A DNA stretch of 64,000 nucleotides, taken from the NCBI GenBank assembly GCA_963699155.1, contig OY969414.1, positions 1,323,757 through 1,387,756 on the forward strand. The letters run 5' to 3'. The translations under genes and the position numbers were made by a program. Below are positions 1 to 64,000 of the stretch, piece after piece. The notes beneath the pieces are model-generated. The model did not search any database. It had not been told where the DNA came from and saw only the letters and a program-made list of their open reading frames with translations. This DNA is from an uncultured Chlamydiales bacterium (lineage in GTDB: Bacteria; Chlamydiota; Chlamydiia; Chlamydiales; JAAKFR01). Numbering within the stretch: the first letter of the stretch is position 1; each line of letters starts with the position of its first letter.

Positions 1-1027
1 GGCGCAATCAAAACTTAAACAGATTGAGCGAGAACCTGTCTTGGAAAAGCTCAATGCCCTCTCTGCGCTCTCCTTCCATTTCCAGGAAGCTCCCTTTTCA
101 GGAAAAAAGCTGCTCGCTGCAGAAAATCTTCACTTTTCCTATGGACAAACGCCTCTGATTCACGATCTGTCGCTTGAGATCACCAAGGGGGAGAGAATCG
201 CCATTATTGGAAAAAATGGGAGGGGCAAATCGACTTTACTTCGCCTTCTGGCGCAAGATCTGGCTCCTTTAAATGGTACAGTGACGCTTTCTGAGAATGC
301 ACACCTCGGCTACTTCGGGCAGACCCATGTTGATCGACTCCATCCTGAACAGACGATTGAACAGGAGATGGTCGCTGCCAATCCCCACTTAAGCTACAGC
401 GAAATGAAAGGCATCGCCGGTCTGATGCTCTTTAGTGGATCTCTCGCAGAGAAAAAAATTGCTCTGCTCTCTGGCGGTGAAAGGAGCCGCGTCCTTTTGG
501 GAAAAATCGTGGCGAAGCCTTGCAATCTGCTCTTGCTAGACGAGCCGACCCACCACCTCGATATTGAGTCGATTGAAGCGCTCATTGATGCGCTTGAGGA
601 TTTTTCTGGGGCGGTCGTCATTGTGACACATAGCGAGTTGATTTTGCGGCGTCTTGCTCTCGATAAAATCGTCATTTGCAGGCCGCATCAGCAAACCCTT
701 TTTCTGGGTGGTTACGACCCATTTTTGGAAAAGATTGGTTGGGAAGAGGAAATGCAAAAAGAGGAGTTGGTGAAGAAGGCGGCTCCCACCTCTCCCCGAA
801 AAGAGAAGGCAGCGCTCTTGAGGCCGATTGAAAGGCAGATCGAGGCATGCGAAAAGAGAGTGAGCGCTTTGGAAGAGGAGCAGAAACAGTCGCAGCAGGC
901 GCTCCAAAATGGAGATGTCACCCCTGACTTATTGAAAAAGCTAGGTCAAACGCAGCAGCAGCTCGATCAGTTGGAGGCCGAGCTTTATCAACTCTATGCT
1001 CTCTATGAGGAGAAGAAGGGAGTTTAA
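1..1027 (+). CDS. ABC-F family ATP-binding protein (5' part lies outside the window)
   Basis: Second ABC domain with Walker A GKNGRGKS, signature LSGGE, Walker B LLLLDEPT and a C-terminal coiled coil; no TM segments. Confidence 0.85.
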   Translation, partial: AQSKLKQIEREPVLEKLNALSALSFHFQEAPFSGKKLLAAENLHFSYGQTPLIHDLSLEITKGERIAIIGKNGRGKSTLLRLLAQDLAPLNGTVTLSENAHLGYFGQTHVDRLHPEQTIEQEMVAANPHLSYSEMKGIAGLMLFSGSLAEKKIALLSGGERSRVLLGKIVAKPCNLLLLDEPTHHLDIESIEALIDALEDFSGAVVIVTHSELILRRLALDKIVICRPHQQTLFLGGYDPFLEKIGWEEEMQKEELVKKAAPTSPRKEKAALLRPIERQIEACEKRVSALEEEQKQSQQALQNGDVTPDLLKKLGQTQQQLDQLEAELYQLYALYEEKKGV

Positions 1028-1512
1028 GGAGCGTTGCTAGGGACTAAACTATAAAGGTCAGGCTTTTTAAAATTTTGATCATTGAAAGGATAGAGCAGTT
1101 CATTGCGGCCAAACATCAAAAGCTCGCCTCTAAGCACCAATTTCCCTTTTTCGACCCACACCTTAGCGTCATAGACGTTGCCATTGCGGGGATCGACCAC
1201 ATGCCCTTGCGCTGGCTCACCTCCCTTCTGTGGCGATAGGGCAATGATATCTAAACCACAATAGTAGGGCTTGCCAGACACCCCTTTGGCGCGTGACTTA
1301 GGAGCGTAGATCGTCTCCTCGATCGCCCCCTTCTTGTTGCAGCTGGCGATGATTTTACCATAAATTTTTCCCTGGTAAGGATAGACAGCGATCACAGAGG
1401 TAGGCAGATGCGTTTTTTTATCGACCGTTTGCCAAAAACCATAAATCGTACTCGCCCACATGGTTGAGCAACAAAATATAAAAACAGAAATAAATAAGTA
1501 AGATTTTCTCAT
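1024..1512 (-). CDS. DUF2147-family secreted protein
   Basis: Signal peptide; G.W.T, YGKI, CGL.II, G.V.DP.NG..Y and LRG motifs. Confidence 0.75.
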   Translation of the reverse strand: MRKSYLFISVFIFCCSTMWASTIYGFWQTVDKKTHLPTSVIAVYPYQGKIYGKIIASCNKKGAIEETIYAPKSRAKGVSGKPYYCGLDIIALSPQKGGEPAQGHVVDPRNGNVYDAKVWVEKGKLVLRGELLMFGRNELLYPFNDQNFKKPDLYSLVPSNAP

Positions 1513-1602
1513 AAATTAATTTAATTATCTAAAAAAATAATTACGACTGTCAATTAAAAACTTACTGGAGTTTTAAAATCGTTTGCTGCAAAGTGTTGCG
1601 CT

Positions 1603-2292
1603 ATGAACCCTGAATGGCTTTTTCCATCTACCATCGCATCAGCAAAAGAGACCCAAGAGGAGCTGGCAAAAAAAGTCTCTCTGGTTGATGCACTTCCGCC
1701 TAAAATCTCCTATGTGGCTGGGCTCGATGTCAGTAATAACCGCTTTGATCCCAAAAAGATGGTCTATGCGGCCATCGTCGTTCTCTCATATCCTGAGCTG
1801 GAACTGGTGGAGAGTGTCGATTGTGCCGAACCAGCCTCCTTCCACTATGTGACAGGGCTACTTGGCTTTCGCGAAGCTCCTCCTCTCATCTCAGCCTTTC
1901 AAAAGTTAAAGAGTCGCCCTGACATTTTATTGGTCGATGGTCATGGTGTGAGCCATCCTAGGGGCCTCGGTCTCGCCAGTCACATCGGTCTTCTGCTCGA
2001 TCTTCCCACGATCGGTGTGGCAAAGAGTATTTTAGTGGGCAGACCTCAAACCTCCCTCTCCGAAGAAGCGGGGAGTGAAGTTCCCTTGATCTGGAAAGAG
2101 CGGGAGATCGCAAAAGTCGTTCGGACGAAGAGTCACTGTTTGCCCCTCATCATCTCCTCAGGCCACCGCATCTCGCTTCCCACCGCTGTCAACTTCTTCT
2201 GGAGCTGTTCTCGCCACTATCGATTGGCCGAACCGATCCGTTATGCCCACCACGCCGCTAATGAGTGTCGTTTAAAAAATTTTAAAACTTGA
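1603..2292 (+). CDS. nfi: Endonuclease V
   Basis: VAGLDVS, Y..GLLGFRE, LLVDGHGVSHPRGLGLASH, PTIGVAKS and YRLAEPIR.AH motifs. Confidence 0.95.
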   Translation: MNPEWLFPSTIASAKETQEELAKKVSLVDALPPKISYVAGLDVSNNRFDPKKMVYAAIVVLSYPELELVESVDCAEPASFHYVTGLLGFREAPPLISAFQKLKSRPDILLVDGHGVSHPRGLGLASHIGLLLDLPTIGVAKSILVGRPQTSLSEEAGSEVPLIWKEREIAKVVRTKSHCLPLIISSGHRISLPTAVNFFWSCSRHYRLAEPIRYAHHAANECRLKNFKT

Positions 2293-2341
2293 GAAGAAGA
2301 GTATTTTTGTCTATAAGTTTTCTGTTTAAAAGGAGTTAACT

Positions 2342-4270
2342 ATGGCAGCTGCATCCGGCCCATCAATATCACCCTCAAAGTCAGCCCCACCCTCTCTCAT
2401 GTCTTCCACGGAAAGATCACCTTCCAGAGGCATCTATGTTTCATCGGATTTGCCACCGGGCTTTCTTACTCCTGCTCCTTCTGCTGAGGATCTCCCCTCC
2501 ATTCCCGAAAACCATTTGTCTTATAGTGAATTCGATAGAGAATTCAACTTAGATAAGGCCTCAACAGAAATAGATAATCTTAGAACGAAAGAACTGAGCA
2601 CGAAATTTCGCGAAAATGTTCAAGTGGGACTTCATTTGCTTCTGAATGAAGAACCTGAAATCATTAAGAAGTTTGTCCTATTTTGTAAAACATCTAAAGA
2701 ATCTATTGCACATGCGGTTAGAAGCATCTCGAAACGACTCGAAGCGGGTGGAAGAGTTTATTTAGTTGGTGTGGGTTCCAGCGGGCGGGTTGCGATTGAC
2801 ATAGCTGTCCGTATGCGCAATATATGCCCAAATCTCAAATGCTTTGGGATTATCGGTGGAGGAGACAGTGCTTTAATTTATCCCCAAGAAGATTTTGAAG
2901 ATTCTGCCGATGAGGGCACAAAAGTGGCTCGGAACTTAAAATTATGCGAGAACGATGTCATTATTTTGATTTCCGCTAGCGGTACAGCCACATTTAATGT
3001 GGGGTTCGGTCATGAAGCTGCAAATCAAAAAGCAAAAGTTTATTACTTCTTCAATAGTGGAACGGTCCCACCCCGTACCGACAGGCTCTTTAACCGCGAT
3101 ACCAACAAAGTCATCCCCATGTCAATTGATATTGGCCCTCAAGCAATTCCTGGATCGACAAGACTTCAAGGATATACGATTGCGCGGCTCTGTCTCACTC
3201 ATCTTATGCAAAAAACATTAGCCCATCTTAAGAAACTTCCCTTTCAAGAATTATCACCTGAGAATCTATCAACAAGATTAGACAATGTTGTGGAAAAAAT
3301 CAATTCATTGGTGCTTTTGTTATCACGGATTGTCAAGGATGAAAAAGAGATTCTCTCTCATACGCTGTTCGATGAAAGTCCCTCCTTACAAAAAACGGCG
3401 GGTTTCATCACCTGGTTAGGGACAAAAAGCACACTCCGCGAATTGACTGTTGACACTGTGGAAATCCCTCCCACTTTCTGTCTGATACCTCCTCGAAGAT
3501 CGACGGAAGCCACCAAAAAAAGAGCAGAGGTCCACACCTTTTTGGTGGGAACTGCAAATAACCGTGAACCCTGGGAAGTTCTTGTAGGAAGAGATCGTGT
3601 AGAGAGCGAATGGGCAGAGACCTCGCAGTTCAATCTGGCGGCAGATGGAGAAGGGCTTGAAAATTTTTCGACAAGACCTCACGGAAAAGGAAATCTTGTC
3701 ATCGGTGCTGAGTTACTCCATAAAGGGGAAAAAATTTCACCCGCTATGCTCGAGAAACTGAAAGAGGTTAAACAGCTGGGGGGGAAAACGGGCTTGATCG
3801 TGATTACGGAAGATAGGGATCCACCAGAAGTTCTGCAACTCAACGGATTATTGGATCATCTCATCGTGATCGACAGCTTAGAGGATGACCCATTGGGTCT
3901 CACCTTTAGTCAGACCTTGAAATGGGTCTGTAACCTCATCTCGAATGGCTCGATGATCCTGCTGGGTAAAGTGCATGGCAATTATATGGTCGACGTGGAA
4001 CCTTCGAATGGAAAGCTCATTTTCAGAGCTAAACATATCGTCAAATCGATCTGGCAGATGTATAATCCTGGCTTCATCAGTGACGAAGAGGTCTATCGAC
4101 GCGTGGTCATAGTAATCAATAGACAAAGTGAGTTAAAAGAAGAGGGACAAACGACACCCTCTACAGTGAAAATTGTCTTGGCAATGATGCATAGGAAATG
4201 TTCCTTTGAAGAGGCCCTCATTCATCTTAAAAATGTTAAAGAAAATCTCGAAGCGTTGTTTAAAGAATAG
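2342..4270 (+). CDS. Double-SIS-domain GCKR/MurQ-like protein with Ser/Pro-rich N-terminal extension
   Basis: GGRVYLVGVGSSGR, ISASG, GPQAIPGSTRLQG, VDTVEIPPTF and GKVHGNYMVDVEPSNGKLIFRA motifs; 642 aa, about twice MurQ length. Confidence 0.75.
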   Translation: MAAASGPSISPSKSAPPSLMSSTERSPSRGIYVSSDLPPGFLTPAPSAEDLPSIPENHLSYSEFDREFNLDKASTEIDNLRTKELSTKFRENVQVGLHLLLNEEPEIIKKFVLFCKTSKESIAHAVRSISKRLEAGGRVYLVGVGSSGRVAIDIAVRMRNICPNLKCFGIIGGGDSALIYPQEDFEDSADEGTKVARNLKLCENDVIILISASGTATFNVGFGHEAANQKAKVYYFFNSGTVPPRTDRLFNRDTNKVIPMSIDIGPQAIPGSTRLQGYTIARLCLTHLMQKTLAHLKKLPFQELSPENLSTRLDNVVEKINSLVLLLSRIVKDEKEILSHTLFDESPSLQKTAGFITWLGTKSTLRELTVDTVEIPPTFCLIPPRRSTEATKKRAEVHTFLVGTANNREPWEVLVGRDRVESEWAETSQFNLAADGEGLENFSTRPHGKGNLVIGAELLHKGEKISPAMLEKLKEVKQLGGKTGLIVITEDRDPPEVLQLNGLLDHLIVIDSLEDDPLGLTFSQTLKWVCNLISNGSMILLGKVHGNYMVDVEPSNGKLIFRAKHIVKSIWQMYNPGFISDEEVYRRVVIVINRQSELKEEGQTTPSTVKIVLAMMHRKCSFEEALIHLKNVKENLEALFKE

Positions 4271-4341
4271 AAACTTTAGATGAGTTTCCCTTAGGACTAG
4301 AGGTGTGTCGCGCCTCTTTGACGATCGGTCAGGAATTGAAG

Positions 4342-4370
4342 AGCGACCCTCTCCAGAAAGAGGGTACGCT
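4342..4370. terminator. Hairpin between convergent genes (probable terminator)
   Basis: agcg-accctct-ccagaa-agagggt-acgct inverted repeat. Confidence 0.4.
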
Positions 4371-4374
4371 GATC

Positions 4375-5526
4375 TTAAGATGTAGGATCTAACGCGCTTT
4401 GAAAGATGGGGAACAGCCAGTTTTCAATCGCTCCCGTAGCTCTATTTTTCCCCATAAAGTGGAGGGAAATGCTTTTCAACGGGGAGCCGGGGTAAGTTTT
4501 GGCAAAATTATAGAAGGCGCGCAAGACAATTGGTGCAGCTTTCTGAGCAGGAAATTTAAACTCACCGATACTCAGGATGGGAATGGCAAGACTTGTTTTT
4601 CCTCGCTGATGGGCTAAAAGGAGCGCATTCCAGTAGCAGGAGAACATTTTTTTTGCTTTCTCAGGGTCGTCATCTTGAATTGGAGTTTCTCCGTCATTCA
4701 GTTGTCTAGCCCGACCTTTAGGTCCTGCGACCACGATGACATCAATGATCCCATCCAGCTCCTGTAAAGCTCCACTAGGAATGATAGCCGCCGCTCCTTC
4801 AGGATAGTGCCTATTGTATTTAGTTTGTAAGGCTCTATGAGCTGCTGCGTAAGCAGCCCCACCTCGGCCGTGAATGGCTCCATCAATTCCGCCACCACCA
4901 CCTAAGTGAGTATTGGCTGCATTGACGATGACTTGAGCTCCGCTTGCGAAGAGGTCTTCATTGCGGATTGACACATTAAATTCCTGTAAATCAGCTTCTT
5001 GAAATTCTAGCTTGAGTCTTGTCTCGCCCTCCGGAACAGCCTCAATCCGACTCATTTCTGCAAAACTGAGATCTCCTGGGTAGTCCACAAGGGTTTCAAT
5101 TACGGGAATCGATTCGGGAGTGGGTGTAGGTCTTGGTGCAGCCGCAGGAGCAGGACTTCCAGACGGTGGCATAGGTGACGGTCTCGGCGCAGCTGCAGGA
5201 GCAGCTCCTCCAGCTCTTTGTGGCGTCGCAGCTGTTACTATGATGCGTGGAGCCTCCGTTTCAGCTTTGACCTCAGCACCGCCATTTCGTCCGATAAAGC
5301 GGTAGCAGACGAAGGAAACGATGCCTCCTAAGCCTCCACCGAGAGCACCCACGACGGCCGCAAACCAGATCGGCTGATGGAAATAAAAATAGGCTGCTAA
5401 GGCAATTCCCAAACCTATAATGATCGGCAAGATAATTGCTGCAACGAGTGAAACCACCGAAGAGCAGCTTCTCGGTTGGGGAACCTCTTGAGGTGATGAT
5501 GAACTTCCAATAGGTTGATAAGCCAT
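4375..5526 (-). CDS. Macrodomain protein with N-terminal bilobed hydrophobic (Inc-like) anchor and Pro-rich linker
   Basis: VIVNAANTHLGGGGGIDGAIH and SLAIPILSIGEFKFP macrodomain motifs; two TM stretches at aa ~25-78; duplicated APAAAPRP. Confidence 0.85.
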   Translation of the reverse strand: MAYQPIGSSSSPQEVPQPRSCSSVVSLVAAIILPIIIGLGIALAAYFYFHQPIWFAAVVGALGGGLGGIVSFVCYRFIGRNGGAEVKAETEAPRIIVTAATPQRAGGAAPAAAPRPSPMPPSGSPAPAAAPRPTPTPESIPVIETLVDYPGDLSFAEMSRIEAVPEGETRLKLEFQEADLQEFNVSIRNEDLFASGAQVIVNAANTHLGGGGGIDGAIHGRGGAAYAAAHRALQTKYNRHYPEGAAAIIPSGALQELDGIIDVIVVAGPKGRARQLNDGETPIQDDDPEKAKKMFSCYWNALLLAHQRGKTSLAIPILSIGEFKFPAQKAAPIVLRAFYNFAKTYPGSPLKSISLHFMGKNRATGAIENWLFPIFQSALDPTS

Positions 5527-5570
5527 AGATACTCCTAAAATTAAATTAAAAAAATTATAGCATTTTTCTA

Positions 5571-6410
5571 TTAATTCTCTATTAAGACTCTCTCTTCCTT
5601 TGTTAAATCGATCCCTTCAGCAGCTACGTTCTCCTCTAAGTGTTCGATCGATGAGGTACCTGGGATGGGCACCATATTAGGAGAGTGTTTCAGTAACCAG
5701 GCGAGGGCGATCTGAGCCGCTGTTGCCCCCTTACTCTGTGCCATTTTCTTCACATGAGCACCTCCTCTGGCAAGCGTTCCGCTCCCGATAGGGAACCAGG
5801 GGATAAAGGCCCACCCCTTTTTCTCACAATATTTGAGCACTTCTTCGGAATCGCGGAAGGAGAGGTTATATTCGTTTTGAATCGAAACAGGAGAAACGAC
5901 TTTTTCAGCCCGAGCGGCTTCTTTGGCAGAGACATTGGAGAGGCCAATATAGCGGATTTTCCCCTGCTCTTGCATCGACTTGAGGGCTCCCAAAGAATCC
6001 TCCAAAGGCACTTGTGGATCGACCGCATGGAGCTGATAGAGATCGATACATTCCAGTCGCAGCCTTCTCAAGCTCATCTCGACACACTGAATCAGATATT
6101 CAGGTCTTCCCAAGGGAACCCAACTCTCAGGTCTAGGACGCAAAAGGCCGCCCTTCGTTGCGATCACAACCCCTTTTGGGTAGGGATAGAGGGCTTCAGC
6201 GAGGAGATTCTCCGAAATTTCAGGTCCATAAGAGTCGGCCGTGTCGATAAAATTGATCCCGAGCTCTACAGCATGGCGGATCACTTTCTTGGCATGCTCA
6301 CGATCTTTCGGCTCCCCCCAAACGTTAGGGCCAACAACGCGCATTGCGCCGAAACCCAGTCTGTTAATAGAGAGTTTTCCCCCCAGCATAAATGTATCTG
6401 TTTTCATCAA
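5571..6410 (-). CDS. Aldo/keto reductase
   Basis: RLGFGAM, FIDTADSYG, IATKGG, IDLYQLH, IGLSNV and PIPGT motifs. Confidence 0.95.
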   Translation of the reverse strand: MMKTDTFMLGGKLSINRLGFGAMRVVGPNVWGEPKDREHAKKVIRHAVELGINFIDTADSYGPEISENLLAEALYPYPKGVVIATKGGLLRPRPESWVPLGRPEYLIQCVEMSLRRLRLECIDLYQLHAVDPQVPLEDSLGALKSMQEQGKIRYIGLSNVSAKEAARAEKVVSPVSIQNEYNLSFRDSEEVLKYCEKKGWAFIPWFPIGSGTLARGGAHVKKMAQSKGATAAQIALAWLLKHSPNMVPIPGTSSIEHLEENVAAEGIDLTKEERVLIEN

Positions 6411-6459
6411 TCACCTCTTTCTCAAAAATGTCACAGCACTATATCATGAGCTCACTTTT

Positions 6460-7518
6460 ATGTGGATTCGCCTCCTTTTTCTCTCTCTCATTTCCTGTGC
6501 ACTGTTTGGTGCTGAAGAGGTCTATCTCAAAACTCCGAGCTTTGCCCGCAGTGACGTTCTGGGCACATCGGTGGGCATCCGTCCCTATCGAAAAACAGGT
6601 GTGCGCCTTGAAGCTGAATGTTTTCCGAACAAACTTATCATCCACAACTATGGCTACGGCGGTTCGGGGATGACCCTGGCCTTCGGAGGTTCGCGTGAGG
6701 TAGTGGAAATTCTCACGGCTCAGGGAATCTCTTCAGGTACTATTGCCGTTCTAGGGGGAGGGGTCATCGGGCTAGCAACCGCTTACGATCTTCTCGAAAA
6801 GGGCTTTAAGGTGCATCTCTATGCCGATCAGTGGAGCCCCAACCTCACCTCAGATATCGCTGCAGGCTCATGGACGCCGCTCGTTCACCCTCAAGATTTG
6901 CCTCCTGAAAAGCTAGCCTTCCATCAAAAACTGATGGAAGTGGCCCGAGAAAGACTCCAAAACAACAGTGCCGAATTCAAAGGAGTCAGACTTTTAACGG
7001 GATACTTTCTCTATCCCCTTGAAGAGTCGATCGATCTCAATCAGCCAGGAAACCTTATCGTCCATTTTGACAACGGTGCAACTCGAAAAGCTACTCGTAT
7101 TCAACGCATCAGCCTCGATGGCCCGCTCTTTATGAAAGATCTCTTTGAAAAGGTCCAAGCCAAAGGGGCTATCCTCCACCGGCTCCATTTCCACCATCTC
7201 GAGGAGATCCTGGCTCTACCAGAAACGGTAGTTATCAACTGTTTGAGCCTGGGCTCTCGCGAACTCTTCAACGATCATGAGCTCTATCCTGTCCGTGGAC
7301 AGATTGTCCATCTCGCCCTTCATGATATCGACTACATCCTCTATCAAAAAGTTCCTGTGCCCAACTACTTCTTCTTTACCTATCCCTGGAGCGACCGCCT
7401 CCTTCTCGGGACCGTCTATGAATTCGGCGAGGAAGAGCCCATCAATACCCCAGAGGTCATCGATCAGCTCCTTTACCAAGCTGAAAAGTGCCTCAACGCA
7501 ACTTCAGAATGCCTTTGA
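6460..7518 (+). CDS. FAD-dependent D-amino-acid-oxidase-like protein with signal peptide and permuted motif order
   Basis: Start MWIRLL at 6460; GIRPYR and HNYGYGGSG lie before the Rossmann GGGVIG; TSDIAAG, VINCLSLG and PVRGQ motifs. Confidence 0.8.
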   Translation: MWIRLLFLSLISCALFGAEEVYLKTPSFARSDVLGTSVGIRPYRKTGVRLEAECFPNKLIIHNYGYGGSGMTLAFGGSREVVEILTAQGISSGTIAVLGGGVIGLATAYDLLEKGFKVHLYADQWSPNLTSDIAAGSWTPLVHPQDLPPEKLAFHQKLMEVARERLQNNSAEFKGVRLLTGYFLYPLEESIDLNQPGNLIVHFDNGATRKATRIQRISLDGPLFMKDLFEKVQAKGAILHRLHFHHLEEILALPETVVINCLSLGSRELFNDHELYPVRGQIVHLALHDIDYILYQKVPVPNYFFFTYPWSDRLLLGTVYEFGEEEPINTPEVIDQLLYQAEKCLNATSECL

Positions 7519-8827
7519 CATATTCTTGGTTTGATGGAGATAGGAGCCCAATTTTGCGCAGACTCTCATCCTTGGCCATCAAGCCCATCGGAAACATTCC
7601 CTTAATGTCACCAGCAGCCACCTGTTGTAAATCTAGGTTTGCGTCAGCCAAAAGTTGATCAGGAATAATCCGCAGCTGACTGGAGTTCATTTTGGATAGC
7701 AGCCGATTGAGAGCGTTTACAGGGAATCCTTCAAAAAGGCGGCGACTTTCAAGAGCTCCCCTAAACCCGGTTGGAAAGAGCACTTTAACTTGGGATTGAG
7801 TGAATAGATTAAAATCCAGATCACTTTCTCTAGAACGAATGAGGGTCCAAAGAAGCCTTCCGTCGAGTAAAAAGAGTACTTTCCTTAGGTTAACCTCCGG
7901 CAAATAGTTAAGCACACGAGAGGAGTGAATAGTAAAACCCATCGTTGCGCTCGAATAGGGGAAAAGTGCTGTGACAATTTGTTCAGATAACCTGTCGTGT
8001 TGTTCTATGAAAAACTGCACCTGCGAAAGGCTGAAAAAAGGATAGAATGCTGGGGAACAGGTCAAAACCTCATCTCTATAGTGAAGAAAATGGCCTAAAG
8101 TATGATCAACCCAAGTGTCACTCGCTTGATGGTCCATGAGACGAATAGAGATCATATCCCGCTCTTCAATTGTAAACTGTTCAATCTGTTCTAGAGACAA
8201 ATGCTCCAATTCTGCCTGCGTCATGGCGAGTAGTTTTAAGACTTTAGTGAGGAGAGTCTCATCACGAACATCATTCAAATAATCCATCCGAAGCCAAACT
8301 GCCGACAAGGAATCTGGAAGATTCTCTTTAAGCCTACCTGAAAGAGTGGGGATGCCCATCTCAGCGGCTATTTTTTGTTGGAGAGCTTGATCCTCCGGAT
8401 TTGAGGAATTCAAAAAAGAATCCAATAAAGAAAATTGCTCTTTTTTTTTGGTGCGCTGCCCATCTGCTCCCGTTATTTCGCTTTCAAAAGCCCCCACATG
8501 TCCCATTATTTCCCTGTCAAAAGCTCTATAAGCAGCAAATGGGCGGTTTCCCCTTACACATCGCAGCGCCGCGCCACCGATCAGGAGTAAGCTACCACCG
8601 CAAATGAATGCAATCCCCCCATTTCTTCCCAAACCCTCTAGGACCGGAATTTTACTGATGGCCAGTGCACCTAGTACACAGAAGATCACCCCTAAAGCCA
8701 CCATCAGAATACGAACCTTCAGGGAGCAGCTTCTCTGGCTCTCTTCATAACGAGCGCAACAGGGAAGAGAAAAGTCAATAGCACCAATAGACAAAAGAAC
8801 CTTTTTATTTTTACGAAATTTTAACAT
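7493..8827 (-). CDS. Hypothetical Inc-like membrane protein with degenerate C-terminal repeats (start uncertain)
   Basis: Bilobed hydrophobic segment at aa ~38-90; three LFP/MFP...S.R repeats about 60 aa apart. Confidence 0.55.
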   Translation of the reverse strand: MLKFRKNKKVLLSIGAIDFSLPCCARYEESQRSCSLKVRILMVALGVIFCVLGALAISKIPVLEGLGRNGGIAFICGGSLLLIGGAALRCVRGNRPFAAYRAFDREIMGHVGAFESEITGADGQRTKKKEQFSLLDSFLNSSNPEDQALQQKIAAEMGIPTLSGRLKENLPDSLSAVWLRMDYLNDVRDETLLTKVLKLLAMTQAELEHLSLEQIEQFTIEERDMISIRLMDHQASDTWVDHTLGHFLHYRDEVLTCSPAFYPFFSLSQVQFFIEQHDRLSEQIVTALFPYSSATMGFTIHSSRVLNYLPEVNLRKVLFLLDGRLLWTLIRSRESDLDFNLFTQSQVKVLFPTGFRGALESRRLFEGFPVNALNRLLSKMNSSQLRIIPDQLLADANLDLQQVAAGDIKGMFPMGLMAKDESLRKIGLLSPSNQEYVKGILKLR

Positions 8828-8871
8828 ATAATTTTATAGGATTCAATCTAAATTTATGATAAAAATAAATT

Positions 8872-9444
8872 ATGACCAATAACCTTATAGAATTGTTTAA
8901 AGAGCTTAGAAAGAATAATCCGCTAAAGGAGCGCTTTAAAAGAGAACCTAAAGCGGTCTTGAAAGAGTATCACGTCGAAATCAGCGATCCTAGAACCATC
9001 CAAGTGGTTGAGGATACAGCCAATAAGAAACACATTGTGATTCATCACCCCACTGCAAAAGAGGATCTTGAAAAGAGTCCTTTGCCCGAGAATATCAAGC
9101 GCTTCCTCGGTGATCTCATCAGATCACCTCAGATGAAGGCCCAGCTCAAGAAAAATCCCATGGCAGTTTTAAAAAACTATGGCATGGAATTCCCAGAAGA
9201 GACTCAGTTTGACATTCTTGAGGATAGTGAGACGCTCACCTATTGGGTCATTCCCTATCCACAAGAAATTACCGATGCTCAGCTTCAGCAGATCTCTGCT
9301 GGCGGTACTGGTACAGGAATCGCAGGATTCGGTGCAGCTCTCTTAACCGTTGCTAATGCCCCTCTAGGAATTGCAGCCATCGTCTTAACCATGGTTTTTA
9401 GTGATAAAATCGACGCCTTCTACGATAAATTGAAAAAGAAATAA
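8872..9444 (+). CDS. NHLP-leader (nitrile hydratase-like) peptide precursor with tandem leader domains
   Basis: Two copies of the P.AVLK.Y......I..VED.....VI pattern, then EITDAQLQQISAGG and a 45-aa hydrophobic core. Confidence 0.75.
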   Translation: MTNNLIELFKELRKNNPLKERFKREPKAVLKEYHVEISDPRTIQVVEDTANKKHIVIHHPTAKEDLEKSPLPENIKRFLGDLIRSPQMKAQLKKNPMAVLKNYGMEFPEETQFDILEDSETLTYWVIPYPQEITDAQLQQISAGGTGTGIAGFGAALLTVANAPLGIAAIVLTMVFSDKIDAFYDKLKKK

Positions 9445-9474
9445 GAGCGAATTCTATATGATGAAACAAGAGCA

Positions 9475-10569
9475 CTAAGTTTGTTTAAGAACGAGGGAAT
9501 AACTTGTGCTGCGTCCCCCTTCCTGATTTTTTGTGAGAATTCCTTTATCGATAAGGTCGAGAATGTCTCGATAGGCAGTATCTTGAGAACATTTAGCCAT
9601 CTTCGCCCATTTGGATGTCGTGAGCTTTCCCTCAAAACCTTCTAGAAGGCGGTTAATGATAATGTGTTGCCTTTCATTTAGAGAAATTTCAGCCAATGAC
9701 TCCCAATAATGGGCTTTGTGAATAATGGCACCCAGAGTGGAATGGGCGTGCGCAATCGCTCTATTCAGGCAGGCAAAAAACCACTCGATCCATGGCCCGA
9801 TATCCAAATCCCTTTTTTGAGTTTGCTCTAAAATAGAACAATATTTTTTTCTTTCTTGCTGGATCTGTGCGGAAAGACTGTAGAAAAGGCGTGAACTTTT
9901 TTCTGATCGCGCCAACATCAAATCGGCAATGGCCCTTCCAATACGGCCATTTCCATCTTCAAAAGGATGAATCGTTACAAACCAGAGGTGCGCTACAGCA
10001 GCTTTCAAGACATAATCTAGCTGTGAGTCATTAAACCAAGTTAAAAAAAGCTCCATCTCACGTTTGACTCGATTTGCAGGAGGTCCTTCAAAATGAAGAG
10101 TTTCTCTTCCCATCTGACCCGAAATGACCTGAACTGCTCCTTCACGCCATCTTCCGGTCTTGATTTTTGACCACCCACTCCGACCATTAGGGAAAAGATC
10201 AGAATGCCAACGAAACAATCTCTCTTGAGTGAGCGGTTCATTAAATTTCTGAGTGGCGTCCACCATCATTTCAACAACTCCATCTATCGTGCGATCTCTG
10301 GGATTAAGCGCACCCTCTTCCATGCCCAGGTGGCGTGCTACTGAAGAGCGAACGAGTGATTGATCAAGTATCTCCCCCTCAATTTCGCTTGATTTGATAA
10401 CCTCTAGAGTCAAATTCCTCAAAACAGTCTCATCCTGAGCATGGAATCCTATAGACTCCATGGCTCCAATCAAACGGCCCTGTTCATGACGCAACTGATG
10501 GAGCAACTGGTTGATTCTATCTGAATCCCACACAAAATGGGGCCAACTCTCAAGCTCATAGATGTACAT
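9475..10569 (-). CDS. Fic family protein (DUF4172-Fic-wHTH type)
   Basis: MYIY...WP.F.W start; HPFEDGNGRIGR; C-terminal KWAKMAKCSQDTAYRDI HTH. Confidence 0.92.
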   Translation of the reverse strand: MYIYELESWPHFVWDSDRINQLLHQLRHEQGRLIGAMESIGFHAQDETVLRNLTLEVIKSSEIEGEILDQSLVRSSVARHLGMEEGALNPRDRTIDGVVEMMVDATQKFNEPLTQERLFRWHSDLFPNGRSGWSKIKTGRWREGAVQVISGQMGRETLHFEGPPANRVKREMELFLTWFNDSQLDYVLKAAVAHLWFVTIHPFEDGNGRIGRAIADLMLARSEKSSRLFYSLSAQIQQERKKYCSILEQTQKRDLDIGPWIEWFFACLNRAIAHAHSTLGAIIHKAHYWESLAEISLNERQHIIINRLLEGFEGKLTTSKWAKMAKCSQDTAYRDILDLIDKGILTKNQEGGRSTSYSLVLKQT

Positions 10570-10587
10570 GAGCCTATTCTATCATAT

Positions 10588-10652
10588 ATTCTCCGCATAA
10601 GCAACCTTATTCTCCGCAAAAATGCGGAGAATAGGCCCATTTTTTCTCCGCA
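10588..10652. promoter_or_regulatory. Operator-like TTCTCCGCA repeat cluster upstream of the Fic gene
   Basis: Copies at about 10589, 10610 and 10644, plus an inverted copy at 10623; palindrome tattctccgca-aaaa-tgcggagaata at 10608-10633. Confidence 0.55.
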
Positions 10653-10750
10653 CTTTTTAAATTCTGCAAAAAAGCATGACTTATACTGCCACCGAGAACA
10701 TTGGACACGGATTTGCGATATACTTAATCGCAAAACCAAGGAGATCCAAC

Positions 10751-11062
10751 ATGGAAGAAGGTGGTCAAATCAAACGATGGACCGCGGCACGTAAGATTGA
10801 AGTTGTCTTACGTCTATTAAAAGGAGAGTCCATCGATAAACTAAGTCGAGAACTCGGTGTAGAGGCTTATTTAATCGAAGAATGGCATTCAAAAGCAATT
10901 CAGGGCATGGAAGTGGGATTAAAAATGCGTTCCGAAGACCCTGTTCAACATGAATTAGACCATGCTAAGAAACGCCTGGGAGAGCTCATGATGGAAAACG
11001 AGCTCTTGCAGATAAAGGCCAACAAAGCACCGGGTTTTCGTATGGGGAGGTCCAAGAAATGA
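10751..11062 (+). CDS. IS3-like transposase OrfA (HTH)
   Basis: RWTAARKIEVVLRLLKGESIDKLSRELGV HTH; coiled coil ...LGELMMENELL; AAGGAG RBS; ATGA overlap with orfB. Confidence 0.85.
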   Translation: MEEGGQIKRWTAARKIEVVLRLLKGESIDKLSRELGVEAYLIEEWHSKAIQGMEVGLKMRSEDPVQHELDHAKKRLGELMMENELLQIKANKAPGFRMGRSKK

Positions 11063-11907
11063 GCGAGAAGATCTCTCCTTCAACCCATCTTAAATATGGT
11101 GTAGAATTAGTTTGTACAGTGTGGAAGTTTCCTCGCTCATCTTTCTATCATAATAGAAAGCGGCCATATAAACCTAAGGGGCTTCGAGGAAAAAAGCCGA
11201 CCCTCTCAGACAATGATCTATTGGAGGCCATCAAAAAAGACATATCCGAAAGCCACTTTCAAGGAGAAGGACATCGAAAAATACATGCTCGATTAAAACG
11301 CTTCAAGAAACTAAATATTGGGCGGAATCGAGTTTTGAAGCTAATGAGAGAGCATAAAATGCTCTCTCCGTATCGCGTTGAACAGGGAAAAGAACGCCTA
11401 CATGATGGACGCATTACAACAGACCGCCCCAATGAAATGTGGGGTACAGATGCCGCTAAGATTTTCACCCTCGAAGATGGGTGGGTGTGGTTTTTCGGAG
11501 TAATTGAACATTGGAATGCTGAATGTCTAGGGTGGCATGTCACAAAGAAAGGAAGTCGATTTGCTGCAATAGAAGCCTTAAATAAGGCTGTTGAGGTTGT
11601 TTTTTGATTAACGACAACTATTTTTCCCTTCAACGACAATTTTAATCCTTAGCGTAACGACAATTAAAATTCCTCCTTAACGACAATTATTTTTCCCTTC
11701 ACTGCAGTTCCATCTTCATAACGGTCATTTTTTTTGCTCTTGAGGGAAAAGTTAAACGACGCCTCTTCCACTCCTTATGTTGAAAAATACTTTCTTCTCC
11801 CATCATAAGCACTTTCTCTCTCTGGGGGATAAATCCCCCAGCCCCCCAATCTTTCATGGGGCTCTGCCCCAAACCCCGGCAAAGGAGCTTGCTCCTTTGC
11901 AAACCAC

Positions 11908-12660
11908 TTATTTTTCTTCTTTCCTCGCTTTCGATTTCTCGAGTCGGTAACTTGTTAAGTTTAACTCAAGTATTACACTGTGATGCACTAGACGATCTAT
12001 AGCCGCCGCAGCCATCATAGCATCTTTAAAAATCCCTTCCCATTTCGAAAAGGGCAAATTACTGGTCAGCAAAATACTTGTGCTTTCATAGCACCATGTA
12101 AACAGGGTAAAGAGCACTTCCATCTCTTCCTTTTCCTGCTGCACATAGCCAATCTCATCAATAACAAGCAGATCGTAGCTTGTCAGCTTTTTCATCAATC
12201 TGTTCAGCTTCAGTTCCTGTTTCGCAATAAGCAAATCTTGTAACAGTGCTGAACACGAACTGAAGCACGCCTTGTACCCCTTACCTATCATCTCCTGGGC
12301 CAAACCACACATCAAGTGCGTTTTCCCAGCACCAGGTGTCCCAAATAATAACAAATTCTCTTTTCTTTCTAGAAATTTGCCATCACGTAAGGCATTGAAC
12401 TGATGCTGAGCTCCCTTCGGTAATCTGCTCAAATCAAAATTTGCAAGCGATTTAGAAATGGGCAGATTTGACTCTTTCAACCATCTCTCGATGCGTTTAT
12501 TCTCTCTGGATTCAACCTCTTGCCTTACAAGCTCCAACAAGTACTCTTCATAGCCCCATTCTTCTTTTCTTGCCTTCTCAGCATACTCAAAAAAGCTTTT
12601 ACTCATTTTTGGAAGTAACAGCCTTTTTAAACCTTCTGAAACCTGCTCTATTGTATTCAT
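11908..12660 (-). CDS. istB: IS21 helper ATPase
   Basis: GTPGAGKT, LLVIDEIGY, LTSNLPFSKW and AAAAIDRLVHHS motifs. Confidence 0.95.
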   Translation of the reverse strand: MNTIEQVSEGLKRLLLPKMSKSFFEYAEKARKEEWGYEEYLLELVRQEVESRENKRIERWLKESNLPISKSLANFDLSRLPKGAQHQFNALRDGKFLERKENLLLFGTPGAGKTHLMCGLAQEMIGKGYKACFSSCSALLQDLLIAKQELKLNRLMKKLTSYDLLVIDEIGYVQQEKEEMEVLFTLFTWCYESTSILLTSNLPFSKWEGIFKDAMMAAAAIDRLVHHSVILELNLTSYRLEKSKARKEEK

Positions 12661-14129
12661 GATTGTGACTCCTTTAACAAAGCTAAATCATAAACACATA
12701 AATCCACTGTAGAGACAGCTACATCCATTAAAGAAAATATTTTTTCTGGTTTTCGAAGTATCTGTAAAACGCTTTCAAGAGTTATCATTTGATCTTTAAC
12801 AAGCAGACTTTTCAAAACCCCTCCTACACGTCTCTCACCATCTTGTGCAGCTGCTTTCAAAATACCTAGATAATCCTTCACATAGCGTTGAGGCGATCCA
12901 ATTTTTAAAGCATCGTAGGCTGCCCTAAAAGTACTTGTAGGGTATAACTCTTCCTTATAGCGATAATTCTCAAATGCTCCAGGCTTCTTTATCAACCAAT
13001 CTATTATATGACGATAATCAATCTGGGCCTTGTGGGCCCCAACCATGCGCGGAAACTCCTCCACTTTTTGACCTTGGTACCAGATCTCTACAATACTTCC
13101 TAAAAGATGTATCTCTACCTCTTCGTTAATCAAACGACTCGGTACAGAATAAGTGTTATCTTTTAAACGGATTGTACTTCCTCTACCTACAGTTAATCTA
13201 TGAACAGTGGCATCTTGGAGTCTTCCTGGAGGCAATTCTTTGAGCTTTTCTTGTTCTTCTTTAAAACGAACACTTCTTGCCGCATTACGCTTTATCACCA
13301 GATCTCTCAGAAAACCACGATATTCCTCAACGGTTTCAAAATCATGACTACCACGTAACATTAGTGCCTGCTCAACAGCCCTCTTAAGCCTATGGTGAGC
13401 CTGTTCAACATCGCCATTCTCATTCGGGCAACCAGCTTGTATTTTTGTCCCTGTAATACCATAGTGATCCAAAAGAGCCTGGTACCGTGCACCAAATTTA
13501 GGATTATTCGAGAAATTTGACATTGCTGCCGTCAAACGATCTGTGCGATGTCGTAAGGCAGAGCCCCCTGCTTGCCAGACTGCATTTTGAAACCCCTCAC
13601 TTAGACTTTCAAAATTCTCGGAAAAACAAATAGTTACACTCTCCCAATTCGAGTAGGTAAAAACAAAGTGATAAACAAGATGAGGAAATGGGCTCCTTTG
13701 GATTGTAATCTTAAGATTTTCCATATGTGTAAAATCTGAAGAGCAAAGATCCCCAGGCTTATGGATTTGTGCAAAGAATACCTCCTTAGGTGGTCCTTGG
13801 AGTCCTTTCCATTTCTTGACCTTTCTTTGCAAGGTCCGCAATTGCCCTTCTTGAAATTTGCCCGGATATTTCTCTACTAAATACTCAAAAATTGTCTTTG
13901 CTTCGAGTCGTGGTTGAAGCTCTAGCATGCTTTCAATTTCGGAATTAACGCAATCGAACGGATCCGTTCTTGTTTTCCAATTATGATCTGTTGGCAACAG
14001 CGGGTTATCATTCTTTAAGTAAGTTCTTGCTGTCTTAGGATCTATGCCAGCTTTGGCAGCTGAATCTTTAAGATTATTTCCCTCATTAATCATTTTACAC
14101 AATCTCCTATACTGTGTTTTAGAAATCAT
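12657..14129 (-). CDS. istA: IS21 transposase
   Basis: N-terminal HTH; SDFT, TDRL and NENGDVE DDE residues; YSVP motif; overlaps istB. Confidence 0.93.
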   Translation of the reverse strand: MISKTQYRRLCKMINEGNNLKDSAAKAGIDPKTARTYLKNDNPLLPTDHNWKTRTDPFDCVNSEIESMLELQPRLEAKTIFEYLVEKYPGKFQEGQLRTLQRKVKKWKGLQGPPKEVFFAQIHKPGDLCSSDFTHMENLKITIQRSPFPHLVYHFVFTYSNWESVTICFSENFESLSEGFQNAVWQAGGSALRHRTDRLTAAMSNFSNNPKFGARYQALLDHYGITGTKIQAGCPNENGDVEQAHHRLKRAVEQALMLRGSHDFETVEEYRGFLRDLVIKRNAARSVRFKEEQEKLKELPPGRLQDATVHRLTVGRGSTIRLKDNTYSVPSRLINEEVEIHLLGSIVEIWYQGQKVEEFPRMVGAHKAQIDYRHIIDWLIKKPGAFENYRYKEELYPTSTFRAAYDALKIGSPQRYVKDYLGILKAAAQDGERRVGGVLKSLLVKDQMITLESVLQILRKPEKIFSLMDVAVSTVDLCVYDLALLKESQS

Positions 14130-14954
14130 CCTTTACCTCCTTACGAGATAAAGGATTATCTTCTTAAGTCTCAGCGAAGGGAATTTTAATTGTCGTCCGA
14201 AGGGAAAAATAATTGTCGTCGGACAGGAATTTTAATTGTCGCTGAAGCGGAGATTTAATTGTCGCAGATCAGTTTTTAGCAAAACATCCTCTAATGTGGC
14301 TCGTGGGGTCAGTTTACGAGTAGATCATGGCTCTCAATTTATGTCAGAAGGCTTTATTAACCAAACACGGTACTGGGGCATAAGTATAAGCAAGGGCTTT
14401 GTGAAGGAGCCTGAAACCAACGGGGTGATAGAAAGGTTTCACAGAACATTTAAGGAGCAGATTGTACACGGTAGGCATTATCATGGCCTAGAAGACTTTA
14501 GGAAGGCTGTAGCAGAGTTCATTAAGTCGTACAATGAACACTGGCTTTTAGAAAAGCTAGATTATCACTCCCCTCTGGAAGCCAGGGAGTTATATTCCAA
14601 AGAACACCCTTCTGAACAAATTTTATCGGCGTTAGCTGAGGTTGGAGAGGGAGCACGGCTACTTTGTTCTGGCAAGGATATGATAGCAAAAACTGAGAAT
14701 TTTAGAATAATTTTAAAGCGACGGAAGAAATTTACGCAAATTTGTGTCCAAAGAAATGGTGGCGATACAAAAAAAGCATGACTTTAATTGACAACCCAAA
14801 ACTCAGGTTGATAGTGAGAATGTGGCAAAAGTGAGGGGAATTTACGGCGTTTGTCTTCTAATGGCACGCACTTCTTGGCATAAACCTAGTATATGCCTTG
14901 TTAGTTAGTCCTTAGCAAGGGGGTAACATTTTGGCCAAATGGGTAATTTTGATC

Positions 14955-15012
14955 AGAAGAGGATATTGTGGCCCCAGGGAATTTAGGCAACAGCTTGTTG
15001 GCTAATTGCAAT
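14955..15012 (-). pseudogene. Short remnant of a second DUF1016-family gene
   Basis: Minus strand reads IAISQQAVA*IPWGHNILF, matching ISPQAVG...IPWGHNI in the adjacent intact gene. Confidence 0.6.
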
Positions 15013-15025
15013 CTATGCGCCATAT

Positions 15026-16135
15026 TTAAATTTCCCTTTTCTTTTTAACTCTTTTTGTTTTGGGACTTGGGATTGCGCTTAGCTCTGCTTCAATCTCACC
15101 AATTGTTGGAAGTTGTCCTTCTAGCTTTTTAGGTAGGGTTGAAACGATTTTTGTCTCATATTCGGCTACCCCCATGGGCTTATGAATATCTCGAAGTGCA
15201 TATTCTGCAATGAAGTTATCTTTACTTTTGCAAATCAAAATACCAATGGTTGGGTTATCCGTAGGATGCTTCATGAGATCATCAACAGCGGACAAATAAA
15301 AGTTCATCTTACCTGCAAATTCAGGCTTAAAATCAACCGCTTTGAGTTCAATCACAACAAAACATCTAAGCTTCAAATGATAAAATAGCAGGTCGATATA
15401 GAAGTCTTTGTTACCTACTACTAAATTGACTTGCCTGCCAACAAATGAAAAACCCTGACCTAATTCAGATAGAAATTTCTCAACATGCTTGAGCAATCCT
15501 TCTTCTAGATCTTTTTCAATGTGCTCTCTAGCCAGCTCAAGAAAGTCAAAGTTATAAGGATCTTTTAGAGTATCATGAGCTAATTGTGAATGGGGATCGG
15601 GAAGTCTATCTTGAAAATTGGTAATCGCTTTGCCATGTCTTTTATAAGTTTTTATTTTAATAGAATCCACTAGAGCGTTGCGAGACCATCCCTCCTGAAT
15701 AACCATATTGACATACCAAAGCCGCTCATCAAAAGACTTAACCCCTTCAAATATAGCTATATTATGCCCCCATGGGATGTTGAAAATAGGTAGACCTTCT
15801 AATTTACCCACAGCTTGTGGGGAAATTGAATATGCCAGGTAAAATGCCCTCATCCTACCCATGTTTGTTCTAGAAAACCCTTCAATTCCTGGAAATTCGT
15901 TCTGAATATCCCTTGCTATTCTATCTATTACACTAGAACCCCAACCGTCTTTTTCTTGTCTTTCGACGATTTCTTTGCCTATATCCCAATACAAGCGAAT
16001 AAGTTCCCTATTCACTGCTAATGCGGCTTTGAATTGAGCAGATCGTATTTTTTTCTTAAGCTGTGTCACAAACTTGGCATAGTCTGTGGAAGCAACATCT
16101 TTCTTCTTGGAATCGTTTTGTTTACTTTTTGCCAT
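15026..16135 (-). CDS. DUF1016/YhcG-family PD-(D/E)XK nuclease-like protein
   Basis: LYWDIG, GWGSSVI, PWGHN, KDPYNFDFL, DLLFYH, VVIELK and GKMNFY motifs; start MAKSK chosen at 16135. Confidence 0.92.
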   Translation of the reverse strand: MAKSKQNDSKKKDVASTDYAKFVTQLKKKIRSAQFKAALAVNRELIRLYWDIGKEIVERQEKDGWGSSVIDRIARDIQNEFPGIEGFSRTNMGRMRAFYLAYSISPQAVGKLEGLPIFNIPWGHNIAIFEGVKSFDERLWYVNMVIQEGWSRNALVDSIKIKTYKRHGKAITNFQDRLPDPHSQLAHDTLKDPYNFDFLELAREHIEKDLEEGLLKHVEKFLSELGQGFSFVGRQVNLVVGNKDFYIDLLFYHLKLRCFVVIELKAVDFKPEFAGKMNFYLSAVDDLMKHPTDNPTIGILICKSKDNFIAEYALRDIHKPMGVAEYETKIVSTLPKKLEGQLPTIGEIEAELSAIPSPKTKRVKKKREI

Positions 16136-16352
16136 TTCAATTCTTTTTTCATTGCCTAGCACAGTTCGTGACACTAATTCTCTATGTGTCACACCTGTCA
16201 CAGAAATCACAATAGATTAACACCTGCGATAGAAAAATCAAAATAGATTTACGCCAGGTTTATCTCGTCTAGTGCGTAAAATTTGCGTAATTGAGCTTTA
16301 CGCAGTGGAATTTTTGGGTGCGAAATTTTTGTTGTATGTCACTAAAAACGAA

Positions 16353-16378
16353 AGGCTTCACTTATAAAAGTGAAGCCT
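16353..16378 (-). terminator. Terminator hairpin downstream of tmRNA
   Basis: aggcttcactt-ataa-aagtgaagcct followed by a U-rich tract on the minus strand. Confidence 0.65.
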
Positions 16379-16388
16379 CTTTGTGTGA

Positions 16389-16840
16389 TGGAGGTGGGGA
16401 GACTCGAACTCCCGTCCTTGGCAAACGCCCCAACAGACACTACATGCTTAGTGTCCAATCTTAGCGCCAGCTTCTTAGTTGAACACCCCTATGAAGCTGA
16501 CCGGTTTCATTTGATCTCGGGGACTTTAGCCTAGAAACCTTCGGCTAAAGCCCCACACCAAGAATACTGACAGTAATCCCGAAACCCTCGGTCCAGTCGC
16601 AGGTTACCGGGTCACCGAGGCGGTTAAGCCTCAGTAACAGCTAGCACTAAGCTGCTGCTGCCATTGCAACAGGCGCTTCTGCCCCAACATATGCGAGATA
16701 TGCTGTGGGCATTGCTTCAACTTTCGTGCTTTTTGCCGTAGTTTTGGCATTTATTGTTTTATCGGCTTTTTAAGGAGGCCAACCGAATACCTCCGCATGC
16801 ATCTGGTGCTTTGTTCCCAAGTCGAAACCAATACACCCCC
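16389..16840 (-). ncRNA. ssrA: tmRNA
   Basis: 5' GGGGGTGTATTGGTTTCGAC; 3' GGGAGTTCGAGTCTCCCCACCTCCA; G3-U70 pair; tag ORF 16748-16647 ending AAAA*; CCA not encoded. Confidence 0.95.
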
Positions 16841-16883
16841 AATATTATTTTAACATATTTTCAATTAACTTTATATGAAAAGA

Positions 16884-17291
16884 TCAATTTTTTGTAAAGG
16901 AGATGATCTTGACCCCAAAGTGGCCATCGACGGTGACGATCTCGCCTCGGCCGATTTTTTGACTATTCACATAGATGTCGACGAGGTCATCACAGAGGTT
17001 ATCGAGGGGAAGAAGGGTTCCTTTTTCCAGAGAAGCTAGCTCTTTGAGAGTTAGGGTCGTTTCGCCAAAAACTACCTCGATGTGGGCCTTGAGGTCGGCC
17101 AGCTCCGTTTTTTCTTTGGAGGTTAGCTCGGTTAAGGGGCGAGGAAGTTCTCCGGGTAGAGGAGAGAGCGAAAGGCGTCCAATTTTGCCATAAGAGCCGG
17201 GTGGGCGAAGAGGGATCTTCTCCTCTGGCAGCTTTTTCTGAGAGATCGCCTTGACGATGCCCTCCATCTCTTCAGGAGTGAATTCGCTCAT
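16884..17291 (-). CDS. FliN/SctQ-like SpoA-domain protein
   Basis: IEVVFGETTLTLKELASLEKGTLLPL...VDIYVN...GRGEIVTVDGHFGVKI. Confidence 0.85.
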   Translation of the reverse strand: MSEFTPEEMEGIVKAISQKKLPEEKIPLRPPGSYGKIGRLSLSPLPGELPRPLTELTSKEKTELADLKAHIEVVFGETTLTLKELASLEKGTLLPLDNLCDDLVDIYVNSQKIGRGEIVTVDGHFGVKIISFTKN

Positions 17292-17508
17292 CGATGGTGA
17301 CCGCCTTATGACTTCTGAATAGTCCTAGAGAGCCTCGATAGAAATCCTCTTTATCCACAGTAATCGAGATTGTCTCCTCGGTACGTTGGTCGAGTAGGAT
17401 AATATCGCCGATTTTCAGATCGGAATAAGCAAAGATAGGGAGTGTTGTTTTTCCCAAAATGGCCTTGGTTCGGAAGGGAAGATCTTCAATCCACATGTTT
17501 CGCACCAT
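17272..17508 (-). CDS. Small FliM-C-like SpoA-domain protein
   Basis: AILGKTTL...DLKIGDIILLD...G.LG...HKAVTI; overlaps the FliN-like gene. Confidence 0.7.
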   Translation of the reverse strand: MVRNMWIEDLPFRTKAILGKTTLPIFAYSDLKIGDIILLDQRTEETISITVDKEDFYRGSLGLFRSHKAVTIDERIHS

Positions 17509-17568
17509 AATGGGAGGGGATTTTTATTTCACCTCAGAAAGTTTTTCTGAGGTGAAAAAGCTGTGAGG

Positions 17569-17949
17569 CTATTTTTTAATGTAGCCATCAGCGAGGCCAG
17601 GTGCAGAACCCCACCAGGGCTCTCCTGTGAAGAAGACTGTGTCGCCGTGGCGGAAGAGGCGATAGTCGGTGTAGGGATCGCCTAGGACCATTTGACCACC
17701 TTTGGTGTAGAAGAAATAGGTGATTTCTGGGTGGCGCTTGGCGAATCTGAAAGCGGTTTCAAGGGAGATGCCGCGGGCAATGTACACCGCATTGCTCCAA
17801 TCGGCTAAACCATACTGGGCAACCTCTCCAACATACTCAAAACCTTTGGGAACGGGGGAAAGTAGAGGAATGTCATCGGTGAGATCCCTTGCAGTGAGTG
17901 CGGCGCAGCTCAATAAGATTGCAGAGATAAAAAGAGTGACTTTTTTCAT
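17569..17949 (-). CDS. Secreted hypothetical protein
   Basis: MKKVTLFISAILL signal peptide; aromatic-rich mature domain. Confidence 0.6.
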   Translation of the reverse strand: MKKVTLFISAILLSCAALTARDLTDDIPLLSPVPKGFEYVGEVAQYGLADWSNAVYIARGISLETAFRFAKRHPEITYFFYTKGGQMVLGDPYTDYRLFRHGDTVFFTGEPWWGSAPGLADGYIKK

Positions 17950-18074
17950 AGTGTTTCCTTTTGTTAAGTCATTTATTACAAATGACTTCATGGAGAATAG
18001 GTAGAGGGTCATATTTATGACAATTACCATTCTTTCTTCGACTTGCCTTAAAGCAAAAAAATCTCTATCCTTTA

Positions 18075-21000
18075 GTGCCTATGTTTAAAGAACCTGAAAA
18101 TGAGACTTTTGCTGCACGGGAAGAGCGCATTTTAAAATTTTGGAAGGAGCAGAATATCTTCCAAAAGTCACTGGAGAATCGAAAAGATGCGCCCTACTTC
18201 GTCTTCTACGATGGACCTCCCTTCGCAACGGGTCTGCCCCATTATGGCCATCTTTTGGCAGGGACTATTAAAGATGTAGTGCCTCGTTACATGACTATGA
18301 GAGGGAAATATGTCCCTCGTCGGTTTGGCTGGGACTGCCATGGCCTGCCGATCGAGAATCAGATCGAGAAAGATTTCAATCTGACAGGTGCCACTTCGAT
18401 CGAGAAATTTGGCATCGCGCGCTTCAATGAAGAGTGTCGCAAGATTGTTCTCCGCTATACTGACGAGTGGAAATCTAAAGTCGAGCGCTTTGGCAGATGG
18501 GTCGATTTTTCCGAAACCTGGAAGACGATGGATGTCGCGTTCATGGAATCGGTCTGGTGGGTCTTCAAGCAGGTTTATGAGAGCGGACTCATCTACGAAG
18601 GTTTCAAAGTGATGCCCTTCTCGGCTAAACTGGGAACCCCACTCTCCAATTTCGAGGCGAGTGAAAACTACCAAGAGATCGATGATCCCTCAATAGTGGT
18701 GATGTTCCCTCTCAGTGGTGAAAAGGAGAGCTACTTCCTCGCATGGACGACCACCCCATGGACATTAATCTCCAATATGGCGCTTACAGTCGGTGAAGAG
18801 ATCACCTACGTCAAGGTGGAATTCAAAGGCAAACGGTATATTTTAGCTGAAGCGACCCTGGGAAATTGGTTCAAAGAAGCGGGTTCTTATCAGGTTCTGG
18901 ACCGCTTTTTAGGAAAGGAGCTCGTTGGTAAAACCTATGAGCCGCTTTTTTCCTATTTTGCCTCTAAAAAAGAAGAAAGCGCTTTTAGGGTTATCCACGA
19001 CGGCTTTGTCTCTACAGAAGATGGTACAGGCATCGTACATACAGCACCTGCCTTTGGAGAGGCCGACTTTTATGCCTGCCAAAAGGCGGGCATCCCTTTA
19101 GTCTGTCCTGTCAATAACAATGGTCTCTTTACCGAGGAAATCCCCGAATATCAGGGGCAGTTTGTCAAGGATGCCGACAAGGCGATTATCGCTCGTCTGA
19201 AGGAGCAGGGAAGACTCTTTTACCGCGGAACTCTACGCCACCGCTATCCTTTTTGCTGGCGCTCGGATACCCCCCTGATCTACAAAGTGATCACAACCTG
19301 GTTTTTAAAAGTGGAGGCGATCAAAGATCGCATGGTCGCGGCCAATCAGCATGTCCACTGGATGCCTTCACACATCAAGTATGGTCGTTTTGGGAATTGG
19401 CTGGAAGGGGCGCGTGATTGGGCGATCAGCCGTAACCGCTACTGGGGCACACCGATTCCGATCTGGCGTGCCGACGATGGCCAGCTCCATGTCATCGGGA
19501 GTATCCAAGAGCTGGAAGAGCTCACCGGAGCCAAAGTTACCGATCTCCACCGCCACTATATCGATCAGCTCACCTTTGTGAAAGAGGGGAAGACCTACCG
19601 CCGAATCGGTGAGGTCTTTGACTGCTGGTATGAATCGGGAGCGATGCCCTATGCGCAAAACCACTACCCCTTCGAGAATAAAGAGCTGACTGAAAGTACC
19701 TTCCCTGCTGACTTCATCGCTGAAGGGATCGATCAGACGCGGGCTTGGTTTTACACGCTGATGGTGCTTGGCGTCGCTCTCTTTGATAAATCACCCTATA
19801 AGAATGTCATCGTCAATGGCATTTTGCTTGCCGAAGATGGCAGCAAGATGTCCAAAAGGCTGAGGAACTATCCTGAGCCTGATATTGTCGTGAATAAATT
19901 TGGGGCCGATGCTGTCCGCCTCTACATGCTCCATAGCCCTGCTGTAAAAGCGGACGATTTACGCTTCTCAGAACGTGGTGTGGAGCTCATTCTCCGCCAA
20001 TTTTTGATTCCTCTTTGGAATGCACAGACCTTCTTTTTGACCTATGCACGCATCTATCAATGGAAGCCTCAGGAGAGCCGTCAAAAGCCACATGCAGTGA
20101 TCGACCAATGGATCTTATCACTTCTCAACCGCTTGATCAAAGAGGTCGAGGAGGGAATGGATGATTATGATCTTAACCATGCTGTAGAGCCTTTTGTCGG
20201 TTTTATCGACCAGTTAACTAACTGGTATATCCGTCGTAGTCGTCGCAGATTCTGGTCCGATGAAGAGAGCGAGGATCGCGCCCAAGCCTTTGAAACGCTC
20301 CACCATCTCCTCGTTGAACTTGCCAAGATTGCGGCACCCTTCATCCCTTTCTTGAGCGATGCCCTTTTCCTCAATCTCCGCACCTCCCAGATGCCCGAGT
20401 CGGTTCACCTCTGTGACTTTCCCGACTACCATCTCGAAAGCCGCAATAGGGCTCTCGAAGAGGGAATGGATGCCGTCCAGACGATCGTCAGCCTGGGCCA
20501 TGCTTTACGCAAAGAGCATAAATTGAAAGTGCGCCAGCCCCTTTCTGCTGCCCATATTGTCTGTGCGGAGGAGCATCTCCTCCACTTTATGCATCACCAA
20601 GAACATCTGATTGCCGATGAGCTCAATGTCAAGAAGGTGATTTTCCACCGCGAGAGTCATGAATTTGTGAAACTCTCGATCAAGCCCAATTTCCGTCTCT
20701 TAGGGAAAAAGGTAGGCGCTCATATGAAAGAGGCGCAAGTTTTGATCAACAACCTTGAACAGGAGCAAATCAACACCCTCCTAGATGGAAAGGCCCTCCC
20801 AATTACCTTAGGTGGAGACCATTTCACTCTAACGCCTGAAGATGTCGAAATCACCCGCAAAGTGCATGAAGGGTGGGTGGCGATGAATGCAGGTAATCTC
20901 ACCATCGCCCTCGATACCGAACTCAGTGAAGAGCTCATCCTGGAGGGAATCGCCCGCGAGCTGGTGAATAAGATCAACACGATGCGCCGCACAGCCGACT

Positions 21001-21188
21001 TTGCAGTCACCGACCGCATCAAAGTGGTTCTTGGGGCCACAGAGAAAGTACACAAGGCCTTCCAAATCCATGGCGCCTACATCAAAGAAGAGGTCCTTGC
21101 CACCGAGGTCCACTTCGGCAATCCCATCGACAGCACACCCTGGGATATCAACGGCGAACCCACCCCCATCTCCATCGAAAGAGTTTGA
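18075..21188 (+). CDS. ileS: Isoleucine-tRNA ligase (type 2, eukaryote/archaea-like)
   Basis: FYDGPPFATGLPHYGH, WAISRNRYWG and KMSKR motifs; no C-terminal Zn finger; ARELVNKINTMRR. Confidence 0.98.
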   Translation: MPMFKEPENETFAAREERILKFWKEQNIFQKSLENRKDAPYFVFYDGPPFATGLPHYGHLLAGTIKDVVPRYMTMRGKYVPRRFGWDCHGLPIENQIEKDFNLTGATSIEKFGIARFNEECRKIVLRYTDEWKSKVERFGRWVDFSETWKTMDVAFMESVWWVFKQVYESGLIYEGFKVMPFSAKLGTPLSNFEASENYQEIDDPSIVVMFPLSGEKESYFLAWTTTPWTLISNMALTVGEEITYVKVEFKGKRYILAEATLGNWFKEAGSYQVLDRFLGKELVGKTYEPLFSYFASKKEESAFRVIHDGFVSTEDGTGIVHTAPAFGEADFYACQKAGIPLVCPVNNNGLFTEEIPEYQGQFVKDADKAIIARLKEQGRLFYRGTLRHRYPFCWRSDTPLIYKVITTWFLKVEAIKDRMVAANQHVHWMPSHIKYGRFGNWLEGARDWAISRNRYWGTPIPIWRADDGQLHVIGSIQELEELTGAKVTDLHRHYIDQLTFVKEGKTYRRIGEVFDCWYESGAMPYAQNHYPFENKELTESTFPADFIAEGIDQTRAWFYTLMVLGVALFDKSPYKNVIVNGILLAEDGSKMSKRLRNYPEPDIVVNKFGADAVRLYMLHSPAVKADDLRFSERGVELILRQFLIPLWNAQTFFLTYARIYQWKPQESRQKPHAVIDQWILSLLNRLIKEVEEGMDDYDLNHAVEPFVGFIDQLTNWYIRRSRRRFWSDEESEDRAQAFETLHHLLVELAKIAAPFIPFLSDALFLNLRTSQMPESVHLCDFPDYHLESRNRALEEGMDAVQTIVSLGHALRKEHKLKVRQPLSAAHIVCAEEHLLHFMHHQEHLIADELNVKKVIFHRESHEFVKLSIKPNFRLLGKKVGAHMKEAQVLINNLEQEQINTLLDGKALPITLGGDHFTLTPEDVEITRKVHEGWVAMNAGNLTIALDTELSEELILEGIARELVNKINTMRRTADFAVTDRIKVVLGATEKVHKAFQIHGAYIKEEVLATEVHFGNPIDSTPWDINGEPTPISIERV

Positions 21189-21194
21189 AACCAG

Positions 21195-21420
21195 ATTCAA
21201 CGCAAAGACGCTAAGACGCAGAGGCGCAAAGAAATAGGAGCGCTTCGCGTACCCACCTTCTTTGTGTCTTAGCGTCTTTACCCCTCGCTGACTTCGTCAG
21301 TCTCGGACAACCCATCAAAAAAGCGCCACTGGCGCTTTATTTGAGGTACCTTGTCGTCTTTGCGTTGAATTTTGATTTAAACTTTGCGTTCTTAAGGCCT
21401 TAACGTCTTTGCGTTGAATT
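21195..21420. repeat. REP-like palindromic octamer repeats (ACGCAAAG family) with an internal insertion
   Basis: ATTCAACGCAAAGACG unit at 21195 (+) and at about 21355 and 21404 (-); the last copy lies inside the lepB 3' end. Confidence 0.7.
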
Positions 21421-23343
21421 ATCCTTGAAGATGGAGCGGTTGTTGCGGCGAATGAGCCAGAGGATGGCGCAAGCGATCACAAGAGCTGCGACGGTCCAGA
21501 CAATCATGTTGGGGAGTGTGAACCAGGGATAGGGCGGTTGTGGAAGTAGCCCCACACGTTTTCCAGGAGGCCAGAAGGTGAATGAGGGGGCGCCGCGGAG
21601 ATTTTCTGTGGGGACGAAGCCAAAGTCGCGGCTATCAGCGCTCATCGCATAATTATCACCAAGGGCTACCAGGCCATCCTCAGGTACTTTCAACCCAAAA
21701 GCGCGAATGAAAGCAGTATCGAGCGAGCCATCCTCTTTTAAAGGAGGACCTCGATCGGTGAAGGCAATATAGGGCTTTTCGCGGGTTGATCGATTCTGCT
21801 TTTCCAGCTCACTTTGAACAAAGTGAGTGAGTATAGGATCATCCTTTTTCAAAAGAGGTGCGCCCATGAGGTAGAGCTCGCCCTGCCGATAATAGGCAAA
21901 ACGCTGGGGATTAAAGGGCTGATTGGGCTCCACTGGCTCGAACAGAGTATTGAAGGCAAATCCGAGATTGAAAAGCTTCATGATATTTTCTGGAGTCGAT
22001 TTGTAGAGAGGGTGGTTGGAAGGGAGTTCCGTTAAAATGCCCCCAAAACCCACCTTGTAGCCAACACCATAGTAAAATTCATAGCAGCCATCAGGTATAC
22101 CAGGAAATTTGGGGTCATATTCTGGACGCTGAGGCCTTTTTTTCCCTTCGACATAACGATAAGCCCTGCCCCCATTGATAAAAAAACGAGCGGTATAGAG
22201 TCTATGTTGAATCGTTTCAAGATGGCTCTGTTTTAAGGGGATGATCGATGCAAATGGGGTGATCATCGGCTGCACTGTGCCCATTTCGCTAGGCCGCAAT
22301 TCGGGTTTGGGAAAGGTCAGATTGGGCGTGTGGCGTAGTTCAAGATAGGCAACGGCCTCTTTTTCTTCCTCAGGAAGCTGGCCGTAAAAATCGCGCACCT
22401 GCGCTTTTGTCAACAATCGGGCCATCGCATAGTTGCCCATCCCCCAAAGATCACTGTAGCTCATCGGTTCATCGTGGCGTGTTTTCAAGGCTTCCACACG
22501 ATCCTGCACCCACTCTTTACCGTTAAAGAACTTTCCTTCAATCTCGCGGGGACTTTTCGCTTCCAACTTTGCGACAGGTAGATTCATCTGCTTAAGAGTG
22601 GCTGAAGCGAAGACATGGTGAGCGATCGGGCGAGAAAGGAGAGCTTTGCCGTCCATATAGATGTAGGGAATATGGTCAATTTTTTCGATGCCATAGCGGC
22701 TTAAAAACGCCTCATCAGCCTGTTCCAGGAGGGGATGACCCTCTTTGTCAACGCCGTAAACACGACCCCCATAAAAATAGATCGTATCCCCCGGTTTAGC
22801 GACACACCGCTTGATATACCTCTTTTTGCCAGGAATGAAGCCAAAGTAGAGCATATTTGCGTCGGCCACATCCATATCGCGCACGGTGAAAACGATGATG
22901 CTAGCTCTCTGCACATAATCGTCGGAGAAGAGAAGCGGTCTTTTGCGAAAGGGGAGGGTGATGCCAAAGGTCGATTTCGAGACCACCATCCGATCGAGCT
23001 CCTCCACAGTCGGACGCATCGACCCTGTCGGTACCTCGTAGAGCTCAAACCAGAATTGGCGGATCAAAAATGCGACTATAATGGCAAAGCCGAGTGCGTA
23101 GGAAACTTCCCGCACTTGATCCCAGATGGTTTTAGGAAAATGGTCGTGGATCGATGACTCGAGCCTCTTGGCAAGCGGAGTGGCCCGCTGCTTATCTTTT
23201 GCCAAAACCGCCGCATCAAGAGCACGGATCTCGGACTCGATCTCTTTTTGTTCTATCTCCGAAATCGTATGCCGTTTTCTCTGAAAAATCTTATAGCTCG
23301 ATCTCAAAATGCGACGGCATTTGCGGAGAGAAAAGTTTCTCAT
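21400..23343 (-). CDS. lepB: Signal peptidase I (large chlamydial type)
   Basis: VPTGSMRPT, RYIKRCVA and GDNYAMSADSRDFGFVP motifs. Confidence 0.95.
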   Translation of the reverse strand: MRNFSLRKCRRILRSSYKIFQRKRHTISEIEQKEIESEIRALDAAVLAKDKQRATPLAKRLESSIHDHFPKTIWDQVREVSYALGFAIIVAFLIRQFWFELYEVPTGSMRPTVEELDRMVVSKSTFGITLPFRKRPLLFSDDYVQRASIIVFTVRDMDVADANMLYFGFIPGKKRYIKRCVAKPGDTIYFYGGRVYGVDKEGHPLLEQADEAFLSRYGIEKIDHIPYIYMDGKALLSRPIAHHVFASATLKQMNLPVAKLEAKSPREIEGKFFNGKEWVQDRVEALKTRHDEPMSYSDLWGMGNYAMARLLTKAQVRDFYGQLPEEEKEAVAYLELRHTPNLTFPKPELRPSEMGTVQPMITPFASIIPLKQSHLETIQHRLYTARFFINGGRAYRYVEGKKRPQRPEYDPKFPGIPDGCYEFYYGVGYKVGFGGILTELPSNHPLYKSTPENIMKLFNLGFAFNTLFEPVEPNQPFNPQRFAYYRQGELYLMGAPLLKKDDPILTHFVQSELEKQNRSTREKPYIAFTDRGPPLKEDGSLDTAFIRAFGLKVPEDGLVALGDNYAMSADSRDFGFVPTENLRGAPSFTFWPPGKRVGLLPQPPYPWFTLPNMIVWTVAALVIACAILWLIRRNNRSIFKDNSTQRR

Positions 23344-23367
23344 AACACCTAAACAGATAAAATAAAT

Positions 23368-23469
23368 GCAACTATTCAGACTCTCTCTGTGGTCTCTGTG
23401 AGCTCAGTGGTGTTTTTTTTATTTTACCACAGAGAGCAGAGAGCACACAGAGAACAGGTGAATATTTAC
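23368..23469. mobile_element. MITE-like element upstream of lepB
   Basis: Terminal IRs gcaactattca / tgaatatttac; internal CTCTGTG/CACAGAG palindrome; flanks aaataaat / aaagaaat (7/8 match). Confidence 0.55.
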
Positions 23470-23701
23470 AAAGAAATTACCATGGCAGGTTTCGACTTTA
23501 AAGTATAGATGTTGAAAATTGTGTACGCTATTTGTTCGCTATCCGAACCTAAATTTGGATGCCTTTAACCCTCTGCAGTGTGGAAAGGTTGTTTATAACT
23601 TGTGTGCAAAAATTAGGATTCTCTTAAAAATCTTTTTCAGTCAGCTTGTTTTGAGTCGGTTATGGCAAAAATCCAGAAGAGGATTTTTTGTTTACAATAG
23701 C

Positions 23702-24307
23702 TTATGAACCCTTGTCGATCCAGTTATAGACAGTTTTTGCAGCGGCATCGATTCCAGTTGGGTTTGTATACATTAAACTGAGTCCCTTAAGAACACCCAA
23801 GGCAGCTCCACCCGCCAATGCTCTGCCAAATTGCGCCCAATTTACATTATCTAATAGTCCTAAATTAAGACCTCCCGCAACTCGTTGAATCTCTTCTTCT
23901 GAGAGTTCTTCAGTAGCAAGAGGGGGCAGTACAAGATATTGTCTTTCTGCCGTTTCTTCAAAAACTTCCACTGACCAATCATTGGGTAGTGGTGCTCCAC
24001 ATTCTTCTTTTAAAACTTTTTTTGGATCAGCAAATAGTCTTTTTTTAAGCTCTGGGTCTTGTAATGCTTTCAGAGTGATTTGCAAAAGAGGCTTCTTTGG
24101 ATTTTCTTTGGCAAACTGTTCAATCTGTTCTCGCTGTTTGATATCAGGAATGACAAGATAGATTTTTTTTGGTTCGGGTTCGATGACAATCAACTTCAAT
24201 TGATCCTCAAACTTCAACCCAAGCTCTTTACTAAGAACGCCCTTTGGGTCCTTTTTGACTCTTTCTCTGAAATTTCTATCGATCAAAAAAGAAGAGATGT
24301 TACCCAT
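23702..24307 (-). CDS. NHLP-leader peptide precursor with tandem leader domains
   Basis: D.NFRERVKKDPKGVL...YLVIP, then KALQDPELKKRLFADPKKVL...VFEETAERQYLVLPP...EELSEEEIQRVAGG and a 55-aa core. Confidence 0.85.
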   Translation of the reverse strand: MGNISSFLIDRNFRERVKKDPKGVLSKELGLKFEDQLKLIVIEPEPKKIYLVIPDIKQREQIEQFAKENPKKPLLQITLKALQDPELKKRLFADPKKVLKEECGAPLPNDWSVEVFEETAERQYLVLPPLATEELSEEEIQRVAGGLNLGLLDNVNWAQFGRALAGGAALGVLKGLSLMYTNPTGIDAAAKTVYNWIDKGS

Positions 24308-24358
24308 AAAAATTATTTTATTTCAGAGGAACTTTTCCTTCAAGAACAAACAGCGGGC

Positions 24359-25381
24359 TTATTTCTGCGGAACTTTTCCTTCAAGCACGATCGAGGGGTC
24401 TTCTTGAGGGGAAATGAGGAAGCGATAATGGCTTAAGGGGTTTTGGAGCTGTGCCAGCTCTTCATTGGGGATCTGCAGGGAGACGCTTTCTCCATTACTT
24501 GTTGTAGTGGCGGGAAGGGAAAGGAGATTGCCGAAAAAAGAACCCTCTTCTTCAGCGACAAAGACAAAAAATTGTCTGAAGTAGATCGGTGATTTCAGAG
24601 AGAAGAGAAGGCCCTCGGGGGTGCGCTCACCCTGGCCCATCAATTGTGGTGCTCTTTTGGGGAGGGTTGTTCGAGGGGATTTTGCCTCGAGGCCAGAGTC
24701 GACCACGCGGGCTCTGGCACTTCCGATCTTTCCTTCAATTTCTAGCCAATAGGGGAAGTAGGCTGGAAACCAAGCTCCCTCTGGTTGGGCATCGGGCAGA
24801 TAGATCTCGATCGTCTTCCGAGAAAGATCGCTTCCATCAGAGGGCCAGCGTGCTTTATAAACATGAAAAGAGGCTCGAGGAATCACTGCGCCGTTGACCG
24901 TCAGCCGAGGATTCCAGAGGGGACGGTGGTCGGCTTTGTTGTGTCCAGGAGGGAGGCCCACCCGGCGCCGATCACTTTCGTCAACTTCGCGAAAGCGGAG
25001 GTTGAGGAGTGTCGTTAAAAAAGTATTCGAGGAGCTCATATCGATCCATCCCTGATGGGTGAAAGAGAAGGTCTCTTCAAACTGACCCGTCTCCAAATTC
25101 ACCTGGGAGATAATCCAGGAGGTATGTCCGGGTGCGCCGCTCTCAAACCAGCTCTTCCATGGCATCGGCTTTTTCGAAAAACTGGCTGCTGGAATCGAAA
25201 CCTCTTCGAGAATGATCCGTTGGTCCTGCCTTTCCTGGATATGGAAGAAAGTAAATGTTTTATTTTGCTCGATCACAACGTAGCTACTCGGATGGGCTTC
25301 AGCCAGTTTTCCTTTGAGCTGAAGATCAGCCAGGAGGGTGGTCGAGAGCATGAGGAGAGTCAAAAAGAAGATTCGAAACAT
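24359..25381 (-). CDS. Conserved chlamydial hypothetical protein (CT021-like by position)
   Basis: Signal peptide; lies between lepB and rpmE2 as in Chlamydia; FPYWLE motif. Confidence 0.7.
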   Translation of the reverse strand: MFRIFFLTLLMLSTTLLADLQLKGKLAEAHPSSYVVIEQNKTFTFFHIQERQDQRIILEEVSIPAASFSKKPMPWKSWFESGAPGHTSWIISQVNLETGQFEETFSFTHQGWIDMSSSNTFLTTLLNLRFREVDESDRRRVGLPPGHNKADHRPLWNPRLTVNGAVIPRASFHVYKARWPSDGSDLSRKTIEIYLPDAQPEGAWFPAYFPYWLEIEGKIGSARARVVDSGLEAKSPRTTLPKRAPQLMGQGERTPEGLLFSLKSPIYFRQFFVFVAEEEGSFFGNLLSLPATTTSNGESVSLQIPNEELAQLQNPLSHYRFLISPQEDPSIVLEGKVPQK

Positions 25382-25465
25382 CGATTGTGAGTATAGAATA
25401 TCTCTTGATTTTTTACTCGCGCTAAAGATAAAATCAGTCCCATTTTACAACGCTGGAGATTGACC

Positions 25466-25783
25466 ATGAAAAAAGAGACCCACCCTCCCTATCAAGATAT
25501 TCTTTTTGTCGACAACTCAACCGGGTATAAATTTGTCTGTGGTTCGACACTGCAACCTAAAACGAAAGAGATGTTTGAAGGGAAAGAATACCCTGTCTAC
25601 CACGTGACTGTCTCTTCCTCGTCCCACCCCTTTTTCACAGGCAGCAAGCAATTTGTTGATGCTGAAGGTCGAGTGGATAAATTCTTGAAGCGCTACGCAA
25701 AGAAAGAGCCGCCTCAGAAGAAAGAGGATCAGGAACCTTCTGAGCAGAAAAAAGAACAGCAGCCTAAGAAAAAGAAGAAATAG
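25466..25783 (+). CDS. rpmE2: 50S ribosomal protein L31 type B
   Basis: MKKETHP.Y and [10 protein letters not shown]...[10 protein letters not shown]; Lys-rich tail. Confidence 0.95.
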
Positions 25784-25802
25784 TACTCCATCTTCCCACC
25801 GC

Positions 25803-25886
25803 GGCGGCTTGGATGCGGTCAAAATCCAAGTGTAGCTGCGGCAACTTTTTTTAACTATGGCGGCTTGGATGCGGCCAAAATCCAAG
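25803..25886 (+). repeat. Two 28-bp hairpin-forming direct repeats separated by 28 bp
   Basis: ggcggcttggatgcggYcaaaatccaag at 25803-25830 and 25859-25886 (27/28 identical). Confidence 0.8.
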
Positions 25887-25908
25887 AGAAATTGAGGAGT
25901 ATTATTAC

Positions 25909-26973
25909 TTGGAAAACAAAGTTGCACAACTCTTAGCTCGGCTCGCCGAGGTGGAGGAGGCGCTTGCTCAGCCCGGTGCTTTTGAAGATCCGAAGAAATA
26001 CCGGGAGTTGACGCAAGAGCACAACTCCCTCTCCAAACTCAAATCTGTCTGGGACGATCTTTCGAGATCGCGTAAGCAGCTGGAAGATGATCGCTCGCTG
26101 TTAGAGAGTGAGAAGGATCCTGAAATCCGCTCTCTTTTAGAGGAAGAGCTCCCCTTACTAGAACAGAAAGTCGCCACTCTCGAATCGGCGCTCGAAACTC
26201 TTCTTGTCCCACCCGACCCTGAAGATAGCCGAAACGTCATCATGGAGATCCGTGCAGGGACGGGCGGTGATGAAGCAGCGCTTTTTGTGGGCGATTGTGT
26301 GCGGATGTACCAACTTTACGCCGATACCATGGGCTGGAAATATGAGATTCTGGCCTGCAGCCCGAGTGAGATTGGCGGGTACAAGGAATATATCATGGTA
26401 CTCGCAGGCCTTAATGTGAAGCGCTTTCTCCAGTATGAGGGTGGCACTCACCGCGTGCAGCGGGTCCCGGCAACAGAAGCTCAGGGACGCATCCACACCT
26501 CTGCCATCACAGTGGCGGTTCTGCTTGAACCGACCGAGGAGGAGGAGATTGAGCTCGATGAAAAGGAGTTGCGCATCGATACCTATCGCTCCTCTGGTGC
26601 CGGTGGCCAGCACGTCAATACCACCGATTCTGCTGTCCGTATCACCCACATTCCCACAGGGATGGTTTCATACTGTCAGGATGAACGGAGCCAGCATAAA
26701 AACAAAGATAAAGCCCTACGCCTGTTGAAAGCCAAAATTGCCGATGCCCAGCGGCAGAAACAGCATGCTGAAGAGGCCAGTTTACGCGCCTCTCAAGTGG
26801 GCTCTGGAGACCGTTCTGAGCGTATTCGCACCTATAATTTCCCCCAGAATCGTCTCACCGACCATCGCATCAATTTGACGCTCTACAATCTCGATCATAT
26901 CATGGAAGGGGAGCTGGAGCCGGTCAGTGCTGCGCTCGTCAAGTTCTACCATCAGCAAAAACTTTCCGCATGA
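25909..26973 (+). CDS. prfA: Peptide chain release factor 1
   Basis: PAT anticodon motif, GAGGQ and [12 protein letters not shown]. Confidence 0.97.
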
Positions 26974-27013
26974 ACCTTACTCAGAAACAGAATCGTGGCG
27001 GGGGTGAAGAGTC

Positions 27014-27853
27014 ATGATCACGCTCCTTGAAATCGTCACACGTTCTGCTGCCTATTTGGCTCAAAAGGGGATAGAACCTGCCCGTAGAGAAGCGGAGGAG
27101 GTGATCGCCGATGCTTTGGGCATCAAACGGATCGACCTCTATCTCCAGTTCGATCGTCCGCTGACTGACCAGGAGCTAGGACCGTTGAGAAGTGCAATTC
27201 AGAGGCGTGGACAGCATGAGCCCACTGCTTATATTGCCGGCCAACTCTCTTTTGCCGGCATCGATTTGAAAGTGAATCGCAATGTGTTGATACCACGACC
27301 CGAAACTGAGATTCTCGTTGAGAAAATCGCTGAATCTTTGCTGAGAGAGTCGCTTCAGGGAAAGGTTTTGTGGGACCTCTGCTGTGGGTCAGGCTGTATC
27401 GGCCTTTCCCTAAAAAAGCGTTTTCCCGAGCTGACAGTGATTCTATCTGATATCGATCCTTCAGCCCTGCAGACAGCACGCACCAATGCCTCTGTCGATG
27501 TTTCTTATCTCGAAGGCGACCTCTTTTTGCCCTTTTCAGGGCAGCAGTGTGACTATTTAGTCTGCAATCCTCCCTACGTTTCAGAAAAAGAGTTCACTCA
27601 GCTCGCTCCTGAGGTCCGCGATTGGGAGCCCAAAAAAGCGCTTGTGAGTGGCCCTACAGGGTTGGAATTTTATGCCCGTATTGCTGAATCGTTAGCCAAA
27701 CATTTGCGCCCGCAAGGCCAAGCTTGGCTCGAGATCGGCACAGGGCAAGGCAATGCGGTGAAAGCGCTATTCGAGCAAAAGGGCTTTTCCTGTTCTGTGA
27801 GCCAAGATTGGGCAGGTCACGACCGCTTTTGTGTTATAAAAACCGATAGTTGA
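27014..27853 (+). CDS. prmC: Release factor glutamine methyltransferase
   Basis: LIPRPETE, DLCCGSG and NPPY motifs; follows prfA. Confidence 0.95.
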   Translation: MITLLEIVTRSAAYLAQKGIEPARREAEEVIADALGIKRIDLYLQFDRPLTDQELGPLRSAIQRRGQHEPTAYIAGQLSFAGIDLKVNRNVLIPRPETEILVEKIAESLLRESLQGKVLWDLCCGSGCIGLSLKKRFPELTVILSDIDPSALQTARTNASVDVSYLEGDLFLPFSGQQCDYLVCNPPYVSEKEFTQLAPEVRDWEPKKALVSGPTGLEFYARIAESLAKHLRPQGQAWLEIGTGQGNAVKALFEQKGFSCSVSQDWAGHDRFCVIKTDS

Positions 27854-28598
27854 TTCCAAAGCGGATCACATCTTCTAGGACGCAAATGGAGCGCTTTTCA
27901 GTGAAGCCGGCAAAAAGAGGTGTGGCCACGCTATTGGTTTTGAAGCTTCCGAGATTGACGAAGAGATATTCACCTTTGATAGAAAAGCAGGGAGAGAAGG
28001 CATATTCAGCGCCGAACCCGATCGTCCAGCCATTCAGATTTTTCGAGGCAGTTGCCACTGAGGAGTAGCCATTGGTGGGGCTGAAAATGGTTGACTTGAT
28101 CTTCGCATCACCTGCCGCATAACCAACTGTCAGATACCCGAGCAAGCGGTTGCAGGAGATCCAACCAATACGTGCACGCAGGGTCGCAAGCCAATGATGC
28201 CTCACCCGATCAGTGAAAATATAGGTGTCGACCCCTCCAGGAACCAAAAGAGGTGGAGTGTGCCTATGTCCTTCATTATTGACATAGTTGCCATCTCCCT
28301 CGACACCAAAGAGCCAGCCGCACCACTGGTAGTTATAGCCAATTTGGGCCCCTACAATCCCATTCCATTGGTGGACCCTCGTCTTGCCATTGGCTTGAAT
28401 GAAGCCCTGGAGAATCGGTGAGGTCGTTCCCCAAGCGCCTCGCGGCTTGAGCTCGACCCTGTCGGTCGTCTGGATGATCCCCCCATTGATTCCGGCATAA
28501 AATCCATCCCAGGTCCAATAGCCACGTCCGGGGGCACCATCTAAAGCCAACGAAGCTGCAGCAGCGAGAATGACAAATAAACTTTTGAATGCCGACAT
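27834..28598 (-). CDS. Outer membrane beta-barrel protein (Omp25/Omp31-like)
   Basis: Signal peptide; W.GFYAG, G.QIGYN, TLRARIG, GW..G.G.EY and terminal G.NYRF. Confidence 0.85.
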   Translation of the reverse strand: MSAFKSLFVILAAAASLALDGAPGRGYWTWDGFYAGINGGIIQTTDRVELKPRGAWGTTSPILQGFIQANGKTRVHQWNGIVGAQIGYNYQWCGWLFGVEGDGNYVNNEGHRHTPPLLVPGGVDTYIFTDRVRHHWLATLRARIGWISCNRLLGYLTVGYAAGDAKIKSTIFSPTNGYSSVATASKNLNGWTIGFGAEYAFSPCFSIKGEYLFVNLGSFKTNSVATPLFAGFTEKRSICVLEDVIRFGINYRFL

Positions 28599-28661
28599 AG
28601 ACCACCCAATAAACTTTTGAATGCAAGTCTTTTAACCGAAACTCAATTTTTTAGCAAAAAG

Positions 28662-29933
28662 TTATTTGGCCCGCTCTACTTGTTCTTCGAGCGCATGCAG
28701 AAGCTCTATAAATGATGTGATCTTTAGTTCAAAATCCGAGTGTTGTGAAATTCGAGCCAACGCCTTTTCCGGATTGATGAAAGCTTCTACCTTAATGAAT
28801 TGTTTGTACATTATGTATCTAGATTCTTCATTGGGAGCATGCACAATCATGGCTTCAGCTAAACTTAATGTTGCGGTAGCTTCAGGTAGATCCTCTCTTC
28901 TCGCAACCTCAACTAAAGCAACGAATCTGAAAATAAAATCCTCTGACTTGAGGGCATTCTCTTTTTGCAGAGAGAGGTCAAAAGTAGGGTCATTCCGGAA
29001 AAGAAGCTCTAATGCTTGAGCTCTAATGTAGGGCACATGGAACTCTCTCATTTTGGCCTTATTGAAATCTAATTTTCCAGCAATTTTTACGAAATCCAAC
29101 TTGAAAGGATCCCAGTCCAATTTAGGTATCAACTCTTCTGCTTGTTTTAATAGTTTTTTTGCTCTTTCGGGATGAGTAACAGATATCATCTTGGCTATAT
29201 CTAGAAGGGCTTTAAAGCGATTAGAGAGATCTATGATCGATGGAAAGAGAGTGTCTAGTAATACTTCATTGTTATCTAGTATCGTCAATTCAGCTGCTTG
29301 TTTGACAAATAAATATCTGCAGAAGTCCTGTGGAGATCCACCCATACCTGTAATTGCTACTTCTATCTCGGCTAAAACACTCCTCCTAAGTTCGGGGGAG
29401 AGCTTCCCTTTGACAACATCAAGAAAATCGAGACATTCTCTTGCCCTGGCAGAAGGGCTTATTAGAGACATCACTCGGCTTTTCTCTTTTTCTATAAGCC
29501 ATTCTGTTTCGCTAGAATCGGCTGTTAGGAGGGTCAAAGCAGAAAAATCGGAGTTTTCGTTGTTAGTTCGTCGTTTTTTTGCACTATCGGGATCGTAACG
29601 TACTTCAATGGCTAATAAAGGAAATAAAAATATATCACGCATTTGAGGGCTTTTATTTTTGAGAGTGCTGTGAGCAGCTTGTAATGTTTTTGCAATCAAC
29701 CACCTTTTTCTGACGTCAGGGACCTGGATGACAATATCTCTCCATTCTGTGCAAACTCGCATTGTTCGAGGGAGATAACCTATCGGCAACCAACGAAAAA
29801 TGTGAGCCTTCATATCTGTTTGAGTTGAAACTGGAAAAAATGGACTGGGAAGCTCAGAATCAATAATTGTAGGTTCAGCAGCTAAACCATTGTTATGTGT
29901 GGTTGATTGTAAAAAACTTGGTTGAATTGCCAT
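28662..29933 (-). CDS. F-box-like helical-repeat protein (candidate effector)
   Basis: DMKAHIFRWLP....RTMRVCTEWRDI; C-terminal VEAFINPEKAL motif shared with the 53.9-57.9 kb paralogues. Confidence 0.7.
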   Translation of the reverse strand: MAIQPSFLQSTTHNNGLAAEPTIIDSELPSPFFPVSTQTDMKAHIFRWLPIGYLPRTMRVCTEWRDIVIQVPDVRKRWLIAKTLQAAHSTLKNKSPQMRDIFLFPLLAIEVRYDPDSAKKRRTNNENSDFSALTLLTADSSETEWLIEKEKSRVMSLISPSARARECLDFLDVVKGKLSPELRRSVLAEIEVAITGMGGSPQDFCRYLFVKQAAELTILDNNEVLLDTLFPSIIDLSNRFKALLDIAKMISVTHPERAKKLLKQAEELIPKLDWDPFKLDFVKIAGKLDFNKAKMREFHVPYIRAQALELLFRNDPTFDLSLQKENALKSEDFIFRFVALVEVARREDLPEATATLSLAEAMIVHAPNEESRYIMYKQFIKVEAFINPEKALARISQHSDFELKITSFIELLHALEEQVERAK

Positions 29934-30057
29934 AAATAATACCCTATTTAATTTTAAAATATATTTTAACATAATTGTATTAAGTTTCTATTAAGATTTT
30001 CTTTGCGAATCCAGTTGAGATTTTCTGAAATTTTGAGTTATGATAGATAGGTGAACT

Positions 30058-31383
30058 ATGTTTGGTGCGTTAACTGATAAACTTTCTGGTATTTTTTCGT
30101 CGCTCGGCGGGAAGAAGAAGCTGACTGAGGATAATATCTCTGAAGCTGTCAGGGAGGTCCGGATGGCCCTCCTGGAGGCCGATGTCAACTTTTCGGTGAC
30201 TAAAAATTTTATTAAGAGGGTCAAAGAGAAGGCGCTAGGCGATGGGGTGATCAAATCGGTCACGCCTGGTCAGCAGTTTGTCAAAGTGATCCATGAAGAG
30301 CTGGTCGCCTTGATGGGCGGAGGTGAGGCGGTTTTGCATCTGCAGGCCAAGCCAGCTATCATTATGCTTTGTGGTCTACAGGGGGCTGGAAAGACGACCC
30401 ACGCGGCCAAACTGGCGAAATATTTGGCGAAGAATGAGCACAAAAAGAGGTGCCTTCTGGCTGCCTGCGACCTCCAGAGACCCGCAGCCGTCGAGCAGCT
30501 GAAAACATTAGGTAAGCAGATCGGTGTCGAGGTCTTTTCGATTGAAGGTGAAAAAAATCCTGTCAAGGTAGCCAAAGCGGCGCTCAAAGCAGCCAAAGAG
30601 AATAAATTTGATGTGTTGATTCTCGATACGGCCGGAAGGCTCCATATCGATGAAGCTCTGATGGGGGAGCTGAAAGAGATTAAGGAGGCGGTTCAGCCTC
30701 ACGAGATTCTCTTTGTTGCCAATGCTGCGACGGGCCAAGATGCGGTCACTACAGCAGCCGCCTTCAACGAACGGCTCGAGATGACGGGGACGATCTTGAC
30801 GATGCTCGACGGCGATACCCGCGCAGGAGCGGCCATTTCGATCCATGAGGTGACGGGCAAGCCGCTCAAGTTTGAAGGGATCGGGGAAAAGCTCGACGAC
30901 CTGCAGCTCTTTAATGCACAGTCGATGGCCGATCGGATCCTCGGGATGGGCGATACGATCAATCTGGTCAAAATGGCTCAAGAACATATCAGCGAGGAAG
31001 AGGCTAAAAAGCTCGAAGAGAAGATCCTCAAGGCCAGCTTCACTTACGAAGATTATCTCAAACAGATGCAAATGGTCCGCAAAATGGGCTCGTTCAAGGG
31101 GTTGATGAAAATGATGCCAGGCGCCTCGAAATTGCCCGATTTAGAAAAGTCAGAAAAAGAATTTTTTAAAATAGAAGCGATCATTCTTTCAATGACCAAG
31201 CGCGAGCGCATTGAAAAAGATGAGCTCACAATGGGTCGAATGAAGAGGATTGCTCGGGGCAGTGGAACCACTGTCCAAGATATCAACAAACTCAAAAAGA
31301 GCTTCAAGCACTCAAAGCAATTTTTTAAAAATCCGCCCAGTCGGAAAATGCTGGAAAAATTCATGGACAAGGACTTATTCTAG
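30058..31383 (+). CDS. ffh: Signal recognition particle protein
   Basis: GLQGAGKTT and DTAGR motifs; Met-rich M domain with RIARGSG. Confidence 0.98.
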   Translation: MFGALTDKLSGIFSSLGGKKKLTEDNISEAVREVRMALLEADVNFSVTKNFIKRVKEKALGDGVIKSVTPGQQFVKVIHEELVALMGGGEAVLHLQAKPAIIMLCGLQGAGKTTHAAKLAKYLAKNEHKKRCLLAACDLQRPAAVEQLKTLGKQIGVEVFSIEGEKNPVKVAKAALKAAKENKFDVLILDTAGRLHIDEALMGELKEIKEAVQPHEILFVANAATGQDAVTTAAAFNERLEMTGTILTMLDGDTRAGAAISIHEVTGKPLKFEGIGEKLDDLQLFNAQSMADRILGMGDTINLVKMAQEHISEEEAKKLEEKILKASFTYEDYLKQMQMVRKMGSFKGLMKMMPGASKLPDLEKSEKEFFKIEAIILSMTKRERIEKDELTMGRMKRIARGSGTTVQDINKLKKSFKHSKQFFKNPPSRKMLEKFMDKDLF

Positions 31384-31471
31384 TACCGCTATGCCGCAGC
31401 TCGCAGCTGGTTCGGCCACTTGGGGTGGTGGGACAGCCGCCGCAGTTCGCGGTCCGAAATGAGGAAAATAA

Positions 31472-31810
31472 ATGGCATTGAAAATTCGTTTAAGACAGCA
31501 GGGGAGAAGGAATCAACAGACCTACCGTTTGGTCTTGAGTGATTCGCGTGCTCCTCGCGATGGAAAATATATCGAAAATCTCGGCTGGTATAATCCGCGT
31601 GAGTCGGAGCCTGAAAAGATTTCGAACATTCACGCTGACCGCGTGGAATATTGGTTAAGTCAGGGTGCGATTTTATCGGAACGTGCAGAAGTTCTGGTCA
31701 AAAAGAGCGCTCCTCAAGTTGTGGCTGCGCATCGCCAAAAAAAGATTGAAGCGCGTGCGAGGGCCAACCAAAAGAGAAAGGCGAAGAAAAAGGAGCTGGC
31801 GACAGCCTAG
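31472..31810 (+). CDS. rpsP: 30S ribosomal protein S16
   Basis: KIRL, DSRAPRDGKYIE.LG.YNP and WL..GA motifs. Confidence 0.97.
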   Translation: MALKIRLRQQGRRNQQTYRLVLSDSRAPRDGKYIENLGWYNPRESEPEKISNIHADRVEYWLSQGAILSERAEVLVKKSAPQVVAAHRQKKIEARARANQKRKAKKKELATA

Positions 31811-32497
31811 TTGAATCCCGTGGAGATTGAGATTCTCTCACTCTTTCCCGACTATTTTCTTGGCCCATTTGATGAAAGTATCCTCAAAAGGGCTAGGGAG
31901 AAAGGGTTGCTCAAAATCCGCCATGTGCAAATCCGCGATTTCGCGCTGGACAAGCACCGCAAGGTGGATGACCGCCCTTATGGGGGTGGTCCGGGGATGG
32001 TGATGAAGCCAGAACCGGCTGTCAGCGCAATCAGGCAGGTTCGCAGAGCTGATTCGCATGTGGTTTACCTCTCTCCACAAGGGAGTTTACTCACAGCCGA
32101 CAAATGTCGGGAGCTTAGCCAGAAGAGCCATCTGATACTTCTCTGTGGTCACTACGAAGGCATCGATGAGCGGATCGTGGAGTTGGAGGTTGATGAAGAG
32201 ATCAGCATCGGAAATTATGTTCTCACGAATGGGGCTCTGGCGGCCATTGTGTTGATCGATGCGACGGCGCGATTTATCCCTGGCGTTTTAGGACACCCTG
32301 AGGCAGCGAGCTCAGATTCGTTTGAAGAGGGTTTGTTGGATTTTCCCCACTATACGCGGCCAGAAAATTTCGAAGGAAAAAGGGTCCCAGAAGTACTTCT
32401 GAATGGAAACCACCAAGAGATCGCCACATGGAGAAAGGGGCAGGCGCAAGAGAAGACGGAGCGGAAGCGGCCTGAGCTACTAAAAAGTTACGAATAA
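31811..32497 (+). CDS. trmD: tRNA (guanine-N1)-methyltransferase
   Basis: [24 protein letters not shown] and YTRP motifs. Confidence 0.97.
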
Positions 32498-32518
32498 CAA
32501 TTAAGAAGGAAAATAGCG

Positions 32519-32965
32519 ATGGATGTCATCATTGAAGACTACGATCAAGACCAGATGAAAGCCAATATTCCTCAGTTTGATATTGGCGATACAGTCAAGA
32601 TTTCGACAAAGATTATCGAAGGAGAAAAGGAGCGGGTCCAAGTCTTCCAAGGAACGGTGATCGCCAGAACCGGTCGCGGTTTATCGGAAACGCTCTCTCT
32701 GCATCGCGTCTCTTATGGTGAGGGGATGGAGAGGGTCTTTTATCTCCATAGCCCACGTATCGTCAATATTCAGGTGGTGAAAAAGGGAGCTGTGCGCCGC
32801 TCGAAACTCTACTATCTCCGTGGACGCACAGGTAAGAGCGCGAAAATCCGCGAAAAAATTGGCGGAAAAAAGGCGATTAACACTTCTATTAATTCTGGGA
32901 CCGACACCGAACTAGCAGCGAGCGCAAGTGGCACAACGGACATGGAAAACTCTCCCCAGAAGTGA
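32519..32965 (+). CDS. rplS: 50S ribosomal protein L19
   Basis: GDTV, EGEKERVQVFQG and VRRSKLYYLR motifs. Confidence 0.97.
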   Translation: MDVIIEDYDQDQMKANIPQFDIGDTVKISTKIIEGEKERVQVFQGTVIARTGRGLSETLSLHRVSYGEGMERVFYLHSPRIVNIQVVKKGAVRRSKLYYLRGRTGKSAKIREKIGGKKAINTSINSGTDTELAASASGTTDMENSPQK

Positions 32966-33599
32966 ACGTAAACGCCTCAGGAATTTAGTTGTGCCCGAGT
33001 CGCAAGCCCGCCAAAAAGGCTTCCGATCTGTTGCAGGGGTGGATGAGGCTGGCAGAGGGCCGCTTGCTGGCCCGGTTGTCGCCGCCGCTTGTGTGATAGC
33101 AGAAGGGCTCTTTTTCCCTGGTATCAACGATAGCAAGAAGCTTCCGCCCCACAGACGAAAGCTGCTCTTCGAGCAGATCACCCACCACCCGAAGGTTTTT
33201 TTTGCAGTGGGCTGTGTCGATCACCTGACGATCGATCGGATCAATATCTACCAGGCTTCGCTGCAAGCGATGCGAGAGGCGGTCTATCAGTTGAAGGAAA
33301 GGCCCGACTATCTGCTTGTCGATGGTGTTCATCTGAAGTTGACAGATATAGTCTGTGAACGGATTGTAGGAGGGGATGGGCTCTCGCAAATGATCGCCGC
33401 CGCTTCGATCATTGCCAAAGAGAGTCGGGATCAGATGATGATGGAGTATCATGAAGAGTATCCCCAATACCATTTTAATGAAAATAAGGGATATGGCACA
33501 CCTGCACACCAAGCTGCCCTATCTGAATATGGGCCTTGTCCGATCCATCGGAGAAGCTTTGCACCTGTGTCACAATTAGAGTTATCCTATGGCAGATGA
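32928..33599 (+). CDS. rnhB: Ribonuclease HII
   Basis: GVDEAGRGPLAGPV, DSKKL, AAASIIAK and HRRSF motifs. Confidence 0.97.
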   Translation: MAQRTWKTLPRSERKRLRNLVVPESQARQKGFRSVAGVDEAGRGPLAGPVVAAACVIAEGLFFPGINDSKKLPPHRRKLLFEQITHHPKVFFAVGCVDHLTIDRINIYQASLQAMREAVYQLKERPDYLLVDGVHLKLTDIVCERIVGGDGLSQMIAAASIIAKESRDQMMMEYHEEYPQYHFNENKGYGTPAHQAALSEYGPCPIHRRSFAPVSQLELSYGR

Positions 33600-34500
33600 T
33601 TTTCTCCAAATGAAGAGCATGACGGCCTATGGGCGAGCTGTTGTAGATTTCGAATGGGGGCGCATCACCGTCGATATTCAGAGCGTCAACCGCAGATTTC
33701 TGGAGATGAATGTGAGTCTCCCCAAGCTCTTTTCTCGCTTTGAGATGGAGATACGTAAGACGGTGACGGCGCTCGTCGGCAGAGGGATGGTGAATGTTTC
33801 AGTAGCCTATAAAAGCGAATCAAAACAAGCGCTCACTGTTACACCCAATCTCCCTTTAGCGCATGCACTGAAAGAGGCGTGGGAGAAGCTAGCTAGGGAA
33901 TTGAGACTTAACGATGCACTGCCATTGGCACTCCTGGCTCAAGAACAGGAGCTTTTCATCTACGATGAGGAGATCAAAGAGGAGGCGCTCTTCCAAAAAG
34001 CGCTCTCTGCTGCAGTCGATAGCGCTCTAAAAGCGCTCCTTCAGATGAAACGGGATGAGGGAAAGGTTTTAGAGCAGGATCTCAGGAAGAGAAAAGAGCT
34101 TCTCGAGGAAGAGATAGGAAAGATCGAAGCAGTATCGGAAGGCGCCACCGAGAAATTTCGGCAAAAATTAGTTGCAAGGCTTGAGGAGCTCTTCCCAGCG
34201 AGGGGGGAAAATGAGGAGCGTGTTTTAAGAGAGGTGGCCGTCTTTGCTGAGAAGGTCGACATTACCGAAGAGATTACCCGTTTTAAAAGTCATCTGGCAC
34301 AGCTCGATCAGACGATTGATAAACCGATGGCGCAAACGACGGATAGCCGAGGTAAATTGATCGATTTTCTGCTACAGGAGCTACTCAGAGAGATCAATAC
34401 GATCGGATCGAAGAGTTCCGATTTAACAGTGAGTCAACGGGTTGTGAAAATCAAAAGCGAGCTGGAAAAAATCCGCGAGCAGGTCCAGAATATCGAATAG
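33589..34500 (+). CDS. yicC: YicC/YloC family endoribonuclease
   Basis: SMTAYG, SVNRRFLE, DITEE..R..SH and EKIREQVQNIE motifs. Confidence 0.92.
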   Translation: MADDFLQMKSMTAYGRAVVDFEWGRITVDIQSVNRRFLEMNVSLPKLFSRFEMEIRKTVTALVGRGMVNVSVAYKSESKQALTVTPNLPLAHALKEAWEKLARELRLNDALPLALLAQEQELFIYDEEIKEEALFQKALSAAVDSALKALLQMKRDEGKVLEQDLRKRKELLEEEIGKIEAVSEGATEKFRQKLVARLEELFPARGENEERVLREVAVFAEKVDITEEITRFKSHLAQLDQTIDKPMAQTTDSRGKLIDFLLQELLREINTIGSKSSDLTVSQRVVKIKSELEKIREQVQNIE

Positions 34501-34505
34501 GTCTG

Positions 34506-35099
34506 ATGAGTCAAAAATTATTGGGAAACCAGAAACGAGGACTTCTTTTTGTCATCAGCGCACCTGCTGGGACAGGGAAATCGACTCTTGTCGATATGCT
34601 TCTCGCTGAGTTTCCTGATGCCATCGCAGAGAGCGTCTCCTGCACAACGCGCAAACCGCGACCCGGAGAGATCTCTGAAAGGCATTATGAGTTTCTGTCG
34701 ATTGAAAAATTTGAAGAGAAGATCGCCGCAGAGGACTTTCTGGAATATGCCAAAGTCTTCGGGAATTACTATGGTACCCGTAGAGAAGAGGTCGAGCGTA
34801 TTCTGGCTTCAGGAAAGCATGCGGTACTCGTCATCGACACACATGGGGCTTTAAGGGTGAAACATCTGAGAGATGCGATCCTCATTTTCATCAGCCCTCC
34901 TAGTTTCGAAGAGTTGAGAAACAGGCTCTTTAAAAGACGCACAGAGGATGAGGAAAAGATCCAGGAGAGACTTCTCTGGGCGAAAAAGGAGATCATGATG
35001 GTGGGACACTATGACTACCACATCGTGAACGACCATTTAAACATTACCTACCAACTCCTTCGCAGTATCTTTATTGCAGAGGAACACAAAAGGAGATAA
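34506..35099 (+). CDS. gmk: Guanylate kinase
   Basis: SAPAGTGKST, TTRKPRPGE and YYGT motifs. Confidence 0.97.
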   Translation: MSQKLLGNQKRGLLFVISAPAGTGKSTLVDMLLAEFPDAIAESVSCTTRKPRPGEISERHYEFLSIEKFEEKIAAEDFLEYAKVFGNYYGTRREEVERILASGKHAVLVIDTHGALRVKHLRDAILIFISPPSFEELRNRLFKRRTEDEEKIQERLLWAKKEIMMVGHYDYHIVNDHLNITYQLLRSIFIAEEHKRR

Positions 35100-35103
35100 C
35101 GAC

Positions 35104-35361
<258 letters not shown>

Positions 35362-35364
35362 TCT

Positions 35365-37407
35365 ATGAAAAAAATCCTGATCACCTCTGCACTGCCCTAT
35401 GCCAATGGCCAATTGCATTTTGGCCATATCGCTGGGGCTTATTTGCCTGCTGATGCCTATGCCCGCTTTGAAAGGCTCCGCGGTAACGATGTCCTCTATA
35501 TCTGCGGCTCGGATGAATATGGAGTCGCCATCACTTTGAGTGCCGATTTGGCAAAAAGGAGCCCTCAAGAGCATGTCGACCATTATCATCAGGTGATCAA
35601 ACAGCTCTTCAACAATCTGGCGATTCAGTTCGACCACTATTCGCGTACGACCTGTCGTGAGCACAAACCCTTGGTGCAGCAATTCTTCTCTGATCTCTTA
35701 GCCAATGGTTATGTCGAAGCGCGCAAAACGGAGCAGCTCTATTCCATCGCCGACAACCGCTTCTTAGCGGACCGCTATGTGATGGGCACCTGCCCCCGCT
35801 GTAGCTTCGAGGAGGCGAGGGGAGATGAGTGCCAAAAGTGTGGGGCTGCCTATGAGGCCACCGATTTAAAAAATCCTCGCTCCAAGATCTCAGGAGCCCC
35901 TTTAACCTTGAAAAAGACCACTCACTGGTTTCTGCTGAGTGACAAATTTAAAGATCGGCTGGAGCCCTTTCTGGCATCGAGGCCTTGGAAGTCCAATGTG
36001 ACCCATTTTGCGAAATCCTACATGGATGACCTGCGTCCCCGTTCGATCACGCGCGATCTCGAATGGGGCGTTCCTGTACCTCTTCCTGAGGCGCATGGCA
36101 AGGTCTTTTATGTCTGGTTCGATGCTCCTATCGGCTACATCAGCGCCACCCAAGAATGGGCCAACAAAAGCGGGAAGCCAGAAGCTTGGAAAAATTACTG
36201 GACTGACCCCAAAACCCACTATGTGCAGTTCATGGGAAAGGATAACATTCCTTTCCACGCACTCTTCTTTCCAGCCATGATTTTTGGGCAGAATCAGCCC
36301 TTTAAAATGGTCGACGATCTGGTGGCCAATGAATTTTACAACCTCGAGGGGCGAAAATTTAGCAAGTCAGAAGGCTGGTATATCGATCTTGACGACTTCT
36401 TCAAGCGTTACCATGCAGATCAGATCCGCTACGCCATAGCCTCAAATGCTCCTGAAACAGGTGATTCCGAATTTACCTGGAAAGATTTCCAAAACCGCAA
36501 CAATAGCGATCTCGTCGGCAAATTTGGCAATCTAGCCAACCGCGTGCTTGTCTTTGTCCAAAATCAATGTGGAGGGCGCATTCCGGCCTTTCATAGTTTC
36601 GATGAGGAAGACCATCGCTTTCTGAATGAGATCAGCCGCCTGACAAAAGAGATCGAAGAGGCCTATGCCTCTTATCGCTTGCGTCGAGCCAGTCAGCTAG
36701 TGATGGAGTTAGCGCAAACGGGCAACGTCTATTTTGATAAAAAGGCGCCCTGGAAAGATGCCAAAGAGAGCCAGACACGTCCCCAGATGGAGACCACGAT
36801 TTCTCTATGCCTCTACTGCTTAAAGGCGCTCGCCTGCACCTCTTTCCCTATCATTCCTGATGCCACTGCGAAACTCTGGCAACTGCTCGGCTTTTCGGGG
36901 GTGCTTTCAGAAGCACGCTGGGACAAGATCTTAGATGTTTATCTCGAACCTGGCAGACAGCTGCCCAAACCTTTTATTCTATTCCAAAAAATCGAGGACG
37001 ATGTGATCGATCAAGAGATTGCCAAATTGCAAGAAAGACACCAAGTGGCCACTCAGAAACAGCTGCCGCCATTCCCCGCAGTGAAAGAGAGCATCACCAT
37101 CGATGACTTTAGCAAGATCGATCTGCGAGTGGGGCTAGTCCTCAAGGCTGAGAAGCTGCCCAAAAGCAAAAAGCTGCTCAAACTCGAGGTTGATATCGGC
37201 GTCGAAAAACGGACCGTTCTCTCGGGCATCAGCCTCCACTATACTCCCGAACAGCTAGTCGGTAAAAAGGTGATCGTGGTGGCCAACCTGAAGCCAGCGA
37301 CGATCATGGGTGTAGAAAGTTATGGCATGGTCTTAGCCGGGAGCATCGACAGCAGCCTCGAGCTGGTGACTCTCCAAGATCTGCCTGCCGGAGCGATCGT
37401 TTCTTAG
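35365..37407 (+). CDS. metG: Methionine-tRNA ligase
   Basis: ALPYANG.LHFGH, Zn knuckle, KFSKS and a C-terminal tRNA-binding OB fold. Confidence 0.98.
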   Translation: MKKILITSALPYANGQLHFGHIAGAYLPADAYARFERLRGNDVLYICGSDEYGVAITLSADLAKRSPQEHVDHYHQVIKQLFNNLAIQFDHYSRTTCREHKPLVQQFFSDLLANGYVEARKTEQLYSIADNRFLADRYVMGTCPRCSFEEARGDECQKCGAAYEATDLKNPRSKISGAPLTLKKTTHWFLLSDKFKDRLEPFLASRPWKSNVTHFAKSYMDDLRPRSITRDLEWGVPVPLPEAHGKVFYVWFDAPIGYISATQEWANKSGKPEAWKNYWTDPKTHYVQFMGKDNIPFHALFFPAMIFGQNQPFKMVDDLVANEFYNLEGRKFSKSEGWYIDLDDFFKRYHADQIRYAIASNAPETGDSEFTWKDFQNRNNSDLVGKFGNLANRVLVFVQNQCGGRIPAFHSFDEEDHRFLNEISRLTKEIEEAYASYRLRRASQLVMELAQTGNVYFDKKAPWKDAKESQTRPQMETTISLCLYCLKALACTSFPIIPDATAKLWQLLGFSGVLSEARWDKILDVYLEPGRQLPKPFILFQKIEDDVIDQEIAKLQERHQVATQKQLPPFPAVKESITIDDFSKIDLRVGLVLKAEKLPKSKKLLKLEVDIGVEKRTVLSGISLHYTPEQLVGKKVIVVANLKPATIMGVESYGMVLAGSIDSSLELVTLQDLPAGAIVS

Positions 37408-39519
37408 GAATTTTAAAAGTCCCGTATGCCGTTTTTTAACATCGTCATTGGAGACGGCAATCGCGATCGCTTTTCCTGTTCCGACAAGCACAACCAATCT
37501 TTTTCCGCGCGTCACTGCTGTGTAGAGCAAGTTACGGTGGAGCATCATGTAGTGCGTCGTGTGGACCGGGATGACCACACAGCGACATTCGCTCCCCTGA
37601 TATTTATGGACGGAGGTGGCATAGGCCAGAACGAGCGCATCGAGCTCAAAGAAGGGATATTCGACCGGCCTTCCATCAAAGGTGACTGTCAGAATTTGCT
37701 CTTCACGGTCGATCTTGCTGACCCGTCCGATATCGCCATTGTAGACCTCTTTATTGTAGTCATTGCGCGTCTGCATCACTTTATCGGAGAGGCCAAAGCG
37801 CTGCGCTCCGTGGATGACCACATCCTCTTGGGGATTGAGCACCTTCTGAAGCACTATGTTGAGATTTTCAATCCCAATGGCGCCCCGTTTCATGGGAGCG
37901 AGAACCTGAATATCTTCGATCGGATCGAGGCGATAGCTTTTTGGCAGACGCTCGGAAACGAGGGAGACAATCTGCGTCAGCGCCTCCTCGGGCTCTTCCG
38001 CTTTTAAAAAGAAGAAATCGCCCCGAGGCTCTACGGTGAGGTCAGGGAATTCGCCGCGATTAATTTTATGGGCGTTGGTAATGATCTTTGAGCCTGCTGC
38101 TTGGCGAAAGATCTCTGTCAGTTCGGTGACGGGGAGGATTTCACTTCCGATCAGATCCCTCAACACAGTCCCAGGCCCGACGCTGGGCAGCTGGTTGATA
38201 TCCCCCACCAGCAAGACCCGCGCATGGCTTGGAATCGCTTTGAGGAGATGGTACATCAAGCTGGTATCGATCATGCTCGCTTCATCGATCACGATGAGGT
38301 CGCACTGGATCGGGTTTTCCTTATTGTGCCTGAACCCTTTTTCGGTGAAATCATATTTGAGAAGGCTATGGATCGTGAGAGCTTCCCTATGCGTGATCTC
38401 ACTCATCCGTTTGGCTGCCCGGCCTGTAGGGGCTGCCAGAACAATCTGGCGGCTCAACTTCTCAGTGATGGCCAGAATCGCTTTAGTGATCGTGCTCTTC
38501 CCTGTCCCAGGCCCGCCCGTGATGATGTGTAATTTATCGCTCAACGCATGCTTCACAGCCTCTTTCTGCTGCTCAGCCAACTGGATATGAAGCTTCTCTT
38601 CCGACCAGGCGACAGCTCTTTCACAGTTGACCTCTCTTAAACGACAGCGGGCTCCCTTCAGCCGCTTCAGCTCCCTCACAATGCCCTGTTCGCATAGCCA
38701 GAGCCCCTTAATCCAGAGAAATCCCTCCTCCTTCACAATGCGCTGCTCAGTTGCCAAAGCATCGATGCGTCCTGTGACATCGACTCCCAACATCTCCTGA
38801 GCCTTTTTGCAAAATTCTTCCAGTGGATAACAGGTATGACCCTCTTCAGAGAGCTCTAGAAGCGCATGTTCGATCCCTGCATCGATCCGCTGCGTCGAAT
38901 CCTTCGGAATCCCTAGCTTCTCTGCAATCGTATCAGCGCTCTTAAAGCCGATCCCTCGAATCTCTCGAGCCAGCACATAGGGATTCTGCTGAATCGTTTC
39001 GACTGTCTCATTTCCATAAGCTTTATAGATCTTCTGCGCATAGGCAGGGCTCACCCCATACTTCTGCAGAAAGATCATCACCCCTCGGATCGCCTTCTGC
39101 TCCTGCCAGCACTTTTTGATCCTCTCTACCCGCTTTCCCCCGATCCCCTCCACATCCAAGAGCTGCTCCGGCGTCCCATCGATCACTTCGAGCGTCTTCT
39201 CCCCAAACATCTTGACGATCCGCTCGGCGTAGACAGGGCCGATCCCCTTGACCATCCCCGATTCCAGATACTTCTGGATCCCCACCACATCCTGCGGCTT
39301 CTCAACCGTGCACTCCTTCACCTCAAACTGCATCCCATGGGCCGGGCTCATCTTCCACCCCCCCAGCAGCCTCACACTCTCCCCCGGCTGCACCGCCGGC
39401 ATCACCCCCACCACCGTCACCAGATCATGCTTTTTCGGCATCTTCAGCCGTGCCACCGTAAACCCATTCTCCTGGTTATAGAAGGTGATCCGCTCGATGT
39501 AGCCAAAAATCTGCTCCAT
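37333..39519 (-). CDS. recD2: RecD2-type helicase
   Basis: HhH N-terminus; GGPGTGKS, APTGRAAKR, DEASM and HKYQGSE motifs; convergent overlap with metG. Confidence 0.95.
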   Translation of the reverse strand: MEQIFGYIERITFYNQENGFTVARLKMPKKHDLVTVVGVMPAVQPGESVRLLGGWKMSPAHGMQFEVKECTVEKPQDVVGIQKYLESGMVKGIGPVYAERIVKMFGEKTLEVIDGTPEQLLDVEGIGGKRVERIKKCWQEQKAIRGVMIFLQKYGVSPAYAQKIYKAYGNETVETIQQNPYVLAREIRGIGFKSADTIAEKLGIPKDSTQRIDAGIEHALLELSEEGHTCYPLEEFCKKAQEMLGVDVTGRIDALATEQRIVKEEGFLWIKGLWLCEQGIVRELKRLKGARCRLREVNCERAVAWSEEKLHIQLAEQQKEAVKHALSDKLHIITGGPGTGKSTITKAILAITEKLSRQIVLAAPTGRAAKRMSEITHREALTIHSLLKYDFTEKGFRHNKENPIQCDLIVIDEASMIDTSLMYHLLKAIPSHARVLLVGDINQLPSVGPGTVLRDLIGSEILPVTELTEIFRQAAGSKIITNAHKINRGEFPDLTVEPRGDFFFLKAEEPEEALTQIVSLVSERLPKSYRLDPIEDIQVLAPMKRGAIGIENLNIVLQKVLNPQEDVVIHGAQRFGLSDKVMQTRNDYNKEVYNGDIGRVSKIDREEQILTVTFDGRPVEYPFFELDALVLAYATSVHKYQGSECRCVVIPVHTTHYMMLHRNLLYTAVTRGKRLVVLVGTGKAIAIAVSNDDVKKRHTGLLKFLRNDRSGRQILESHQLEAAVDAPG

Positions 39520-39604
39520 AGTGACCACTATATCTTCTTCACTGGTTAACCCAAAATATAAAAATGCTACCCTTAATAGCATTTTTCAATGTAAAATGCC
39601 ATTT

Positions 39605-40768
39605 ATGGTAGCAGATTTCAAATACCTTCCTCGGAAAATGAATCCTCCAAGAGGAAGCTACTTTCTTTTAGGTCCTCGGGGAACAGGAAAATCGACTTGG
39701 CTCCTCCATCAATACCCCCAGGCAACCCGGATCGATCTTCTTTTAGGAGAAGAAGAGAGACGTTTTAGCGCCTACCCTGAAAGAATTCGCGATATTGCGG
39801 CCAGTTTGTCAGAAGGTGAGACTCTCATTTTAGACGAGATCCAAAGGGTCCCTCAGCTTCTTCCCGAGATCCATGCTTTGATCGAGGAGAAAAGAGGCAT
39901 CCAATTCATTATGACGGGGAGCAGCAGTCGTAAGCTGCGCAGATCGGTCAGTGACCTTTTAGGAGGGCGAGCCCTTCTCAGACAAATGGGCCCCTTTATG
40001 GCTTCTGAGCTTAAAGATCAATTTTCTTTAGAAAGAGCCCTTCAGACAGGGCTAGTTCCCTTAATATGGGAATCTTCCGAAGCTGCTGCTCGTCTCCGAG
40101 ATTATTTGCATCTCTACTTGAAGGAAGAGGTTCAAGCAGAAGGGTTGGTGCGTCAATTTGGCGACTTTTCCCGATTTCTAGAAGTGGCTAGTTTTTCACA
40201 CGCTTCTCTCTGGACCTCAACAGATATCAGCAGAGAATCTAGCGTCAAGCGGTCCACGGTCGATAATTACCTGGGGATTCTCGAGGACCTTTTGTTAGCC
40301 TTCACCCTTCCCGTTTTTACGCGTAGAGCCAAGCGTAGATTAGTGGCCCATTCGAAATTCTATTTCTTTGATACCGGTGTCTACCGGATGTTACGTCCAC
40401 AAGGAATCTTGGATAGTTCTCAAGAGATCGAGGGTTTAGCTCTTGAGGGATTGGTCGCTCAACACTTACGCGCTTGGGTTTCAGCGCAAGTTGAACCTCA
40501 TTCGCTCTCGTTTTGGAGAACTCAAACGAAGTTGGAGGTTGACTTTGTCATCTATGGACCTCGAGGTTTTTGGGCCATTGAGGTCAAGCGGAGCCCAAAT
40601 CTTGGCCCCGACGATCTCCGCTCCATGGCTGCTTTTAAGGAAGAGTATCCAGAAGCCAGCTGCTTTTTCGTAACCCCTGTCAAACGTAAAGAAATCTATA
40701 GGGGAGTTCCCGTTATCCCCATCGATCAATTTCTTCTCAGCGTTGACCCAGAAAACTCACTTTTCTGA
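39605..40768 (+). CDS. AAA_14 ATPase with DUF4143 domain
   Basis: GPRGTGKS, LDEIQ, TGSS, KFYFFDTG and EVDF...AIEVK motifs; start approximate. Confidence 0.9.
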   Translation: MVADFKYLPRKMNPPRGSYFLLGPRGTGKSTWLLHQYPQATRIDLLLGEEERRFSAYPERIRDIAASLSEGETLILDEIQRVPQLLPEIHALIEEKRGIQFIMTGSSSRKLRRSVSDLLGGRALLRQMGPFMASELKDQFSLERALQTGLVPLIWESSEAAARLRDYLHLYLKEEVQAEGLVRQFGDFSRFLEVASFSHASLWTSTDISRESSVKRSTVDNYLGILEDLLLAFTLPVFTRRAKRRLVAHSKFYFFDTGVYRMLRPQGILDSSQEIEGLALEGLVAQHLRAWVSAQVEPHSLSFWRTQTKLEVDFVIYGPRGFWAIEVKRSPNLGPDDLRSMAAFKEEYPEASCFFVTPVKRKEIYRGVPVIPIDQFLLSVDPENSLF

Positions 40769-40819
40769 TAAGTTTGAGCCTACTCTATAAATCTTGGCTC
40801 TTTGGGCAGTTTCAACGAT

Positions 40820-42080
40820 TAACTTCCCATCAGGTAGCTTGCTGAAATGGTCCCGAGTTGCCTCGATAGTGACAAGGCCGTTTGGAGAGCGATCGTTGCG
40901 TCTCAGTATGGCAGCTCCGTTGTTAATTCATTTTCCCCACTTGTCGATAGAGGCCTTCTGACCTGGAAGGAGGTGATGCGATTCGCAGAGATACCCCACT
41001 TTCTTCAGCGGATTGAGGCCCAGCTTCGAAACCACGATGTCAGTTTTATTCAAGAAAATAACCCTGAAATGGCAGCTCTGAGAGGGGGCTGCATTCGCTG
41101 AGTTTCCCCGTATATGGATGCCGCAGTTTAAAGTGGCTCGCAACGGCGTCACCTTCTCGATTCGCAATTGTTCTCATGTGCTGATGCAAGAAGGTGGCGT
41201 TCAACGATTGCTTCAAGGAGAGGAGGGTTCTTTTTTAACTCATCTATCCTACGATGGTCGGAATCTTTATGGTTTTCGCGACGATGGTTTTGTTGTGCAA
41301 TGGGATCCCGCAACTGGACTCTCTAGCAAATTGGAAACGTCTGTTACTCAAAATCACCCATTAATCACAAAATGGAGACAAAGCTTTAGAGCAGGTGCTC
41401 ATGGACCAGAACGGTTTTGCCAGCGATTAGAGGCTCAAGATGGCTTCCTTGTGATCAGTTACGGTTTATATCATTCATGTCCCATCTTCGAAGTGAGGGA
41501 TTTAGCAAAGAACACCTCTCAGATTTTTGAGGATAGCGATATAAAAATTCCGGAGAAATTGCTGATTCAAGATAAAAAACTCTATATGTTACAACGCGAT
41601 ACCATTCTTGTTTGGGATTTAGCCTCATCAACAAAGGAACGTCTGATTCCAATTGATATAGATCCTTCTGAATTGCTTTGGGATTTTGCAGTCAGCAAAG
41701 AGAGAATCTGTGCATACACTTTTGGAGGGAAGCTCTATGTCATGAATCGTGCGGATGGCAGCCAAACAAGCCAGTTCAATATGGGAGGTCCTTTTGCAAC
41801 AGGTACAATCATACTGGACCATTTATTGATCGTGTGCTCCCTCGCCACAATTACAAGTACACTCACCACAATTACAAGAGTAGAGCAAGGTATCTCCCTC
41901 TTTGATTTAAGAACCGGAAATCAGTTGACCCATCTTTCCCCAATTTATGACAAAAATGGCTATGTTCTGCCAACAACACTTGAAAACCTCCTCCTGCAAT
42001 GCAAGAAAGCTTTAAGTGAAGAAAATGGATTAGCGATTCTAGACCCCTTAAAAAGCTTTTTTCAAAGATTACTATCCTAG
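40820..42080 (+). pseudogene. Probably frameshifted F-box / beta-propeller gene (ORFs 40847-41101 and 41118-42080)
   Basis: SLLKWSRV and SDKAVWRAIV lie in adjacent frames; a frame switch is possible near the G5 run at 41084; VQWD, LVWD and LFDL propeller-like blade ends. Confidence 0.45.
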
Positions 42081-42389
42081 AAAGACATAGATCAGGGTTC
42101 CGCCAACTCCTCCGATGGCTCCGCCGGCCATAGCACTCAAAATGATCATAGGGGTTTCCTCCGCCTTCTGAATAGCGTAGGGAGCCACTCCGAAGCGGTC
42201 TAAAAAAGGAGTCACTTTAGCATTTTCATAAAGCAGTGCTTTCATAGCTGCTGCTCCTAGCACAATACCGATGAGAGCTCCACGCCCAATCGATGAGATG
42301 GGATGATCCTGAATGGCGGTATAGGTTAGTGTAGCCAGGGTAAGCCCTGCCGTTATCCCTGCTCCCCAAGTGATTGCTTGACTGGACAT
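42072..42389 (-). CDS. Small Gly-rich membrane protein
   Basis: Three hydrophobic segments; AGGAG RBS upstream. Confidence 0.55.
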   Translation of the reverse strand: MSSQAITWGAGITAGLTLATLTYTAIQDHPISSIGRGALIGIVLGAAAMKALLYENAKVTPFLDRFGVAPYAIQKAEETPMIILSAMAGGAIGGVGGTLIYVFLG

Positions 42390-42461
42390 CTCATTTCTCC
42401 TTCGTGGGTGGGGATGCAGTTAAAAGGTTAGAATTATAGTTACAGAAGGCAATTTCTGCAG

Positions 42462-45400
42462 CTATTTTTGGATGAGCTGGTTTGGGTCGATTTGGAGGCG
42501 GAGCTGTGGTTTGTCAAACCACTCGGCAGTGATGGTGCCGGCTTCGATTTTTTGAAGGGGTTTGGTGACTTTGAAGAGTTTTGGGGGATCGTCGTGAAAA
42601 AATTTGACGATCCAGAGGGAGTAGTTCTCTTTGGCTTGGTTCATGCGGGCGGCTTCATCTTCGGAGAGGGAGACGGTGGAGAGGAATTGGCTATCGGGTT
42701 CTTTAGATTTAGCATCGAGATATTTGGTTTTTACGAGGGTGTCGCCTTTGAAGTAATCGATTTGGAAGTCGTAATTGGCAAAAGATTCGGTAGGGAAATT
42801 GACCCAGCGGACTACTTTGCGGTCCCAGGGGGATGTATCGGGATAGCGCTTGGTCGCTGTTCCCTCTCCACTTTCTTGGTATTTCCGAACATAATAATTA
42901 AAAACTGCCTCCTCAGCTAAGCGAGAATAGTTAACTACAGATATTGGACGGGGTTTGTGATCGAAGCTTTCTGCTGCAAATTTTTTGTGGGGGCTGGCAC
43001 TACTCAAGGAGAAGGAGCCCTGGCGCTTTAGGGAAGAGGAGGTGGCTCTGATAGGTGAGGGTGGATTGGTGGGTTTGATTGGGGAGATGTTTGGGGTGGA
43101 TGGTAAGGGAGCAGGTGCAGGAGCCGCCATAGGGATTTTGAGCTGCTCTTCGACCTGTTGTGCCAGCACTTGCGCTGAGGAGTAGGTCTCTGTTTCGCCT
43201 TTGTAGCTGAAGTCGTCGGCGATCTGCTGATCTGCGGAGCTGAGGAGATGGGCCAGCTCGGCAGTGTGGCAGGGAAGTTGGAGAAGTTGGCAGAGAAGAT
43301 GGGCTGTCTGTCCGATGGTGCGCGAATTCTGAAAATTCTCTCGTCCATAAAGAACATCTCCCAACTGCCAAGCAAAGACAGCTTCTCTGAAAAGATGGCC
43401 TCTGAGTTCAGTGCGCAAGTTGATTTCAGAAGCTGTGACGAAGTGAAGTTGTTCTACCTTCCGTGCGCAAGCAACAAGCGCATCTAAGGGGGCCTGTGAG
43501 GCTGTGAAGGCAAAGGGCAGACGGCGGATCACCAACTCTTTAAAAGCAGGTTCTGGTCTCGCTTCGACCTCTTCGAGCATCAAGGAGGAGGGGAGTAGGG
43601 GCTCGATTCTAAAGATGCGGCAGAGGGCAAGGTGCTCATCGACACTAAATCCAGGGAGCCTTTTCAGCAAACAGGAGGCTTTGCCTTTGAAGGTGAGGCC
43701 TTCGATGCCGTTGCCAAAGAGCTCTTTGGGTTTTTTGAAGCTGCCCTCTTCGGTGAGGAGTTGGAGATCTTCAGGAGGCTCTACAGTGGCATCTGAGCTA
43801 AGTATGTGGTGGTAGATGGCAGCCACCCTATTCTCGTTATCGCCATTGATTGGCTGATCTTGGAGGGATCGGAGCAAGCGGAAACAATCTTCCAAAGAGA
43901 TCTGCATTCTGAAAGGAAAATAACTGAGCTGCTCTTCATTGAGAGGGAGATCTTCACTGACAGCGGGAAAAAGGGGAGAGACAAGCCATCTCAGACTTGG
44001 TGCATAGATATTGGGTGCACTCCATCTACTGCCTGATTCATCGGAAAAACCCTCTTGAGAATAAAAGTGGAGCATGGAGGGAATGCCCTGGTCGCGGAAA
44101 GAGCAGATCGTTTTGTACAATGAGCTGCTCTCACAGCGCTGTTTGATCGCTTCCCAGTGCTCCTTGACGATTTGCCAAAAAAGAGCACTTCCTTTGATCA
44201 GAAAGAAGTACTCGATCCAGATCACAGGGGAGAGCGTGTGTTGTGAGCGGTAACCATTTGTAGGGGCACATCCAACTGTCGAGAAAGGCACGGTATGCTG
44301 TCCTTTTGTTCCCAAGCAGGAGTTGGAGGGGGGATAATCTGTTTTTTGCCAGAGATATTCGATGTAATTGAAGTAAGGGTTACTCGCAGCGTGGGCTTGC
44401 CAACCTGTCTCTTGCAGCTCTTTTCTCAATTTGTCTTCAAAGTCGGTGACGCGCATGGAGTCGAAGAAGTGGATTTCTAGTTTTTCTCGGACGCCCAGAG
44501 CGAGGAAGAATTTTTTCCAACTGCTGAAAGTGGTTGGATCCTCCATATATTCTTCAGATAGAAAAGAGAGATGGTTTCGAGCTTGCACTGAGGCGGAAAA
44601 AAGATCCATCTGCGGCTGATAGGCTGTGGGCAAGAAGCATTCAGAGGGCCGCTTAAATTCTCCTCGATTTGTTTTGAAGAGAGGTTGATTATGCAGGATC
44701 TCCACGCATGCCTGAAAGGCTGTTTCCTGCCCCTCCACCAAGAAAAGCTGGTGGTAGAGCAGGCGCATAAGGAGGATTTTCTGTTTATCTGTTTCTAGGC
44801 TTTTGATGATACGGAGGATATTGTCATCCGTCACACGCTCATTCACCTCTAAAGCAAGAAAAAAGCTGCGTAAAAGGGGACGTTCTCCCTCAGGACATTC
44901 TTTATAGAGATTTTCAGAGAGAAAGAAGGGATAGCGAGGAGTTACCTCTCCTTGCAGAGCATGGAGAGGCTGGAGAGCGTCAGGGAGATAACATTCATGG
45001 GGAGCAGCAAACTGTCTCTCCTCTTTTTTCAGTTGGACGGGCAAGCGGAGCGATTTAAACTCTGGAGGAATCTGAGAAGCCGGAAAGTTGCGGTAAAGTA
45101 CCCGTAATACACGGAAGACCAACTCCTCTGACTTCGCCCTATTTACCTCTTCGACATAGATTGCTAAGGTCGCGCTTCTGACAAATAGGTCGGTTGTTAA
45201 CCATTTGCGCTCTTCTTCAGTGAGTTCTGCGCGCACTTGAGGATGGATGAGAGCAATTCTGACAAAGTCTAGCCCTTCTAAGTGGCTTTCATGAGGGAAA
45301 AAGATCGCTGTTGGCGTAAAAAGAAGCTCTTTTGATTCACTGGAAAAATGGGAGAGAAGAAAGGGAACTTCTTTGATCTCCTTTTGGAACTGCTTCCTCT

Positions 45401-47171
45401 CATAAAGAGCTTTAAAGTAGCGGATCAGAGCTAAACCCTGTTGCGGGTTTGCTGCGACCCATTTCACAAAGTCTCTATTCTTAATACGGGCCACAATTTT
45501 ATCCCAGGAGTAGCGAGAAACGCCGAATCGTTCTAATAATGCAAAAACTGCATTGGGACAGCTTCTGAGCACCGATTTTTTTTCAGTAACGCTTCCAAAC
45601 CGACTCACAAAGCTCCATTCATCGATCACCGCCTCGTGAGGCTTAAGAACTCCTTTGAGCTGAGCAGGGAGAAAAGCCAGGCTTGCCATAGCCCTTTCGG
45701 CTCCCTTTACGAAATGGGATCTATATTTTTCGACATTGGTATCAAAAGTGAGCTGCTGAGGGTGAGCCAGAATTGTGAAAAAATGGTCGGGATAGCGCTT
45801 GGCAATGTAGGCATAGAAATGAAATAAGGTTTCCCCAATGCATTCAAAGAGATATTCATTGAAGGGATTATCTTGCTGCAGCGATTTGCGGCTGATATCT
45901 AGAAAAAAATGGCCATTGAGAGGTACAGGGAGCCCTAAAGAGACCTCTGTCGGCAGGTAACAATAGATGCGCTCTCTTTTTGCAACCCCATTGTGATCGA
46001 GTGGGTGAATAAAAGCGATCGGGGTCGTTTTCATCTCCTTGTAGCGGGCAGGAATGCGACTCTCCTGTTTTAAACTTGCTTGAATTTCGGCAGTCAAAGT
46101 GAGAGTTCGCTTATAGCGCAGCCAGCGCCCTATCACCTCTCCATTTTTGGAAAGAGCGTAGCTTTCCGTCTCCACTTCGGGATCGCTCTCTTCTGATGGG
46201 GGATCGTCGGAGGAAGCCCCCACATAGATAGGTGCTTTTTCATAGCAGACCTTTGAGGGAGTCTGTGAAACCACTTCGAAAGTAAGTCTCTTCAACCGAT
46301 GGAGGAAGAAGAAGACCTCTGGCGCTTTCTGGCTGTAGAAGTCATTCAAATGGAGAGCGATTCGGTTCCCGGGTCGGTTGAGGGGGATCACAAAGTTCAC
46401 CCTTTCAGGATCTAAGCGATATTTCTCGATCAATGGCCCTGGAGGTGTATAAAGAGGGCAAAGTTCCCAGGGAAAGTCAGCTTTCCCATTCCACTCCTCT
46501 GCATGTTTGTCAAAACGGAAGGAGTATCGGGAGAGAATCATCACAGCATCAGAGTGATTAAAGACACTTTTGAAGCCAACCCCTTTGTAGCCTATACAGA
46601 GGGCATCAGCCCTTTTGGCGCTATCTTTGCGTTGGCTGGTGCTGATCGTTTTGATATCTTCTTCGTCAAAATGCCTACCTGAATGGGAAATCACGAGGGC
46701 ATCTTCATGCAAGACAAAAGAGACATCGACCTCCCTTTGATCACCTGAAGCCGCATCGCACGCGTTCTGAATGAATTCATAAATAAACTGGGGACCATTC
46801 TGGGCTTGGACAATTTCATCCAGAGAAGAGCTCGACGTCTCGAGCTCCTTCATTTTCTTTGCAGATAGCTCTTCGATAAACTGCCGCTGGGGATCAGATA
46901 AAGCGAGTTGAAACTCACCCATCCTCTCCTCGCTACAGTTACAGATAGCATGAGGGATAAATTGAGAAATTTGGCTGTAAGACCAGTCGTCAGGGATTCC
47001 CTGAATTTTTTCTCGAGCGACAGTATAGTGATTTTCACCCCGTTTCAGTGAGGCATAGAGCCGCCCACTCTCCGCATCAAAGTGAAAGAGCACCGAGAAA
47101 CCCGTTTGGCTGCCAGCAAAACGTATCTCTTTGGGCTGAAACCCTACTTGAGAAAGGGGAGAGAGAGCCAT
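42462..47171 (-). CDS. Sacsin/NO VEIN-like GHKL ATPase with C-terminal DUF3883-like nuclease domain
   Basis: EFIQNACDA, HSG..F, IGYKGVGFKSVF and CYLPT...NGHF motifs; C-terminal AEEAVF...WVN...YDF...DAK...LSEDE. Confidence 0.85.
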   Translation of the reverse strand: MALSPLSQVGFQPKEIRFAGSQTGFSVLFHFDAESGRLYASLKRGENHYTVAREKIQGIPDDWSYSQISQFIPHAICNCSEERMGEFQLALSDPQRQFIEELSAKKMKELETSSSSLDEIVQAQNGPQFIYEFIQNACDAASGDQREVDVSFVLHEDALVISHSGRHFDEEDIKTISTSQRKDSAKRADALCIGYKGVGFKSVFNHSDAVMILSRYSFRFDKHAEEWNGKADFPWELCPLYTPPGPLIEKYRLDPERVNFVIPLNRPGNRIALHLNDFYSQKAPEVFFFLHRLKRLTFEVVSQTPSKVCYEKAPIYVGASSDDPPSEESDPEVETESYALSKNGEVIGRWLRYKRTLTLTAEIQASLKQESRIPARYKEMKTTPIAFIHPLDHNGVAKRERIYCYLPTEVSLGLPVPLNGHFFLDISRKSLQQDNPFNEYLFECIGETLFHFYAYIAKRYPDHFFTILAHPQQLTFDTNVEKYRSHFVKGAERAMASLAFLPAQLKGVLKPHEAVIDEWSFVSRFGSVTEKKSVLRSCPNAVFALLERFGVSRYSWDKIVARIKNRDFVKWVAANPQQGLALIRYFKALYERKQFQKEIKEVPFLLSHFSSESKELLFTPTAIFFPHESHLEGLDFVRIALIHPQVRAELTEEERKWLTTDLFVRSATLAIYVEEVNRAKSEELVFRVLRVLYRNFPASQIPPEFKSLRLPVQLKKEERQFAAPHECYLPDALQPLHALQGEVTPRYPFFLSENLYKECPEGERPLLRSFFLALEVNERVTDDNILRIIKSLETDKQKILLMRLLYHQLFLVEGQETAFQACVEILHNQPLFKTNRGEFKRPSECFLPTAYQPQMDLFSASVQARNHLSFLSEEYMEDPTTFSSWKKFFLALGVREKLEIHFFDSMRVTDFEDKLRKELQETGWQAHAASNPYFNYIEYLWQKTDYPPSNSCLGTKGQHTVPFSTVGCAPTNGYRSQHTLSPVIWIEYFFLIKGSALFWQIVKEHWEAIKQRCESSSLYKTICSFRDQGIPSMLHFYSQEGFSDESGSRWSAPNIYAPSLRWLVSPLFPAVSEDLPLNEEQLSYFPFRMQISLEDCFRLLRSLQDQPINGDNENRVAAIYHHILSSDATVEPPEDLQLLTEEGSFKKPKELFGNGIEGLTFKGKASCLLKRLPGFSVDEHLALCRIFRIEPLLPSSLMLEEVEARPEPAFKELVIRRLPFAFTASQAPLDALVACARKVEQLHFVTASEINLRTELRGHLFREAVFAWQLGDVLYGRENFQNSRTIGQTAHLLCQLLQLPCHTAELAHLLSSADQQIADDFSYKGETETYSSAQVLAQQVEEQLKIPMAAPAPAPLPSTPNISPIKPTNPPSPIRATSSSLKRQGSFSLSSASPHKKFAAESFDHKPRPISVVNYSRLAEEAVFNYYVRKYQESGEGTATKRYPDTSPWDRKVVRWVNFPTESFANYDFQIDYFKGDTLVKTKYLDAKSKEPDSQFLSTVSLSEDEAARMNQAKENYSLWIVKFFHDDPPKLFKVTKPLQKIEAGTITAEWFDKPQLRLQIDPNQLIQK

Positions 47172-47313
47172 AAGCTTAAAAAATTATCACTGTCGAAAAA
47201 TTAGTTCAAGCTCATCTCCATTTGATAGCATCAAAGCTCTCAAAATGAGAAAAATGAATGCATTAAAGCTTTCAAATTTGCATTTTTTATGGCTTTTTTG
47301 CTATCATAAATTT

Positions 47314-47781
47314 ATGAAACAATTACCCATCGAGGATAGTATCATTCAAAGTCTCCTTGAAAAGGGAGTCGCCCTCAGTAAAGAGCAGGAGGCCCTCTCT
47401 TCTGGATCGGTTATTCAGCTGATGAGAAGGTATTTAGGGATGACACAAAGGCAGTTGGCCAAGCGAGCTCAAATTCCTCAATCTACCGTAGCAAGGATTG
47501 AAAAAGGAGTTACTCAACCAAATGTGACATCCTTGCGAAAGATTTTTGCTGCTATGGAGTGTGATATCGCCATTTTACCTCTCCCTCGATTTAAAAATGT
47601 GCATGAATTACTAAAAAAACGGGCAGAAAGGATCGCAAAAAAACGAATCAAGTATCTTGAGGGGACTATGGCTCTTGAAGAACAAAAACCTGAAAAAAAA
47701 TGGAGAGAACAATTGTTAAAAAGCGAAATCGAACAATTGCTCAAAACTCCATCAATTTTGTGGGAAGATGAAGGCAACTGA
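47314..47781 (+). CDS. XRE-HTH mobile mystery protein A
   Basis: LGMTQRQLAKRA...QSTVARIEKG HTH; TMALEEQ; terminal LW; overlaps its Fic partner. Confidence 0.85.
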   Translation: MKQLPIEDSIIQSLLEKGVALSKEQEALSSGSVIQLMRRYLGMTQRQLAKRAQIPQSTVARIEKGVTQPNVTSLRKIFAAMECDIAILPLPRFKNVHELLKKRAERIAKKRIKYLEGTMALEEQKPEKKWREQLLKSEIEQLLKTPSILWEDEGN

Positions 47782-48364
47782 TTTATCAAGCCCCGTAGAA
47801 GGCGCGACTCCTCTAGATGACATCTCTGGTTTAAAGCTTTCTTGGGTTAACACCCAACGGCAATTAGACGGAGTTGAGGCAGAGAATATTCGTTTAGCTC
47901 AGAATCTTTATCTAGGAAAAAAGAGATCTCCCATGCCTCAATGGTTTACCAAAAAACACATTGATTTGATTCATAAAGCGATGTTTGGAAAAGTCTGGAG
48001 TTGGGCCGGCAAGTACCGCAAAACAGAAAAAAGTGTGGGTGTCCAGGCTTATAAAATTCCCTTCGAAATGGCCATGCTAGAGAATGATATCCGATTCTGG
48101 TGTGAAGGGTCTTTTACTCCCATAGAGATCTCAGCAAGGGTGCACCATCGATTAGTTTGGATTCATCCCTATGAAAATGGAAACGGACGCCACGCTAGGT
48201 TCATAGGTGATATGGTTCTCAAATCTTTGGACGAAAGAATAGTTCTTTGGCCTTCGCTAAATGATCATGGTCAGGAACGCCAACTCTACATTCAGGCTTT
48301 GAAAGAGGCAGATCATGGCGATTTTGCACCTCTCATTTTGCTCCTTAGTAACCACCAGCGCTAA
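47768..48364 (+). CDS. Fic-domain mobile mystery protein B
   Basis: GATPLD, E.ENI, MFGKVWSWAGKYR, HPYENGNGRHAR and ALKEAD.GD motifs. Confidence 0.88.
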   Translation: MKATDLSSPVEGATPLDDISGLKLSWVNTQRQLDGVEAENIRLAQNLYLGKKRSPMPQWFTKKHIDLIHKAMFGKVWSWAGKYRKTEKSVGVQAYKIPFEMAMLENDIRFWCEGSFTPIEISARVHHRLVWIHPYENGNGRHARFIGDMVLKSLDERIVLWPSLNDHGQERQLYIQALKEADHGDFAPLILLLSNHQR

Positions 48365-48710
48365 AAAAAAGCCATAACTCCTTGAGAAGCAGGATAAAGT
48401 CACAAAACAGACTAGTCTTATCTGAGAAAACGGGTGATATCAGCCAGCAATGTGGCGCTGCCATTTGCTGTCGCCTGGATGTGTAAAAAACCGTTGTGGC
48501 CAAATTGAGGAGCAGCCATCTCGCTGGTTTTATCAAGCGTGTAATCTGATTGAGTTTGATAGGCATTTTCAAAATGGTCGATCAATCTAATGGTTTGATC
48601 GCCTGCTCCAATGATCCACCCCATCGCCGCGCACTTCCCGTAGCGATAGTATCTTGAACAAATGAGCTTTAGCATATTTTGTCAAATAGCGTGTCGCTGT
48701 TGCTGCCCCC

Positions 48711-48858
48711 AGAGGCTGTGAAAAAATCGATCAATTAGGCCCGTCGCTGAGACCCTCGGTTGGCACCTCGGTCTCAGGCGCGGGTGGGGGCGCCGAAGGT
48801 CGCTCGCGGCCCTCAATGGGCCGCTGCCACTCTCAACGGCGCCAATTGCTGAGCCTCT
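48711..48858 (+). mobile_element. ~148-bp GC-rich structured MITE-like element, copy 1
   Basis: Ends agaggct...agcctct; near-identical inverted copy at 49118-49266. Confidence 0.75.
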
Positions 48859-49117
48859 GATATCTTCACAGGTAAAAGCTTTCCTGGAGCTATTATGGAG
48901 CCCCAACAACCCTATTCAGGAATCTTCTCTTCATGTGCAAAGCCTCATCTGAGAAGCCCCAGAAGGACTCAGATAGAAATAAGATGATCAGCATTAGATG
49001 ATCTTCTGCCGAGTGACCACAAAGCACGTTTTGTTTGGGGTTTTGTAGGACAACTCATATCTTGGCACTGTTTTAGGTAACATAAAGTCAGCAGAAGGCA
49101 AAGCAGGTCATCTAAGG

Positions 49118-49266
49118 AGTGGCTCGGCAATTGGCGCCGTTGGGAGTGGCAGCGGCCCATTGAGGGCCGCGAGCGACCTTCGGCGCCTTTCCCCCGCGCC
49201 TGTGACCGAGGTGCCAACCGAGTGTCGCAGCGGCGGGCCTAATTGATCGATTTTTTTCACAGTCTC
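49118..49266 (-). mobile_element. ~148-bp GC-rich structured MITE-like element, copy 2 (inverted)
   Basis: Reverse complement aligns end to end with 48711-48858 with scattered substitutions. Confidence 0.75.
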
Positions 49267-49372
49267 CCAGCGCACTAATACCAGCTGATATAGCCATAAA
49301 TTCTCACCTTGGTTTGCGATTGAATATTAATGCAAAAATTTTAATTATCTCATCTTTAAAGACAAGATCATT

Positions 49373-50727
49373 TTAAAAAAAGTTGCCGTGGAGGCCTGGA
49401 GGGATGGTTTGGGGGACTGCGGCGCGGGCGATGGGGGAAAAGGTTTGCGCATCGAGAATCAGGAGGGAGGAGGGGTGGCCGTGGAGCACTGCCAAAAGGA
49501 GGCCTTCGTTTTCTGAGGTGGAGTTGGGGGAGGAGACGAAGATGGGCTCTCCTGGGTGGCTTCCAGGCTCAGACCAGCATTTTTTTTCGCGGGTTTGAGT
49601 ATCTAATTGATAGAGCGTGCTGCCTTCGAGATCGGTCAGATAGAGGTAGCGATAGGGGCGGCCATCGAAGGCGCTGTTGATGCGAGGAAATTCGACAGAG
49701 GCTTGAAGGAGCGTTTGAGAGGAGATGGTCTCGTTTTCAAGTGTGAACCGTTCAACCTGCGTCTGTGGCTCCTTTTGGGGGGTGGCTTGGCGGCCATAGG
49801 TGGCAAGGTCAAAGACAATGGAAGGGTCGTCATAACGGACGAGATCGATCACTATCTGCCATTTTCTTCGTAGCCATTGGCATGGTGGAAGGCAAAGAAG
49901 GGCTTTGTGGTAGGTGCAGAAACAACTTTTCCTGATTTACGGTCGATCACCAGAAAGCGGGTACCGCGCTCCGGCTTCCACTGGAAATTATGGATAAAGG
50001 CTCTCCCCTTGACGAGAAGATCGAGGGGTTTGACCACAAGGGGAAATTCCACCAGAATGACAAAATTTTCTGTGAGGGCGAAGCTGTGCATGTATGCCGG
50101 CTCTTCAACAGGAATTTTTGCGAAGAGGTGCTGTTCCGCTTTTTGTCCAACTGTATAAATGTTGTAGCTGCTTTTGTGGCCATAATCGATCAGGTAGTTG
50201 ATGGCCATGTTCCCCTCAACATGGGGGTGGGCCGATTCCCAACAGTTGCCATGGGGAAGCTGATCTTGAAAATCGACCACTCCCAATGTCTCTAGAGTTT
50301 TCGGGTCAAAGCGGACTGACAGGGGGATTTCAGTAAGCGCCACATAGTGTTCCGCCAACTTCGCGACGTTGACATTGGCATTTGGCAGAGAATGTTTTCT
50401 TGGAAAAAAGTGGGTGAAGAAACGTTTGAAGAGCGAACGGCACGGGTCAGAAGCGAAGCCATTGTAATCCATCTTCCCCCGCTCAAAAACTTCCCTATAG
50501 GCATCTGTCCGCAAAAAACGATTGCTATAGCTCACCCTACCGCGATCAAACGAAAAGGCATGAAGCATCGCCAGCCCATCGAACCAATGCGTAGGTCTTT
50601 GGCCATTCAACTCAAAGTCAACTGGCCCATTTCGAATCAAAGTCCCATGCAGCCACTCAGGCACCCTCCCCTCAACTTTGAGAGGCACTCCATTCAGCTC
50701 TTTGGTGACATCAGGAACAAGTTTCAT
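49373..50727 (-). pseudogene. Carotenoid cleavage oxygenase (RPE65 family) split by a 1-nt frameshift near 49855
   Basis: GTLIRNGP and HWFDG.AM motifs; His ligands SAHPH, YMHSF and FHHAN in ORF1; EFPRIN, GEPIFV and GLHG in ORF2. Confidence 0.88.
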
Positions 50728-51425
50728 CAGCTCAGACGATACTTGACAGTGACATTTTTGTCCTTCGCGTTGATGGAGAGGTCAAAGGCTTCGACAGAGC
50801 CAATTTCGATAAGATGGTTGACGTGAGTGCCTCCACAGGCCATGACAAACCTGTCCCATTGAATGCCTCTCAAGCCGGAGGAAAGTTCAGTGATTTGAAT
50901 AGCACAATCGTGCGCAATCCATCTGTTTAGTTCAGGCTGAATGGTTTTGAGGAATTCTTCTTTGCAGGCTTCGAGGTCGCCGACGAACTTGAAGCGGACA
51001 TAGCCATTTTCGGGATCATGGTTTCCTTGGAATGGCTCTAACCCTGAGAAAGCCATATGAACCACTTCTGCAAGCAGATGTCCTGCGGTGTGCATCCGCG
51101 AATAAAGGGATCGAACTTGGGGATTAACTTCGAGATTCACTCGATCGCCTACTCTGAAAGGAAGCAATTGTTTTTCTTCAAAGCAGTGGAGAATTGAAAA
51201 CTGGTCGAGCCGATTTTTGTCCAGAATCTCTTTATGTATATAGCTGACATCGATTCCATTAATTTTGCCCTGATCAGATAATTGTCCACCACCTTTTGGA
51301 TGAAATATGGTTTCATCGACTTGAATCCATTGGTAGTTTTTCTTGTTGATTTCGCTCGCCCCGATTTTTGTGACGACCGCTTTGTGATTTAACGGTGGTT
51401 GAGGTTCCATATAAAGCGCTTTCAT
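50727..51425 (-). CDS. AlaX-family tRNA trans-editing protein
   Basis: TIFHPKGGGQLSD.G, HTAGH and CGGTHV motifs. Confidence 0.9.
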   Translation of the reverse strand: MKALYMEPQPPLNHKAVVTKIGASEINKKNYQWIQVDETIFHPKGGGQLSDQGKINGIDVSYIHKEILDKNRLDQFSILHCFEEKQLLPFRVGDRVNLEVNPQVRSLYSRMHTAGHLLAEVVHMAFSGLEPFQGNHDPENGYVRFKFVGDLEACKEEFLKTIQPELNRWIAHDCAIQITELSSGLRGIQWDRFVMACGGTHVNHLIEIGSVEAFDLSINAKDKNVTVKYRLS

Positions 51426-51433
51426 GACTTCTC

Positions 51434-52063
51434 CTAGCTGAAGATAAGTTTTAAACTGAGAATCATGAGGAGAGCCCCCATGATCCGGTCAATAGAGGTG
51501 CGGAATTTGCCGATCCGGTCCATCAATAGTTTCCCTGTCAATAAATAGGCGAGGAAGAGAAACCAAATCAAAGAAAGTGACCAGTTGATGATGGCATAGC
51601 CGAACTTTATGGCTGTTGTGGTGTCAGGGGTAATAAACTGTGAGAAGAGGCTGACAAAAAAGAGAGCACACTTTGGATTCAACAGATTGGTGAGAAAACC
51701 CTGTTTAAATGCTGTGGAGGTGGTGAGGAGGGTGGAATTACCTGCATAACAGAGTTCGAGGTTTGCCTGCTTTTTAAAAGAAGAGATGAACCCCTTGGCA
51801 CCGATATAAAAAAGATAACCAGCTCCTGCATATTTGAGTAGGTGATAAACAAAGGATCCCTCCTGAATGAGTAAAGCAATTCCGAGAAAGGTATAGGTCA
51901 AATGAATCACAAGGGCAGTCGCGATGCCGATAGCAGTCAAAAACCCAGCCTTTCTAGAATGGGATAGGCTATTCTTGACGACGATAAAAAAATCTGGTCC
52001 TGGACTGATAGCAGCCAAGAGTGAGACAAGCGCCACGGCTGTAAAATTCGACACCATATCCAT
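51434..52063 (-). CDS. LysE/RhtB family exporter
   Basis: SPGPD, GA.YL.YIG and GFLTNLLNPK motifs. Confidence 0.93.
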   Translation of the reverse strand: MDMVSNFTAVALVSLLAAISPGPDFFIVVKNSLSHSRKAGFLTAIGIATALVIHLTYTFLGIALLIQEGSFVYHLLKYAGAGYLFYIGAKGFISSFKKQANLELCYAGNSTLLTTSTAFKQGFLTNLLNPKCALFFVSLFSQFITPDTTTAIKFGYAIINWSLSLIWFLFLAYLLTGKLLMDRIGKFRTSIDRIMGALLMILSLKLIFS

Positions 52064-52708
52064 CTATTTGCTCCCTTTCTCTAAGTAATTGTAGATCGAT
52101 TGTCTGGTCAATTGGAGGGCTTTTGCGATTGAAGAGATGGCCCCCTTTTTTTTGAAAAAGCCATTTCGGTAAAGATGCTTCACTAAAGCTTGCTTATCTT
52201 TGTAGGTCAGCTGGGCTGCATAGAGTCCTTGTTGAACGATCCAGCCATCGATCTCGCGTTTGATCTCATCATCATGTGGCAGGGTGGCCCCAAAATCATT
52301 GATGCCGATGACTGAATCGATATTGGAGTGGACGAAGAATTGCAGAAACTTTTGAAAATGTTCAAATTGTGAGATATCGAAATGCAGACAGCAAGCGCCA
52401 ATAATTTTACCCTCTTCATCTCGAACAGCTACAGAGCTCGATTTGAGGTTTTGTCCACGGAAATTACAGCTGGTGTAGTTAACTAGCTCATCGGGAAGCG
52501 ACTCTTCATCCAATAGGCGACGCATGTTGATCTCACTTGCAGATCCTCCTACAGAACGTCCTGAAATCTGTCCGTTGACAATATGGATGATGGCTCGATC
52601 CAGATCGGCAAAGTCGTGAATCACGATTTCCAGGACACCCGGAAACATCTCGCCTAAGACGTTGGCAATCTGGATATATCTCTCAAAAATAGCTCTATTG
52701 TCTCTCAT
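52064..52708 (-). CDS. YheO-like PAS-HTH transcriptional regulator
   Basis: EIVIHD, NG.ISGR.VG, LKSSS...D...IG..C and G.F..KGAI..IA..L..TR.SIYNYL motifs. Confidence 0.92.
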   Translation of the reverse strand: MRDNRAIFERYIQIANVLGEMFPGVLEIVIHDFADLDRAIIHIVNGQISGRSVGGSASEINMRRLLDEESLPDELVNYTSCNFRGQNLKSSSVAVRDEEGKIIGACCLHFDISQFEHFQKFLQFFVHSNIDSVIGINDFGATLPHDDEIKREIDGWIVQQGLYAAQLTYKDKQALVKHLYRNGFFKKKGAISSIAKALQLTRQSIYNYLEKGSK

Positions 52709-52718
52709 AGAATTAACA

Positions 52719-52760
52719 TTTTGTCAAAACTTTGACATTTTGTCAACGTTTTTGACAAAA
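52719..52760. promoter_or_regulatory. Tandem TGTCAA-N-TTGACA palindromes in the divergent promoter
   Basis: tgtcaaaactttgaca at 52722 and tgtcaacgtttttgaca at 52741. Confidence 0.6.
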
Positions 52761-52786
52761 AGAAGAACTCGCTTATAAAGCGAAAT

Positions 52787-53929
52787 GTGAGAAAAGCTTT
52801 TCGTTTTATTCTCCTTCTGGGAATTGTCAGCCTCTTTGCCGATATCACTTATGAGGGGGCGAGGAGTATCACTGGGCCCTACTTGGCGCTGCTGGGGGCT
52901 ACTGGTGCGGCAGTGGGCACTGTGGTCGGTTTTGGCGAATTTGTCGGCTATGGCTTGAGAGTAGTTTCGGGCTATATCAGCGACAGAACCCGATGGTACT
53001 GGACCCTGACCTTCGTCGGCTTTTTCATCAATCTCGCTGCTGTTCCGCTGCTGGCTTTGGTGGGCAGCTGGCAAGGGGCTGCGGCGCTCATTATTTTAGA
53101 GCGTTTGGGCAAGGCGATCCGTGTACCATCAAGAGACACCCTTCTCTCCTATGCCACTCGGCAAGCGGGGAGGGGCTGGGGATTTGGGATCCATGAGGCG
53201 CTTGATCAGGTGGGGGCAATTGTAGGCCCTCTTCTCATGGCGGCTATGCTCTTCTTCCAGCAAAGCTACCGAGTTGCTTTTGCCACACTCGGAATCCCTG
53301 CAGTCATTGCCTTTGTTTTTCTCATCCTCACGAAAGTGAACTTCCCCAGACCGCAGGAGATGGAGCCCACCCCTAGGGTGCATGTCAAAGGCTTTTCTCC
53401 TCAGTACTGGATCTATCTCATCGCGATCAGTTTTGTGGCTGCTGGCTATGTCGACTTTGCCTTGATCGCCTTTCATTTTAAAAAGAGTGCGACCGTCGAA
53501 TCGACCTGGATCCCCTTCTTCTATGCCATTGCCATGGCAGTTGCCGGCCTCTCCGCCTTGATAATGGGTCGGCTTTTCGATCGGAAGGGAATATCGGTTC
53601 TCGCCATCGTGACAGCCATCTCAGCTTTTTTCTCTCCCTTCCTCTTCTGGGGTCATTTCTATGGAGCCCTTTTTGGAATGGTTCTCTGGGGAATCGGAAT
53701 GGGATCGCAGGAATCGATCCTCAGAGCCTATGTCGCAGAACTCACCCCACCCGAAAAGCGCGGCTCTGCCTATGGCATCATGAACTTTTTCTTCGGCCTC
53801 TTCTGGGCTCTCGGCAGCGCCCTGATGGGCTTTTTCTACGACATCTCTCTTCCCGCGCTCGTCACTTTCTCAGTCGCTGCCCAGCTGATCGCCATCCCCC
53901 TGTTCTTATCATTTAAAAAGAATCTGTAA
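52787..53929 (+). CDS. MFS transporter
   Basis: About 12 TM helices; GYISDR and GRLFDRKG motif A copies. Confidence 0.9.
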   Translation: MRKAFRFILLLGIVSLFADITYEGARSITGPYLALLGATGAAVGTVVGFGEFVGYGLRVVSGYISDRTRWYWTLTFVGFFINLAAVPLLALVGSWQGAAALIILERLGKAIRVPSRDTLLSYATRQAGRGWGFGIHEALDQVGAIVGPLLMAAMLFFQQSYRVAFATLGIPAVIAFVFLILTKVNFPRPQEMEPTPRVHVKGFSPQYWIYLIAISFVAAGYVDFALIAFHFKKSATVESTWIPFFYAIAMAVAGLSALIMGRLFDRKGISVLAIVTAISAFFSPFLFWGHFYGALFGMVLWGIGMGSQESILRAYVAELTPPEKRGSAYGIMNFFFGLFWALGSALMGFFYDISLPALVTFSVAAQLIAIPLFLSFKKNL

Positions 53930-55232
53930 TGACCTGAGCCAAGTAAAACAGAGCAGCTAAACGGGCACGAAAGCGTGTTATCTCTTTAGCTGTGGCGAGG
54001 GAGGCTTCGGGGTTGATATGTGCTTCGGTTTGTACGATGGCGTAGAGCATCCACGCCTCAGCTGGGGTAAAGAGGGCTTTTGCCCGAGCAAGGTTTTCAG
54101 ATGCGCTGGGTAAACCCCTTTTAGCGATAGTTAATGAGGCTACAAATTGCATGATTGGATCCTCAAAGTGGCTTTGTAATTCTGCACTGCTCATCCTTTC
54201 CGCCACTGCTGCCATAGCATCGCATTGAAACCACGGCTCACGGATATGAATGAGAAGAGAGCGTGCTTTTGGCAAGTCGACAGGCACAAGTAGTCGGATA
54301 AGATCAATCATCAACCCTTCGCGTAGACTGTCTGCCCACATAGACAACAAAATGGTTTCGCACAATGTCAAAGTATCTCTCAACCCATTGTATTGCAACT
54401 CTGCTTCTTTTCGGGCAATCGCAAAGAGGCCCAGGACTCGTTGTGCAGGAAGCTCTTCTGGCAACCATTCTTTTATTTTTTGCAATCCTGCTTCACTGGA
54501 ATCGATCTGAAGGCTGAGATCCACTGTTCTTGCAATGTCTCTTCTATCTTTACTTTCTAAAGCTAATTGAAAAAATTGGACCACCTCTTGAGGAGAGAGC
54601 AGATCTCTGGCGATTTCGAGCAAGCCCAGTAGTTGAAGAGGATGTTTCTCAGAGAGAGCTTTTGCCTTTTCTTGCTGTAAAATATCCTCTATCTTTTGGG
54701 GATCCCCCTCCAATATTTTCCAATTTAGTAGGGCAAGACCTTCTAACTTAAAGCAAGCTCCACTTTCTCGATCCACTTCAAACAAGATAGGAAAAAATTG
54801 TTGGTCAAAAGTCAGTTGTTCACCACGTGACAAGTTGCAGGGTAACCTCTTCAAAAATTTAAATGCCCGCTTTGCCTCCTTCTGATCGATCTCAAAAGAC
54901 AACTTAAGAAAGGGCACAACAAATGGAGCCACGTTTTCAACCATCTCAAGTGATACTTTCATCTCCCTTAAAATGTCGATGAGCAGCTTGAATTTGGGAT
55001 ATTTCTGAGGGAGGGCAACTACTAGTCGATTCCATGAAGTCGATACTAACAGACAGCGGAAAAGTTTGGTGAGGGGCAATAATTCAAAAACATGACTCCA
55101 TAGCTCATTGGGAAACTCTTGGGGGGCGAACTTGCTGGTAGCCATAGCGGTTGTCGGATCGGCAGCTGGTGCCGCTCCTTCCCCACTTGCAGCTTCCTGT
55201 GTCGGGAGTGATCTAATCTTTTCAATCGCCAT
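53913..55232 (-). CDS. F-box helical-repeat protein (candidate effector)
   Basis: FPNELWSHVFELLP...RCLLVSTSWNRL. Confidence 0.8.
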   Translation of the reverse strand: MAIEKIRSLPTQEAASGEGAAPAADPTTAMATSKFAPQEFPNELWSHVFELLPLTKLFRCLLVSTSWNRLVVALPQKYPKFKLLIDILREMKVSLEMVENVAPFVVPFLKLSFEIDQKEAKRAFKFLKRLPCNLSRGEQLTFDQQFFPILFEVDRESGACFKLEGLALLNWKILEGDPQKIEDILQQEKAKALSEKHPLQLLGLLEIARDLLSPQEVVQFFQLALESKDRRDIARTVDLSLQIDSSEAGLQKIKEWLPEELPAQRVLGLFAIARKEAELQYNGLRDTLTLCETILLSMWADSLREGLMIDLIRLLVPVDLPKARSLLIHIREPWFQCDAMAAVAERMSSAELQSHFEDPIMQFVASLTIAKRGLPSASENLARAKALFTPAEAWMLYAIVQTEAHINPEASLATAKEITRFRARLAALFYLAQVITDSF

Positions 55233-56670
55233 GGGTAGTCAATTCAGCAATCGCCTTAGCTACCGGGAACATGGCGTCCATTCTTTCATTAGGTCTAGAT
55301 ACCCATTTGGCAGCCTCATAGGAGAGCTCGATATCGATTGGCAGAGCGACTTCTGAGAGTTGATGAAAGAGCCTCTCTATGCGTTCGCTGCTAAAGGGCC
55401 GATTAATCAATTTGGCGCGCTCAAATGCTTCTCGAACTCTTTTTTGAGCAGATTGTCGATCAGAATGAGCTTCTTTTCTAGATAAAATAATCAAACGCAC
55501 AACATGAGTCAAACGCGCCGCATAAGTCAATGGATCGCTTGGAGATTCAACCTCATTCATCGATGCAGTTTCGACAGCGTCCTTCGCTAAAACAAGAGAG
55601 TCTGCACAGTGTGGTTCTATAAGCCCCAACAGAGATTTTGCCTTTTCCAGATCGATCTCTGCCAGAATGCGGACCAATTGCGCTACGTCGCATGCATCGC
55701 GTTGATTTTTCTCCATTGCACGCAGAACTTCTTCAACTTTGCCTAAAGTAGCACCAAACCATATGCTTTTGGCCTCTTTCTCCTTCCGAGCAACTCGGAG
55801 CAACTCTTTGACTTGGAGTCTTGGCTCAGGCTCAAGTTCCAGGAGGGCTTTGACTTTTCTAAAACCCTCTTCGCTGGAATTGATCAGCAGGCATACTTCG
55901 ATCACTCTGAGAAGGTAAGGAAATCTGTCGAATTCATCTTTCACTCTTCTCATGGCATCTACAGCTTTTTGAAGGAGCTGCTCCCTCTCTTCAGGGGTTA
56001 GGCGCTCTCTGGCAGTTTCCAGTAAACCGAGAAGTCGATGGGGATCGGGAGATTCTGTAGTGAGAGCATATTCTTTTTCTTTTAGCACAGCCGCAGCTCT
56101 CCGTCGTGGATGGCCAACTAAGAGTGTCCAGCAGAACCGATCAAAATCATCTAAGCGTAGCTTTTGCTCTAATTCAGGATCGATTTCATAGACAACCGAA
56201 AGAAACGGATAACCCCCTAACTCACGAATCGTGTAATTCTGATTAGCTAGCAGGATAACCTTCTTAGCTTGATCCCGATCGATAGTGCCAGCCAGTTTGA
56301 GGAAGGGTACAGGCCATGGAGTTTCGCCATAATGATCTGAAGAATAGGTTTCAAATACCCAACTCCAGTATGTGGAAAGGTAGTTTCGCATCTTTAGTAG
56401 AATTGCCCGCAGTGTTTGGAAGTGCTCTTTCTTTCCGGGAAGAGAAAGTATGAGTGTGCGCCATTGAGTTGATACTGTGATGCAGCGGATGAGCTGACCC
56501 TCCGGCACGAATGAAAAAATCCGCTTTTCAATAGGCCCATTATGCTCAGAAAAATTGAGTTGAGGCAGAGCCACCGGAGTCACCGCAGCGGCATTCTTAG
56601 CAGCTGGTATGTCCGGTTGGGAGGTTCTTGGACCTACCATAGTATTATAGAGCGAACCTAAAAAAGCCAT
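55222..56670 (-). CDS. F-box helical-repeat protein (candidate effector)
   Basis: PIEKRIFSFVP...RCITVSTQWRTL; paralogous to its neighbours. Confidence 0.75.
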   Translation of the reverse strand: MAFLGSLYNTMVGPRTSQPDIPAAKNAAAVTPVALPQLNFSEHNGPIEKRIFSFVPEGQLIRCITVSTQWRTLILSLPGKKEHFQTLRAILLKMRNYLSTYWSWVFETYSSDHYGETPWPVPFLKLAGTIDRDQAKKVILLANQNYTIRELGGYPFLSVVYEIDPELEQKLRLDDFDRFCWTLLVGHPRRRAAAVLKEKEYALTTESPDPHRLLGLLETARERLTPEEREQLLQKAVDAMRRVKDEFDRFPYLLRVIEVCLLINSSEEGFRKVKALLELEPEPRLQVKELLRVARKEKEAKSIWFGATLGKVEEVLRAMEKNQRDACDVAQLVRILAEIDLEKAKSLLGLIEPHCADSLVLAKDAVETASMNEVESPSDPLTYAARLTHVVRLIILSRKEAHSDRQSAQKRVREAFERAKLINRPFSSERIERLFHQLSEVALPIDIELSYEAAKWVSRPNERMDAMFPVAKAIAELTTHGD

Positions 56671-56732
56671 AGCACTCTCACATTGTTAATTTTAATAAAG
56701 GAAGTCTACTAACTTTTCTTTAAAAGTCAATG

Positions 56733-57827
56733 TCAAGCGAGAACCTGCGCGAGATAGAGAAGGGCATGTAGACGTAAGTCTGTGTCACCGATTCTTGCTG
56801 TTCTGGTATGGGAAGCTTCGCTATTGAGATGGGCTTCAACTAAAGCGATTACATGGTGAAGATTATCATGAACATGCGGTGGGGCTTGATCGACAAGCGC
56901 AATGGCTTTCGAGAGTGTCTCTTGAGCCGTAGGCAAGCCGAGTTTTGCTTCTCTTTGGGCGCTTGCGCAAAGTCCCAAAAAAAGAGAGGGTAAGGGCAAG
57001 TTTTCTTGCTGTAGCTCTGCTTTTAACTCCTCATGCTGCTCTTCGGCAAATCTAAGAGTATCCCTTACACTTTCTCGCTTCAATTTGGCTTCTTTCCGTG
57101 CAAGAAAAAGTAATCCTCCAACAATATAGTTCTCATAATTTCTATTTGATAAGATCATGCGTCTTGTATTTCTCACGCCTTCACAGGAATCGATGAGAAG
57201 ACTTACCAGGAGCGCTTTTAAAAAATATGTCTTTCGATCTTTAAATCTCGGCAATGAGATAGCCATCTGGAATAGTCTCTCAACTTCGTCAGGTGGCATA
57301 TAAGGGTGTCCAATTTCTATAAAGCTCAGGAGTTGGAAAGGGTCAATCGGCTTTTCAGCGAGGAGCTTTTCCTTTTCTTTCAGGAGAATCATCGCTATTT
57401 TTGCAGGGTCTCCTTCCAAGATGGTCCACTGGAGCAATGGCAAACCCTTGTCGTACTGAGTTCTCCCTTTTTCACGATCCCTCTCAAATGTCAAAGAAAT
57501 TAACCGGCATTGCAATGTAAATTCTTCGATGGGCTTGATATTGGCCCGTTTTATTAGAAACTCAAAGCCACTTTTAGCCTGAACATGATCAACTTGGACT
57601 GCCAATTCGTAGAATGGGAGGATCCATGGGGTAGTAGTCCAGTTTCGGTTTAATAACCCATTTGTCTCCTTCAGAATCTTGAACAGCAGTGCGCTCTTTT
57701 TTCTATTTGGAAGAGTGATCATCAAATGGCACCAATGAGTCGAGACCAGCATGCAGCGGAAATGTTCAGTGATGGGTAAAAATAGAAAGATATGGCTCCA
57801 TATTTCAGGAGGAGATGTGGGCGCCAT
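56733..57827 (-). CDS. F-box helical-repeat protein; 5' end apparently frameshifted (probable original ATG at 57922)
   Basis: PPEIWSHIFLFLP...RCMLVSTHW; upstream in-frame ADPVADPITLLATNK resembles the paralogue's APAADPTTAMATSK. Confidence 0.75.
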   Translation of the reverse strand: MAPTSPPEIWSHIFLFLPITEHFRCMLVSTHWCHLMITLPNRKKSALLFKILKETNGLLNRNWTTTPWILPFYELAVQVDHVQAKSGFEFLIKRANIKPIEEFTLQCRLISLTFERDREKGRTQYDKGLPLLQWTILEGDPAKIAMILLKEKEKLLAEKPIDPFQLLSFIEIGHPYMPPDEVERLFQMAISLPRFKDRKTYFLKALLVSLLIDSCEGVRNTRRMILSNRNYENYIVGGLLFLARKEAKLKRESVRDTLRFAEEQHEELKAELQQENLPLPSLFLGLCASAQREAKLGLPTAQETLSKAIALVDQAPPHVHDNLHHVIALVEAHLNSEASHTRTARIGDTDLRLHALLYLAQVLA

Positions 57828-58065
57828 CTTGTTGGTAGCAAGCAGGGTGATTGGGTCAGCTACTGGATCAGCTCTTTCTCTCGTTGAAGCTGATAGTAAA
57901 TGGAGGATGAAACAGGTGCCATAGAGGGAGCAATTTTATTCCAAAAGAGCTTTTTTATAATTGGAATTTTCCTCTTCTCTTTTTGATTGTCTTTTCAGGC
58001 TATTTTGGAGTAGACTACAAAATAGACGCGTCTATTTTTTACTAGGATCCCAAGTAGCCGAGAGA

Positions 58066-59205
58066 ATGAGAAGGTATTGCCAGACAAATATTTTAGAAGA
58101 CCTTCGAAAAAAGATGGTCTTCATTGGTGGTCCGAGAGAGGTCGGAAAAACCACTCTAGCTAAACAGCTTCTCGATGAGTGGCCTAGGGGTGAGTATTTT
58201 AACTGGGAAGTCGATGAGGATCGAAGAGCTCTACTCCAAAAGGAGTGGAAAAGCCAAAGTCCTCTCATTGTCTTTGATGAAATTCATAAATATCCTTATT
58301 GGAAAAGATGGGTGAAGGGGGTTTGGGATTCGAGGCCGAAGGGACAAACCTATCTCGTCACAGGGTCGGCTAGGCTTGATATCCATAGAAGAGGGGGCGA
58401 CTCATTGATGGGTCGCTATCACTATTGGCGCCTCCATCCGCTCACCTTGGATGAGCTGCCTGAAGGGATGACGAGCGAAGAGGGCTACTCTAGGTTATTG
58501 AAATTTGGTGGTTTTCCGGAACCCTTCTTCGCGGCAGATGAGCGGGAAGCGCGGCGATGGCGGAGAGAGCGGTTCGATCGCATCATTAAAGAGGACATCC
58601 GCGATCTAGAATCGATCCGAAACTTAGGTCTACTCGAGCTTTTTGTCGATTCCTTACGTGCCCGAACAGGTGGATTGATCACCCTCTCTAATATTGCCTC
58701 AGACTTACAAATTTCTCCCAAGACAGCCTCCGCATGGTTAAAGGCTATCGAAAAAATGTATCTCTGCTTTGCCATTTATCCTTATACAAAAAACCTTCCA
58801 CGAAGCATCCAGAAGCCTCCCAAAGTCTACTTTTTTGATAATGGCGATTGTCTAGGGGAACGTTTAGAAAATCTCGTGGCTACCCATCTCTTAAAAAGGC
58901 TTCATTATATCGAAGATTACTATGGCCATCGTTGCCAGCTCTGTTACATCAGAGATAAGGATGGTCGAGAGGTCGACTTTGTGACGGTGATCGATGGTAA
59001 AGTCTGCGATCTGATCGAGGTTAAAGCTGCCGACGGCAACATCTCGACCAGCTTAAGATACTACACTAAACTGCTCAAACCAAAGCGTGCCATCCAAATT
59101 GTAGGCCAACTCGATCGTACCTTTGATCACGACAACATCCAAGTCACAACTCCCATTGAATTCTTCACTGACCCCCCTTGGAAGTCAACCCCTTCTCCTC
59201 AATGA
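58066..59205 (+). CDS. AAA_14 ATPase with DUF4143 domain
   Basis: GPREVGKT, FDEIHK, TGSA, GGFPE, KVYFFD and EVDF...IEVK motifs. Confidence 0.9.
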   Translation: MRRYCQTNILEDLRKKMVFIGGPREVGKTTLAKQLLDEWPRGEYFNWEVDEDRRALLQKEWKSQSPLIVFDEIHKYPYWKRWVKGVWDSRPKGQTYLVTGSARLDIHRRGGDSLMGRYHYWRLHPLTLDELPEGMTSEEGYSRLLKFGGFPEPFFAADEREARRWRRERFDRIIKEDIRDLESIRNLGLLELFVDSLRARTGGLITLSNIASDLQISPKTASAWLKAIEKMYLCFAIYPYTKNLPRSIQKPPKVYFFDNGDCLGERLENLVATHLLKRLHYIEDYYGHRCQLCYIRDKDGREVDFVTVIDGKVCDLIEVKAADGNISTSLRYYTKLLKPKRAIQIVGQLDRTFDHDNIQVTTPIEFFTDPPWKSTPSPQ

Positions 59206-60997
59206 ATGGCGGGTAGCCTCCCTCAGTGAGGATCTGGTGTGTGAGGGTTTTACATTCCCCAATGAACGCTTGCTGAGCTGCTATTGGATCTGGGGAAGTA
59301 TCGCGTCTTTCCATCATTTGTTGGTAATCTACACGATTGACAAGAGCCTTTTGCCAGGTAGCGTCTTGGGCGAGATAGTCGCAGTAGGCATCAAGGTTGG
59401 AAAGGCCTTCTCTGACAATTCCTTCTGCTCTTTGCAAATCAGCCTCTGAGACTGAGCTACATCTAAAGTAAAGCATCGTATCGAGAGCAATAGGGAGCTG
59501 CAGTTTTGCTTTCAGCATGATCGGATAAGCCAGATAGACCTCGATCTCATCAACGAAACGAAGTGTCTTAGCTTTGTTTCCTGCAATTTTTTCTAGCTCA
59601 CTGAGTGCCCAGCTGCCATGTCCCAGTAAATAGGCCAGTCGTTTTAAATCTTGAGCTTTCAGAGCTTTTGAAATTTCATAGAGCAAATCAACATAGAGAA
59701 GAGAAAGCGCCATCCTGTCGCCACAGGTCTCTGTCGCCCCCTGAATACAGCTGAGAAAGGCCTCTCTATATTCTGCATCATTCTCCGCATAAGCAATGGC
59801 CTCATAGATCTTTGTAGCCAACTCTTTCCGTTTATTTTTGTAATCGCCAATTGCAGAAAGCCTAGAGAGCCATAGGCGAACACTTTCAAGTTTCAATTGG
59901 GTCAAACGGAGAGGCTCTTTCCCAACAGCTTGAGACAACTCTCGAAGTAGCTCATCCAAAGAACGCTCAACAGTCGCTCGCTCTTCGAACACCGAATAGT
60001 GAATAGTAGGACCTTGATATCCAGGTGCGCTTGTGATCTCTCGAAGATTATCGATAATACGTTGTGAGAGAGGATTATTTTCTAGATGAATGATTGCTTC
60101 TCTTGGAAGAGACAGAATCTCCTCTGGCAAAGAGGTGAGTCGATTTTCTTCAAGGGTTAACGATCGTAATTTTTGGAGTTGTCCAATTTGAGGTGGCAAA
60201 GAGGTGAGTCGATTGCTAGTAAGAGATAACGTTCGTAATCGTTGGAGTTGTCCAATTTCAGATGGCAAAGAGGTGAGTCGATTTTCAAACAGCGCTAACG
60301 TTTCTAACTGTTGTAGTTGTCCAATTTGAGGTGGCAAAGAGGTGAGCAGAAGAAAATGAAGGTCTAACACTTCTAATTGCTTTAGTTGCCATATTTGAGA
60401 TGGAAAAGGGGGCGGCCTGAGATTAGCCAATTTTTCTAAGGTATTAGTATCTTCAAAGCATTGTCGAATTTCCTCGGCAACCTTTTTCCGAGCTTCCTTG
60501 ACCCATGCTTCTAGGCCTGATTTCTGCCGATCATACTCTGATTGGGATTCTGTGGGATGTGGCTGCGGGGGAGAGGTTGGCGAAGGTTCAGGAGCTGCCT
60601 TAGGGGTTGATAGAGGGAGGGAGGCGGGAGCCTCTCGCACTTCCGTGGGTGCGGCATGGGCTTCTGTTTGTCTTGGTTCTGATTGTGGGGGAGGAATTGG
60701 AGGAGGCTCTGGCTTGGGCTGAGTGGTGGTGGGGCGTTTGATGATAGCGGTGGTAAGGCAGGCGGCGGAAGTGGTACCACCGGCTACGAACAGGATGATA
60801 GAGGGGATTTTAGTGAGGGATGAAAGGAGCGGGAAAGACCACCAGTGATGATTGATCCCTAAGCCACCGAGGCCGGCTCCAGCGGTGACAAAGCCACCCA
60901 CTGTGAGAATGATCAAGATGGCAAAGAGCCATCTGTTTTGATGGAGGGTTGAGGGGAGATTTTGTTCAGATCTTATTGATGAAACAGGGTTTAACAT
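59165..60997 (-). CDS. LRR + NEL (IpaH/SspH-type) E3 ubiquitin ligase with N-terminal Inc-like anchor
   Basis: Two TM segments; Pro-rich linker; 23-aa LRRs (LTSLPPQIGQL); WLSRL, catalytic-type TCGDR and DEIEVYLAY. Confidence 0.9.
   Translation of the reverse strand: MLNPVSSIRSEQNLPSTLHQNRWLFAILIILTVGGFVTAGAGLGGLGINHHWWSFPLLSSLTKIPSIILFVAGGTTSAACLTTAIIKRPTTTQPKPEPPPIPPPQSEPRQTEAHAAPTEVREAPASLPLSTPKAAPEPSPTSPPQPHPTESQSEYDRQKSGLEAWVKEARKKVAEEIRQCFEDTNTLEKLANLRPPPFPSQIWQLKQLEVLDLHFLLLTSLPPQIGQLQQLETLALFENRLTSLPSEIGQLQRLRTLSLTSNRLTSLPPQIGQLQKLRSLTLEENRLTSLPEEILSLPREAIIHLENNPLSQRIIDNLREITSAPGYQGPTIHYSVFEERATVERSLDELLRELSQAVGKEPLRLTQLKLESVRLWLSRLSAIGDYKNKRKELATKIYEAIAYAENDAEYREAFLSCIQGATETCGDRMALSLLYVDLLYEISKALKAQDLKRLAYLLGHGSWALSELEKIAGNKAKTLRFVDEIEVYLAYPIMLKAKLQLPIALDTMLYFRCSSVSEADLQRAEGIVREGLSNLDAYCDYLAQDATWQKALVNRVDYQQMMERRDTSPDPIAAQQAFIGECKTLTHQILTEGGYPPFIEEKGLTSKGGQ
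60120..60350 (-). repeat. 69-bp tandem repeats encoding LRRs
   Basis: tggcaaagaggtgag recurs at a 69-bp period, four copies. Confidence 0.85.
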
Positions 60998-61032
60998 GGA
61001 AATTAGTATACCAGAAAAATGTAAAAAAATTA

Positions 61033-62283
61033 TTAATTTTTGATGGTGAGGAGGTCGGACCAGCGGGTGGTGAAGCAGGCGGAGCGCATGTTGCTCTTCT
61101 TCTTCCAGGGGCGGGTGGTGCCTTCGGAGGCGAACTGGAGGACCTCGTAGCCGAAGGTCTGGTTGGCGCGGTCGAGGAGGGCCATGGCGGTTTTTCGTTT
61201 GGTAGCGAGGGTGGTGTTCTGGGGGATGAAGAGGTCGGGCTGGTAGGTGTGGGCGGGGACGAGGCCGCCGAGGAGGATGCCAGCCTTCTTGTAGGTGGCG
61301 TTTTCGCGGTAGATGGAGCGAAGGCCCTGAGTGGCATAGTCGAGGAGGGTGGGGGTGTAGTCGGTGGGCTCGGGGAGGACGCTGTGGGCATAGTTTCCGG
61401 GCTCGTGGACACCTGTATAGGTGAAGACTTGGAGCCAGCTGGCGAGTTGCTCCTCTTCACGGAGCTTCTCACCACCGCGAGCAGCGTAGGTGCAGACGGC
61501 TTCGATCAGTTCGTCGAGAGAGGTGACGGGGCGGCCGAAGGAGCGGGAGGTCATGATGGACTGCTTCGCCGGAGCGACCTCTTCGAGATCTAGACAGGGT
61601 TTTCCCTGAAGCTCCCAGACGGTGCGGAGGGCGACAACGTTGAGCTGCTGTCTGACCCAATGGTCGGGGAGATCGCGCAGCTGTCCGGCAGTGTGGATGC
61701 CCTTTTTGGCTAAGAAGGTGGCAAGTCTGCGTCCAATGCCCCAGATCTCACTCGTCTCCAGTTTGTCTAAAAGCGCGTTGAGCTCACCGGTCGTAGGAAA
61801 GAAGACGCCGTTGTACATGGGATTTTTTTTAGCCGTATGGTTGGCCACTTTGGCGAGCGTTTTGGTGGTGGCGATGCCGATCGAAACGGGGATGCCAGTC
61901 CATTTGAGAACAGTTTCTCTGAGATGGCGGCAATGGGAGAGAGGATCGCCCTCTGAGACATGCAGGAAGGCCTCATCGATCGAATAGATCTCCATGTCGG
62001 GGTTGAAATGGGAGAGGGTCTGCATGACGCGGTGAGAGAGGTCGCCATAGAGGGCAAAGTTGGAGGAGCAGACGGCGACATCGTGCGCCTTGAAAAAGTC
62101 GGCCCACTGGAAGTAGGGCGCTCCCATCGGCACTCCCATCGCTTTCACCTCGGCCGACCTGGCCACGATGCATCCATCGTTATTGGAAAGGACCACGGTG
62201 GGACGGCCGATCAATTTGGGGTTGAAGAGCCGCTCACAAGAGACAAAAAAGTTATTACAATCCACTAAGGCGATGTATGGCAT
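61033..62283 (-). CDS. umuC: Y-family DNA polymerase V catalytic subunit
   Basis: DCNNFFVSCER, VLSNNDGC, YSIDEAF, TKTLAK.AN and SRSFG motifs; C-terminal S..FTTRW. Confidence 0.93.
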   Translation of the reverse strand: MPYIALVDCNNFFVSCERLFNPKLIGRPTVVLSNNDGCIVARSAEVKAMGVPMGAPYFQWADFFKAHDVAVCSSNFALYGDLSHRVMQTLSHFNPDMEIYSIDEAFLHVSEGDPLSHCRHLRETVLKWTGIPVSIGIATTKTLAKVANHTAKKNPMYNGVFFPTTGELNALLDKLETSEIWGIGRRLATFLAKKGIHTAGQLRDLPDHWVRQQLNVVALRTVWELQGKPCLDLEEVAPAKQSIMTSRSFGRPVTSLDELIEAVCTYAARGGEKLREEEQLASWLQVFTYTGVHEPGNYAHSVLPEPTDYTPTLLDYATQGLRSIYRENATYKKAGILLGGLVPAHTYQPDLFIPQNTTLATKRKTAMALLDRANQTFGYEVLQFASEGTTRPWKKKSNMRSACFTTRWSDLLTIKN

Positions 62284-64000
62284 TGAGAGGCTGAGAAGTT
62301 GCTATGTAGTGTTCTTTATCATCCCATTCACTCGCTTCCAGATGCATATAGCCTATGGCTGCAGCAGATGTTCCACCTGGCTGATCATCATTGGCATAAT
62401 AGATCCAGTTGTCCTCTACTTGAATCGCAATCCCTCCTTTACGGTGGAGAAAGTCCTCAGTGAGATCTGAAGCATGCAAAGCAGAGAGGGGCTGATGGGT
62501 GAAGGGGATGGGGAATCCGAGGAATGTCTTGGGATTTTGTTCCACTTTTAGAATGCGGACTGCGAGGCAGGCACTTTTTACAAGATCATCCTTATCTCGG
62601 AAATAGCCATTCAACAAAGCAGCCACGATGCGGAGGACAGAGCATTGAGCAAACATCTCAGCCCCCTCAGGAGTCAAAAGAGCAACCTGCTCTTCATACA
62701 TGCGAGAGAGGCGTTCTACAATGTCTCGAGCGATCATCGTTAAGGAGATGGGATCGAGCCCTCGAAAAGCCGCTTTGGTATTGTGGATTTTTTTCTCATC
62801 AACATGTTCTTGAATGAGCTCAATCCCTCCTTTGAGAATCGCTTTAATTACGGGGAGAGGGATCAGTTCGAAAGCCTCCTTAAACAGCTCGACAATCTTA
62901 GAATGAGGAATCTTTTCTGCAATATGAGAAATTACTTCTGAAATAGGTTCCAGAGCGGGTTCAAGAAGGCCCATCATCTCTACAGCTCGATCGCCGACAC
63001 CTTTTTCACCTCTATTGGCAGCGCGTGTCGCCTCTCCGCGAGATCTTTGGAGTAGTTTGAGGGGGCTTTGTTGTAAAAAGAGGACAACTAGGGCGCTCGA
63101 GAGTTGGGTGAGCAACGTGTCGTGGTATACCTGTTGACTGATTTGCCCACTGCCGTCGCTGGAAAGGACCCTCTCTATTTTGGGAAATTTTTCCAGTACT
63201 TCGCGAAATGAGGAGGGAAAATGGTCGACTTCTGCCCAAAAGGCGCCTTCCACTCCATGAAAGAGGGCGGCTATTTCAAAGGGGTTATCGCAGAAAGAGG
63301 CCCACTGCTTGAGATCTTGATGCAGTTCTTTATCTTTCCATTCATAAGTGAAGACTTTTTGTCCAAAGAGCTCAAACATCTCTCTCGATTGATCTCGCTC
63401 TCTCAACTGATCGGCTGTTTGGAATCCGAGATCTTGGACAAAGGGATCGGGAGTATCTTGTACCAACAAGGAATGGGTGGATTCTTCCCATCGATAGGTC
63501 GCTGACCAGTGAAGGGGAAGTCTGCCCCAACCATCAGGTTGATCGACAGGGTAGCCTGCGGCTCTCAAGTCATATACTAGAGCTGTCTTGTTATGGCGAC
63601 AGGCCACATTCAGTAGCGCTGAGGATTGAAGGAAAGCAGGTTTTTTTTCTAGAGGTTTAATCTCGGCTTCATAAAATTCGACGGCTCTCTTTTCCCGAAA
63701 GGCTTGTGTAAAAAGAGGAGAGGGGTCAGCAAGTTCTTGTGCTTTGATCACCCTTTCGCTCCATAAAAAGCGTAAGAAAGGCCATAGCTTTAGCTCCTCT
63801 GCCAACTTAATCGCTGTTTTACCATTCCCATCAGGGAGGCGCACATTGGCTCCATGCCGTACAAGTAACAAAGCGCAAGGGATCGATAGCGCCTCAAGAG
63901 CTAAGTGAAGAGGGGCTTTTTGATCTGTTCGCTGTGCATTGACTGCCTTTTTGAATGTCCAGGAATATAATTTTTGAGAGAAATGGCCCAGCAGGCTTCT
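62255..64000 (-). CDS. Ankyrin-repeat protein (5' end lies outside the window)
   Basis: GANV...D..GKTAI.LA, LLNVACR and D.WGRLPLHW; the frame appears open to the window edge with a further APLHLA. Confidence 0.75.
   Translation of the reverse strand, partial: RSLLGHFSQKLYSWTFKKAVNAQRTDQKAPLHLALEALSIPCALLLVRHGANVRLPDGNGKTAIKLAEELKLWPFLRFLWSERVIKAQELADPSPLFTQAFREKRAVEFYEAEIKPLEKKPAFLQSSALLNVACRHNKTALVYDLRAAGYPVDQPDGWGRLPLHWSATYRWEESTHSLLVQDTPDPFVQDLGFQTADQLRERDQSREMFELFGQKVFTYEWKDKELHQDLKQWASFCDNPFEIAALFHGVEGAFWAEVDHFPSSFREVLEKFPKIERVLSSDGSGQISQQVYHDTLLTQLSSALVVLFLQQSPLKLLQRSRGEATRAANRGEKGVGDRAVEMMGLLEPALEPISEVISHIAEKIPHSKIVELFKEAFELIPLPVIKAILKGGIELIQEHVDEKKIHNTKAAFRGLDPISLTMIARDIVERLSRMYEEQVALLTPEGAEMFAQCSVLRIVAALLNGYFRDKDDLVKSACLAVRILKVEQNPKTFLGFPIPFTHQPLSALHASDLTEDFLHRKGGIAIQVEDNWIYYANDDQPGGTSAAAIGYMHLEASEWDDKEHYIATSQPLNAIHRLSGL

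Follow-up and report, generated by a model that had tools for sequence, protein, structure and literature searches.

The prochlorosins combine many ProcA precursors with a single ProcM and are a familiar instance of a peptide library. The RiPP precursors of the NHLP leader peptide family are closer to the locus analysed here. According to Haft et al. (PMC2887384), classical NHLPs correspond to the nitrile hydratase (NHase) α chain minus 63 residues, and the part of the leader preceding the cleavage site is captured by a 13-residue motif 2, ELSDEQLDAVAGG. The same source describes fused NHLP-Burk pairs (TIGR03795) in Delftia and Acidovorax, in which two complete precursors are joined in one polypeptide and motif 2 is absent.

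Here we analyse a gene from a 64,000-nucleotide stretch (the window) of the genome of an uncultured Chlamydiales bacterium. A preliminary description, made from the DNA sequence, had seen in it a tandem-NHLP precursor with an unrelated core, one of a library of peptides served by a single promiscuous machinery. The gene product belongs to the NHLP family, and an annotation pipeline would so name it, but it is unlike the described family in four ways: the leader has two units, the tail is hydrophobic and free of Cys, no tailoring gene was found, and the host is a chlamydia-like bacterium. The reading that we prefer, at a probability of roughly 0.6, is that cleavage of the leader after Ala143-Gly144 accompanies export and releases an unmodified, membrane-active peptide of 46 residues.

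We searched the openly accessible literature and found no paper on NHLP in Chlamydiae or Parachlamydiaceae and none on RiPP or bacteriocin precursors of this kind in Chlamydiae. Within the same scope, which included the accessible portions of PMC12537861 and PMC3140520, no paper describing a two-unit NHLP leader was found.

The gene and its surroundings

The 190-residue reading frame with two NHLP units was confirmed letter for letter and is identical to G000:C1:1332628-1333200 in the coordinates of the genome. The NCBIfam model TIGR03793 (58.7 bits against a cut-off of 50.9) and the Pfam model NHase_alpha (47.2 bits against a cut-off of 27.2) each match the product in two stretches. The possibility that the protein is itself a nitrile hydratase α chain was rejected: it scores 47.3 bits with TIGR01323, for which the cut-off is 249.85, and the CxxCSC metal motif of nitrile hydratase is missing from the protein, which contains no Cys at all.

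Table 1 Features of the precursor gene, its neighbouring paralogue in the window and the two export loci. Positions are those of the window unless a genome coordinate (G000:C1) is given.
Feature	Position	Strand	Remarks
NHLP-family precursor gene, two-unit	8872..9444	+	Intact ORF, 190 codons plus stop; TIGR03793 above cut-off
First NHLP/NHase-alpha-like unit, residues 1-72	8872..9087	+	Matches Pfam NHase_alpha positions 113-169, E 1.8e-5 when scanned alone
Second NHLP unit, residues 73-130	9088..9261	+	Best TIGR03793 stretch is residues 88-144
Double-glycine-type recognition stretch, residues 131-144 (QEITDAQLQQISAG)	9262..9303	+	NHLP motif 2 match; L138 and G144 invariant in the eight-sequence alignment
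Predicted released peptide, 46 aa, G145-K190	9304..9441	+	Downstream of the predicted cut
Second two-unit member	23702..24307	-	201 aa, ...EEIQRVAGG then a 55-aa tail; TIGR03793 66.8 bits, second unit
Export locus B	G000:C1 ~2,198.5-2,206.5 kb		ABC1 910.8, ABC2 685.6, HlyD 199 bits; TolC-like protein
Export locus A	G000:C1 ~568.2-573.4 kb		ABC1 903.6, ABC2 770.8, short HlyD 143 bits

The ORFs within about 4 kb of the gene encode an aldo-keto reductase, a DAO-type oxidoreductase, a 444-residue protein with no Pfam match, a DUF4172-Fic protein and the products of IS3 and IS21 genes; an immunity gene could not be recognised among these neighbours. The gene had been called an orphan, which is accurate locally, there being no maturase or exporter within about 4 kb, but not for the genome as a whole, where two NHLP-type exporters are encoded at distant loci. 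It had also been called AT-rich, which holds only in a mild form: its GC content is 42.9%, compared with a genome mean of 47.5%, and falls at the 15th percentile of 573-bp windows. All 17 members of the family described below likewise have a GC content below the genome mean. A scan around the gene returned two promoter-like sites, where 1.9 are expected by chance, and no terminators. When window positions 4000-11000 were compared at the DNA level with three genomes of the same genus, only 334 bases of the reductase gene were recovered, in one of the three.

A scattered family with divergent tails

Searching every one of the 11,156 ORFs of at least 50 codons in the 2.40-Mb single-contig genome, which is rated 100% complete, with a profile identified 17 NHLP members at 14 places. 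Thirteen are two-unit proteins of 168-201 residues and four are one-unit proteins of 114-133 residues. The second copy that had been reported about 14 kb away is a true paralogue, located at 14.3 kb; an alignment of both proteins gives 29% identity (E 2e-13). The earlier picture of a scattered multi-copy family with a common leader and divergent tails is therefore borne out by 17 members whose tails do not align. What it had called a conserved leader scaffold, in contrast, is not highly conserved: mean pairwise identity is about 31-32%, at 30.8% in unit 1 (78 pairs) and 32.4% in unit 2 (136 pairs). Judged from their sequences, the family leaders are old paralogues. In the tree, long branches of 1.5-1.8 substitutions per site separate the target from its paralogues; the nearest paralogue, 1699416, lies at 1.71, and two metagenomic proteins are closer, at 1.47 and 1.64.

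The neighbourhoods of these genes have little in common. For 16 of the 17 members, 107 ORFs fall within about 4 kb, and we scanned the 69 of these that were nearest on each side; the remaining member, the one-unit gene at 565456, was treated separately. The scanned neighbours are unrelated housekeeping or mobile genes, and no neighbour is shared across the 14 loci. None of the 13 two-unit members has a maturase or an exporter within 4 kb, and the sole radical-SAM neighbour of family genes is an MtaB-type tRNA enzyme.

Fold of the two-unit leader

An AlphaFold2 model of the target, built on an 18-sequence alignment (mean pLDDT 74.4, pTM 0.68), contains two confidently predicted units, each consisting of three helices and a β-hairpin, with pLDDT values of 74-96 for the 10-residue blocks from residue 11 to residue 130. 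Unit 1 has its helical part at residues 2-32 and its strands at residues 42-57 (pLDDT about 78-96), and no Gly-Gly site follows it; in unit 2 the corresponding parts are residues 73-102 and 112-127 (pLDDT about 86-95). A short helix is predicted at residues 135-142, and from residue 143 onward confidence collapses to pLDDT values below 50, as for a disordered tail. The two halves are recognisably related to each other, with 28% identity over 53 residues (E 4e-8).

A Foldseek search with this model returned, at E below 0.01, nitrile hydratase α and thiocyanate hydrolase γ chains exclusively (TM 0.46-0.51 over 130-163 columns). The family profile aligns with the nitrile hydratase α chain 1v29_A in one collinear stretch, from profile positions 9-153 to residues 69-203 (E 1.6e-18), which implies that the enzyme itself is made of two such units and that the precursor covers both. 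Against 8tb1_A, a solved one-unit NHLP leader (9cjx is another), only the second unit of the profile aligns (E 1.2e-18). The 63-residue gap of classical NHLPs is absent in the target family, which accordingly does not have the form of a single unit plus a deletion. On these alignments, the two-unit leader is best described as an architectural variant inside the NHLP family.

We considered whether the two-unit leader is an NHase α chain that never underwent the deletion. When both halves of each of 18 two-unit proteins were scanned separately, 15 first halves gave a match, 13 of them to the second repeat of the enzyme, at about positions 113-169, and only two to the first repeat; all 16 matching second halves hit positions 111-175. 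Retention of the enzyme's architecture is thus not shown, given that 13 of 15 first halves resemble its second repeat, and tandem duplication appears at least as likely an origin of the two-unit leader.

Predicted cleavage site and peptide

The end of the leader and the tail of the target read ...EITDAQLQQISAGG then TGTGIAGFG...DKLKKK. The segment E132-G144 (EITDAQLQQISAG) agrees with NHLP motif 2 over its full 13 positions, Ala taking the place of Gly at -2, and I141, L138 and I133 occupy the hydrophobic positions -4, -7 and -12. L138 and G144 are invariant in the eight-sequence alignment of the target subfamily, and the same register is seen in the alignment of the 17 paralogues. The invariance of G144 and the register of motif 2 together predict a cut after Ala143-Gly144. 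Since the site consists of Ala-Gly followed by a further Gly, its register is ambiguous by one residue; the cut is probably after Ala143-Gly144, and one residue later is also possible. The preliminary description had placed a double-glycine-type site at the same spot but began the core at T146, with 45 residues; the peptide predicted here begins at G145 (GTGTG) and has 46.

Across the 17 paralogues, the leader ends in GG in 11 cases, in AG in two, in GA in one, in DG in one and in none of these in two. A GG, AG or GA site is accordingly present in 14 members, and three (with DG, KY and SK) have no usable site. It had been reasoned that the library reading would be refuted if homologues kept the C-terminal segment as a fixed membrane anchor and did not keep the GG/AG site; in this family the site is conserved and the tails are no fixed anchor.

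The target tail starts with a Gly-rich segment, continues as a hydrophobic stretch with a central Pro and ends in polar and cationic residues. It has a GRAVY of 0.69, a best 19-residue hydropathy of 2.05, a net charge of +2, no Cys and 11% Ser plus Thr. Scanned alone, it matches nothing in Pfam or NCBIfam at E up to 10. Matches in the ESM Atlas, which reach scores of 0.80 only and serve as leads, comprise NHLP clusters and one cluster automatically named class IIb bacteriocin.

The tails of the 17 paralogues are hypervariable and yield no alignment. They have no Cys in 14 members and one Cys in three, contain 5-31% Ser plus Thr, and carry a net charge of at least zero in 16. A 19-residue hydropathy peak of at least 1.2 is found in nine of the 13 two-unit members and in none of the four one-unit members. 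Within the target subfamily (four paralogues and three metagenomic proteins), the tails share a weak P-x-x-(F/L)-P-like centre and a polar or basic end. The core is thus unrelated to the others in the sense that tails do not align family-wide, but not within its subfamily, where the central Pro stretch and the polar, cationic end recur.

Export and modification genes

Two complete NHLP-type export loci (TIGR03794/03796/03797) are located 0.76 and 0.87 Mb from the target (Table 1; the model cut-offs are 853.3 bits for ABC1, TIGR03796, 709.4 bits for ABC2, TIGR03797, and 156.2 bits for the HlyD adaptor, TIGR03794). Locus A lies 2.4 kb from a one-unit precursor gene. The best solved match of both C39 domains is the double-glycine protease domain 6mpz (E 1.1e-40 and 2.2e-32). 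At the Cys and His columns of 6mpz, ABC1 of locus B has ECG and NHF, an intact catalytic pair, whereas ABC1 of locus A has ESG and HQY, with Ser and Gln instead of the catalytic Cys and His. The HlyD adaptor of locus A is missing its coiled-coil hairpin, and ABC2 of locus B carries a 310-residue N-terminal extension that belongs to no known family. Because neither exporter adjoins the target, the tie between the target and locus B exists at the level of the genome only.

Co-folding of the C39 domain of locus B with precursor residues 76-190 gave a score of 0.35, with 0.00 for the best control, agreement between runs in at least 72% of contacts and a partner pLDDT of at least 52. The mark that this pair passed is reached by 116 of 157 solved complexes and by two of 215 mismatches, and the passes scored at or below 0.60 comprise only 18 of the 157 complexes and both passing mismatches. 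Like complexes have already been solved, so the pass may reflect their memorisation by the predictor, and we take it as weak support for the pairing of C39 domain and precursor.

Modification enzymes of known families were sought across the same genome, rated complete. YcaO (PF02624) had no match at E up to 1, a LanC-like domain (PF05147) had none at E up to 0.1, and the PoyD-type epimerase model (TIGR04517) had none either, in a search that also matched no control genome. All 11 radical-SAM ORFs match housekeeping enzymes best: MtaB, MiaB, RimO, MqnC, an MqnE-like protein, HemW, HemN, LipA, two RlmN-type proteins and EpmB. The postulated single promiscuous machinery is therefore upheld for cleavage and export, which the two TIGR03794/03796/03797 loci could provide in common, but not for modification, as no YcaO, LanC-like or PoyD-like gene was found. 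The analogies that had been drawn with prochlorosins and PoyA lack support to the extent that they imply modification, given that no known maturase family was found and given tails with at most one Cys and 5-31% Ser plus Thr; with no maturase found and this unsuited tail chemistry, both analogies hold only in the sense of one exporter with many substrates.

Specific classes of modified peptide were rejected for the target on the same grounds: a prochlorosin-type lanthipeptide library (no PF05147 match, no Cys in the core), a TOMM with an NHLP leader (no PF02624 match, 11% Ser plus Thr and no Cys in the core) and a polytheonamide-type proteusin (no TIGR04517 match, as in the controls, and radical-SAM genes that are housekeeping in 11 of 11 cases).

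The product is most likely unmodified, because no recognisable modifying enzyme is encoded in the genome and the tail is free of Cys. The absence of known maturase families is compatible with a maturase of an unrecognised family, and a tail that is epimerised, methylated or hydroxylated as in proteusins by such an enzyme, and then cut and exported in the same way, is an alternative that we regard as unlikely. It draws on the facts that NHLP leaders are best known from modified peptides (PMC2887384; PMC12537861), that a folded NHLP core can be the docking surface of an enzyme, as reported in PMC12537861, that some metagenomic two-unit relatives have modifiable-looking tails, either Cys-rich or with alternating Asn and Val, and that the PoyD search had no positive control. 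Set against these are the missing YcaO and LanC-like genes, the housekeeping character of the 11 radical-SAM enzymes, the lack of a neighbour common to the 14 family loci, the composition of the target tail and the account of Haft et al. (PMC2887384), in which the constant partner of the family is an exporter and not a tailoring enzyme.

Relatives in the phylum and in metagenomes

No orthologue of the target was found in the 40 relatives searched, and a word-indexed homologue search with the target returned only the protein itself. Among indexed sequencing runs, no RNA run is listed for the gene, and one DNA run shares a small fraction (0.17) of its sequence words. The only full-length foreign matches among the 40 relatives are five two-unit genes of one genome (G034), with 26-27% identity. 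These five precursor genes stand side by side at a distance of 3.5 kb from a TolC-HlyD-ABC1 operon and have ...ELQAVSGG sites followed by Ser/Gly-rich, hydrophilic tails.

In a sample of the phylum, 300 genomes were scored for NHLP at E up to 1e-5 and for ABC1 at E up to 1e-180, with one genome left unscored. NHLP matches occur in 36 of them and ABC1 in 49 (36 of the 49 above the cut-off). Co-occurrence with a transporter, put forward earlier as a check, is evident: an exporter gene is present in 28 of the 36 NHLP genomes and in 21 of the 264 genomes without NHLP, counts in which kin genomes are not independent. Eight genomes have NHLP without ABC1. Of the 28 genomes with both, 20 have a precursor no more than 10 kb away from ABC1; in the same-genus genome G002, all eight NHLP matches are remote from the exporter.

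When 1.84 billion representative proteins were searched with a profile, 8284 matched at an E-value threshold of 1e-3 and 2609, possibly with one-unit proteins among them, at a threshold of 1e-10. Among the best 149 hits besides the target, a set that includes proteins of its own genome and of G034, 134 span both units in one stretch and the remaining 15 either give two separate matches or begin within unit 1. A loose form of the site pattern occurs in 133 of these 149, in a few at an earlier position, and their tails vary from hydrophobic to Arg-, His- or Cys-rich. Of ten clusters checked, three are named, one as "NHLP leader peptide family RiPP precursor" and two as "hypothetical protein". 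These profile matches show the two-unit form of NHLP precursor to be common in metagenomes. With P0015, the closest foreign relative, as the query, no locus was found among the genome contigs searched.

The relatives also bear on a second alternative, in which the protein is not processed and its two NHase-alpha-like units are held on one membrane face by a C-terminal hydrophobic helix with a basic end. The hydropathy peak of 2.05 and the KKK end of the target would suit such a tail anchor, as would the comparably hydrophobic tails of nine of the 13 two-unit paralogues, the several paralogues whose tails close with an aromatic residue and then a polar or basic stretch, and the lack of an exporter adjoining the target. 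We nevertheless hold this alternative to be quite improbable: 14 of the 17 members retain the double-glycine motif exactly in register with the NHLP motif, hydrophilic tails that are unfit as anchors occur in all four one-unit members and in the five two-unit members of G034, the tails are unalignable across the family, and the family co-occurs with a C39 exporter.

Model and implications

On the preferred reading of a precursor made in the cytoplasm, then cut and exported without modification, residues 1-130, the two folded NHase-alpha-like units, would act as a soluble carrier and leader that keeps the hydrophobic cargo in solution, and would present residues 131-144 as an amphipathic recognition stretch. 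The C39 domain of an NHLP-type ABC exporter, likely that of locus B, would bind this stretch and cut after Ala143-Gly144, and the ABC1/ABC2-HlyD-TolC assembly would pump out the 46-mer. The exported peptide is probably unmodified, would resemble a class II bacteriocin and would act on a membrane, and the target would be one of about 17 cargoes of a common exporter. Family membership, the conserved site, the set of paralogues, the exporters with their catalytic residues and the absence of known maturases are direct observations on this genome, from which we infer cleavage, export, lack of modification, membrane activity and the target of the peptide.

That the gene is instead a decaying, functionless paralogue left by duplication or transfer beside mobile DNA is very unlikely: although IS3, IS21 and Fic genes adjoin it, its GC content is under the genome mean, no orthologue was found in 40 relatives, promoter- and terminator-like sites do not exceed chance and some paralogues have lost the site, the frame is open over 190 codons with its motif residues intact, both units fold in the AlphaFold2 model with pLDDT values of about 90, the family scores exceed curated cut-offs, and frame and motifs have been kept despite branches of 1.5-1.8 substitutions per site.

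A broader conjecture, which we offer as doubtful, is that two-unit NHLP precursors constitute an undescribed and widespread class of folded, soluble carriers of unmodified cargo, with a chlamydial arsenal of about 13 hydrophobic peptides. Under this conjecture, the NHase-alpha-like double-repeat body may descend from that of the enzyme or have been rebuilt through duplication, a type I-like exporter would release the peptides into the vacuole or host of a presumably intracellular bacterium, and the peptides would act on membranes of the host, of an organelle or of rival symbionts. Each leader unit might dock one half of the ABC1/ABC2 heterodimer. If true, this would amount to a secreted repertoire of membrane-active peptides of a kind not known for the phylum.

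For the study of RiPPs and bacteriocins, the data point to a large unnamed NHLP sub-class with a two-domain leader, as all of the best 149 hits match twice or across the units. For the origin of NHLPs from nitrile hydratase, a two-unit form that is collinear with the enzyme could tell if a deletion gave rise to the classical leader. For chlamydial biology, the locus suggests that environmental members of the phylum use a type I-like route to export families of small hydrophobic peptides. The cleavage predicted to yield the 46-mer is directly testable.

Comparison with known systems

Prochlorosins resemble the present family in having many long-leader precursors with divergent cores at scattered loci and a common machinery. 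They differ from it in that no LanM or LanC-like enzyme was found in the target genome, the target core has no Cys, the leader is of the NHLP and not the Nif11 type, and the leader of the target family is only about 31% conserved among paralogues. The proteusins, represented by PoyA with PoyD (TIGR04517), share with the target an NHLP-type leader and a long hydrophobic core rich in Gly, Ala and Val, and the preliminary description had pointed to a putative likeness to PoyA in the residues around the cleavage site. They differ in that searches of the target genome revealed neither a PoyD-like gene nor any other radical-SAM gene outside the housekeeping types.

The likeness to double-glycine class II-type bacteriocins and their PCATs (6mpz, 4ry2, 8hf4) is of another sort. 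It includes a leader that closes in a Gly-Gly-type site and is hydrophobic at -4, -7 and -12, a C39-ABC exporter in which Cys and His are present, a weakly cationic, hydrophobic, Gly/Ala-rich peptide of 30-55 residues and the lack of modification genes. Unlike the 15-30 disordered residues of those leaders, however, the target leader is a folded two-domain structure of 144 residues. In addition, the target has no recognisable immunity gene, its tail matches no bacteriocin family, its host is a chlamydia-like bacterium and its exporter is of the two-ABC NHLP type.

With nitrile hydratase α and thiocyanate hydrolase γ chains, the target shares a profile collinear with 1v29_A and a predicted fold that superposes at TM 0.46-0.51; it differs from these enzymes in lacking CxxCSC, in place of which it has a Gly-Gly-type site and a tail. 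The fused NHLP-Burk pairs, as outlined in PMC2887384, likewise have two NHase-related units per polypeptide, but in the target only the second unit carries a cleavage motif and a tail, and TIGR03795 has no match to the target at E up to 1.

The closest correspondence is with the NHLP RiPP precursors themselves (TIGR03793). As portrayed by Haft et al. (PMC2887384), these have in common with the target an above-cut-off leader, a Gly-Gly-type end conforming to motif 2, a hypervariable tail, many paralogues per genome, some of them remote from the machinery, and a TIGR03794/03796/03797 exporter in the genome. The target departs from them in its leader, which has two units and about 144 residues compared with one unit and about 83-87 residues in that account. 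It departs from them further in its hydrophobic, Cys-free tail, which is not rich in heterocyclisable residues, in the absence of any tailoring enzyme that we could find and in its chlamydia-like host.

Genomic surroundings of the target gene and its paralogues

The DNA directly downstream of the target gene (window 9475-14132) is mobile or accessory. The divergent 444-aa ORF on its other side gave no match in a Pfam search, and carries two hydrophobic segments side by side near its N-terminus, an arrangement that may resemble that of chlamydial inclusion-membrane proteins. Elsewhere in the genome, the 820-aa protein encoded beside a one-unit paralogue combines leucine-rich repeats with an NEL (novel E3 ligase) domain at its C-terminus and looks like an effector.

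The GC content of the NHLP-family genes ranges from 36.8 to 46.1%, below the genome mean of 47.5% in 17 of 17 cases; either their Lys/Glu/Asn-rich leaders or a foreign origin could account for this.

Features surrounding NHLP-family genes and exporter loci (G000, genome containing the window; G034, a relative; L-numbers, loci cut from genomes)
Feature	Position	Strand	Remark
444-aa ORF	window 7493-8827	-	divergent from target, 44-bp gap
DUF4172-Fic gene	window 9475-10569	-	
IS3-like ORFs	window 10676-11607	+	
IS21 istB and transposase	window 11908-14132	-	
Exporter locus A	L039:10184-15395 = G000:C1 about 568.2-573.4 kb	-	NHLP exporter, score above cut-off
820-aa protein	L061:2571-5030 = G000:C1:1040570-1043032	+	directly upstream of one-unit NHLP gene at 1043189
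4288-aa ORF	G000:C1:1623224-1636090	-	3 kb from family member at 1619836
Class D beta-lactamase-like ORF	L040:4072-4842 = G000:C1 about 2,197.1-2,197.8 kb	-	just upstream of exporter locus B
Five two-unit NHLP genes in a row and convergent GNAT acetyltransferase gene	G034:C46, L057:12654-15973; 15975-16589	+; -	NHLP genes adjoin TolC-HlyD-ABC1 operon

Exporter loci

Sequence comparison of the C39 domains showed that the catalytic Cys and His present in the solved double-glycine protease domain 6mpz and in exporter locus B are replaced by Ser and Gln in locus A. The HlyD adaptor of locus A (281 aa) keeps its membrane anchor and is missing the coiled-coil hairpin of roughly 150 residues. Locus A may be a non-cleaving or decaying variant. 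The beta-lactamase-like ORF beside locus B scored 202 bits against NF012161, under the cut-off of 250. Genes for IS481 and IS4 transposases lie just downstream of locus B.

Distribution of one- and two-unit forms

Of the genus's four genomes, G000 is the only one in which the two-unit form was seen. All eight NHLP matches in the sister genome G002 are one-unit (ORFs of 92-113 aa), and they are scattered, at least 200 kb from its single exporter gene; since the matches are scattered in this genome as well, dispersal of NHLP genes is a trait of the genus. The five two-unit proteins of G034 have tails rich in Ser, Gly and Thr, and the last gene of the row faces a convergent gene for an acetyltransferase of the GNAT type (PF13302, E 4e-12), which could have a role in tailoring or immunity.

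Tails of metagenomic relatives

Several metagenomic NHLP proteins, with two or in some cases three units, have strikingly unlike tails: Arg/Trp-rich (P0012, P0018, P0146), His-rich (P0021, P0049, P0053, P0068), containing a prepilin-like hydrophobic segment (P0039, P0048, P0123) or with stretches of alternating Asn and Val (P0084, P0105). These Asn/Val-alternating stretches look like proteusin cores.

Follow-up and report, generated by a model that had tools for sequence, protein, structure and literature searches.

Precursors with a nitrile hydratase-like leader peptide (NHLP) were described by Haft, Basu & Mitchell 2010 (PMC2887384). In the sections of that paper used here, NHLP genes co-occur with an exporter, precursor genes lie far from the export genes, and the leaders classically recruit maturases; 1-12 NHLP copies are given for 14 species. 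The same sections describe two nitrile hydratase-like modules per polypeptide in the NHLP-Burk pairs (TIGR03795) of Delftia acidovorans and Acidovorax avenae; there, two whole precursors are fused, their product is interpreted as two peptides, and a cyclodehydratase is linked to them. Two other peptide classes are relevant for comparison, the polytheonamide-type proteusins, which have a long nitrile hydratase-like leader and whose precursors are modified by radical-SAM epimerases, and the class II double-glycine bacteriocins.

We analyzed a 64,000-nucleotide stretch of the genome of an uncultured Chlamydiales bacterium (contig OY969414.1, positions 1,323,757 to 1,387,756), hereafter the window. 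A CT021-family gene next to the locus places the organism in a chlamydial lineage. The locus is an intact open reading frame with an ATG start that codes for 201 residues (Table 1). The NCBIfam model of the NHLP leader, TIGR03793, matches the full protein over two stretches with 93.3 bits (cut-off 50.9), which places it in the NHLP family. The original prediction of two NHLP-like domains was borne out when each half was searched by itself: residues 1-75 score 33.6 bits (E 2.7e-8), under the cut-off and over profile positions 15-65 of 77, and residues 76-146 score 67.7 bits (E 5.9e-19) over positions 8-77 of 77. The leader, 146 residues long, is made of these two modules. In the AlphaFold2 model of the precursor (pTM 0.72), the 10-residue blocks from 11 to 130 have average pLDDT values of 89-97, repeat 1 is confidently modeled as helices and a beta hairpin, and the core has a pLDDT below 50. 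Given the E-values of the repeats and a pLDDT of about 90 over most of residues 11-130, the tandem-NHLP finding is far beyond chance.

Table 1. Features of the NHLP locus and its surroundings (positions in the window)
Feature	Position	Strand	Basis
Tandem-NHLP precursor gene, complete, stop included	23702..24307	-	ORF list, translation, TIGR03793 93.3 bits
NHLP repeat 1, residues 9-60, truncated ahead of the cleavage motif, without GG end	24128..24283	-	TIGR03793
NHLP repeat 2, residues 76-146, full length, double-glycine motif at end	23870..24082	-	TIGR03793
Predicted C39 recognition/cleavage motif LSEEEIQRVAGG, residues 135-146, cut expected after Gly146	23870..23905	-	Read from sequence
Core peptide, 55 aa, residues 147-201, Cys-free, Gly/Ala-rich	23705..23869	-	Composition, hydrophobic moment
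Second tandem-NHLP paralogue in the window, 190 aa	8872..9444	+	TIGR03793 at C1:1332652-1333059, translation, alignment
Junction copy, 41 nt, 78% identical to the 3' end of the CT021-family gene (24359-24399)	24318..24358	.	Direct repeat family
Intergenic DNA from the NHLP gene to lepB, aligning in part with the empty lepB/CT021 spacer of same-genus G322	23344..23701	.	Alignment, relatives' spacer sizes
Promoter-like site TTGAAG-17-TAAAAT, immediately 5' of the start codon	24315..24343	-	Consensus scan; not above shuffles, weak

In the PDB, the model is most similar to nitrile hydratase alpha chains (E 7e-5, TM 0.40). Identity with a nitrile hydratase subunit was considered and rejected: at 54.8 bits, the match to the alpha-subunit model TIGR01323 stays far below its cut-off of 249.85, and with its single Cys the protein lacks the metal-binding Cys cluster. 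Of the enzyme profile PF02979, each repeat covers no more than one part, at about positions 111-173 of 184. No identical or near-identical protein was found among 5.8 billion clusters, and a protein-similarity search returned only the precursor itself among 775 candidates, its word index being too coarse for a fast-evolving family. A locus search with a four-sequence alignment of paralogues gave two weak and uninformative loci, in a Cytophagales MAG and a Rhizobium scaffold.

The double-glycine end is confined to repeat 2, which closes with ...EELSEEEIQRVAGG (residues 133-146). This agrees with the prediction, as does the core, which is Cys-free, Gly/Ala-rich, and in the translation exactly as quoted there. 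The motif LSEEEIQRVAGG would fit the LSxxELxxIxGG consensus. It lies where similarity across the NHLP family breaks off and a variable core begins, and the core that follows it here has no family match. Among 102 tandem-NHLP proteins, conservation of L140, G145, and G146 is 90% or higher. The core contains five Ser and Thr residues in total and six small-xxx-small motifs, with a net charge of +1, and its amphipathic tail ends in NWIDKGS. A similar tail, W-I/V-x-x-G/K, is common to the paralogues and, at 37% identity, to the metagenomic protein P0014. Scanned alone against domain families, the core gave no match, and the transmembrane scan found no 19-residue segment over the threshold used.

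The locus shares with class II bacteriocins the GG-type leader end, its acidic/hydrophobic spacing, a C39-ABC transporter, and the failure to find a maturase; the core resembles theirs in being Gly/Ala-rich, Cys-free, cationic, amphipathic, and about 50 residues long. The expectation of a bacteriocin-like core goes no further than this resemblance: the scores are 17.9 bits against 27.1 for Bacteriocin_IIc (PF10439) and 17.6 against 32 for the CTB family (NF038167). These sub-cut-off matches partly overlap the GG leader end, and the Bacteriocin_IIc match is given by only one of the genome's 17 NHLP paralogues. Leaders of class II bacteriocins are usually 15-30 residues long. The locus also differs from these systems in its 146-residue leader and its exporter of the Gram-negative tripartite type, and no small membrane ORF as an immunity-gene candidate was found beside it.

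The gene had been called an orphan. This holds for the neighborhood, where the flanking genes encode IleRS, LepB, the CT021-family protein, L31, and PrfA, and where, as the original prediction had stated, the flanking ORFs include no radical SAM, YcaO, LanM, or peptidase-ABC gene. It does not hold for the genome, which has 16 further NHLP precursors and two export cassettes. In total, 31 TIGR03793 repeat matches fall into 17 ORFs of the organism's own 2.4-Mb genome, and 13 of these have a doubled leader; 1-12 copies are reported for the 14 species in the sections of PMC2887384 used here. The second paralogue in the window ends its leader in ...LQQISAG/G and has a hydrophobic 46-residue core. 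A GG, AG, or DG end is kept in 15 of the 17 precursors, and some family members may be decaying, since two paralogues have no GG-type end. All 17 cores have few Ser/Thr, at most one Cys, and a net charge between -1 and +3. Shine-Dalgarno-like sequences precede most of the paralogues. Nif11-type leaders, sought genome-wide as alternative substrates, were not found.

Both export cassettes contain the trio TIGR03794/03796/03797 (cut-offs 156.2, 853.3, and 709.4 bits), so that precursors and NHLP-bacteriocin exporters co-occur in this genome. Cassette A, at genome position 2.20 Mb, scores 199, 910.8, and 685.6 bits, respectively, its ABC2 protein (TIGR03797) lying just under the cut-off, and includes a TolC-like gene. 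Cassette B scores 143.3, 903.6, and 770.8 bits; its HlyD protein is short (281 residues) and under the TIGR03794 cut-off. The C39 domain (PF03412) is matched in the two cassettes with 129.6 and 98.3 bits. The peptidase domain of cassette A retains QMEAVECGAAAL...NHFLVVEG...NDPA, an intact Gln/Cys/His/Asp set, presumably the catalytic set of the C39 N-terminal peptidase domain, and in cassette B Ser replaces the catalytic Cys. With C39-type ABC transporters and HlyD proteins elsewhere in the genome, the predicted dispersed system served in trans agrees with what is found. An N-terminal extension of about 310 residues on the ABC2 protein of cassette A has no Pfam match, and a protein atlas relates it only weakly to cNMP-binding domains (score 0.91, 133 shared features). 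Several ORFs around cassette B match no family.

Across the phylum, NHLP genes are present in 51 of 400 sampled genomes. TIGR03796 is found in 37 of these 51, versus 30 of the 349 NHLP-negative genomes; the 14 NHLP-positive genomes without an exporter at E<=1e-100 include many drafts. None of the 29 genomes of family f3 (1.0-1.2 Mb) contains NHLP. In one chlamydial genome, G114, five adjacent doubled-leader genes are divergent from an adjoining TolC-like/03794/03796/03797 operon, and the stretch annotated around them contains no maturase. In another, G159, a cluster opens with a doubled-leader gene with a Cys/Ser-rich core, and a TOMM cyclodehydratase gene lies between it and the exporter genes; SagB is also part of the cluster.

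Profile searches of the genome, which is rated 100% complete, gave no YcaO, LanC-like, or PqqD/RRE match. DUF4135 also had no match genome-wide, a weak negative, since the DUF4135 control matched nowhere. All 11 radical-SAM ORFs were assigned to housekeeping functions (MtaB, MiaB, MqnC, MqnE-like, RimO, HemW, HemN, LipA, two copies of RlmN, and EpmB). The cognate modifying enzyme of NHLP systems, whether TOMM cyclodehydratase, LanM, or radical SAM, was thus sought in the genome and not found. The proteusin-type assignment had to be abandoned on these grounds. Unlike proteusins, the system has no RiPP radical-SAM gene in the genome, its core is not proteusin-like, and its leader is doubled. It shares the long nitrile hydratase-like leader with them, although the model matches the proteusin precursor solved by NMR (8tb1) only weakly (E 1.3). 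Maturation in trans beyond leader cleavage likewise has no candidate enzyme, because no maturase of the searched families was found, and the core is therefore probably exported unmodified, in trans. These searches covered known families, and a maturase of an unrecognised family may exist.

Such an enzyme, binding one of the NHLP modules and, for example, epimerising, methylating, or hydroxylating the core before export, would make the peptide a true RiPP. The classical recruitment of maturases by NHLP leaders, reported in the part of PMC2887384 used here, fits this possibility, and the additional module might offer the enzyme another place to dock. The doubled-leader precursor of G159 directly adjoins its TOMM cyclodehydratase and SagB genes, and doubled leaders can therefore serve maturases; the ORFs without family match near cassette B also fit. 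However, every maturase search described above was negative in a genome rated complete, the Cys- and Ser/Thr-poor cores are unlike that of G159, and the G114 genes adjoin an exporter without a maturase. We consider a modified product quite improbable.

Taken together, the precursor/exporter system is a variant of the known NHLP system. It shares with the NHLP/NHLM systems, as far as the sections of PMC2887384 used here describe them, the TIGR03793 leader with its Gly-Gly end, a variable core, scattered paralogues, and a three-gene exporter. It differs from them in the doubled 146-residue leader, in its host, an environmental chlamydia, and in that searches of the genome gave no maturase of the TOMM, lanthipeptide, or radical-SAM kind.

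We regard it as fairly probable that the gene encodes the precursor of an exported peptide, with a double NHLP leader, C39 cleavage after Gly146, export in trans, and an unmodified, membrane-active core. The folded double leader would solubilise the hydrophobic 55-residue core and hold it inactive for as long as it is in the cytoplasm. The C39 domain of the NHLP-bacteriocin ABC exporter, probably that of cassette A with its catalytic Cys, would recognise LSEEEIQRVAGG of module 2 and cut behind it, and the ABC1/ABC2 pair, the HlyD-type adaptor, and the TolC-like channel would expel the core across both membranes. As no modifying enzyme would act on it, the product would be an amphipathic peptide like those of class II bacteriocins, acting on the membranes of competitors or possibly of a host compartment. 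These exporters would serve 17 substrates encoded at scattered loci, the product of this gene among them.

The same processing could also serve a purely host-directed function, in which the peptides, once exported into the lumen of the inclusion, would insert into its membrane or into host membranes and there form pores or act in remodeling. The chlamydial lineage indicated by the CT021-family neighbor, the scarcity of bacterial competitors in an intracellular niche, and the F-box proteins encoded in the genome, typical of host-manipulating symbionts, are consistent with such a role. The 17 diverse hydrophobic cores suggest diversifying pressure, and the distribution of NHLP over the phylum, including its absence from the small genomes of f3, points in the same direction. 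However, the known export products of C39-ABC systems mostly have antibacterial or signaling roles, and the small membrane ORFs recognised by hydropathy only beside some paralogues (C1:897162-897548, 1509572-1509949, 2176019-2176327) would fit bacteriocin self-immunity; no such immunity-gene candidate was found at the 23702..24307 locus. A function aimed at the host alone seems unlikely to us.

The doubled NHLP leader itself is not rare. The assumption that NHLP leaders are normally single understates the frequency of tandem ones, as 149 of the best 150 representative clusters worldwide have at least two repeats. Public examples include a Calothrix protein with four repeats (MDJ0799792.1, 325 aa) and a Usitatibacter protein (HET7547058.1, 208 aa), and NCBI lists some of them as "NHLP leader peptide family RiPP precursor". 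Like the precursor, they have at least two NHLP repeats, then GG, then a short core; they are 20-40% identical to it, and their cores include Arg/Trp-rich, Gly/Tyr-rich, and Cys-rich types. Two modules per polypeptide also recall the NHLP-Burk pairs, from which the locus differs in that its first module has neither a GG end nor a core (leader-leader-core); TIGR03795 scores 18.7 bits against a cut-off of 41. In an unconstrained tree of the repeats, the N/C label switches 54 times over 204 tips, and repeats are 36% identical within one protein versus 29% between proteins. Drawn from 48 alignment columns, these figures are too weak to place the duplication in time.

A bolder proposal is that the doubled leader of this chlamydial lineage is an adaptation, not a relic, serving a diversifying in-host arsenal of unmodified peptides; we hold this to be rather unlikely. 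The uncut first module would then be a built-in chaperone or a second docking handle for very hydrophobic peptides, which would be made safely without modification and handed to a type-I-like exporter. The 13 doubled-leader genes, compared with none in the two congeners searched, would represent a burst of this arsenal, and its targets would be co-infecting bacteria or the inclusion or host membrane. If true, the proposal would add to chlamydial biology a peptide-secretion route of which no description was found in the literature searched. That search found nothing on NHLP in Chlamydiae, nor on tandem NHLP leaders beyond the sections of Haft, Basu & Mitchell 2010 (PMC2887384) used here. Chlamydiae have been studied mainly for their type III secretion effectors. 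The 17 precursors, the two exporters, and the distribution of NHLP (51 of the 400 genomes, none of the 29 of f3) make it probable that many of the environmental members export small peptides as well, with a complete gene set for the cleavage and export of multiple substrates. Leaders of two to four NHLP modules are a common yet unremarked architecture that bears on how such leaders are recognised, and genome mining for RiPPs and bacteriocins would miss them with its filters on leader length and precursor size. The locus offers a clear, testable substrate-exporter pair.

The genomic context confirms the claim that the gene was inserted into a conserved chlamydial block, as the insert is low in GC and separates lepB from the CT021-family gene, at a site empty in some relatives. 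Of two congeners, one has nothing at this site and the other is rearranged there; of two further members of the family that were examined, one also has an empty site. The 41-nt junction copy, a direct repeat, is a footprint at the upstream edge of the insertion, and the spacer toward lepB, from its partial alignment, is ancestral intergenic DNA. Promoter and terminator scans around the gene gave counts not above shuffles, and no clear Shine-Dalgarno sequence was found upstream of it. A search of public runs for the locus returned no RNA run and one soil-metagenome DNA run holding 0.21 of its words.

The low-GC insertion and the weak translation signals could also indicate a non-functional or non-secreted remnant, either a recently inserted, decaying copy or a never-cleaved cytoplasmic nitrile hydratase-like protein. 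The loss of the GG end in two paralogues, the lack of any near-identical protein in the clusters searched, and the single-leader NHLP forms, the only ones present in congeners G147 and G322, would agree with this. Such a remnant is nevertheless very improbable. The uninterrupted reading frame still encodes both repeats, every hallmark position of the leader, and the full GG motif; the leader is modeled with confidence; and the score far below the nitrile hydratase cut-off and the missing Cys cluster argue against an enzyme-like protein. The genome also has an exporter predicted to be catalytically complete, and the core tail motif is conserved with the paralogues and with P0014.

Scanned as a whole, the precursor matches TIGR03793, the profile of nitrile hydratase-like leader peptides (NHLP), with 93.3 bits in two stretches (NCBIfam; curated cut-off 50.9), and Pfam NHase_alpha with 58.3 bits, also in two stretches. 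Each half matches TIGR03793 when scanned apart, residues 1-75 with 33.6 bits (E 2.7e-8, profile positions 15-65 of 77) and residues 76-146 with 67.7 bits (E 5.9e-19, profile positions 8-77), in agreement with the two NHLP repeats of the original prediction. The double-glycine end is indeed limited to the second repeat: ...EELSEEEIQRVAGG closes repeat 2, and repeat 1 ends after the YLVIP strand, from which a GG-less linker of ~20 residues leads on. This leader end fits what we take to be the LSxxELxxIxGG pattern (L-12, S-11, E-8, I-7, V-4, GG). The last 55 residues, scanned alone, have no family match; this core has the Cys-free sequence that had been predicted, with five Ser and Thr, a net charge of +1 and six small-xxx-small motifs, and its C-terminal stretch is amphipathic. 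The precursor belongs genuinely to the NHLP precursor and NHLM exporter system, as a well-formed member whose leader is doubled.

The AlphaFold2 model of the precursor, based on an alignment of 102 tandem-NHLP sequences, has a mean pLDDT of 78 and a pTM of 0.72, with means of 89-97 for the 10-residue blocks from residue 11 to 130 and values <50 for the core. Each repeat is predicted to fold into a bundle of three short helices and a beta hairpin. Among PDB structures, the model best matches nitrile hydratase alpha chains (3vyh_A, E 7e-5, TM 0.40), and 8tb1, the NMR structure of a proteusin precursor, is a weak match. A nitrile hydratase enzyme was considered and rejected, with a nitrile hydratase alpha score of 54.8 bits (cut-off 249.85) and a single Cys in the protein.

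The gene order at the locus is IleRS, LepB (647 aa, Peptidase_S26), NHLP gene, CT021-family protein (PF24683, 145.9 bits), L31 and PrfA. CT021-like clusters in a protein-atlas look-up are mostly from Chlamydiota, and ileS-lepB-CT021-rpmE-prfA is presumably also the order of CT019-CT023 in Chlamydia trachomatis. We compared the lepB-CT021 gap with four related genomes. It measures 1016 bp here, with the NHLP gene inside; it is empty in G322 of the same genus (~290 bp) and G037 of the same family (~230 bp), holds an unannotated 107-aa ORF in G324 of the same family (~850 bp), and in G147, of the same genus, the block is rearranged next to CT021. NHLP-like sequence is absent from all four loci by tblastn. 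The GC content is 40.1% in the precursor gene versus 49.4% in its flanks, 41 nt at the upstream junction repeat the CT021-family gene's 3' end with 78% identity, and part of the spacer on the downstream side of the precursor gene can be aligned to the G322 spacer. The gap variation, low GC, junction copy and spacer alignment therefore support the proposed insertion into a conserved chlamydial block. The lepB-CT021 spacer may take up insertions repeatedly: in G324 it holds a different insert, whose ORF has the look of an ATPase fragment, as judged from its sequence rather than a family scan. Between lepB and the NHLP gene, the spacer contains a 45-nt inverted repeat that is imperfect (71% complementary) and in which CACAGAGA/TCTCTGTG units are abundant.

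The source genome is a single 2,399,326-bp contig, rated 100% complete, in which a profile search gave 31 TIGR03793 repeat matches. Apart from one match that is weak (E 0.35) and contains six stops, left out of the ORF count, these fall in 17 ORFs at 14 separate places, 13 with a doubled leader (168-201 aa) and four with a single repeat (114-133 aa), a lineage-specific burst of doubled-leader genes that is notable for one chlamydial genome. The precursor, predicted to be an orphan, is one locally and not genome-wide, given 17 NHLP ORFs and two export cassettes. The available part of Haft 2010 (PMC2887384) describes a similar situation for the NHLP family, with 1-12 paralogues in 14 species, precursors that co-occur with an export trio, and precursors that can be far from modification and export genes. 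The 17 genes have a mean GC of 41.0% versus 47.5% for the genome. Fifteen have a leader end in GG, AG or DG, absent from the other two, and the cores of the 17, of 22-55 residues, contain at most one Cys and are either hydrophobic or amphipathic. Several of these cores have a W-I/V-x-x-(D)K..G(K) tail in common with that of the studied precursor. The second tandem precursor in the window has an LQQISAG/G leader end, then a hydrophobic 46-aa core. Shine-Dalgarno-like sequences precede most of the 17 genes; no clear one lies upstream of the gene under study. Small ORFs with 2-3 predicted membrane segments adjoin three paralogues and, by hydropathy alone, are candidate immunity genes.

Both C39-peptidase ABC genes of the genome lie within full NHLP-bacteriocin export cassettes, A and B, which bears out the expected C39-peptidase ABC transporters and HlyD proteins. 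In cassette A, the peptidase domain has retained Gln, Cys, His and Asp, which we take to be the C39 catalytic residues, in the expected motifs. In cassette B, Ser replaces the catalytic Cys (QMESIESGAAAL), and this cassette, adjoined by one single-leader precursor 2.4 kb away, may be partly degenerate. In cassette A, the 1000-aa ABC2 protein is extended at its N terminus by a segment without a Pfam match, for which the protein atlas gives a weak lead to cNMP-binding domains; long ABC2 forms (966-990 aa) also occur in the relatives G114 and G159. Around each cassette lie unrelated genes; the two neighbourhoods together comprise kdp genes and genes for a redoxin, a class-D-beta-lactamase-like protein, transposases, SerRS, RibD, F-box proteins and an AAA_14/DUF4143 protein.

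Locations of the features (C, contig, C1 being that of the source genome; L, annotated locus outside the window)
Feature	Location	Strand	Description
Tandem-NHLP precursor gene	window 23702..24307	-	intact ATG-started ORF, 201 residues
Second tandem-NHLP precursor	window 8872-9444	+	190 aa
Inverted repeat	window 23367-23470		
Cassette A	C1:2198513-2206495	+	TolC-like/OEP protein, 540 aa; TIGR03794 HlyD adaptor 199 bits (cut-off 156.2); TIGR03796 peptidase/permease/ATPase 910.8 (853.3); TIGR03797 ABC2 685.6, slightly under cut-off (709.4)
ABC2 extension, cassette A	L011:11493-12440, C1:2203493-2204440	+	~310 aa
Class-D beta-lactamase-like gene	L011:5071-5841, C1:2197071-2197844	-	upstream of cassette A, beside redoxin gene; sub-threshold, 202.2 bits vs cut-off 250
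Cassette B	C1:568183-573394	-	no outer-membrane channel seen; TIGR03794 143.3 bits, below cut-off, 281 aa; TIGR03796 903.6; TIGR03797 770.8
Degenerate-looking part, cassette B	L012:10393-13391, C1:570393-573394	-	
Two adjacent F-box proteins	L012:16185-18671, C1:576185-578674	+	454 and 373 aa, eukaryote-like, few kb from cassette B
Small putative membrane ORFs (102-128 aa)	C1:897162-897548	-	beside paralogue
	C1:1509572-1509949	+	beside paralogue
	C1:2176019-2176327	+	beside paralogue
G324 ORF	C10, L054:5351-5674		
G114 array	C46, L063:12654-15973		
G159 cluster	C3, L064:2990-14283		

Across 400 genomes of the phylum (G005 left out, unscored), TIGR03793 (E<=1e-5) occurs in 51 and TIGR03796 (E<=1e-100) in 67, with both in 37, NHLP alone in 14 and the exporter alone in 30, counts that include non-independent related genomes and many drafts. 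Family f3, with genomes of 1.0-1.2 Mb, has TIGR03793 in 0/29. Two genomes of the same genus carry 8 and 13 NHLP genes, all single-leader (frames of 90-141 aa). Other members of the order do have doubled leaders, among them G315 with one. In G114, five adjacent doubled-NHLP genes (201-223 aa) and a TolC-like/03794/03796/03797 operon are divergently oriented, and the annotated stretch contains no maturase; the cores, translated for two of the five, are long, hydrophilic and Ser/Thr/Gly/Asp-rich. In G159, a 164-aa doubled-NHLP precursor with a Cys/Ser-rich core (LSACGGFCTDSSSG) is directly followed by a fused TOMM cyclodehydratase (TIGR03882 plus TIGR03604), and SagB dehydrogenase, HlyD, ABC1 and ABC2 make the TOMM-type cluster complete. 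Chlamydial relatives thus show physical linkage of doubled leaders to the NHLP exporter type, with and without a maturase.

The source genome itself yielded no RRE-containing maturase of the kind that had been proposed: a genome-wide search gave no match to PqqD (RRE domain), YcaO or LanC-like proteins. The genome has no Nif11 leaders, and 11/11 radical-SAM ORFs score as housekeeping enzymes (MtaB, MiaB, MqnC, MqnE-like, RimO, HemW, HemN, LipA, two RlmN-like and EpmB). DUF4135 was also without a match in the genome, a weak negative because the control gave none anywhere. No maturase was found, an apparent absence that is itself notable, and the cores are poor in Cys; read most simply, the leader would be cleaved off and the peptide exported with no further modification. 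Modification by an unrecognised maturase, for which the G159 cluster offers a parallel, seems improbable beside these cores and the housekeeping radical-SAM set.

On balance, it is probable that the precursor follows this unmodified route through cassette A to a membrane-active peptide. Beyond the gene inventory we infer each step, from solubilisation and cleavage to export and membrane action: the doubled leader would keep the unmodified hydrophobic peptide soluble, the cassette A C39 domain would cleave after Gly146, the ABC/HlyD/TolC-like conduit would release the peptide, and the peptide could then act on membranes. Counting against this reading are bacteriocin-family scores of the precursor under their cut-offs, the lack of an immunity gene at its own locus, the possible degeneracy of cassette B, and weak translation signals of the precursor gene. 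The last would also suit a decaying or non-secreted copy, which is very improbable for an intact ORF with a patterned leader end. What use such peptides are to an intracellular bacterium is a question of interest, and the same processing with the host as target is an unlikely alternative, if the least so of those considered; the candidate immunity genes beside paralogues would suit self-immunity to a bacteriocin.

A profile of the 13 doubled paralogues, run against 1.84 billion representative proteins, gave 7242 matches at E<=1e-3, 1922 at E<=1e-10 and 24 at E<=1e-30. Among the best 150 matches, counted with an HMM made from half-domains of these same sequences, 145 have two repeats, one has three, three have four and one has one; at least 11 are the source genome's own proteins, and the query profile is biased to doubled forms. 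NCBI gives the plain name 'NHLP leader peptide family RiPP precursor' to a four-repeat Calothrix protein of 325 aa and to Usitatibacter proteins of 208 aa. The repeat counts and named examples indicate, at the sequence level, that the doubled-leader form is widespread in databases and common in sequence space. Literature searches on NHLP, Chlamydiae and nitrile hydratase leaders found no description of a tandem TIGR03793 NHLP leader; NHLP with chlamydia returned Haft 2010 alone, and nitrile hydratase leader peptide with Chlamydiae nothing. Fused tandem pairs are described in the available part of Haft 2010 (PMC2887384) for the Burkholderia-type TIGR03795 family alone. Worldwide, the cores behind doubled leaders are diverse: some are hydrophobic and Gly/Ala-rich, others Cys-rich, Arg/Trp-rich or Gly/Tyr-rich.
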